Under the pieces are notes generated by a model that was not told the origin of the DNA, did not search any database, and saw nothing but the letters and a program-made list of their open reading frames with translations. The position numbers and the translations under genes are program-made. A stretch of 32,000 nucleotides of DNA. It comes from Alkalilimnicola ehrlichii MLHE-1 (GTDB lineage Bacteria > Pseudomonadota > Gammaproteobacteria > Nitrococcales > Halorhodospiraceae). This document shows, one piece after another, positions 1 to 32,000 of this stretch (the stretch's first letter is position 1; every line of letters starts with the position of its first letter). The stretch spans positions 1,800,001 to 1,832,000 of the forward strand of contig NC_008340.1 in the NCBI RefSeq assembly GCF_000014785.1, in the 5' to 3' direction.

Positions 1-933
1 ATCACCCAGGGCGGCCCAGTCCGCCGGGTCGGAGATGAAATCCACAATAACCCGGACCCGCTGCTCCTCCACCCCCAGGGCCGAAAACTTGGTGAAACCG
101 CTGGGCTCCACCCTTCGCACCACCCCGTCCAGGTCATCCCTCCCGCCCCAGCGCTGCAACGCAACCGCCATGCCCGGGCGGATGCGTACGGCATCGGCGG
201 AGAGCACCTCCACCTCCACCTCCAGCGCCTGCGGGTCCGCCAGCTCCAGGATCGGCTCGCCCGGCTGCACCACCCGCGCGCTCTCGAAATGGCGCGCCAG
301 CACCCGACCGCTGGCCGGTGCCTGGAGTTCGATGACCTCGGGGGTCTCCTCGTCCCGCTGCCCGGCAAACGCGAGCGCCAGTCGGGCCGCCTCCAGCTCC
401 GCCCGGGCGGCATTGACCCGGTGGCGCGCCGCGGCGACCGTGGCCTCGGCCTGCCGGGCCTGGGCCGCCGCCCGGTCCACGTCGTGCCGGGAGACCGCGC
501 CCCGCTCCCCGAGCCGGGACAGCCGCTCCTGTTCGCGGGCGGCGAAATCGGCACCGGCCCGGGCGGCCTGGTGCTCTTCGCCGGCCGTGGCCAGAGCCGC
601 CTCGGCAGCCTCAACACGGGCCTGCGCCTGCCGTTCGCTGCGCAGGTCGAGCGCCTGGGGCAACAACGGGTCGAGGCGTACCAGCACCTCCCCCGCCTGC
701 ACCGCATCGCCCACCTCCCACGCCACCCGGCGGGCGTGTGCCGGCACCGGGGCTGAGATGGCGTAGCGGTGCATGACCCGGGTCCGCCCCTCCTCCTCCA
801 CGGTCTGGTGCACGGCACCACGGCTCACCTCGGTGATATCCACCCAGACCGGCTGCGGCCGAAAGCCCAGGTAGAGCAGCAGGGCCGCCACCGCCAGGCC
901 GCCGATCCACACGGTCAGTCGCTTCCAATTCAT
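1..933 (-). CDS. HlyD-family periplasmic adaptor (membrane fusion protein); C-terminus lies beyond the window edge
   Basis: Absent from the ORF track because it has no stop in the window. My translation from ATG 933..931 gives MNWKRLTVWIGGLAVAALLLYLGFRPQPVWVDITEVSRGAVHQTVEEEGRTRV...GEVLVRLDP. An Ala/Arg/Glu-rich coiled-coil stretch follows (FAAREQERLSRLGERGAVSRHDVDRAAAQARQAEATVAAARHRVNAARAELEAARLAL), then ELQAPASGRVLARHFE...GEPILELAD. The order of N-terminal TM anchor, lipoyl-like half, coiled-coil hairpin and second lipoyl-like half is the MFP pattern. The frame stays open to base 1. The start lies 4 nt after the permease stop at 938. Confidence 0.8.
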   Translation of the reverse strand, partial: MNWKRLTVWIGGLAVAALLLYLGFRPQPVWVDITEVSRGAVHQTVEEEGRTRVMHRYAISAPVPAHARRVAWEVGDAVQAGEVLVRLDPLLPQALDLRSERQAQARVEAAEAALATAGEEHQAARAGADFAAREQERLSRLGERGAVSRHDVDRAAAQARQAEATVAAARHRVNAARAELEAARLALAFAGQRDEETPEVIELQAPASGRVLARHFESARVVQPGEPILELADPQALEVEVEVLSADAVRIRPGMAVALQRWGGRDDLDGVVRRVEPSGFTKFSALGVEEQRVRVIVDFISDPADWAALGD

Positions 934-937
934 GGCC

Positions 938-3307
938 TCATTCCCTGGTCTTCAGGACCTCGACAAGGTCCAGCCGGTCCAGCCGGCGTCGGACCACCCA
1001 GGCCGAGAGGAGGCCGGCGAGCACCACGATGAGCGCGGCGAACGCCATGCCTGACGGCGTGAGCACCACCGGCACCCGGTAGAGATCGGACTCGACGGCG
1101 CGGGCGACCCAGCCGTAGAGCAGCCAGCCGAGCAGGAAACCGGGCAGCAGTCCGGCCAGGATCAGCACCGCCTGTTCCCCCAGCAGGATGCGGGCGACCT
1201 CGCCCCGGGTAAAACCCAGCACCCGAAGGCTGGCCAACTCCCGGGCCCGCTCGGAGAGGCTGATCCGGGCACCGTTGTAGATCACTCCGAAGGCGATGCT
1301 GCCGGCCAGCAGGGTGGTGATGAAGGTGAACATCAACACCGTCTCCGCCAGGGTATCGTAAAAGCTGTCGATGGCGGCCTCGCGCTCGGCGATGCCAGCG
1401 ATACCGGGGCGTTCGCGCAGGGCCTCCACCACCGACGCCCGGTCGCCGGGGAGCAACTGCAGGCGCGCCCCGGAGACAGCGCTCCCCTCGCCCAGCAGGC
1501 GCTGGAGGGTCGCCAACGGCAGGTAGGCGTTCACCCCGATGAGCTCTGTGATCACGCCGCCCACCAGCAGTTCGTGTGACGTCCGGCGCCCCTCGAGAAA
1601 GGTTACCTGGAGCCGGTCCCCCGGCCGTACGTCCAGCTCCCGGGCCAGCCAGTCGGTCAGCAACAGGCCGTGCTCGGGCATCGGCTGCAGGCGCAAGTCC
1701 GTGTCCAGCAGGCGCCGCAGCTCCGCGCCGGGCTCCTGGCCCTGCAACGCCAGCCGCCAGGTGCGGTGGCCCGAGCGCAGCTCCACGCTGGCACTGCGCC
1801 AGGGCTCGACACGGACCACGCCCGGCAGGGCCTCCAGCTCGTGAACGGCCTTGCGGGCCGTGGGCTCGGTGAAGGTGACGGTGATATCGTCGCGCTCCAC
1901 CAGCCCGAAGTGGATGCCGACCATCTGGTGGATGGCGGCGTCCTGGAAGCGTCCCACCATCAGGATGGCACAGGCGAAGGCGACCCCGGTGATCCCCATC
2001 AGCGCGCGCACCGGGCGGCGCTCCAGGCTGCGCAGGATCATCCGCACCGGCTGGCTGAACCAGCGCTGCAGGCCCAGCCGCTCCACCACCGTGGCCCGGA
2101 AGGCGGGGGGCGGTTCCGGCTGCATGGCCACTGCGGGCGGCAGCACCACCGCCCGGCGCACCGCCAGCGCCACCGCCAGCAGGGCGGACGCCACGGTGAC
2201 CAGAGCGGCGATCACAAAGGCCCGCGGGCCAAGGTGGAAGCTCAGGTAGGGGAAGCGGAAGAACTCCGCATACATTGCCGCCATGCCACCCCCCAGCCAG
2301 AGCCCCACGCCCACCCCGATGACCAGCCCCAGGGCGACGATCATCAGCACCAGCCGGACATAGTGCAGACCGACCTCCAGGTTGCTGCGGCCAAAGGCCT
2401 TGAGGACCCCGATCTGCTCGCGCTGGGTACTGACCAGCCGCCCCACCACCACGTTGAGCAGGAAGGCCGCGACCCCGAGAAAGATGGCCGGAAACAGCGT
2501 CGCCAGGGTCTCCAGCCCGTTCAGTTCCTCCTCCAGGTAGCGATGGGAGAGCTGATCGGCACGGCCAATCGCACCCCGCCCGCCATAGCGCTCCAGCGCC
2601 GCATCCACGGCCTGGATGACGTCGCCCTCCCGCGCCCCCCGCTGCAGCCGCAGACTGACGTCATTGAACGCCCCCTCCATGTCGCGGGCGGCGGCCAGCG
2701 CGGTGCGGTTCATCCAGAGTACGCCGTAGCGCTCGTAGTCGGGCAGCATGGTACCGGGCTGGATCTGGTAGATGTGCTCCGGCGAGAGCGCGATCCCCAC
2801 CACCGTCAGCCGCTGGCGGTGCCCGTGGATGATGGCGCTCAGGGTATCGCCCGGGCGCAGCCCGTGGGCCTCGGCAAAGGCCTCGCTGGCCACCACCTCG
2901 CGGTCCATGCCCGCCTCCGGCAGGCGACCGGTGCGCAGGAACAGGGCGTTGAGCTCGCTGTTACGCCCGTCCGGCAGCGACTGCAGCCGCCCGGCCACCG
3001 GGTCCGGGAAGCCCGCCGGCTCCAGGTGGGCGGCGGCCACCACCCGGCTCTCCACCAACTGGACCCCGGGGATCGCCCGCAGGCTCTCCACCAGCGACTC
3101 CGGCGCCCGCTCCAGGCTGGCGAAGACGTGGCCGAAGCGGTAGTCGCGATAGAAGTCGTCCCGGGTCTGCTGCAGGGTGTCGATGATGGCCAGCGACATG
3201 ACCAGGGTGGCCACCCCGCCGCCGATCACCACCGCGATGGCCGCCGCCTGGCCACGCAGGTGCCAGAACTCGCGCAGCAGCATCCGGTAAAGGGCGGGCA
3301 GACGCAT
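938..3307 (-). CDS. Duplicated FtsX-type (MacB/LolC/YbbP-like, type VII) ABC transporter permease, 789 aa
   Basis: The full-length ORF has an N-terminal TM (AAAIAVVIGGGVATLVMSLAII), then a long hydrophilic domain, then a cluster of three TMs. This unit repeats once from about aa 430, where a TM (ALMGITGVAFACAILMVGRF) is followed by a large loop and three C-terminal TMs. The architecture and size resemble E. coli YbbP. The ATG overlaps the upstream stop (TGATG at 3305..3309). Confidence 0.8.
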   Translation of the reverse strand: MRLPALYRMLLREFWHLRGQAAAIAVVIGGGVATLVMSLAIIDTLQQTRDDFYRDYRFGHVFASLERAPESLVESLRAIPGVQLVESRVVAAAHLEPAGFPDPVAGRLQSLPDGRNSELNALFLRTGRLPEAGMDREVVASEAFAEAHGLRPGDTLSAIIHGHRQRLTVVGIALSPEHIYQIQPGTMLPDYERYGVLWMNRTALAAARDMEGAFNDVSLRLQRGAREGDVIQAVDAALERYGGRGAIGRADQLSHRYLEEELNGLETLATLFPAIFLGVAAFLLNVVVGRLVSTQREQIGVLKAFGRSNLEVGLHYVRLVLMIVALGLVIGVGVGLWLGGGMAAMYAEFFRFPYLSFHLGPRAFVIAALVTVASALLAVALAVRRAVVLPPAVAMQPEPPPAFRATVVERLGLQRWFSQPVRMILRSLERRPVRALMGITGVAFACAILMVGRFQDAAIHQMVGIHFGLVERDDITVTFTEPTARKAVHELEALPGVVRVEPWRSASVELRSGHRTWRLALQGQEPGAELRRLLDTDLRLQPMPEHGLLLTDWLARELDVRPGDRLQVTFLEGRRTSHELLVGGVITELIGVNAYLPLATLQRLLGEGSAVSGARLQLLPGDRASVVEALRERPGIAGIAEREAAIDSFYDTLAETVLMFTFITTLLAGSIAFGVIYNGARISLSERARELASLRVLGFTRGEVARILLGEQAVLILAGLLPGFLLGWLLYGWVARAVESDLYRVPVVLTPSGMAFAALIVVLAGLLSAWVVRRRLDRLDLVEVLKTRE

Positions 3308-4364
3308 CAGTACGCCCCGGGATGACCGAAGGCCGCCTCCAGGGCAATGAACAGCCGCCGCTCGGTCCGGAAGTCATCCTCCCGGTCCCGCCGGAGCTGC
3401 GGACGGATCTCCAGACTGAGCCAGTCGCGATGGATCACCGAGCGCCAGCGCACCTGGGCGTAGTATTGGGTGAGCTGGTTATTCGGTTCGCTCTCGCCCC
3501 GGGCACCCACCTGCCAGATCAGCGCCCGGCGTTGGGAGAGCTGCTGGTAATAGGAGACCCGTTGGTCGTAGTAGAACTGCTCTTCCCGCTTAAACCAGGT
3601 GGCCCCCGCCTCCAGCCGCACGGCACTGCGCCCAGTGACCGGGTGGTCCAGGCGGATGTCGGTCGTGGTGCCCGCGCCCCGTCCGTCGTACCAGAACACC
3701 GCCTGGCGGGGACGGATCACCCACAGCCCCGGCTGAAAGGCGCGCCAGACCCGGGCCCGGGTGTAGAGGTCCACCGGGCTGCCGGAGCGCAGGCGGGCGT
3801 CCACCGACGTGGACCAGTTCTCGCTCGGGCGCAGGAAGAGCAACCCCGCGCTGGTGGTGCGGTCCTCGTCCAGGTCCCGCGGCACGCCCCGCTCGGCATC
3901 CACCTCGTCGTCATAGTCATCGCTGGTGATGATCAGGCTCAGGCGATCCTGGGCCCCGGGCAGGCGCAGACGGCCGGAGACCCCGGCCTCCAACCGGCTG
4001 TCACCCTCGGCGCTGAGGCGCTGCTCCAGGCGCAGCCGGGCCACCGAGTCGTACTCCTCGTCCGCGTAGAGTTCGTCATCGGTCCCCAGCATCCGGTCCA
4101 ACTGCCGGGAGAGCAGAAAGACCCCGCGGGCCACGGCGGCCTGGCCCCGATCCACCGGTCCGATCAGGGCGCGCTCCTCATCCTCCTCCGGATACCACTC
4201 CGTGGCGGGGTCATCGCGAACGTGGCGTTCCTCCCGCCGCCTGCTCTCGGCGGCCGCTTCCGCTTCGGCGGCCGCCTCGGGGTCGGCGCCCTCGGCAACC
4301 GCCGCGGCCGGCAGGCCGACCGCCAGTGCCAACCCGACCAGCAGGCGCCCGGCATAACGCACGC

Positions 4365-4371
<7 letters not shown>
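3307..4371 (-). CDS. Secreted protein of unknown family, probable outer-membrane beta-barrel, 354 aa
   Basis: It has an SPase-I type signal peptide ([28 protein letters not shown]) and no Cys. The N-terminal linker is acidic and low-complexity ([22 protein letters not shown]). About 250 aa of alternating hydrophobic/polar strand-like segments follow ([101 protein letters not shown]). The C-terminal residue is aromatic (..GAY). Its start overlaps the ATPase stop by 7 nt (ATGGTGA), and its stop overlaps the permease start. Confidence 0.6.
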
Positions 4372-5075
<704 letters not shown>

Positions 5076-5111
5076 CCGGCCTCCTTCTGCCGCCTGCCCC
5101 GTGCCGCCGGG

Positions 5112-7244
5112 TCAGCCGTCCTGCCCTTGAGTATCGTACGGGCCTTCCGCTTCGGCGAGCCCGTAGACGTGCAGCAGAAAGACGTACCGTCGCGCCACTT
5201 CCTGCAGGTACTCGAAACGCCCGCCCGGGCCGCCGTGACCGGCGCTCATATTGGTGTCGAGCAGCAGCAGCCGGTCCTGCGGCCAGACCTCACGCAACCG
5301 GGCCACCCACTTGGCCGGTTCCCAATAGGTCACCCGCGGGTCGCTGACCCCGGCGGTGACCAATAGGTGCGGGTAGCGCCGGGGGGCCACGTTGTCGTAG
5401 GGCGACCAGCTGAGGATGCGGTGGTAGGCGGCTTCGTCCTCCACCGGATTGCCCCACTCCGGCCATTCCGGCGGGGTGAGCGGCAGGGAGGGGTCGAGCA
5501 TGGTGTTGAGCACGTCCACGAAGGGCACGGCGGCCACCGCCGCATGAAAGAGCTCCGGGCGCTGGTTGAGCACCGCCCCCACCAGCAACCCGCCGGCACT
5601 GCCACCGAACAGCGCCAAGCGGCCGGCGCCGGTATAGCCCTGGTCGATCAGGGCCTCGGCACAGGCGATGGTATCGCTGAAGGTGTTCTGCTTGTGCTCG
5701 CGCCGGCCCTGCCGGTACCAGCGCTGGCCGCGTTCCTTGCCGCCCCGTACGTGGGCGATGGCGAACACGAAGCCGCGATCCAGCAGCGACAGCCGGTGGG
5801 GGCTGAAAGCCGCCTCACTGGTCATGCCGTAGGCACCGTAGGCGTAGAGCAGCAGGGGCGTGCCGGGGTCGGGCTGCAGGTCCGCCCGGTGCACCAGGGA
5901 GATCGGGACCCGCTCGCCGTCCGGCGCGGTGGCGTAGGTGCGGTTGGCCGTATAAGCGGCCGGGTCGTGGCCGGAGGGGATCGGCTGGCGTTTGCGCAGC
6001 ACGCGGCTGGCCTCACGCAGGTCGTGGTCGTGGACCTCGGTCGGGGTGGTGAGGCTGCTCCAGACGGTGCGTAGGGTGTCGGTGCGGTATTCGTAGCCGG
6101 CCACCAGACCCAGATCGCAGGGTTCGTCGCCGAAGTCCAGGCGCCGGGTCGCCCCGTCCGCCCAGGGCCGATAGTAAATGGCCGGCTGCGCATCGGCCAT
6201 CTCGCTCCAGATCAGCCAGTCCTGCAACACGTGCAGGTCGCGGATGAGGCGGCCCGGACGGTGGGGCACCAGATCGGTCCAGCGCCCGGTATCCGCCGGG
6301 GCATCCAGCGGCGCGGCCACGATGCGGAAGTCCTCCGCTTCGCAATTGGTGAGCAGGATCCAGCGCTGGTCGTGATCCAGGGCGGCGTATTCCTGCTCCG
6401 GCGCGCGGGGGATCAGGCAGCGCGGGGGCTGGTCCGGGTCCCCGGCCGGTATCACCCACTGTTCGTTGCTGCCGTGACCGTGGCAGTCGATGAGCAGGAA
6501 GCGGCCGCTCTGGGTGCGGCCCAGGCTCAGGAAATAGCCGGGGTCCGCCTCCTCGTAGACCACCGGCCCCGGGCGGTCGCCGCCGACGTCCTCGCCCAAC
6601 CGGTGCCGGCGCACCCGGCGGGGCCGGTGCTCCTCATCCCCCTCGATCCACAGGAGCGTCCGGCTGTCGGCGGCCCATTCGAAATCACCCCGGACATTCT
6701 CCAGGCAATCAGGGAGGAGTTCCCCCGTTTCGGTGTCGAGAAACCGGATCTGCAGCGTCTCGGACCCGGTAAGGTCCTCGCTGAAGGCCAGATAGCGGTG
6801 ATCGGGGCTGTGGCCCCAGGCCGCCAGATCGTAGTAACTGCAACCGTCGGCCCGGGCGTCGGCGTCCAGCAGGACCTGCTCGCGCCGGTCATCGGCGTCC
6901 TCCCGCGGCCGGCGGCAGATGAGCGAGTGCTCGGCCCCCGGACGGAACCGCCAGTAGTACGCCCACGGCCCGTCGGGCAGGGGCACCCCGCGATCGTCCT
7001 CGGCCAGACGCCCCCGCAGCTCCGCCACCAGTCGCTCATGCAAGGGCTGCAGCGGCCCAAGGACGCGCTCGGTGTGGCGGTTCTCTGTCTCCAGCCAGGC
7101 CCGGATCTCCGGGTGGAGATGGGCCGGATCGGCCATGGCCTCGCGCCACTCCGGGTCGCGCAGCCAGGCCCAGGGGTCCTCGCGGCGGTGGCCGTGGCGC
7201 CGGTCCTTGACGGGGGCTTTATCCAATGGACTCCTTTCGTTCAT
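5112..7244 (-). CDS. ptrB: Oligopeptidase B / protease II (S9A prolyl oligopeptidase family)
   Basis: This 710-aa ORF has an N-terminal beta-propeller region with ..DPWAWLRD.. and a C-terminal alpha/beta peptidase domain. The nucleophile motif is GGSAGGLL, followed by ..GVSDPRV.. and ..SAGHGG.. for the Asp and His. A possible alternative TTG start lies at 7226, after an AGGAG. Confidence 0.88.
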   Translation of the reverse strand: MNERSPLDKAPVKDRRHGHRREDPWAWLRDPEWREAMADPAHLHPEIRAWLETENRHTERVLGPLQPLHERLVAELRGRLAEDDRGVPLPDGPWAYYWRFRPGAEHSLICRRPREDADDRREQVLLDADARADGCSYYDLAAWGHSPDHRYLAFSEDLTGSETLQIRFLDTETGELLPDCLENVRGDFEWAADSRTLLWIEGDEEHRPRRVRRHRLGEDVGGDRPGPVVYEEADPGYFLSLGRTQSGRFLLIDCHGHGSNEQWVIPAGDPDQPPRCLIPRAPEQEYAALDHDQRWILLTNCEAEDFRIVAAPLDAPADTGRWTDLVPHRPGRLIRDLHVLQDWLIWSEMADAQPAIYYRPWADGATRRLDFGDEPCDLGLVAGYEYRTDTLRTVWSSLTTPTEVHDHDLREASRVLRKRQPIPSGHDPAAYTANRTYATAPDGERVPISLVHRADLQPDPGTPLLLYAYGAYGMTSEAAFSPHRLSLLDRGFVFAIAHVRGGKERGQRWYRQGRREHKQNTFSDTIACAEALIDQGYTGAGRLALFGGSAGGLLVGAVLNQRPELFHAAVAAVPFVDVLNTMLDPSLPLTPPEWPEWGNPVEDEAAYHRILSWSPYDNVAPRRYPHLLVTAGVSDPRVTYWEPAKWVARLREVWPQDRLLLLDTNMSAGHGGPGGRFEYLQEVARRYVFLLHVYGLAEAEGPYDTQGQDG

Positions 7245-8831
7245 TCAGTTACCTGCATCACTATTTTCATCCTGTTTCAGCATCTCCGCCACGCGGGCGC
7301 GATCGATCTTTCCGGCACCGGTCAGCGGCAGGGCGTCGACGAAGCGCCAGTGGCGGGGGCGCTTGAAACGGGCCAGCCGCAGGGCCGCGTGCGCCTCCAG
7401 ATCGGCCACCCCGGGGGGCGAGCCGTTGGTGACCACCAGGGCCCCGGGCACCTGTCCCCAGTGGGGATGGGGCACGCCGGCCACGGCGGCGGCGCTCACC
7501 CCCGGGTGGGTATTGAGCACCGTCTCGATCTCCTCGGGCGCGATGTTCTCACCCCCGCTCACGAAGACGTTGTCGGCCCGACCCACCAGGGTGACCCGAC
7601 CGCAGGCGTCGGCCCGCGCCATATCGCCAGTCCAGACCCAGCCGCCCTCCCGGAACACCCGATCCGTGCGGTCGGGGTCGTCGAGATAACCGTCGAAACA
7701 GTGCGGGCTGCGCAGTTCCAGCACCCCCGTCTCGCCCGGGGCCACTACCGTGCCCTCGTCCGGATGGGTGATGCGGTAGTCGGTGTGGAACATGCTCTGC
7801 CCGATACTGTGGCGCAGCTCCCAGATGCCATCGGCCTCCAGCCCGTCGGTGACCAGCATGAAGTTGGACGGCCCGCCCTCGGTCAGCCCGTAGGACTGGG
7901 CCACCGGGATGCCGCGCTCCACCCACGGGCGCATGGTGGCCTCACCGCAGGGCGCCCCGGCGGTGGTGATGCCTTCCAGGGTGGAGAGATCCGTATCGGC
8001 GAAGGCGGGGTGCTTGCTCATCAACTGGAGCATGGCCTCGACCCCGCCGAAGTGGGTGATGCCCTCCGCGGCGATCAGTTCCAGCGCCCGCCCCGGATCA
8101 AACTCGCGCATCAGGACGCTGTACCCGCCGGCGTAGTAGACCGGCGTCAGGGTGTTCCAACCGCCGATGTGGAAGAAGGGGAAGGTGACCAGCTCGCGCT
8201 GGGGCCCCAGCGCCCCGCCGGAGGTCGCCAGGATATCGATGGCGTTCCAGGTCATCTGCCGGTGGCTGATGGGGCAGATCTTCGGCTTGCCGGTGGTGCC
8301 GCCGGTGTGGATATAGAGATAGGGCGCCTGCATGGGCAGGGGGCGGTTGGCCGGTTGCTCGGGCGAAGTGAGCACCCGGCGCTGCCAGACCTCCCCCGCC
8401 TCGTCCAGGGCCAGCCGGCGGCGTACGCTGGGCGGCAGATCCAGCGACTCGGCCAGGGCCGCCAGCGCCTCCTCGTGCATAAAGGCGCTGGGCGCCATGC
8501 GGGCCAGCAGGTCGTTCAACTCGGGGGCGGCCAGGCGGAAACTCAGTGGTGTCAGCACCACCCCGGTCTTGCCACAGGCCAGGTAGAGGTCCACCAGCTC
8601 CAGCCGGTTGCGGCAAAGCACCGCGAAGCGCTCGCCCGGGGCCAGGCCCAGGGTGTCGGTCAGCCACCGCCCGGTGCGGTCGGCACGGGCATTCATCTGG
8701 GCGAAGGTCAGCGGCGGCCCCGCGTCCGGATCATGCACGGCGGGTTTGTCCGGGGTCAGTGCGGCGCGCCGCCCGGCCCAGTCTCCCACCCAGTTCATGG
8801 GCAGGCTGTCGTAGTCGTTGCGCTCGCTCAT
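7245..8831 (-). CDS. AMP-dependent acyl-CoA synthetase/ligase
   Basis: The AMP-binding core motif is YIHTGGTTGKPK, with GYGLTE-like SYGLTEGG, and the C-terminus carries LPLTGAGKIDR. The track ORF begins at a GTG at 9032. I prefer the ATG at 8831 (MSERNDYDSLPMNW..), which has GGAGG 4 nt upstream and avoids overlap with the divergent tatD. The stop (7245..7247) directly abuts the ptrB ATG (TGAATG). Confidence 0.85.
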   Translation of the reverse strand: MSERNDYDSLPMNWVGDWAGRRAALTPDKPAVHDPDAGPPLTFAQMNARADRTGRWLTDTLGLAPGERFAVLCRNRLELVDLYLACGKTGVVLTPLSFRLAAPELNDLLARMAPSAFMHEEALAALAESLDLPPSVRRRLALDEAGEVWQRRVLTSPEQPANRPLPMQAPYLYIHTGGTTGKPKICPISHRQMTWNAIDILATSGGALGPQRELVTFPFFHIGGWNTLTPVYYAGGYSVLMREFDPGRALELIAAEGITHFGGVEAMLQLMSKHPAFADTDLSTLEGITTAGAPCGEATMRPWVERGIPVAQSYGLTEGGPSNFMLVTDGLEADGIWELRHSIGQSMFHTDYRITHPDEGTVVAPGETGVLELRSPHCFDGYLDDPDRTDRVFREGGWVWTGDMARADACGRVTLVGRADNVFVSGGENIAPEEIETVLNTHPGVSAAAVAGVPHPHWGQVPGALVVTNGSPPGVADLEAHAALRLARFKRPRHWRFVDALPLTGAGKIDRARVAEMLKQDENSDAGN

Positions 8832-9016
8832 GCGCCCTCCAGGGATCTGGTCTACCGTTGCCGGCCGCACCCCGGGCCGGCGCCCGATGTCCGGGCCCCG
8901 CGACGGCCCTGCCGGAAGTCTCGCGGCAAACCGACGCGCAAGGCAAGCGCCCATCTGGCCAGCGGGCACCGGAAAAGGGATAATTGCCGCCCGTTTCCTG
9001 GCAGCAAGAGGGTCCC

Positions 9017-9817
9017 ATGAGCGACGCGGCACTGGAACTGGTGGATATCGGCGCCAACCTCAGCCACTCCTCCTTCCGCAAGGACCTGGACGAGGTCCTG
9101 GAGGAGGCGGCCCGGGTCGGCGTGCAAACGCTGATTGTCACCGGCGCCAACGCCAAGAGCGCGGTGGACGGTCTGGCGCTGGCGCGCCGCCATCCCGAGC
9201 GCCTGCGGGCCACCGCCGGCTTTCACCCCCATCACGCCGCGGAGTGGCACGGCGAGTCCGAGGCGCTGCTGCGAGAGCTGGCCGCCGACCCGCTGCTGGT
9301 GTCCGTCGGCGAGACCGGGCTCGATTTCTACCGCGACATCTCGCCACGACCGGTGCAGGAGCGGGTCTTCGAGCGCCACCTGGAGCTCGCCTGCGAGCTG
9401 AAACTGCCCGTCTTCCTCCACCAGCGCGAGGCCCACGAACGGTTCCGCGACATGGTCCGCGCCTATCGCGACGATCTGGTGGACGGCATCGCCCACTGCT
9501 TCACCGGCGACCGCCGCATGCTCCATGAGTACCTGGACCTGGGCCTGCACATCGGCATAACCGGCTGGGTCTGTGACGAGCGCCGGGGCCAGGCCCTGCG
9601 CGAGTGCGTCGCGGACATCCCCCTGGACCGGTTGATGATCGAGACCGACTGCCCCTATCTGATGCCGCGCACCATCCGGCCTCGGCCCAAGACGCGCCGC
9701 AATGTGCCGGCCCACCTTCCCTACGTGCTGGACGAGGTGGCAACGCTGACCGGCCACAACCGGGCCACCATCGCCAGGGCCACCACCACCAACGCCCGGC
9801 GCTTCTTCCGCCTGTAG
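9017..9817 (+). CDS. tatD: TatD-family metal-dependent hydrolase (3'-5' exonuclease TatD-like)
   Basis: MSDAALELVDIGANLSHSSFRKDLDEVL..TAGFHPHHA.. matches the TatD N-terminus and His motifs. The ATG at 9017 is preceded by AAGAGGG. The track ORF starts 33 nt earlier. Confidence 0.85.
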   Translation: MSDAALELVDIGANLSHSSFRKDLDEVLEEAARVGVQTLIVTGANAKSAVDGLALARRHPERLRATAGFHPHHAAEWHGESEALLRELAADPLLVSVGETGLDFYRDISPRPVQERVFERHLELACELKLPVFLHQREAHERFRDMVRAYRDDLVDGIAHCFTGDRRMLHEYLDLGLHIGITGWVCDERRGQALRECVADIPLDRLMIETDCPYLMPRTIRPRPKTRRNVPAHLPYVLDEVATLTGHNRATIARATTTNARRFFRL

Positions 9818-9844
9818 CCCGGCGGGCCCCGGCCCGGTCGCCGC

Positions 9845-10876
9845 TCAGGCGACGGCCGGGGCCTCCGGGACCAGCGCCAGCGCCTGCTCGATTACCTCGG
9901 GGCCGGCCCCGCTCCGGTGCGCCTGTTCGCTGATATGGCGCCGCCAGCGCCGGCCACCGGGGCAGCCGTTGAACAGCCCCAGGATATGGCGCGCGAGGTG
10001 CTGCAGTCGGGCCCCGCCCGCCAGCTCCGTCTCGACATAGGGCAGAAAGGCGCGCACGGCGGCGTGGCGGTCAGGCACCCCGGCCCCGGCGGCACCGAAC
10101 AGGGCCCGGTCCCAGCCGGCCAGCGCCCAGGGGTTGGTGTAGGCCTCGCGCCCCACCATGGCCCCGTCCAAGCCCCGGTCCAGGGTCTCCAGCAGAGTTT
10201 CGGTCCGGGTGATGCCGCCGTTGAGGATCACCTCCAGGGCCGGGAAGTCGCGCTTGAGCCGATAGACCCGCCCGTAGTCCAGCGGCGGGACCTCCCGGTT
10301 CTCCTTCGGGCTCAACCCCTGCAGCCAGGCCTTGCGCGCATGCACATAGAAGGTGCGGCACCCGGCCGCCGCCACCTGATCGACGAAGCCGGTCAGGTGG
10401 TCGTAGCTGTCCAGATGGTCCACCCCGATCCGGTGCTTGACCGTGACCGGCAGCCGGGTGCTCTCCGCCATGGCCGCCACGCAGTCCGCCACCCGGCCCG
10501 GGTCGGCCATCAGGCAGGCGCCGAACGCGCCCGCCTGCACCCGGTCGCTGGGGCAGCCGACGTTGAGATTGACCTCGTCGTAGCTCCAGGCTTCCGCCAG
10601 CCGCGCACAGTGGGCCAGTTGCTCCGGATCCGACCCGCCGAACTGGACCGCCAGGGGCCGTTCGGCCGCGCTGTAGGCCAGGAACCGCTCCGGGTCGTTG
10701 TGCCACACCGCCAGTGCCGGGACCATCTCCGTGAACAGCAGCGTGCGCGGCGCCAGCAGGCGCAGGAAGTAACGCGCATGGCGGTCCGTCCACTCCATCA
10801 TGGGGGCCACCGACAGCCGGCGGTCCGGCTCGGTCGCGCCCGGGGTAACGGTTGTCTGGGTTGCAGTGGGGGGCAT
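9845..10876 (-). CDS. dusA: tRNA-dihydrouridine(20/20a) synthase DusA
   Basis: The DusA signature region is LSVAPMMEWTDRHARYFLRLL and the fold is a TIM barrel (..NLNVGCPSDRV..HARKAWL..). The real start is most likely the ATG at 10876 (MPPTATQ..). The 126 upstream codons of the track ORF are low-complexity read-through. Confidence 0.88.
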   Translation of the reverse strand: MPPTATQTTVTPGATEPDRRLSVAPMMEWTDRHARYFLRLLAPRTLLFTEMVPALAVWHNDPERFLAYSAAERPLAVQFGGSDPEQLAHCARLAEAWSYDEVNLNVGCPSDRVQAGAFGACLMADPGRVADCVAAMAESTRLPVTVKHRIGVDHLDSYDHLTGFVDQVAAAGCRTFYVHARKAWLQGLSPKENREVPPLDYGRVYRLKRDFPALEVILNGGITRTETLLETLDRGLDGAMVGREAYTNPWALAGWDRALFGAAGAGVPDRHAAVRAFLPYVETELAGGARLQHLARHILGLFNGCPGGRRWRRHISEQAHRSGAGPEVIEQALALVPEAPAVA

Positions 10877-11020
10877 GGTGAGGGTCGTTGCCGGTATGGG
10901 AAGCGCTATTCTCGCGTGCCGTGGGGCGGCCGGGCAAGCCGTCCCTTGCCGCCGCTCGGGCGATTGCCCGGCCCAGCGGCGCTCCGTATTATGGGCGGCC
11001 AACACGTTCAGCACCTGGGG

Positions 11021-11263
11021 ATGACCTTGCTTTACCTCTACATGACCGACGGCTGCCACTTGTGTGACGAGGCCGAAGCGTTCCTGCGGACCGTTACCGC
11101 CTACCGCCCGGTCCGCTGGCAGCCCCGTGATGTCATGGACGATCCCGAGTGGCTCGCCGCCTACGGCGAGCGTCTGCCGGTCCTGGCCGATGGGCAGGGC
11201 CGCAGTCTCGATTGGCCATTCGACGCCAGCGATCTCCTCCAGTTCTTGGAACAATCGGCATGA
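11021..11263 (+). CDS. Glutaredoxin-like small thioredoxin-fold protein (DUF836-like), 80 aa
   Basis: This is the last 80 codons of the 448-aa track ORF: MTLLYLYMTDGCHLCDEAEAFL...PVL.. The CxxC (CHLC) sits after beta-1, as in glutaredoxin-like proteins. The stop overlaps the next start (ATGA at 11260..11263). Confidence 0.65.
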   Translation: MTLLYLYMTDGCHLCDEAEAFLRTVTAYRPVRWQPRDVMDDPEWLAAYGERLPVLADGQGRSLDWPFDASDLLQFLEQSA

Positions 11264-11823
11264 AGCGCCTGGCAGGATTACTGACCGGCCTGTTGCTCCT
11301 CGCCCTGACCCTGTCGGCCGGGGCCGAACCCCGCTATAACGGGGAGATCTGGCTTGAGGTGGATGCCGAGACGGCGCGACTGACCGTCTACCAGGGCCAC
11401 CGGCCGGTCCAGGTCTTTGAGCGCATCTCTGTGGGTCGGGCCGGTACCGCGCCCTTCCGCTATCGCGGCAGCAACCGGACCCCCAGCGGCGAGTTCCGTA
11501 TCAATCGCATCAGCCACGACAGCCGATTCCACATCTTTCTCGGGCTCGACTACCCCACGCCCCGGCATGCGCGCGAGGCCCTGGAATCAGGCCTGTTCGA
11601 CGAGGACGACTACCGGGCCTACCACGAGCACCTGCGGCGCCATCGGACCCCGCCCCAGGACACGGCGCTGGGCGGGCACATCGGGATCCACGGGATCGGC
11701 GACGGCGACCCGGAGATTCACGACCGATTTCACTGGACCCAGGGCTGCGTGGCCGTAACCAACGAGGAGATCGAGGCCCTGGTGGAGTGGGTAAACATTG
11801 GCACCCGGGTGCTGATCCGCTAG
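11260..11823 (+). CDS. Short YkuD-family L,D-transpeptidase-fold protein (YafK/DpaA-like by my recollection), exported
   Basis: The ATG at 11260 gives MKRLAGLLTGLLLLALTLSAGA/EP, a signal peptide. The YkuD catalytic region is GGHIGIHGIG....HWTQGCVAVTNEEIEAL, carrying the His and Cys. Confidence 0.8.
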   Translation: MKRLAGLLTGLLLLALTLSAGAEPRYNGEIWLEVDAETARLTVYQGHRPVQVFERISVGRAGTAPFRYRGSNRTPSGEFRINRISHDSRFHIFLGLDYPTPRHAREALESGLFDEDDYRAYHEHLRRHRTPPQDTALGGHIGIHGIGDGDPEIHDRFHWTQGCVAVTNEEIEALVEWVNIGTRVLIR

Positions 11824-11892
11824 GATTCAGAGGTGAGTGGCCCTCTATTTTTGTAAACCCAGGTAGGGTTTTACGTCTGCAAGGAGAGTAAG

Positions 11893-12180
11893 ATGCCGAT
11901 GAAAATCAAGAATGCACTGAAATACTCCGCGATCGGCGCCTCGCTGGCCATCCTGGCCGGTTGTGCCACCGTCGCCGAGGAAGACGTGCGCAGCATGGTC
12001 AATGAGGCCAAGGCGGACGCCTCCGAGGCGCGCAGCATTGCCGAAGAGGCCCTGGCCACCGCCAACGAGGCCCACGACACCGCCCGTCAGGCCCAGGCCG
12101 ACGCCGATGCCGCCCTGGAGGCCTCCCAGCGGAACAGCGAAGAGATCGATCGCATGTTCCAGAAGTCCATGTACAAGTAA
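11893..12180 (+). CDS. Lpp/OprI-type alanine-zipper outer-membrane lipoprotein with C-terminal Lys
   Basis: It has a signal peptide and lipobox (ASLAILAG|C). The mature part is a roughly 70-aa Ala/Glu/Asp-rich heptad-like helix (EAKADASEARSIAEEALATANEAHDTARQAQADADAALEAS). It ends ..KSMYK, compared with E. coli Lpp ..YRK. GGAGAG lies upstream, and the second ATG at 11899 is an equally possible start. Confidence 0.8.
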   Translation: MPMKIKNALKYSAIGASLAILAGCATVAEEDVRSMVNEAKADASEARSIAEEALATANEAHDTARQAQADADAALEASQRNSEEIDRMFQKSMYK

Positions 12181-12204
12181 TCAGGGCCGTCCCACGCGTC
12201 CCTG

Positions 12205-12234
12205 GAACCCCGCCCCAGCGCGGGGTTCTTTTTT
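12205..12234 (+). terminator. Rho-independent terminator after the lpp-like gene
   Basis: GAACCCCGC (12205..12213) pairs perfectly with GCGGGGTTC (12220..12228) around a 6-nt loop, followed by TTTTTT (12229..12234). It lies between convergent genes. Confidence 0.85.
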
Positions 12235-12240
12235 GCCCGG

Positions 12241-13230
12241 TCAGCGGCTGTGGAACGCCCCGGCCGGCAACGTGACATCGGCATCGCGGGAGATCGGCAC
12301 CGGCAGCCCGGTGGGCGCCTCCACCAAGCGGCGCAGCCGATTGTAATCCACCCGGTGGGGCCGGTCGCCCATCGCCTCCGCCACGGCATCCGCGGCCATC
12401 GACAGGATCTCGCTGGTCGAGGTCGTCTCCCGCTGCTCTTCCAGCAGCGGATAGGCCTGCAGGTACAGGGTGTCTCCCTTCCAACCCGCCTTGAACGGGG
12501 CGTTGACCAGTCGAACCGGTGTGCCCACCGGCAACCGGGGGAACAGTTCTTCGATATCCTCCGGGTACATGCGGATGCAACCGGAGGTGACCCGCATGCC
12601 GATCCCCCAGGGCCGATTGGTCCCGTGGATCAGGTAGCCGGGGATACCCAGACGCAGCGCATGCCGCCCCAGGGGGTTGTCCGGCCCGGGTGGCACCACC
12701 CGGGGCAGCTCCTTGCCCTGCTCCCGCCGGGCATACTCCCGGATGGACTCCGGCGGGTACCAGGACGGGTCCTCCGCCTTGGCGGTGATCTCGGTACGGC
12801 CCACCGGTGTCTCCCAGTCCATGCGGCCGACGCTCACCGGGTAGGTCTCCACCCGCCGCCGCTCGCCGGCCGTGACCGGCCGGTAGTAATAGAGGCGCAT
12901 CTCAGCGACATTCACCACCACGCCCTCGCGCGGCCCGGGTGGCAGGATGAAGCGGGTGGGGACCACCACCTCAGTCCCCTCACCCGGGACCCACAGGCTG
13001 ATGTCGGGGTTGGCGAGACGCATCTCCTCGAAACCGACGCCATGACGTCGGCCGATGTCGAGGACAGTCTCGTCCTGGCTGGCCTGCACCACCTGGACCC
13101 GACCGATGATGTCCCCCTCCTCCGGCAGCAGGTAGTGGCCTGCGGGGAGCTCATCCTCACCGGCCGCGGCCAATAGGGGGAACAGCAACAGGACCGTGAG
13201 CAGCGCGCGCAACGGGAGCTGATAGGGCAT
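12241..13230 (-). CDS. L,D-transpeptidase of the ErfK/YbiS/YcfS/YnhG type (LysM-like N-domain + YkuD + C-terminal domain)
   Basis: The signal peptide is MPYQLPLRALLTVLLLFPLLAAAG. A LysM-like segment (ETVLDIGRRHGVGFEEMRLANP) is followed by the YkuD catalytic motif YLIHGTNRPWGIGMRVTSGCIRMYPEDIEELF. An alternative GTG start at 13293 would overlap the Nudix stop by 8 nt. Confidence 0.85.
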   Translation of the reverse strand: MPYQLPLRALLTVLLLFPLLAAAGEDELPAGHYLLPEEGDIIGRVQVVQASQDETVLDIGRRHGVGFEEMRLANPDISLWVPGEGTEVVVPTRFILPPGPREGVVVNVAEMRLYYYRPVTAGERRRVETYPVSVGRMDWETPVGRTEITAKAEDPSWYPPESIREYARREQGKELPRVVPPGPDNPLGRHALRLGIPGYLIHGTNRPWGIGMRVTSGCIRMYPEDIEELFPRLPVGTPVRLVNAPFKAGWKGDTLYLQAYPLLEEQRETTSTSEILSMAADAVAEAMGDRPHRVDYNRLRRLVEAPTGLPVPISRDADVTLPAGAFHSR

Positions 13231-13285
13231 AGATGATCTTTGGTAGGTGGTGGCAATGGATGGCCGGGGCAGCGTTGAGGCCCGC

Positions 13286-13885
13286 TCAGGCACTCTCCCG
13301 GGTGCCTTCCAGCACCCGGCAGAACTGCATGAGGATCCCCGCCGTAGCGCCCCAGATGAAGTGTTCGCCCCAGGTCAGGGCATGATACGTTAGACGCCGC
13401 CCCTGGCGTTCGGTTTCATAGAGGCCGTGATTGGCTGGATCGGTCAGGAAGGAGAGCGGCACGGTAAACACCTCGGCCACCTCCTGCGGGTCCGGCCGCC
13501 AGACCACCGGCGGCTCGATCCGCCCGACCACCGGGCGCACCCGGAAGCCGGTACCGGTGTGGTAGGGCCCGAGCCGGCCCAGGAGGGTGACCCGGTCCGG
13601 CTCCAATCCGATTTCCTCCCAGGCCTCCCGCAGCGCCGTGCGCTCGGCGGTCTCTCCGGGCTCCTTGCGCCCGCCGGGGAAGCTGACCTGGCCGGCATGC
13701 TCACGCAACTGCTCACTGCGCCGCGTGAACACCACACGGTAGCCTCCCGGCCCGGGGAGCAGAGGCACCAGCACGGCCGCCGGCGTCGCCCGGCCCTTGA
13801 ACTCCAGGAAACCGGACTCCGGCAGATCCGCCTGCTCCAGGCAACGCGCCAGGCATTCGCTCAGGTCCACCCCCGCTCCGCACAT
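13286..13885 (-). CDS. Nudix hydrolase, CoA pyrophosphatase type
   Basis: The Nudix box is GGRKEPGETAERTALREAWEEIGL. It is preceded by the CoA-pyrophosphatase-type motif VVFTRRSEQLREHAGQVSFPGG. The start lies 10 nt after the lipA stop. Confidence 0.85.
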   Translation of the reverse strand: MCGAGVDLSECLARCLEQADLPESGFLEFKGRATPAAVLVPLLPGPGGYRVVFTRRSEQLREHAGQVSFPGGRKEPGETAERTALREAWEEIGLEPDRVTLLGRLGPYHTGTGFRVRPVVGRIEPPVVWRPDPQEVAEVFTVPLSFLTDPANHGLYETERQGRRLTYHALTWGEHFIWGATAGILMQFCRVLEGTRESA

Positions 13886-13895
13886 CAGACGGCCC

Positions 13896-14891
13896 TCAGG
13901 AGGCGGACTCCAGGCCCACGTTGTTTTTCTCCAGCACCTTGTCGGCCCGGTAGCTGGAGCGGACCATCGGCCCGGCCACCACCTCCAGGAACCCCATCTC
14001 CAGACCCATACGGCGGTAATCCGCGAACTCGGCGGGGGAGACGTAGCGCTCTACTGGCAGGTGGTTGCGCGTCGGCTGCAGGTATTGGCCGAAGGTGACG
14101 ATGTCCACCCCGACCGCCCGCAGATCCTCGAGGGTCTCCCGAATTTCCTCGTCGCGCTCGCCCAGGCCGAGCATGAGGCTGGTCTTGGTGAGCATGTCCG
14201 GCCGCCGTGCCTTGGCCAGGCGCAGCACCTCCAGGGTCTGCTCATAGCCGGCACGGGGATCGCGCACCGGGTGGGTGAGGCGGCGTACCGTCTCCACGTT
14301 CTGGGCAAAGACCTCGGGTCGGGCGTCCACCACCCTGTGCACATGCTCCGGTACGCCATTGAAATCGGGGGTGAGCACTTCCACCGCCGTTTCCGGGTTG
14401 ACCTCCCGGATGGCGTTCACGCAGGCGGCATAGTGGCCGGCGCCACCGTCCTCCAGGTCATCCCGATCCACTGAGGTGAGCACCACGTAGCTCAGGCCCA
14501 TCAGGCGCACCGAGTCGGCGGCGTGGGCCGGTTCGTCGTGGTCCAGCCGGCCCTTCGGGTTGCCGGTATCCACGGCGCAGAAGCGACAGGCACGGGTACA
14601 GACCGCGCCCATCAGCATGATGGTGGCCGTTCCGGCGTTCCAGCACTCACCGATGTTCGGGCAGTGCGACTCCTCGCAGACGGTACTGAGCCGATGGGTG
14701 CGGACAATGTCCCGCACCGCCTGGTACCCCTCGCCACTGGGTACCCGAGCGCGCAGCCAGGACGGCTTGCGGCCGCGCGGCGCCGCCTCGGCCCGCGGGT
14801 TGTGCTTAACTCCATCCTTGATGGCGCGCACCCCGTCGCGCTCGACCTTCATGCCACTGGTGACCACCGGAATGCCTTTCAGCGTGGGCAT
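13896..14891 (-). CDS. lipA: Lipoyl synthase
   Basis: The auxiliary cluster motif is [13 protein letters not shown] and the radical-SAM motif is [10 protein letters not shown]. Length is 331 aa. Confidence 0.95.
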
Positions 14892-14989
14892 CTCTCCCCC
14901 TGCCTGAGTTGGTTGGTTCGCTGTCCCCGCGGGACCTTACCGCTATTGTACACTGCCCCCCATCGCCCGCAGTGATCCGGTGCCCACCG

Positions 14990-16177
14990 ATGCCTGAAGC
15001 CCGACACCCTGCAACCGCCCGCGGACCGCTCCTCCTGCCCCTGCTGGCGCTGCTGCCGCTGTTGCTGGCGGCCTGCGCCCATAGCGGGTTGCCGGAACCG
15101 GCTGGGGACACGCTTGAATGTCCGCCGACCGGGCGCTGGATCGACGCCACGGGCGAGGTGCACACCACCGCCGGGTTGGCCGCTGAGGCGGCCAGGTACG
15201 AGGTCATCCTGCTCGGGGAGGAGCACGGTAACCGGGCCCAGCACCGCTGGCAGCTACTGACGCTCGCCGCCATCCACAGCCACACACCGGTGCAGGCCGT
15301 GGGCCTGGAGATGCTCCCAGGCGACGCCGACGAAAGCCTGGCCGCCTGGGGGCAGAGCACCATCGGCGAGGAGGACTGGCTGCGGGAGAGCGGTTGGTAC
15401 GAGCACTGGGGCCATCCGGCGGACGGGTACCTGCCTATCCTGCACTATGCCCGCCTGGAGCAGATCCGGCTTCAGGGCATCAACCTGGACCGGGCCACCC
15501 ACCGCCGTCTTGCCGGCATCGATTGGGAGGAGGCGCCCGAGGCCCTGGACGAGATGATCACACCACCGGCGGCGCCCCATCCAGACTACCGGAAACGGCT
15601 ATTGGATGCGCTCGCCGAGCACCCCCATGGCGAGATGATGGACGAGGCGCGTTTTATCCGCGCGCAGGTGCTCTGGGACCGGGTCATGGCCGAGGGCCTG
15701 AAGGCGCTGCGGGCCTCCGGACCGGGGCCGGTGGTCGGGCTGATGGGGCGGGGGCACATGAGCCATGGCCACGGTGTGCCGGCCCAACTGGCCGACCTGG
15801 GGGTCGAGCGCGTCCTGACCCTGTTGCCCTACCCCGTGGCCCCGGATTGCGAACCCCCAGCCAGCGGCCTGGCCGACGCTCTTTATGGCCTTGCACCGGA
15901 ACCCGGCACGCCGCAGCGCCGGCTGCGGCTGGGCATCCAGGTGGAGCCCGGCCAACACGGCCTGCGGGTGGTCGCTGTCAACGGAGGGTCGGTGGCGGAA
16001 GAGGCGGGGCTGCGGGAGGGCGATGAGCTGCTGGAAGCGGCCGGGCGGCCGGTGGAAAGCCATGGCGAATTGTTAATGATTCTCGATAAGGCACGAGAAG
16101 GATTCTCATTGCCAATCAAAATAAACCGCAATGGCGATCGAAAAACGCTATTGGCCTCATTCGCCGCCTCGTCGTGA
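14990..16177 (+). CDS. ChaN-family (Tiki/ChaN superfamily, haem-binding-uptake-like) lipoprotein with C-terminal PDZ domain
   Basis: The ATG at 14990 gives MPEARHPATARGPLLLPLLALLPLLLAA|C, a lipobox. A ChaN-like motif EVILLGEEHGNRAQHRWQ follows. The C-terminal PDZ-like segment is LGIQVEPGQHGLRVVAVNGGSVAEEAGLREGDELLEAAGRPV. The track ORF begins at a TTG at 14909. Confidence 0.7.
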   Translation: MPEARHPATARGPLLLPLLALLPLLLAACAHSGLPEPAGDTLECPPTGRWIDATGEVHTTAGLAAEAARYEVILLGEEHGNRAQHRWQLLTLAAIHSHTPVQAVGLEMLPGDADESLAAWGQSTIGEEDWLRESGWYEHWGHPADGYLPILHYARLEQIRLQGINLDRATHRRLAGIDWEEAPEALDEMITPPAAPHPDYRKRLLDALAEHPHGEMMDEARFIRAQVLWDRVMAEGLKALRASGPGPVVGLMGRGHMSHGHGVPAQLADLGVERVLTLLPYPVAPDCEPPASGLADALYGLAPEPGTPQRRLRLGIQVEPGQHGLRVVAVNGGSVAEEAGLREGDELLEAAGRPVESHGELLMILDKAREGFSLPIKINRNGDRKTLLASFAASS

Positions 16178-16356
16178 ACTTTTTACGAAGCGCCTAGTCT
16201 CAGTCAGTTAACGGTGTGGCCAACGCTCCGAATCGCGCCGAAACAAAGCGTATAGTTGCAGTCGCCCGCCGGCTTATTTACCCTTTGTTGCAACTGATCC
16301 CCAATTGGATTGGTTCGCTTCCAATAGCCCAAAGCTCCATCATAAAGGAGAGGCAC

Positions 16357-16689
16357 ATGTCCCACGACATCGATACCAAGCGCCGCAACTTCCTCAAGAC
16401 CACCGCCCTCGGTGTGGCCGCGGTCCCCTTCGCGGGGGTCATGCTGCAGCAGCAGGTGGCCAAGGCCGACCTGCCGCAACTGAGTGAGGACGACGATATC
16501 GCCCAGAGCCTGGACTACGTGCACGATGCGGCCGACGCGGCCGATCACAGCGCCTACCAGGAAGGCTCCACCTGCGGCAACTGCAGCCTGTGGACCGGCG
16601 GTGACGCGCAGTGGGGTGGTTGCCAGATCATTCCCGGTCACCACGTCAACCGTGACGGCTGGTGCAACGCCTGGGTGCCGGCGGCCTGA
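16357..16689 (+). CDS. High-potential iron-sulfur protein (HiPIP) precursor, paralog 1
   Basis: The ATG at 16357 is preceded by AAGGAGAGG. The twin-arginine signal is KRRNFLKTTALGVAAVPFAG...AKA. The four cluster Cys have HiPIP spacing (CGNC...GGC...GWCNAW). Length is 110 aa. Confidence 0.9.
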   Translation: MSHDIDTKRRNFLKTTALGVAAVPFAGVMLQQQVAKADLPQLSEDDDIAQSLDYVHDAADAADHSAYQEGSTCGNCSLWTGGDAQWGGCQIIPGHHVNRDGWCNAWVPAA

Positions 16690-16714
16690 ACCGCCCTCGC
16701 TCAGCCAGAAACGT

Positions 16715-16748
16715 GAAGGCCCGCCTGTCATGGCGGGCCTTCGCGTTT
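16715..16748 (+). terminator. Hairpin terminator after HiPIP-1
   Basis: GAAGGCCCGCC (16715..16725) pairs with GGCGGGCCTTC (16732..16742) around a 6-nt loop. The tail GCGTTTC is a weak U-tract. Confidence 0.6.
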
Positions 16749-16768
16749 CGGGTGCGGCAATTTGTTCC

Positions 16769-16795
16769 TTGCAACGATTCTAAAAACCTTATAGT
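16769..16795 (+). promoter_or_regulatory. Candidate sigma70 promoter for HiPIP-2
   Basis: TTGCAA (16769..16774), a 15-nt spacer and TATAGT (16790..16795) sit in an AT-rich island about 105 nt upstream of the ATG. The spacer is shorter than optimal. Confidence 0.3.
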
Positions 16796-16899
16796 GTCAG
16801 TCTGCGAAGCCGGCAGGCAGGACGCCGTTCCCACCCTTGAGACGCATCCAGCCCGCTTGTTGCTTCCATCTCACATGGTTCAACAAGGGAGTCTCCAAC

Positions 16900-17226
16900 A
16901 TGGCCGACACAATCAATCAGGGCCGTCGCCGTTTCCTCAAGACCTCCGCACTGGGTGTGGCCGCAGTGCCCTTCACTGGGCTGATGCTCCAGCAGCAGGT
17001 GGCCAGGGCCGACCTGCCCCGGCTAAGCGAGGACGATGACATTGCCCGCAGCCTCGACTACCGCCACGACGCCACTGAGGTAACCCACAGCCGTTACCAG
17101 GACGGCCAGATCTGCGGCAACTGCGCCCTCTGGGCCGGTGGCGACGCCGAATGGGGTGTCTGCCGGATCATCCCGGGCAAGGCGGTGGCCCGGGCAGGCT
17201 GGTGCAACGCCTGGGTGGCCGGCTGA
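16900..17226 (+). CDS. High-potential iron-sulfur protein (HiPIP) precursor, paralog 2
   Basis: The ATG at 16900 has AAGGGAG upstream. The Tat signal is GRRRFLKTSALGVAAVPFTG...ARA. The mature part is DLPRLSEDDDIARSLDYRHDATEVTHSRYQDGQICGNCALWAGGDAEWGVCRIIPGKAVARAGWCNAWVAG. It is clearly homologous to paralog 1 by eye. Confidence 0.9.
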   Translation: MADTINQGRRRFLKTSALGVAAVPFTGLMLQQQVARADLPRLSEDDDIARSLDYRHDATEVTHSRYQDGQICGNCALWAGGDAEWGVCRIIPGKAVARAGWCNAWVAG

Positions 17227-17274
17227 CCCAGGCCGCGTGAGGGGCCCTAGAGCCCCTGACCAGCTCGCAAAGGC

Positions 17275-17306
17275 AAAGGGCCCGCTCACGCGGGCCCTTT
17301 GCGTTC
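17275..17306 (+). terminator. Hairpin terminator after HiPIP-2
   Basis: AAAGGGCCCGC (17275..17285) pairs with GCGGGCCCTTT (17290..17300) around a 4-nt loop, with tail GCGTTCC. It resembles the HiPIP-1 terminator in sequence. Confidence 0.6.
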
Positions 17307-17384
17307 CGGCCCGACGAGGTTTAGCCGTCGGTGGTCGTGGCGTGGTACAACGTAGGGCATTCCGCAGCCAAAGGGAACGGCCCG

Positions 17385-17858
17385 ATGTCTGACCAGGGCT
17401 TCCAGGTACTGGCCCACGCCCTCGCCGACGCACAGCCCCGCTCCGTGCTGGCCGTTGGCCCGCTCGCCGGGGAAGTGGCTACGCGCCTTTTCGACCGCGA
17501 GACAACAAAGCAGATCGCCCTGGATACCGGGGAGGCCAGCGACGCGCTGGCCCGCCAAGGGGTGGTCGACATCGCGATACTGACCGACACCCTGGAGCGC
17601 CTCGACCGGCGTGAGGCGAGTGGGCTGCTCGCCCGGCTGCGCGACGTTTACGCCCGGCGGGTGGTCCTCCTGGTGGCGCACGACCGCTGCCAGTGGTCCG
17701 GCACGGACCTCACCGCCCTGGGCTTCTCGCGGCTGCACGACGCCCCCGGGGCCGGCACCCTCTACGGGTTTGATATCGCCACCTATAAGACGACCCCGGA
17801 CTGGCTCAACCCCGACTACTGGGCCAACCCTGAGCTGTGGGAGCGGCATCGCTGGTAG
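17385..17858 (+). CDS. Uncharacterised protein with degenerate class-I methyltransferase-like fold signals, 157 aa
   Basis: The ATG at 17385 (MSDQGFQVL..) is preceded by AAGGGAACGG. It has a motif-I-like SVLAVGPLAG and later VDIAILTDTLERLDRREASGLLARLRDVYARRVVLLV. The C-terminal Trp-rich tail is PDWLNPDYWANPELWERHRW. I cannot name a family with confidence. Confidence 0.55.
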   Translation: MSDQGFQVLAHALADAQPRSVLAVGPLAGEVATRLFDRETTKQIALDTGEASDALARQGVVDIAILTDTLERLDRREASGLLARLRDVYARRVVLLVAHDRCQWSGTDLTALGFSRLHDAPGAGTLYGFDIATYKTTPDWLNPDYWANPELWERHRW

Positions 17859-18699
17859 CGGGGCACGGGACCTGCTCGCGCAGCCAGCGCTCAATCCGCG
17901 CGGCGACGCGCTGCCATCCGGCGTCGAGCATCATCCCGTGCCCCATGTCCGGAAGGATCTCGGCCTTTACCCCGTGCGTCGCAGCGGTGGCGCGCACCAT
18001 CCAGGCCGGGAACAGCGCATCGTCGGCGGCGCCGAGGACCAACATCGGCACATCGTGACGCCGCCGCGGCGGCGGTGCCGGGAGGCTCATATCCAGCAGT
18101 GCCAGTTGGGACTCCTGCTGCAGCCCCCCGGCATAGGCGAGCAACTGGCGATCCGCCACCGGCCGTGAGAACAGCAGCCGTTGGGCCACGTGCAGATTCA
18201 CCTGTGTCGGCCCCAGGCCCTGCAGCAACCAGAGCTGCCAGAGCAATCCCGGATCCTGGCAAAGCAGTTGCCAGGCCGAGGCGGACAGCCCCATCGGCGG
18301 GACCGAGGCCATCAGCACCACGCCGGCCGGATCCATATGCCGCAGGCAACGCTGGACCACCAGACCGCCCATGGAGTGGCCGACCAGCACTGGGGGCCGG
18401 TGGAAGCGCCCGGCCACACTGAGCACGTCCTCCACGTAGTCCTCCAGACTGGCACCGTGGAGGTGCGCCCGATCCGCGCTCTCACCATGACCGCGCAGGC
18501 TCACCGCGCACGCCTGCCGCCCACGACGGGCAAACCAGGCCAGAAAGTGGGCATCCCAACACCAGGCGCCGGCATAGGCACCATGCACGAAGAGCAACGG
18601 CGGCGCGTCGGAACGACTGCCGCGACAGATGGTTTCCAACTCAAGCCCGGCACGCGATGCGGGCCAGAAGCCGACGGCGGGGTATAGGATCGGGGACAT
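17806..18699 (-). CDS. Alpha/beta-fold hydrolase
   Basis: The ATG at 18699 gives MSPILYP... It has an oxyanion-type LLFVHGA, the nucleophile elbow GHSMGG, and ..GAADD.. and ..MGHGMM.. for the Asp and His. The last roughly 20 codons overlap the convergent upstream gene. Confidence 0.8.
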   Translation of the reverse strand: MSPILYPAVGFWPASRAGLELETICRGSRSDAPPLLFVHGAYAGAWCWDAHFLAWFARRGRQACAVSLRGHGESADRAHLHGASLEDYVEDVLSVAGRFHRPPVLVGHSMGGLVVQRCLRHMDPAGVVLMASVPPMGLSASAWQLLCQDPGLLWQLWLLQGLGPTQVNLHVAQRLLFSRPVADRQLLAYAGGLQQESQLALLDMSLPAPPPRRRHDVPMLVLGAADDALFPAWMVRATAATHGVKAEILPDMGHGMMLDAGWQRVAARIERWLREQVPCPATSDAAPTAQGWPSSRG

Positions 18700-18822
18700 G
18701 GCGCCTCGCTTATAAGTTTTGTATAACACTGTAACAGCCCGCCGGGCCGGTCGCACGGAGTAAAGTGTGCCTGAGCTAGAGTGTTAGGATATGGCTTTGC
18801 GCGGCATGCCACGGGGGACCTC

Positions 18823-21468
18823 ATGACGGATCACAAGCAGCGTGCGGCGGTGAAGCTCAGCGACTACACCCCGCCCGCGTTCCGGGTGGAGCATATCGAC
18901 CTGTACTTCTCCCTCGGCGAGGAGTACACCCGGGTGCGCTCGCGGATGCGGCTGTGCCGTGCCGAGGGCACCGACCCGCACACCCCACTGCACCTGGATG
19001 GCGAGGCCCTGGAGTTGGAGGCGCTTTACCTGGACGGCCAGGCGCTGGCGATCGACGACTACCTGCTTACCCGGCAGGGGCTGACCATTGAGCGCGTGCC
19101 CGACCGGTTCGAGCTGGAGGTGCACACCCTCCTCCGGCCCCAGGACAACACCGCGCTGTCCGGCCTGTATCGCTCCGGTGGCATGTTCTGCACCCAATGC
19201 GAGGCGGAGGGCTTCCGGCGAATCACCTACTACCCCGACCGTCCGGACGTGCTCAGCCGCTTTACCACCACCATCGAGGCCGACCGCGAGCGCTACCCGG
19301 TGCTTCTATCCAATGGCAACGCCGTGGACCGCGGCGAGAGCGAGGGGGGCCGCCACTGGGTCCGCTGGGACGACCCCTGGCCCAAGCCCAGCTACCTCTT
19401 CGCGCTGGTGGCGGGGGACCTGCACTGCCACCGCGACCGCTACCGCACCGCCTCCGGTCGCGACGTGCAACTGGCCTTCTACGTGGAGCACGCAAACGCC
19501 GGACGCACCGGCCACGCCATGGAGAGCCTCAAGCGCGCCATGCGCTGGGACGAGGAGACCTACGGCCTGGAGTACGACCTGGACATCTACATGGTCGTGG
19601 CCGTGGGCGACTTCAACATGGGCGCCATGGAGAACAAAGGGCTCAACATCTTCAACACCCAGTACGTCCTGGCCAGCCCGGAGACCGCCACCGACGCCGA
19701 TTTCGAGGCGGTGGAGGCGGTGATCGGCCACGAGTATTTTCACAACTACACCGGCAACCGGGTGACCTGCCGCGACTGGTTCCAGCTCAGTCTCAAGGAA
19801 GGTCTGACGGTCTTCCGCGAGCAGCAGTTCAGCGAGGCGATGGGCTCACCGGCGGTGCAGCGCATCCAGCAGGTGCGCCTGCTGCGCTCGGCCCAATTCC
19901 CGGAAGACGCCAGCCCCATGGCCCATCCGGTCCGGCCCGACGCCTACGTCGAGATCAACAACTTCTACACCGCCACGGTCTACATCAAAGGCGCGGAAGT
20001 GATCCGCATGTACCACACCCTGCTGGGCGACGGCGCCTTCCGCAACGGTGTGCGCCGTTACCTGGAGCGCTTTGACGGCCAAGCAGTGACCATCGAGGAC
20101 TTCCTCCAGACCATGGCCGAGACCGGTGGCCGGGACCTCACCCAGTTCGGGCGCTGGTACACCCAGGCCGGCACACCCCGCCTGCGAGTGCGCGATGCCT
20201 TCGACGCGGACGCCGGGCGTTACACCCTGCGCGTAGTGCAGGAGTGCCCGCCCACCCCTGGTCAGCCGGCAAAGCAGCCGTTCCACATCCCGCTGGCGAT
20301 GGGCCTGGTGGGACGGGACGGGCAGGCGCTCCCCCTGCGGCTGGCCGGCGAGCCCGAGGGCCAGGCCACGACCCGGGTGCTGGAGTTGACCCGCTCGGAG
20401 CAGGCTTTCGTCTTCGAGGGCCTGGCCGAGCGGCCGGTGCCCTCCCTGCTGCGGGGCTTTTCCGCGCCAGTCATCCTCGACTACGACTACAGCGACGACG
20501 ACCTGGCCTTCCTGCTCACCCACGACAGCGATGCCTTTGCCCGCTGGGAGGCCGGTCAGCAGCTCGCCGTGCGGGTGATCCTGCGCCGGGTGCACGGCGA
20601 GCGTCGGGAGGAGGACCTGGACAAGCTCCGGCGCGCCTTTGCGGGGGTGTTGGAGCATCCCGGGCTCGACGCCTCATTGGCGGCCGAGGCCCTCGCCCTG
20701 CCTCAGGAGACCTACCTGGCGCAGCAGCTCGAGCAGGCCGATCCCGTGGCCATCCGGGCAGCGCGCGAGGGCGTGCGCGCGGAACTGGCGGGCGCCCTGG
20801 CCGCCACCTGGCGGACCGTCTATAGCCGCTACCGGCCCCAGGGCCCATGGCGGCTCGAACCGGCGGCTATTGCCGGACGGCGCTTGGCCAATCTCGCCCT
20901 CGGCTACCTGGCGGCCACCGGCGCGGCCGAGGACGATGAGCGGGTCGAGCGTCAATACCACCAAGCCGACAACATGACCGACAGCCTAGCCGCCCTCAGC
21001 CTGTTGGCCGACCGCGACGACGCCGCAGCGCAGGCCGCCCTGGACGACTTCCATCAGCGCTGGCGTCACGTGCCGCTGGTGCTGGACAAGTGGTTCCGGG
21101 TGCAGGCCATGTCGCGTCATCCCGGCGCACTGGCACGGGTCCAGTCCCTGCTCCGGCATCCCGATTTCGACCTGCACAACCCGAACCGGGTCCGCTCGGT
21201 CATCGGGGCCTTCGCCCAGGGCAACCCCGCGGCCTTTCACGACTCCAGCGGCGAGGGGTACCGCCTGCTGGCCGACCACATCCTGAGACTGGATACTCTC
21301 AATCCCCAAGTCGCCGCGCGGATGGCGCTGCCCTTGAGCAAGTGGCAACGTTACGATCTGCCGAGGCAGCAGATAATGAAAACCGAACTCCAACGGATCG
21401 CTGAGGCCCCTTCGCTGTCGAACGACGTGTACGAGGTGGTCTCCCGCAGTCTGGAGAACATCGCCTGA
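18823..21468 (+). CDS. pepN: Aminopeptidase N (M1 family)
   Basis: It carries the GAMEN motif (GAMENKGLNIF) and the zinc motif HEYFHNYTGNRVTCRDWFQLSLKEGLT (HExxH-18-E). Length from the ATG at 18823 (MTDHKQRAAVKLSDY) is about 880 aa. Confidence 0.93.
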   Translation: MTDHKQRAAVKLSDYTPPAFRVEHIDLYFSLGEEYTRVRSRMRLCRAEGTDPHTPLHLDGEALELEALYLDGQALAIDDYLLTRQGLTIERVPDRFELEVHTLLRPQDNTALSGLYRSGGMFCTQCEAEGFRRITYYPDRPDVLSRFTTTIEADRERYPVLLSNGNAVDRGESEGGRHWVRWDDPWPKPSYLFALVAGDLHCHRDRYRTASGRDVQLAFYVEHANAGRTGHAMESLKRAMRWDEETYGLEYDLDIYMVVAVGDFNMGAMENKGLNIFNTQYVLASPETATDADFEAVEAVIGHEYFHNYTGNRVTCRDWFQLSLKEGLTVFREQQFSEAMGSPAVQRIQQVRLLRSAQFPEDASPMAHPVRPDAYVEINNFYTATVYIKGAEVIRMYHTLLGDGAFRNGVRRYLERFDGQAVTIEDFLQTMAETGGRDLTQFGRWYTQAGTPRLRVRDAFDADAGRYTLRVVQECPPTPGQPAKQPFHIPLAMGLVGRDGQALPLRLAGEPEGQATTRVLELTRSEQAFVFEGLAERPVPSLLRGFSAPVILDYDYSDDDLAFLLTHDSDAFARWEAGQQLAVRVILRRVHGERREEDLDKLRRAFAGVLEHPGLDASLAAEALALPQETYLAQQLEQADPVAIRAAREGVRAELAGALAATWRTVYSRYRPQGPWRLEPAAIAGRRLANLALGYLAATGAAEDDERVERQYHQADNMTDSLAALSLLADRDDAAAQAALDDFHQRWRHVPLVLDKWFRVQAMSRHPGALARVQSLLRHPDFDLHNPNRVRSVIGAFAQGNPAAFHDSSGEGYRLLADHILRLDTLNPQVAARMALPLSKWQRYDLPRQQIMKTELQRIAEAPSLSNDVYEVVSRSLENIA

Positions 21469-21512
21469 CCCCATGGCACAACCCCGGCGGACGGCGCCAA
21501 GCCGCCCTGGGC

Positions 21513-23639
21513 ATGCATTGGACTGAATCTATGAAACGGCAAGTCATACGCCCCGCCCTGGTCATCGCCGGCATACTGCTGGCCCTGGTCCTGGTCATCA
21601 GCGGTAACGATGGCCCCGGGCGCCCGGCACCGGCGGTCGCCCACTCGGAGCTGGCCCCTGATTCGGAGCAACGGGAGAAGGCCAGCGTCATCGCCGACCT
21701 GCTCACCCGCTACCACTATCGCGGCCAGCCGTTGGATGCCGGGCTCTCGGAGCGGGTTTTCGACGCCTGGCTGGACCAGCTCGACCGAGAGCGCTTTTAC
21801 CTGCTCCAAGAGGACATTGACGCCTTCGATGAGCACCGGATCGGGCTCCACGAGCAGCTCCGCCACGGCGATCTCAGCGTGCCCTTCGCTCTCTATGAGC
21901 GTTACCGCGAGCGTGTGGCCGAGCGCACCGAATATGCCATCGGGCTGCTGGAGGCCGGTCTGGACTTCGACACCGACCTGCGCTTTGAGCAGGACCGCAG
22001 GGACGCCGACTGGGCCGAATCCCGGGAGGCCCTCGACCGGCTCTGGCGCAAGCGCGTCACCCATGATGCCCTCACCCAGAAGCTGGCGGGCCGTGACGAG
22101 GAGCAGGTCATCCAGACCCTCACTCAGCGCTACGAACGCATCCGCCGCACCACCGAGCAGGAGAGCGGCGAGGATGTGTTCCAGCGCTACATGGACGCCT
22201 GGGCACACGCCTTCGATCCGCATAGCAGCTACCTCTCGCCGCGTCGCTCCGAGGACTTCGACATCAATATGAGTCTCTCGCTGGAGGGCATCGGTGCGAT
22301 GCTGCAGAGCGAGCACGACTTCGTCACCATCGTCGAGCTGGTGCCGGGCGGCCCGGCCGCCCAGAGTGAGGCGCTCTCACCCGGCGACCGCATTATCGGT
22401 GTCGCCGAGGGCGAGGACGGTGAGATGAAGGACGTGGTCGGCTGGCGCCTGTCCGACGTGGTCGATCTCATCCGCGGTCCGCGCGGCTCGGTCGTGTGCC
22501 TGCTGGTCCTGCCCGAGGCGGGCAGTGGTAACGCCACGCCCCGCGAGGTGGTCCTGGAGCGCAACGAGATCAAGCTCGAGGACCAGGCGGCCAGCGCCGA
22601 GGTCATCGAGGTACCGGGTGAGGGGAGTGGCAAGGATCGCATCGGGGTAATCACAATCCCTGCCTTCTACATGGATTTCGAGGCGGCCGAGGCAGGCGAT
22701 CCGGACTACCGCAGCACCACCCGCGATGTCCGTCGGTTGCTCAACGAGCTCAAGGAAGGGGGCATTGACGGCCTGGTGCTCGATCTGCGCGGCAACTCCG
22801 GGGGCTCGCTGCGGGAGGCCGCGTCACTGTCCGGCCTGTTTATGGGCGGCGGCCCCATTGTCCAGGTTCGCCGCAGCAGCGGCGAGCTGGAGGTGCTCCG
22901 CGGCGGTGACCGCGCTAATTCCGCACCGCTCTACGATGGCCCGCTGGGGGTGATGGTGGACGGGTTCAGCGCCTCCGCCTCGGAGATTTTGGCCGGGGCC
23001 ATCCAGGACTACGGCCGGGGCGTGATCATGGGCAAGGACACCTTTGGCAAGGGCACCGTGCAGACCATGATCAACCTGGACCGCTTTGGCCTGGGCAACG
23101 GCGAGGACGGCGCCGGGCGGCTCAAACTGACGGTGGCCAAGTTCTACCGTGTCACCGGCGACAGCACCCAGAAGAAAGGGGTGCAGCCCGATATCATCCT
23201 GCCCTCGCCCATTGATGCGTCGGAGTTCGGCGAACGCGGCATCGACAATGCCCTGCCCTGGAACCAGATCTCTGCGGTCGACTACCGGCGCGACGACACG
23301 CTGGAGGAGCTCATCCCCGCCCTGCGCAGCCGGTACCAGACCCGGGCGGAGGACGATCCGCAGTTCCAGGCCCTGCTGCGTGACTTCGAGTACCAGCTCC
23401 AGCGGCGTGAGCGGACCGATGTCTCCCTCAACGAGACAACCCGGAAGCAGGAGCGGGACGCCGAGGAGCAGGAGCGGCTGGCACTGCACAATGCCCGTCG
23501 GGAGGCCGCCGGGTTGGAGCCGCTGGAGGACGCCGAATCCAGGGATGACGATGAGCTGCCCGATGTACTCCTGGAGGCGGCCGCCTCGGTCATCGCCGAC
23601 TTGAGACGGTTGCAGGCCGCCTATATGGCGCAGCGCTGA
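21513..23639 (+). CDS. prc: Carboxy-terminal (tail-specific) processing protease, S41 family
   Basis: It has an N-terminal anchor or signal (RPALVIAGILLALVLVISG), a PDZ region, an S41 core (DLRGNSGGSL) and TFGKGTVQ. The size is Prc-like. An alternative start ATG lies at 21531. Confidence 0.9.
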   Translation: MHWTESMKRQVIRPALVIAGILLALVLVISGNDGPGRPAPAVAHSELAPDSEQREKASVIADLLTRYHYRGQPLDAGLSERVFDAWLDQLDRERFYLLQEDIDAFDEHRIGLHEQLRHGDLSVPFALYERYRERVAERTEYAIGLLEAGLDFDTDLRFEQDRRDADWAESREALDRLWRKRVTHDALTQKLAGRDEEQVIQTLTQRYERIRRTTEQESGEDVFQRYMDAWAHAFDPHSSYLSPRRSEDFDINMSLSLEGIGAMLQSEHDFVTIVELVPGGPAAQSEALSPGDRIIGVAEGEDGEMKDVVGWRLSDVVDLIRGPRGSVVCLLVLPEAGSGNATPREVVLERNEIKLEDQAASAEVIEVPGEGSGKDRIGVITIPAFYMDFEAAEAGDPDYRSTTRDVRRLLNELKEGGIDGLVLDLRGNSGGSLREAASLSGLFMGGGPIVQVRRSSGELEVLRGGDRANSAPLYDGPLGVMVDGFSASASEILAGAIQDYGRGVIMGKDTFGKGTVQTMINLDRFGLGNGEDGAGRLKLTVAKFYRVTGDSTQKKGVQPDIILPSPIDASEFGERGIDNALPWNQISAVDYRRDDTLEELIPALRSRYQTRAEDDPQFQALLRDFEYQLQRRERTDVSLNETTRKQERDAEEQERLALHNARREAAGLEPLEDAESRDDDELPDVLLEAAASVIADLRRLQAAYMAQR

Positions 23640-23654
23640 TCCACTCCCCTCGGT

Positions 23655-23686
23655 CCGCCCGGTGGGCGCCGGGCGGGCCCCTTTCC
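23655..23686 (+). terminator. Hairpin after prc
   Basis: CCGCCCGG (23655..23662) pairs with CCGGGCGG (23669..23676) around a 6-nt loop. The tail GCCCCTTTCC is a poor U-tract. Confidence 0.4.
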
Positions 23687-23719
23687 GGCCCCCATATCAG
23701 AACAACAAGAGGATAGAGC

Positions 23720-24847
23720 ATGGCCGAGCAACAGGCCGCCTTCCAAGCGCAGGTGTTACCGGCCCGCGATGACGGGCCTGGCATCGGGGTGGCCACCCTC
23801 ACCGCCCCGCGTAAGCTCAACGCCCTGGACCTGGGCATGATTCAAGCCCTGAGCCGGCAATTGGAGGCCTGGGCCCGCGATCCGGCGGTGGCCTGTGTGG
23901 TCCTGGAGGGCGAGGGGGAACGGGCCTTCTGCGCGGGCGGTGACGTACGCGCCGTGGCCGAGGCCCTGCGCGGCAACCGCCCGGCGGGACTGGCCTTCGC
24001 CGAGCAGTATTTCAGCGCAGAGTACCGCCTGGATCACCAACTGCACGTCTACCCCAAGCCATTGCTGGTGCGGGGACAGGGTGTGGTCATGGGCGGCGGA
24101 CTGGGCCTGTTCCAGGGCGGCGACGTGCGCGTGCTCACCCCCACGTCCACCCTGGCCATGCCCGAGATCACCATCGGTCTCTTCCCCGACGTCGGGGCCG
24201 CGTGGTTCCTGCAGCGCACCCCACCCGGGACCGGCGAATACGCCGCCTTGACCGGCGCCCGGCTCAACGCCGCAGACGCCCTCTTCATGGGCCTGGGCGA
24301 CCTGGTCCTGCCCGAGGATCACCGGGGGGCGCTGCTGGAGGCACTCCAGGCCGTACGCTGGCACAACGAGCCCCGCCGTGACCGGAGCCTGCTCCACCAA
24401 GCCGCGCGCGGGCTGGCGATCCCCCGACCGGAGCTATCCGACTCGCCCGTTCAGGCCCGGGCCGAGCGCATCCGTCAGGTCATGGCCTGGCCCGGCCTGG
24501 GCCAACGGGTGGCCGCCATCCGCGACTCGGCCCGCCACGACCCCTGGCTGGAGGAGAACGCCGAACGCTTCGAGAGCGGCTCGCCGACATCCATTGCCCT
24601 GATCCACGAGCAATTCCAGCGCACGCGGCACCTAGCCCTGCGCGAGTGCTTCCAGCTCGACCTGGTCCTGGCCATCCAGTGCTCCCGGCGGGATGACTTC
24701 CCCGAAGGGGTGCGCGCCCTGCTGCTGGACAAGGACCAGAACCCCCAGTGGCAGTCCGCCACCCTGAGGGAGATCACCCCGGACTGGATCGACGCCCACT
24801 TCGTCTCCCCCTGGCCCGACCAGCCCAACCCGCTGCTGGACCTCTGA
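23720..24847 (+). CDS. Enoyl-CoA hydratase/isomerase superfamily, 3-hydroxyisobutyryl-CoA hydrolase-like
   Basis: The crotonase motifs are FCAGGDV and MPEITIGLFPDVGA. The 375-aa length with a C-terminal extension is typical of HIBYL-CoA hydrolases. AAGAGGA lies upstream. Confidence 0.8.
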   Translation: MAEQQAAFQAQVLPARDDGPGIGVATLTAPRKLNALDLGMIQALSRQLEAWARDPAVACVVLEGEGERAFCAGGDVRAVAEALRGNRPAGLAFAEQYFSAEYRLDHQLHVYPKPLLVRGQGVVMGGGLGLFQGGDVRVLTPTSTLAMPEITIGLFPDVGAAWFLQRTPPGTGEYAALTGARLNAADALFMGLGDLVLPEDHRGALLEALQAVRWHNEPRRDRSLLHQAARGLAIPRPELSDSPVQARAERIRQVMAWPGLGQRVAAIRDSARHDPWLEENAERFESGSPTSIALIHEQFQRTRHLALRECFQLDLVLAIQCSRRDDFPEGVRALLLDKDQNPQWQSATLREITPDWIDAHFVSPWPDQPNPLLDL

Positions 24848-24860
24848 GCCCACCCCAACT

Positions 24861-24920
24861 GCGAGGGCCGACAGCGACGGCCCTCGCCACCCCGGCGGCC
24901 GCCATGCCGCACCGCGGCAT
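24861..24920 (+). terminator. Two consecutive stable hairpins after the hydrolase gene
   Basis: GCGAGGGCCG (24861..24870) pairs with CGGCCCTCGC (24878..24887), a 10-bp stem with a 7-nt loop. ATGCCGC (24904..24910) pairs with GCGGCAT (24914..24920), followed by a T-containing tail TATGCCTCGCTCTCTC. Confidence 0.45.
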
Positions 24921-24949
24921 TATGCCTCGCTCTCTCATATGGAATTGGT

Positions 24950-24978
24950 CTGACCCGGCCCAAACATGATGGTATAAT
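24950..24978 (+). promoter_or_regulatory. Candidate sigma70 promoter with a consensus -10
   Basis: CTGACC (24950..24955), a 17-nt spacer and TATAAT (24973..24978) are oriented toward the 118-aa ORF at 25145. They lie in the most AT-rich intergenic patch of the window. Confidence 0.45.
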
Positions 24979-24984
24979 CATGTT
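24963..24984. promoter_or_regulatory. Perfect 8-bp inverted repeat (AACATGAT-N6-ATCATGTT) straddling the -10 box; putative operator
   Basis: AACATGAT at 24963..24970 is the exact reverse complement of ATCATGTT at 24977..24984. The TATAAT hexamer spans the spacer and the right arm. Confidence 0.4.
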
Positions 24985-25144
24985 GCAACGCAATAACACG
25001 AAGTAGCCCTCGCCGGGCAACACGCAGCGGCCCCGCCGCAGCCATACCAACCCAGACCCCAGGCGACGGTGCAACAACTGGCAGGAGGAGCTGACACACG
25101 ATCCGCTGGTTCACGGCAGGCCTTAATGGCCCGGGAGTAACAAC

Positions 25145-25501
25145 ATGTACACGGCGCTGATCAGCCCGCGATACGCCGACCGCATCGAGACCGCCGCCCG
25201 CGAGGCCGGGGGCTTCGTCGCGCGGGGCCTTATGGCCCGGCATCCGGCCCAGCCGGACACCGCCAACTGGTTCTATGCGCTATTGCCCGACCAGGCACCG
25301 GAGGATCCCGAGGTGGTCCCCTACCCTGCAGATGCCGTCATCCACGCCCTGGAAGCGGAGCGGGAGCGCTACCGGGCGATGGCCCGGCAGCATCCGGATA
25401 CCCTGTGGCAGGAGGCCATCCGCGCCCTGGACGACCTGCTCGGGCGCCTCCACCAACAGGCCCCGGAATGCCCCCGCCACCCCATGGCCCAGACGGCCTG
25501 A
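25145..25501 (+). CDS. Hypothetical soluble protein, 118 aa
   Basis: The ORF has GC-rich codon usage consistent with its neighbours, and GGGAG lies 8 nt upstream of the ATG. I recognise no motif. Confidence 0.5.
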   Translation: MYTALISPRYADRIETAAREAGGFVARGLMARHPAQPDTANWFYALLPDQAPEDPEVVPYPADAVIHALEAERERYRAMARQHPDTLWQEAIRALDDLLGRLHQQAPECPRHPMAQTA

Positions 25502-25506
25502 TGCGA

Positions 25507-26364
25507 TCAGGTTGACCCCGGGGCGGCTGTCTCCTGCCCGCCCCGCTCCTCGACCACTGAGGCCGGCCGGTTGGCCTCCACGCCCAGGAAGACATCCCGG
25601 TACGAGACGTACATCAATGCCCCGGCCGCCGGTGCCACCAGCACCCCCGCCCAGCCCAGGCTGAAGGGCACCAGGGCCACCGCCACCAGCAACACCCCTG
25701 CCAGGCCCATCATCGGCACCGGATTGATGGTATAGGCCTGGCTGCTGACCACGGCGGCCGGGTAAACCGGGGCGTTATGCAGCACCAGCATCGGCAGGAG
25801 AAACCACTGACCCAACGCCAGCAGCATCACCAGCAGCACCCCACCGGCCAGGCCCAGCAATGCGCCGAAGATGTACATGGGCCCCATGAAGGCATGGCTT
25901 AAGGGCGGGGCAGCCGGCTCGCCGGTGTCCAGTCTCGGCGACCAATACCCGGCCTGCTCCACCAGCTGCTCGAACCCGACCACCGCAGGCTGCAACGCCA
26001 ACAGGGCGGTGCCGTGCAGGGCGGAGAGAATGGCGGCCATCGCCAGGGCGATCAGGCAGTCCCGGTTGCCCGGCAGTACCAGGCCCCCACGGGCCGGCTT
26101 ACTGAAATCGGCCACCAGCGCCAGGCGGATGAACAGCAGCAGGCTCAACGGCGCCAGGGCCAGGGTTCCCAGGGTGCGCAGCACGCCCCACGTCGCCTGC
26201 TGGCTGACGAAGTGCAGCAGCACCACCGCCGCGGTCCACGCCAACCAGGCCAGCGGACGACGACGGATCAACTCGGCGGCCTGGCCCACCCACCCCTGCC
26301 AGGCATCCGGCTCGACTTGACGAGGTCCCAGTGCTCCCATGGGGCGCCATTGCGGCCTATCCAC
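25507..26364 (-). CDS. Integral membrane protein of unknown function (about 6 TM)
   Basis: It has several 20-aa hydrophobic segments: LAWLAWTAAVVLLHFV, LGTLALAPLSLLLFIRLALV, CLIALAMAAILSALHGTALLAL, MYIFGALLGLAGGVLLVMLLAL, MMGLAGVLLVAVALVPFSLGWAGVLV. The start is uncertain, either 26364 or the internal ATG at 26340. Confidence 0.6.
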   Translation of the reverse strand: MDRPQWRPMGALGPRQVEPDAWQGWVGQAAELIRRRPLAWLAWTAAVVLLHFVSQQATWGVLRTLGTLALAPLSLLLFIRLALVADFSKPARGGLVLPGNRDCLIALAMAAILSALHGTALLALQPAVVGFEQLVEQAGYWSPRLDTGEPAAPPLSHAFMGPMYIFGALLGLAGGVLLVMLLALGQWFLLPMLVLHNAPVYPAAVVSSQAYTINPVPMMGLAGVLLVAVALVPFSLGWAGVLVAPAAGALMYVSYRDVFLGVEANRPASVVEERGGQETAAPGST

Positions 26365-26370
26365 GCTGCC

Positions 26371-26399
26371 TTGTCAAGCGCCCGCCCTTGACCGACAAT
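26371..26399 (+). promoter_or_regulatory. Candidate tRNA-Ser promoter with GC-rich discriminator
   Basis: TTGTCA (26371..26376), a 17-nt spacer and GACAAT (26394..26399) are followed by AGTCCGCCCC immediately before the mature tRNA 5' end at 26410. Confidence 0.35.
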
Positions 26400-26409
26400 A
26401 GTCCGCCCC

Positions 26410-26497
26410 GGAGGGGTGGCTGAGTGGTCGAAAGCGGCGGTCTTGAAAACCGTTGGCCCGCAAGGGCCCGGGGGTTCGAATCCCTCCCCCTCCGCCA
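26410..26497 (+). tRNA. tRNA-Ser (anticodon UGA), class II with long variable arm, CCA encoded
   Basis: I folded it by hand. The acceptor stem is GGAGGGG/CCCCTCC. The D stem is GCT/AGC with loop GAGTGGTCGAA. The anticodon stem is GCGGT/ACCGT with loop CTTGAAA (anticodon TGA). The variable arm is TGGCCCGCAAGGGCCCG. The T arm is GGGGG-TTCGAAT-CCCTC with one G-U pair. The discriminator is G, followed by CCA. Confidence 0.93.
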
Positions 26498-26516
26498 GAT
26501 TTGATTCGGCGTTTCC

Positions 26517-27395
26517 CTAGCGTTGCGCAAACAGCGGGACCTGCGCATAACGGGAGTAGCGCGCATTCACCCAAAGCGACAGGGCGATGACCACCCCCCC
26601 GACGGTCAGCCGGAGCAGATCCGCGTCGCGATTCCAGATCAACAGATTGACCACCAGGCCGGCGGGCACCAGGGCGTTATTCATCACCGCCAGGGTCCCC
26701 GCGTCCACCAAACAGGCGCCCCGGTTCCAGAGGTAGAGCCCCAGACCGGACGCCGCGACCCCCAGCCAACCGAGGACCGCCCATTGCACCGGCGTGACGG
26801 GCATCATCGCGCGGTCGCCGAAGACCAGCCAGGCCGGCAGGGTGACCAACAGGGCCCCGACGAAGAAGAGGAAGAAGGACTGGTAGGCGGGCTGCCCGGT
26901 GGGATACCGGCGCAACAGATGCTTGTAGCCCACCTGCCCCGCGGCGAAGGCCAGGTTAGCGAGCTGCAGCAGCAGGAAACCGAACCAGAACCCCTGGCTC
27001 AGGCCCTCGTAACGAATGATCCCCGCCCCCACCACGGCCAACCCGGCGGCCACCAGTGCCACCGGGGCGAACCGCCGGTGGAGGGCGTCGTCCAGGAGGG
27101 TGACGTACAGGGGCGTGGTGATGGTGAACAGTAACACCTCGGGCACGGTGAGGTAGGCGAAGGCGCGATAGAGGCAGAGGTAGGTCACACCGAACTGCAA
27201 CGCCCCCACAGCCAGCATCCCGACCACCAGACCGGGACGGAGTGCGGCCAGACGCATCAGCGGCAGGAAGACCAGCCCACCTAGAAGCACCCGGGTCAGC
27301 ACAGCAAAATCGCTGTCCACCTGACCGCTGAGATACTCACCGATCAGACTGAAAGAGAACGCCCAGAGGGCCGTGACAAAGAGCAGATACCCCAT
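26517..27395 (-). CDS. EamA/DMT-superfamily transporter (10-TM, carboxylate/amino acid/amine transporter-like)
   Basis: The ATG at 27395 (MGYLLFVTALWAFSFSLIGEYL..) is preceded by GGGGAG. It has two EamA-like 5-TM halves and is 292 aa long. The track ORF has a 41-codon hydrophilic extension that I reject. Confidence 0.8.
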   Translation of the reverse strand: MGYLLFVTALWAFSFSLIGEYLSGQVDSDFAVLTRVLLGGLVFLPLMRLAALRPGLVVGMLAVGALQFGVTYLCLYRAFAYLTVPEVLLFTITTPLYVTLLDDALHRRFAPVALVAAGLAVVGAGIIRYEGLSQGFWFGFLLLQLANLAFAAGQVGYKHLLRRYPTGQPAYQSFFLFFVGALLVTLPAWLVFGDRAMMPVTPVQWAVLGWLGVAASGLGLYLWNRGACLVDAGTLAVMNNALVPAGLVVNLLIWNRDADLLRLTVGGVVIALSLWVNARYSRYAQVPLFAQR

Positions 27396-27507
27396 CGGCT
27401 CCCCTACCCGCGATGATATAGGAATCCGGTTCTGGTGACTGGCGTCAACCCCGGTCAAGTGCGGTATGCTGGTTCTTTCATCCGTACCGCCAGAGGAGGC
27501 CCCGGTC

Positions 27508-27915
27508 ATGCTGACCAAGGAACAGCTGCTCGCCAGCCCACCGGAAGACTACATGAACGACGAGCAGTTGGCCTACTTCCGCCAACTGCTGGAGAAGGAG
27601 CGCAAGGAGATCCTTGAGGGGCTGGAGAGCACCACCCGCCACCTGCGCGACGACAACAGCCGCGAGCCGGACGAGCATGACCGCGCGACGCTGGAGGAGG
27701 AGTACCAGCTCGAGCTGCGCATCCGGGAGCGGGAAACCCGCCTGCTGCGCAAGATCGACCAGGCCCTGCGTCGGATCGAGACCGGCGAGTACGGCTACTG
27801 TGAGGTGACCGGCGAGCCCATCGGGATTCCGCGGCTCCTGGCACGCCCCACCGCCACGCTCAGCATCGAGGCCAAGGAGCGCGCCGAGGTGGAGGAGCGC
27901 ACCCGCCGCTCCTGA
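27508..27915 (+). CDS. dksA: RNA-polymerase-binding transcription factor DksA, variant lacking the Cys4 zinc finger
   Basis: The ATG at 27508 is preceded by AGAGGAGG. The coiled-coil tip motif is DEHDRA (DxxDxA), followed by ..LELRIRERETRLLRKIDQALRRIETGEYGYC.. Where E. coli has CxxC...CxxC, this protein reads CEVT...SIEA. There is only one Cys in the whole protein. Confidence 0.88.
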   Translation: MLTKEQLLASPPEDYMNDEQLAYFRQLLEKERKEILEGLESTTRHLRDDNSREPDEHDRATLEEEYQLELRIRERETRLLRKIDQALRRIETGEYGYCEVTGEPIGIPRLLARPTATLSIEAKERAEVEERTRRS

Positions 27916-27916
27916 G

Positions 27917-27967
27917 CGCCGGGTACCGCGGGCCCGGCGTTATCATCCCCGGGCGCCGTTGGCGCCC
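27917..27967. terminator. Two GC hairpins between convergent dksA and the GTPase gene
   Basis: CGCCGGG (27917..27923) pairs with CCCGGCG (27933..27939), followed by TTATCATCC. GGGCGCC (27951..27957) pairs with GGCGCCC (27961..27967). There is no good U-tract. Confidence 0.3.
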
Positions 27968-27981
27968 CCCCCGCGCGCCCC

Positions 27982-29517
27982 CTAGCGCCACAGCGCCCCG
28001 CTGAGCAGGCGGCGGCCGCCCCGGGCCGCCTGCCGCACCACTTCAGCCACCCGGCCGCTGGCCGGCTGGCGCTCCAGGCGCACCCGCCGGCCCTGCGCCA
28101 TGACCGGCAGCAGCGCCTCCAGTTCCGCCAGCACCTGTTCCCGGTTATAGGGCGCCACCGCGTCGAGCCGGGCCGGGATGATCTGTCCCGGAGCGAGTTC
28201 CAGTTCCCGGGCCATGGCCTCTCGGGCGGCCGCGATGTTCTGCGCCTTGGGCCGCTCCTCGGGCGGGTCCCACCGGTAGGGCGGTGCCCACTCCCGCTTC
28301 GGCGACAGCCGGTCGATATGACTGGCGATCAGCCGGATCGGCGGTGAACGGCGCTCGGGATGGGCCTGGAAGTGGTCGCGCAGGGCCTGCAGTGCCGCCC
28401 GGTCCGGCCCCCGGTCCGCCCGGTGGGCCGGGCTCACCCAAAGCACCATATCGACGCCGTCGGCGGTCTGGATCAGCTGATCCACATCCCACTTCCGACC
28501 CAACCCCGGAGTGTCGATCAGCAGCACCTCGTCACCCCCGGGCAAGCCACAGATATAGCCTACCCGATCCCCGGTCAATGGCAGGGCATCGCTGCCCGCC
28601 TGCTGTTCGCCGAGCAGCACGTTGATCAGGGCCGACTTCCCGGCCTGCGGCTGCCCGACCACCAGCACCCGGGGCCGGCCCGGCAGCGCCGCCTCCCGCT
28701 CGGCCCCCTCGGCCTCGGCCAGCGCCGCCAGCGCCTCGGCATCCCGCTGCAGCCGGCCGGAGTAGAGCTCGATGGCCGCCCGTCCCACCTCCTCGACCCA
28801 GATCCGCCCCAGGCGCCGCAGCAGGTAGTCGCGCGCGGTGGTGGAGAGCTCCTGCATGAACAGCCCACGCAGTTCCGCAGCAAGGGCGTGGAGGGGGTTG
28901 GCCAGCCGCGCCAGACGGTAGGCCCGCCAGGCCCGCTGGCCATAGGAGAGCCCGGCAGTCACCGCCGGCTTGTAGCCCCACAGGCGCAGGACCTGCCCCA
29001 CCCGGATGCGGTGGGAGAACGGCACCTCATCCAGCAGCAGCCGGCGCAGGCGGGCGCTGATCCGTTCGCTGAGCAGCAGCGCCTCCGGCAGGGTGAAGGC
29101 CCATACCGGGTCGTCGTGCTCCGGGTGGTAATGGCCGGCCACCGCCCGCAGGGTCTGCTCGGCGGTCTGTAACAGGCGGTCCCGGTCGGTCACCAGCGTC
29201 GGCTCCACCGCCTCGCTGAGCCGGGCCACCTCTGCCCAGGCGGCCTGCTCCAACGGGGCCCAATCCGGGTCCGCCGGGCGCACGGGTTGTTCGGCCCGAT
29301 CACGCAGCTCGACCTGCCACCGCCGGCGGAGCCAGAGCAGCGCCGACCAGACCAGGCCGGTGGCGAACGCGGCCGCCCCCGCCCAGATCAGCAACCAGCC
29401 CTGCTGGTGAAGCCAGAGCAGGCCGAACCCGAACAGCGCGACGAAGGGGGCCGCCACCACCAGCGCCGCCAGCCCGAACCCCATCGCCCGAAGGCCTCTC
29501 CGCCACCGGCCGCTCAC
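27982..29517 (-). CDS. Membrane-anchored P-loop GTPase (N-terminal TM hairpin + helical region + C-terminal GTPase domain), 511 aa
   Basis: Two adjacent hydrophobic helices are GFGLAALVVAAPFVALFGFGLLWL and GWLLIWAGAAAFATGLVWSALLWL. G1 is GQPQAGKS, G3 is DTPGLG, and the G4-like motif is SHID, all in the C-terminal third. The GTG start at 29517 is preceded by GGGGAGGGG and overlaps the upstream stop (GTGA). An alternative ATG lies at 29484. Confidence 0.75.
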   Translation of the reverse strand: MSGRWRRGLRAMGFGLAALVVAAPFVALFGFGLLWLHQQGWLLIWAGAAAFATGLVWSALLWLRRRWQVELRDRAEQPVRPADPDWAPLEQAAWAEVARLSEAVEPTLVTDRDRLLQTAEQTLRAVAGHYHPEHDDPVWAFTLPEALLLSERISARLRRLLLDEVPFSHRIRVGQVLRLWGYKPAVTAGLSYGQRAWRAYRLARLANPLHALAAELRGLFMQELSTTARDYLLRRLGRIWVEEVGRAAIELYSGRLQRDAEALAALAEAEGAEREAALPGRPRVLVVGQPQAGKSALINVLLGEQQAGSDALPLTGDRVGYICGLPGGDEVLLIDTPGLGRKWDVDQLIQTADGVDMVLWVSPAHRADRGPDRAALQALRDHFQAHPERRSPPIRLIASHIDRLSPKREWAPPYRWDPPEERPKAQNIAAAREAMARELELAPGQIIPARLDAVAPYNREQVLAELEALLPVMAQGRRVRLERQPASGRVAEVVRQAARGGRRLLSGALWR

Positions 29518-30734
29518 GGCCCCTCCCCGGTGCCGGGGGCGGAGGCGACGGCCCGCCGGCGCACCAGGCCGAAGGCATCGCGCAGCGCCTCGCGGTAGGC
29601 CTGCTCGACGCCGGCGGTGGGATCACGGCCCGCCTCGGCCCGGGCCAGGTAATGGCACGCCGCGTGGCCCAGCGCATAGGTGACAGCGAAGCTGGTTGCG
29701 GCCGCCGCTGCGGCACCCACCGTCTGCCCGTAGCCCGGTACCAGCTTGCCGAGCTGCCGGGCGCCGTGGCCCAGGCCCAGCCCGGCCAGCGTCCCGGAGC
29801 CCAGGGCCGCGAGAAAGGCGCCGAGACTGCGCCGGTCCCAGGGAACCCCGTAGATCCGCCCAAGGCTGTGCAGCAGTTTGCCCTGCAGGACCGGGACCGA
29901 CACCAACCCCAACAGCGGCACGGCATCGCCGGCCGCGGCGGCGCTGGCGTAGCTGAGGATATGGGGCCGGGCCCGGTGCACCCGCGGGTCGTCGTCGGGG
30001 CGGCGCAGGTCCGCAAGGATCGCCGCCAGCCCCTCCGGCGCGAGCGCCTCCAGGGCATCGAGTAGCGCCTCCAGGCCGTAGAGCGGCGGGTCGAAACCCT
30101 CCTCGGCCGGGGTGAAGTCCACGGCCACCACCGCCACCGGCCCCCGGCCGGGCAGGGCCTGAAAGGCGCGGGCCTGCTCGTACCGGCACCGCTGTAGGTC
30201 CTCCAGACCGGGCGTCCGATCCAGCGCCGGGTAGGGTGGGTGATCGCGGCCGGCGGGATAGCCCTCATGGAGGCAGGTCTGGACCAGTAGCACCGGCCAG
30301 TCGGGGTGGGCACGGCGCACCTGACGCAGAGGCTCGAGCACCGCTTCCTGCTGCAGGTCCATGGCGCGCGCAACGGCCAGAACCACGTGGGCCTGGCCGC
30401 TGAGGGCGGCGAGGTCCTCGGCCGGATCATAGTCGGCCTCGCCCAGGCCCCGGCTATCGAGAAACCGCAGCAGCGGGGCATCGGGGGGGAAGTCGTAAAC
30501 CCGGGCCGAGCGGGTACAGCTTTGGAAGCCGGTGCCCACCGTGGCCGCCGGATCGCCGGTGAGGGCGCGCACCAGAGAGGTCTTTCCCGATTGCACCTTC
30601 CCCACCAGCCAGAGCACGGGCGCCGCCTCCCGCGCCTTCCGGGCCAGCTCCGCCTGGTCCACCCCGACCCGCTCCGGGCGCAGCGCGGCATCGATCAGGC
30701 GCTGCCAGGCGCGGGCAAGGCGGGGGCCGGTCAC
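29514..30734 (-). CDS. P-loop GTPase fused to a C-terminal DUF697 (YcjF-like) membrane-associated domain, 406 aa
   Basis: G1 is GKVQSGKTS and G3 is DSRGLG. The C-terminal segment is AVPLLGLVSVPVLQGKLLHSLGRIYGVPWD...LGAFLAALGSGTLAGLGLG...LVPGYGQTVGAAAAAATSFAVTYALGHAACHYL, which matches my memory of the DUF697 pattern. The only available start is the GTG at 30734, which overlaps the upstream stop (GTGA). Confidence 0.75.
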   Translation of the reverse strand: MTGPRLARAWQRLIDAALRPERVGVDQAELARKAREAAPVLWLVGKVQSGKTSLVRALTGDPAATVGTGFQSCTRSARVYDFPPDAPLLRFLDSRGLGEADYDPAEDLAALSGQAHVVLAVARAMDLQQEAVLEPLRQVRRAHPDWPVLLVQTCLHEGYPAGRDHPPYPALDRTPGLEDLQRCRYEQARAFQALPGRGPVAVVAVDFTPAEEGFDPPLYGLEALLDALEALAPEGLAAILADLRRPDDDPRVHRARPHILSYASAAAAGDAVPLLGLVSVPVLQGKLLHSLGRIYGVPWDRRSLGAFLAALGSGTLAGLGLGHGARQLGKLVPGYGQTVGAAAAAATSFAVTYALGHAACHYLARAEAGRDPTAGVEQAYREALRDAFGLVRRRAVASAPGTGEGP

Positions 30735-32000
30735 GACCGCGGGGATCCCGGCTCCAGCGCCGCCACTTCGTCGTGGATCAGCCGGGCAATGGCGTGCTCG
30801 TCATCGCCCAGGGCCTTCAGGCGCTCGGCGCTGATCGGTTCGCCCACCACCACCGTGGCACGGCCGAATCGGGGCAGCCGGCGCCCCTTGGGCATGAGCT
30901 CACGGGTGCCCTCGACCCAGACCGGCACCACGGGGACCGGCCAGGCGCGCAAGAGCAGGCCGACACCGGGCTGGAAGGGCTGCAGGCGGCCATCTGGTGA
31001 GCGCGCGCCCTCGGGGAACCAGACCAGGCTGTCCTGCCGCTGCAGGGTCATGGCCGCCAGGGCCAGGCTGCGCCGTGGCGCGGAGGCCGGATCCACCGGC
31101 AGGACACCCGCCGCGCGGCTGAACCAGCGACTGACCGGCCCTTGGAACAGCAGCCCGGTCCAGCCGGCCCAGCGTAGGTGCAGCATGCGGCGCAGCCCAA
31201 CGGCGTGGGACAGCACCACCGGGTCGAGCACGCTCAGGTGACGCGGGGCGATCAGCACCGGGCCATCGTCCGGCAGCCGCCCGCGCACCTCCACCCGCAC
31301 CCACACACGGGTGAAGAGCGAGGCCAGCGCCCAGAGCAGTCGGGCCGAGACGGCGCTCAGGGCACTGCGCGGCTCGAGCCAGCGCTGCAGATCCTCGGGT
31401 ACATTCGACTCGGGGCGGCGCAATTCCGCCACCAGGTCGCCGGCCCCCTCGGCCGTGCCCTCGCTCTGCCCCGCCCCGGCGGCCTCGCGGAGCAGATCGC
31501 GGACGGTCTCGATGCGCCCGATGGCGTCGTCATCGAACTCGACACCAACCCGGTCGCGCAGGGTCAGGCTGAGGTTGACCCAGGCCAGTGAGTCCAGCCC
31601 CAGGTCCAGGGACAGGCTGGTGTCCGGTGTCAGGCGAAAGTCCGGGTATTTTTCGACCAGGTACTCCCAGGTGGCCTCCGCCGACGGGTCGGTGAGCAGT
31701 TGCTGGTCCTCCGGCGCCATGGACTCCCGGGGGATGGGCTCGGCCTTGGCGGCACTGACCCCGCCCTGTTCCGCCAGGCGGTCGTACAGGTGCTGCAGTT
31801 CGTGGCGGCGAAGCTTGCCCAGCCGGGTCCGCGGCAGCGGGTCCACCGCCACCTGCAGCCGGCCCGGGCGGTGGTGGCTGGGCAGTGCACGGCCGGCCGC
31901 CTGCACCGCACTGATCAGCCGCTCGCGCAGGGCCTCGCCCTGGTGGGCCCGCAGCAGGGCCGGCTCCGGGACCGCCACGCCGACCAGTCGCCCGCCGGAC
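30731..32000 (-). CDS. Aas-like multidomain enzyme: AMP-dependent ligase (C-terminal part visible) + phosphopantetheine carrier domain + PlsC-type acyltransferase; N-terminus beyond the window
   Basis: The frame stays open upstream of the track start to base 32000 (..SGGRLVGVAVPEP..). The ligase C-terminal motif is LPRTRLGKLRRHEL. The carrier motif is LGLDSLAWVNL. The acyltransferase motifs are HLSVLD (HX4D), FPEGARS and VPVVPV. Confidence 0.8.
   Translation of the reverse strand, partial: SGGRLVGVAVPEPALLRAHQGEALRERLISAVQAAGRALPSHHRPGRLQVAVDPLPRTRLGKLRRHELQHLYDRLAEQGGVSAAKAEPIPRESMAPEDQQLLTDPSAEATWEYLVEKYPDFRLTPDTSLSLDLGLDSLAWVNLSLTLRDRVGVEFDDDAIGRIETVRDLLREAAGAGQSEGTAEGAGDLVAELRRPESNVPEDLQRWLEPRSALSAVSARLLWALASLFTRVWVRVEVRGRLPDDGPVLIAPRHLSVLDPVVLSHAVGLRRMLHLRWAGWTGLLFQGPVSRWFSRAAGVLPVDPASAPRRSLALAAMTLQRQDSLVWFPEGARSPDGRLQPFQPGVGLLLRAWPVPVVPVWVEGTRELMPKGRRLPRFGRATVVVGEPISAERLKALGDDEHAIARLIHDEVAALEPGSPRS

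Follow-up and report, generated by a model that had tools for sequence, protein, structure and literature searches.

A predicted membrane GTPase gene pair conserved in Gamma- and Alphaproteobacteria and its lineage-specific neighbour in Alkalilimnicola ehrlichii

Described relatives and layout of the locus

The ycjX and ycjF genes are almost always adjacent across species and are loosely tied to the psp and sigma-32 stress regulons (PMC3041696). In E. coli, the two genes overlap by 4 nt. Most bacterial dynamin-like genes are likewise paired in operons and form heterotypic oligomers (PMC6104087). The fusion of an acyl-activating ligase, an acyl carrier and an acyltransferase is not a new architecture either, since ElbD-like homologues without the fatty-acyl reductase (FAR) domain are already known outside myxobacteria (PMC9131029).

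The window analysed here is a 32,000-nt stretch of the Alkalilimnicola ehrlichii MLHE-1 genome. At positions 27982–32000 it carries three minus-strand genes, the first partial and the other two complete (Table 1). A sequence-only reading had described three chained open reading frames (ORFs) joined by GTGA overlaps, which the ORF coordinates and the junction sequences bear out: at both junctions a GTG start codon overlaps a TGA stop codon. Every motif that it quoted is present in the translations of genes 1–3, and its domain assignments were correct, with Pfam matches in all three genes. Gene 1, which is cut by the window end and continues beyond position 32000, was recovered in full from the source genome (L001, 7341–10004). 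It encodes 887 aa and includes an AMP-binding domain besides the PP-binding and Acyltransferase domains; its translation contains LPRTRLGKLRRHEL, LGLDSLAWVNL, HLSVLD and FPEGARS. Its relatives form a widespread family of their own, acyl-AMP ligase–ACP–PlsC acyltransferases that are ElbD-like but reductase-less; these proteins of about 885 aa are found across the Ectothiorhodospiraceae, Halomonas, Halorhodospira and Spiribacter. The gene 1 product would activate a fatty acid, attach it to the built-in carrier domain and pass the acyl group on to a lyso-lipid-type acceptor.

In public annotation, gene 3 begins at an ATG 30 nt downstream, which gives a 500-aa protein and removes the overlap with gene 2. 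The GTGA overlap is nevertheless probably real, because alignments of gene 3 homologues begin at residue 1 of the 511-aa form and, in other genera, genes 2 and 3 most often overlap by 4 nt.

Table 1. Features of the three-gene cluster, in window coordinates
Feature	Position	Strand	Basis
Gene 1, AMP-ligase/acyl-carrier/PlsC-type acyltransferase fusion, C-terminal 422 codons	30731..32000	-	translation, Pfam
Gene 1 carrier (phosphopantetheine-attachment) domain, DSL serine motif LGLDSLAWVNL	31487..31651	-	PF00550, 35.6 bits, fragment residues 117-171
Gene 1 PlsC/LPLAT domain, HX4D motif HLSVLD and FPEGARS	30914..31297	-	PF01553, 63.5 bits, fragment residues 235-362
Gene 1 stop/gene 2 GTG start, GTGA overlap	30731..30734	-	junction sequence; start fits homologue N-termini
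Gene 2, 406-aa G-domain-DUF697 protein, first of the conserved pair	29514..30734	-	ORF, Pfam
Gene 2 G domain, approximately residues 38-245, P-loop GKVQSGKT and DxxG (DSRG)	30000..30623	-	alignments; BLASTP/hhalign register against gene 3
Gene 2 DUF697 helical domain, residues 249-385, Gly/Ala-rich	29580..29990	-	PF05128, E 6.5e-6
Gene 2 stop/gene 3 GTG start, GTGA overlap	29514..29517	-	junction sequence
Gene 3, 511-aa predicted membrane-anchored GTPase, second of the conserved pair	27982..29517	-	ORF, Pfam, hydropathy, family alignment
Gene 3 N-terminal TM hairpin, approximately residues 12-65	29323..29484	-	hydropathy and model helices
Gene 3 helical domain, residues 88-270	28708..29256	-	alignment, model secondary structure
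Gene 3 G domain, residues 283-485	28063..28671	-	PF01926 (MMR_HSR1), 42.3 bits at residues 283-366

Architecture and paralogy of the two GTPases

Gene 2 is publicly annotated as a ‘YcjF family protein’, and its AF2 model is confident, as is that of gene 3, with a pLDDT of 84.9 and a pTM of 0.79 for gene 2. The G domain passes the Pfam cut-off for MMR_HSR1 (25.5 bits against 21.9), while the DUF697 match, at 26.4 bits, lies just under its cut-off of 27.7; a DUF697 match at E ≤ 0.05 is found in 46 of 50 members of the gene 2 family. The translation carries GKVQSGKTS and DSRGLG. At the G4 position, the family alignments show T-x-L-H, with an invariant His in place of the canonical Asp, which suggests an asymmetric pair in which one subunit differs in nucleotide specificity or serves as a regulator. 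The DUF697 domain contains an invariant KLVPxYGQ motif that sits in a low-confidence loop, and residues 311–340 of the model have pLDDT values of 56–67. Its helices are only moderately hydrophobic (Kyte-Doolittle 1.5–1.7); we infer that this part is a membrane domain. More distant G-DUF697 proteins that lack a gene 3-like partner occur in Vibrio and as P0364 and P0441, so such a partner is not obligatory for the fold.

Gene 3 (AF2 pLDDT 86) begins with two strongly hydrophobic segments, with Kyte-Doolittle peaks of 2.45 and 1.76, and long helices are modelled at residues 3–38 and 42–76. P24, G32, W35 and L36 are conserved in this hairpin. The helical domain that follows carries the conserved motifs FTLPEALLL-ER and EEVGRAAIELYSGRL, and had no Pfam match in any of 45 family members. 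The G domain contains GQPQAGKS, DTPGLG and SHID, the last being a variant of NKxD that retains the Asp, followed by an EW-PPY motif; G288, G293, K294, D335 and D402 are invariant in the alignment. Across the family, Dynamin_N is matched by 43 of the 45 members, AIG1 by 33 and IIGP by 12.

The G domains of genes 2 and 3 are, by sequence comparison, paralogous: BLASTP gives 27% identity over 204 aa (E 9e-5), and hhalign a probability of 98% (E 1.5e-13) over 201 columns that take in a PPY extension common to both. Whole-chain Foldseek searches with gene 2 placed IRG p47 GTPases on top (E ~5e-8), then EHD2, IniA, BDLP and mitofusin, a likeness to IRG and dynamin-like proteins that is weak outside the G domain (TM-score 0.3–0.4, rmsd >13 Å). 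Foldseek matches of gene 3 were to generic G domains only. An 885-aa protein, P0402, carries a gene 2-like part fused to a gene 3-like part, in gene order. This fusion is a single case on one contig that may come from a long-read assembly, and a frame error at the 4-nt overlap could create it.

Conservation of the pair and the standing of gene 1

Conservation was counted in the 80 best loci of the pair from other genera across the Gamma- and Alphaproteobacteria, including Thioalkalivibrio, Ectothiorhodospira, Nitrococcus, Saccharospirillum, Nitrincola, Hyphomicrobiaceae, Rhodomicrobium and Skermanella. In 79 of them the two GTPase genes lie side by side in the same orientation and order, the sole exception being a locus at a contig end, and the proteins share about 50% identity between the two classes. 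The median gap between the genes is −4 nt, and an NTGA 4-nt overlap is available in 50 of the 80; the annotated genes overlap as well in Thioalkalivibrio, Filomicrobium, Saccharospirillum and a related Alkalilimnicola-like MAG. Translational coupling of genes 2 and 3 at GTGA thus appears, from the junctions, to be conserved across genera. Together with the paralogy of the G domains, the 79/80 adjacency and the median 4-nt overlap support the earlier claim that the two GTPases act together. No third gene is conserved with the pair, and every further real neighbour family is limited to 10 or fewer of the 80 loci. Read from gene order and junctions, the conserved unit is a self-contained, translationally coupled two-gene module, with gene 1 as a neighbour outside it.

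The sequence-only reading had gone further and proposed one three-gene system, in which the GTPases switch or position the ligase–ACP–acyltransferase so that membrane lipids are repaired or re-acylated under nucleotide control. Membrane action is plausible for all three products, GTGA overlaps chain all three genes in A. ehrlichii, and a scan of the cluster, of a kind that is weak for a high-GC genome, turned up no internal promoter-like or terminator-like sites. However, the ligase fusion lies next to, or within 10 kb of, the pair in none of the 80 loci; in three of these, an ordinary AMP-ligase that lacks an acyltransferase domain lies about 6–7 kb off, on the opposite strand. Thioalkalivibrio and Ectothiorhodospira carry the fusion as well as the pair, at separate sites, and the neighbours of the fusion homologues in these genera and in Aquisalimonas are unrelated. 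Named matches also fall in different genera, namely Halomonas, Halorhodospira and Spiribacter for the fusion, against Saccharospirillum, Nitrincola and Hyphomicrobiaceae for the pair. Gene-order conservation of the trio had been named beforehand as the comparison on which the proposal could fall, and on it the proposal fails: the trio is retained only in the 81%-identical Alkalilimnicola-like MAG, where the called genes 1 and 2 are separated by 36 nt. Outside the Alkalilimnicola lineage gene 1 does not lie beside the pair, so the trio does not qualify as a conserved system. Unrelated ORFs also abut or overlap elsewhere in the window, as seen in the mechanical ORF list for the prolyl oligopeptidase and AMP-ligase ORFs (0-nt gap at 7244/7245) and the L,D-transpeptidase and NUDIX ORFs (8-nt overlap at 13286–13293), so that a 4-nt overlap alone is no more than the habit of this genome. 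A system of all three genes is consequently improbable. Within Alkalilimnicola, the two overlaps and the retention of the trio in the related MAG indicate that the three genes are probably co-transcribed, and a lineage-specific functional link among them may exist.

The reading preferred here, with a probability of roughly 60%, is that genes 2 and 3 encode heterodimeric, nucleotide-gated membrane GTPases and that gene 1 is a separate, lineage-specific neighbour. Heterodimerisation is suggested by the paralogy and the tight linkage. Both products would be TRAFAC-class GTPases, paralogous to each other. Their domains run in opposite order, as the sequence-only reading had described: N-terminal helices, G domain and DUF697 helical domain in gene 2, and transmembrane hairpin, novel helical domain and G domain in gene 3. 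The gene 3 product would most likely be held in the inner membrane by its hairpin, while the gene 2 product would attach via its Gly/Ala-rich DUF697 helices. On GTP binding, the two G domains could dimerise with their nucleotide sites facing each other, as do GTPases of the dynamin, IRG, GIMAP and Toc group. The helical domains of both proteins would thereby meet at the membrane, until hydrolysis resets the complex.

An anti-phage or conflict function for the pair, of the double-GTPase (DO-GTPase/GAP1) or Leo/dynamin-like type, is about as unlikely as the three-gene system. Paralogous GTPases do lie side by side here, and some DO-GTPases have N-terminal TM segments (PMC7159879), yet the weak PADLOC matches to LeoA and LeoBC (E 2.7e-6 to 6e-5) cover the P-loop region only, and Pfam DO-GTPase2 is matched by one of 45 members (E 0.001). 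No GAP1, effector or variable third gene was found beside the pair, its neighbours are housekeeping genes that track lineage synteny, and the proteins are well conserved between the two classes. The phage collection gave no matches, and those in the plasmid collection are only large Vibrio replicons of ~0.9–1.7 Mb, typed as non-mobilizable. Least probable of all is a pair of ordinary ribosome-associated or assembly GTPases made adjacent by simple duplication: PF01926, labelled ‘50S ribosome-binding GTPase’ in Pfam, is found in both proteins, and the best solved-structure profile matches of the gene 3 G domain are Der, MnmE, Era and HflX (E down to 3.5e-27), but these matches are confined to the G domain, both proteins lack a KH, second G or other RNA-binding domain, the hairpin of gene 3 and the DUF697 of gene 2 do not fit, and NCBIfam scores fall far under every equivalog cut-off (e.g., Era, 34.7 against 237).

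Comparison with known systems

By domain comparison, gene 1 resembles ElbD of Myxococcus xanthus, in which acyl-CoA-synthetase-like, ACP and AGPAT-like acyltransferase domains follow in the same order on one polypeptide (PMC9131029). Unlike ElbD, it has no N-terminal fatty-acyl reductase domain, and elbB, elbC and elbE are absent from its surroundings in A. ehrlichii. E. coli Aas and the LplT-Aas fusions also join a PlsC-type acyltransferase to an acyl-activating AMP-ligase, and by analogy lyso-lipid re-acylation is likely a role common to gene 1 and Aas. Compared with Aas, the domain order of gene 1 is reversed and it has its own carrier domain; its NCBIfam scores are far under the cut-offs (PRK08043, 19.4 against 886; PRK08633, 192 against 1221).

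Two GTPase genes in an operon also characterise the paired dynamin-like proteins, such as Campylobacter DLP1/DLP2, LeoA/LeoBC and DynA (PMC6104087). Dynamin-like and IRG p47 proteins share with the pair a G domain and helical domain and membrane attachment via hydrophobic helices. In contrast to them, the proteins of the pair are much smaller (406 and 511 aa) and show neither a recognisable stalk (neck/trunk) nor a paddle. TM-scores to these proteins are 0.2–0.4, Dynamin_N matches the A. ehrlichii protein over 32 P-loop residues only, and in gene 3 the membrane anchor precedes the G domain.

Like YcjX-YcjF of E. coli, a DUF463 GTPase and a DUF697 inner-membrane protein, the pair is an NTPase and DUF697 module encoded together. 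Its G domains are of the MMR_HSR1 type rather than DUF463, and the hhalign alignment of the gene 3 family with YcjX covers the P-loop only. Gene 2 lacks the N-terminal membrane region of YcjF, and the psp or tyrR linkage was not seen in A. ehrlichii or at the inspected loci of relatives. Compared with YcjX-YcjF, the pair fuses the G domain and DUF697 in one protein, gene 2, and adds a second, TM-anchored paralogous GTPase. By analogy with ycjX-ycjF, its role is likely to be in cytoplasmic membrane maintenance or the response to membrane stress.

Gene layout and the ligase–carrier–acyltransferase fusion

The three minus-strand genes, both of their GTGA overlaps and every motif quoted in the sequence-only reading were found in the window. 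At the gene 1/gene 2 and the gene 2/gene 3 junctions alike, a GTG start overlaps a TGA stop. Such overlaps count for little in A. ehrlichii, because ORFs with unrelated functions also abut or overlap within the window: a prolyl oligopeptidase ORF is directly adjoined by one for an AMP-ligase, and the ORFs of an L,D-transpeptidase and a NUDIX protein overlap. Close packing is common in this genome, and where a genome is compact and high in GC, a start/stop overlap says little about a common function. A promoter and terminator scan, uninformative at the GC content of the window, found nothing. Gene 3 and a DksA/TraR-family zinc-finger gene converge, an arrangement also kept in a related Alkalilimnicola-like MAG (L088). 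A tRNA-Ser gene is flanked by an EamA transporter gene and a 285-aa membrane-like ORF, which has no Pfam match.

Features of the window and their coordinates
Feature	Position	Strand	Basis
Prolyl oligopeptidase ORF and AMP-ligase ORF, boundary	7244/7245	-	Mechanical ORF list
L,D-transpeptidase ORF and NUDIX ORF, overlap	13286-13293	-	Mechanical ORF list
285-aa membrane-like ORF	25507-26364	-	
tRNA-Ser (anticodon TGA)	26410-26497	+	
DksA/TraR-family zinc-finger gene	27466-27915	+	
Gene 3 (TM hairpin, helical region, G domain)	27982-29517	-	ORF translation
Gene 2 (G domain, DUF697)	29514-30734	-	ORF translation
Gene 1, 3′ part (ligase, carrier, acyltransferase)	30731 to beyond window end	-	ORF translation

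The fragment of gene 1 inside the window contains PP-binding and PlsC-type acyltransferase domains (Pfam). The full gene, recovered from record CP184336.1, which is matched by the reverse complement of the window, encodes 887 aa and joins PF00501 (AMP-binding), PF00550 (PP-binding) and PF01553 (acyltransferase) in that order in one chain, as the sequence-only reading had supposed. The protein carries the catalytic motifs YTSGTTGAPKG, DSL, HX4D and FPEG, a complete set for an acyl-adenylating enzyme joined to a carrier and to an acyltransferase of the HX4D type. This order, with its own carrier, is indeed opposite to that of Aas-type proteins, in which the acyltransferase is N-terminal to the ligase. 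Identification of gene 1 as Aas itself (PRK08043, 19.4 against a cut-off of 886) or as LplT-Aas (PRK08633, 192 against 1221) was rejected. By domain order, gene 1 is of the ElbD-like type, with ACS, ACP and an AGPAT-like acyltransferase in one chain, a likeness of architecture. The FAR1-like N-terminal reductase domain of ElbD was not detected in gene 1 by Pfam, which fits the FAR-less homologues; ElbD-like architectures without the FAR reductase have been noted in non-myxobacterial extremophiles (PMC9131029).

Ligase fusions of about 885 aa form a large family, found in Ectothiorhodospiraceae, Halomonas/Vreelandella, Halorhodospira, Spiribacter and others. Lipid genes are often nearby, among them PAP2 in A. 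ehrlichii and, downstream of the fusion, CFA synthase and PLD in Thioalkalivibrio (L085). These varied neighbourhoods, rich in lipid genes, are consistent with a role for the fusion in lipid metabolism that is independent of the GTPase pair. In Aquisalimonas (L084, 8658-9667), the fusion gene leads, across a 4-nt overlap, into a 112-aa ORF, beyond which lies a short-chain dehydrogenase/epimerase-like gene, an order reminiscent of elbD-elbE.

Conservation of the GTPase pair

Genes 2 and 3 are a real, conserved two-GTPase module. A search with the gene 2 profile of one genome per species (GTDB) found relatives at 501 loci, the best 80 of which, all from other genera, were fetched with 10-kb flanks. 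These 80 include Gammaproteobacteria (Thioalkalivibrio, Ectothiorhodospira, Nitrococcus, Arhodomonas, Saccharospirillum and Nitrincola) and Alphaproteobacteria (Hyphomicrobium, Filomicrobium, Rhodomicrobium and Skermanella). A gene 3 homologue was located by tblastn directly downstream of gene 2 on the same strand in 79 of them; the one remaining locus sits at the end of its contig. In public annotation, the start of gene 3 is placed at an ATG 30 nt downstream of its long-form start. Its GTGA overlap with gene 2 is nevertheless probably real, since alignments of gene 3 homologues extend to the first residue of the long form and overlaps of 4 nt are usual elsewhere: a 4-nt NTGA overlap is available at this junction in 50/80 best loci, with a median gap of -4. 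The called overlaps span 4 nt in Thioalkalivibrio, 11 nt in Filomicrobium and 17 nt in Saccharospirillum. Proteobacterial-type pairs with 50-52% identity to gene 2 also occur in a record titled Leptospira interrogans (L055) and in a Bacteroidota MAG (L052), the former with positions and identities nearly identical to those of a Proteobacteria MAG (L062); these pairs are likely to stem from contamination or mis-binning.

The sequence-only reading had proposed that all three genes form one GTPase–acyltransferase system, and this is not supported. The three genes are not co-conserved, because the fusion is absent beside the pair and the reciprocal comparison agrees. A ligase–ACP–acyltransferase gene adjoins the pair in 0/80 best loci, and an ordinary AMP-ligase lies about 6-7 kb away on the opposite strand in three. 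The trio is retained only in an 81%-identical MAG, where the gene 1–gene 2 gap is called as 36 nt. Conversely, gene 1-type fusions have unrelated neighbours in Aquisalimonas, Thioalkalivibrio and Ectothiorhodospira, the last two of which also possess the GTPase pair at another genomic site. A link between such GTPases and lipid re-acylation would, if true, be a new kind of membrane-repair system; comparative genomics speaks against it. It is similarly improbable that, in the Alkalilimnicola lineage, an older heterodimeric GTPase pair was recruited into an ElbD-like acyltransferase operon, with GTP gating or localising membrane lipid acylation and the pair standing for a class, not yet described, of small prokaryotic membrane GTPases resembling dynamin and IRG proteins.

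All-against-all clustering of ORFs up to 6 kb around the pair in the best 80 of 501 loci revealed no conserved third gene: every other genuine family occurs in 10 of the 80 at most. The larger ORF clusters are antisense shadow ORFs within the two genes. Genes for an M48 peptidase, a PEBP protein, a DsbA-like protein, DUF924, a class I LysRS-like protein and dihydroorotate dehydrogenase were rejected as lineage-specific housekeeping neighbours. A VTT/DedA-family gene, found about 2 kb or less upstream of the pair (L090, 2804-3496; L092, 113-598), was likewise rejected as a partner, being confined to Thioalkalivibrio and Saccharospirillum (9/83 loci), and its proximity probably reflects synteny within these lineages and not a link in function.

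Domains, predicted structures and relatives of the two GTPases

Pfam matches in all three genes bear out the domain assignments of the sequence-only reading. An MMR_HSR1-type TRAFAC G domain, defined by a PF01926 score above the gathering cut-off of 21.9 together with G1 (GxxxxGK[ST]) and G3 (DxxG), is present in gene 3 (42.3 bits, residues 283-366) and in gene 2 (25.5 bits), and the G1 and G3 residues are invariant within each family. Gene 2 also has a match to DUF697 (PF05128) slightly below the gathering score (26.4 bits against a cut-off of 27.7; E 6.5e-6), over profile positions 16-158 of 162, and 46 of 50 gene 2 family members match it at E <= 0.05 (best 2.7e-7). The domain orders are opposite, as had been proposed: the G domain is N-terminal in gene 2 and follows the hairpin and helical domain in gene 3. 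The two G domains are paralogues as judged by their alignment, with 27% identity over 204 residues (BLASTP, E 9e-5) and a profile–profile match of 98% probability (E 1.5e-13) over 201 columns, including a common extension ending in PPY. Just downstream of G4, both families share the motif P..R-[DE]-[HW]-PPY. G4 itself is an NKxD-like S-H-I-D with an invariant D402 in the gene 3 family, whereas in the gene 2 family an invariant His occupies the canonical G4 Asp (NKxD) position (residues 152-157, Q-T-x-L-H-[D/E]; T153, L155, H156). This His against the Asp of the partner suggests an altered nucleotide specificity or an asymmetric pair. By sequence, the G domain of gene 3 is nearest to Der, MnmE and Era, and gene 3 family members match Dynamin_N, AIG1 and IIGP (Pfam).

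The AlphaFold2 model of gene 2 (pLDDT 84.9, pTM 0.79) consists of two N-terminal helices, the G domain and a six-helix DUF697 domain, whose most conserved motif, KLVPxYGQ, is modelled with low confidence, in a loop flanked by Gly/Ala-rich helices of moderate hydrophobicity. That of gene 3 (pLDDT 86.0) starts with a helical hairpin that is strongly hydrophobic, continues with a helical domain at residues 88-270, which no Pfam family matches, and ends with the G domain and a C-terminal helix. For gene 2, the top Foldseek hits were IRG p47 GTPases; EHD2, IniA, BDLP and mitofusin came next, and TM-scores were only 0.3-0.4. For gene 3 Foldseek returned generic G-domain matches, and none for the N-terminal helical domain.

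An exhaustive profile search yielded 300 clusters (50% identity) at E <= 1e-30. One relative, P0402 (885 aa; L094, 4001-6658), is a single ORF with a gene 2-like G-DUF697 part followed by a gene 3-like part (TM hairpin, helical region and G domain), in the order of the separate genes; known from one 642-kb metagenomic contig, it may be a true fusion or the product of a frame error where the two genes overlap. More distant G-DUF697 proteins of 365-400 aa occur alone (L093, 5923-7020, Vibrio vulnificus; L095, 4001-5119; L096, 4001-5203), so the gene 3-type partner is specific to the subfamily of the window. Three relatives (P0343, P0397 and P0466) are extended at the N-terminus by about 300 aa, which include Gly-rich hydrophobic segments and a domain that, judged from its sequence by eye, resembles TerB (D-G-x-V/I-x-x-x-E repeats); this extension could be another membrane- or stress-type fusion partner of G-DUF697. 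The phage collection contained no match to the pair; the matches in the plasmid collection were solo relatives, all of them distant and on large Vibrio replicons.

From the conserved linkage of the pair, the paralogy of its members, their opposite domain orders and a hairpin resembling a membrane anchor, we infer that the pair constitutes heterodimeric, nucleotide-gated membrane GTPases. The two would dimerise through their G domains, the DUF697 domain of gene 2 would associate with the membrane, and the G4 His of gene 2 could be the origin of the asymmetry. Their role may lie in membrane maintenance or stress.

Comparison with known GTPase systems

A defence function of the DO-GTPase/GAP1 or Leo type is unlikely for the pair. 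In DO-GTPase/GAP1 conflict systems, by definition, a G domain of the DO-GTPase family is accompanied by GAP1, encoded next to it or fused to it, and by variable effectors (Kaur et al. 2020; PMC7159879). PF19993 was matched by 1/45 members (E 0.001), and the pair stands among housekeeping genes with no GAP1, effector or conserved third gene. The PADLOC matches, LeoA and LeoBC, are at the P-loop level only, Pfam matches are weak, and the collections searched gave no matches on phages or mobilizable plasmids. A reading as ribosome GTPases fails on the lack of accessory RNA-binding domains and on the TM hairpin.

The preferred reading, a pair of heterodimeric membrane GTPases, has its nearest analogues in ycjX-ycjF and in paired bacterial dynamin-like proteins. 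To our knowledge, the mechanism of DUF697 is not known, and its sole studied relatives, YcjX and YcjF, are poorly understood too. The literature on DUF697, UPF0283, COG3768 and PF05128 yielded no mechanistic work. Paired bacterial dynamin-like proteins form heterotypic oligomers (PMC6104087). A dynamin-like protein combines a full dynamin-type G domain with neck/trunk helical bundles and a membrane paddle, whereas the Dynamin_N match here spans 32 residues only. Matches of gene 2 to BDLP, IniA and mitofusin have E values of about 1e-5 and TM-scores of 0.19-0.33, and the matches of gene 3 are to generic G domains only.

In E. coli ycjX-ycjF, a GTPase gene overlaps a DUF697 membrane-protein gene by 4 nt; the two are almost always neighbours, with a loose tie to the psp and sigma-32 stress regulons (PMC3041696). 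An NCBI protein of A. ehrlichii MLHE-1 that is 100% identical to the gene 2 product bears the name 'YcjF family protein'. Unlike YcjF, which has an N-terminal membrane region, DUF697 and an adjacent ycjX/DUF463 gene, gene 2 begins with a G domain, and no DUF463 gene was found in the A. ehrlichii locus. When both family profiles were compared by hhalign with single E. coli YcjF and YcjX sequences, which are low-powered templates, no match extended past the P-loop, and the YcjF comparison was uninformative. The pair belongs with already known paired membrane-associated GTPases, or with GTPase and DUF697 arrangements, within which its subfamily is a compact two-gene unit with strict 4-nt coupling, a fused G-domain–DUF697 protein and a TM-anchored paralogue. 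Its asymmetric G4 motif and sharply conserved KLVPxYGQ loop offer handles on the role of DUF697 at the membrane.
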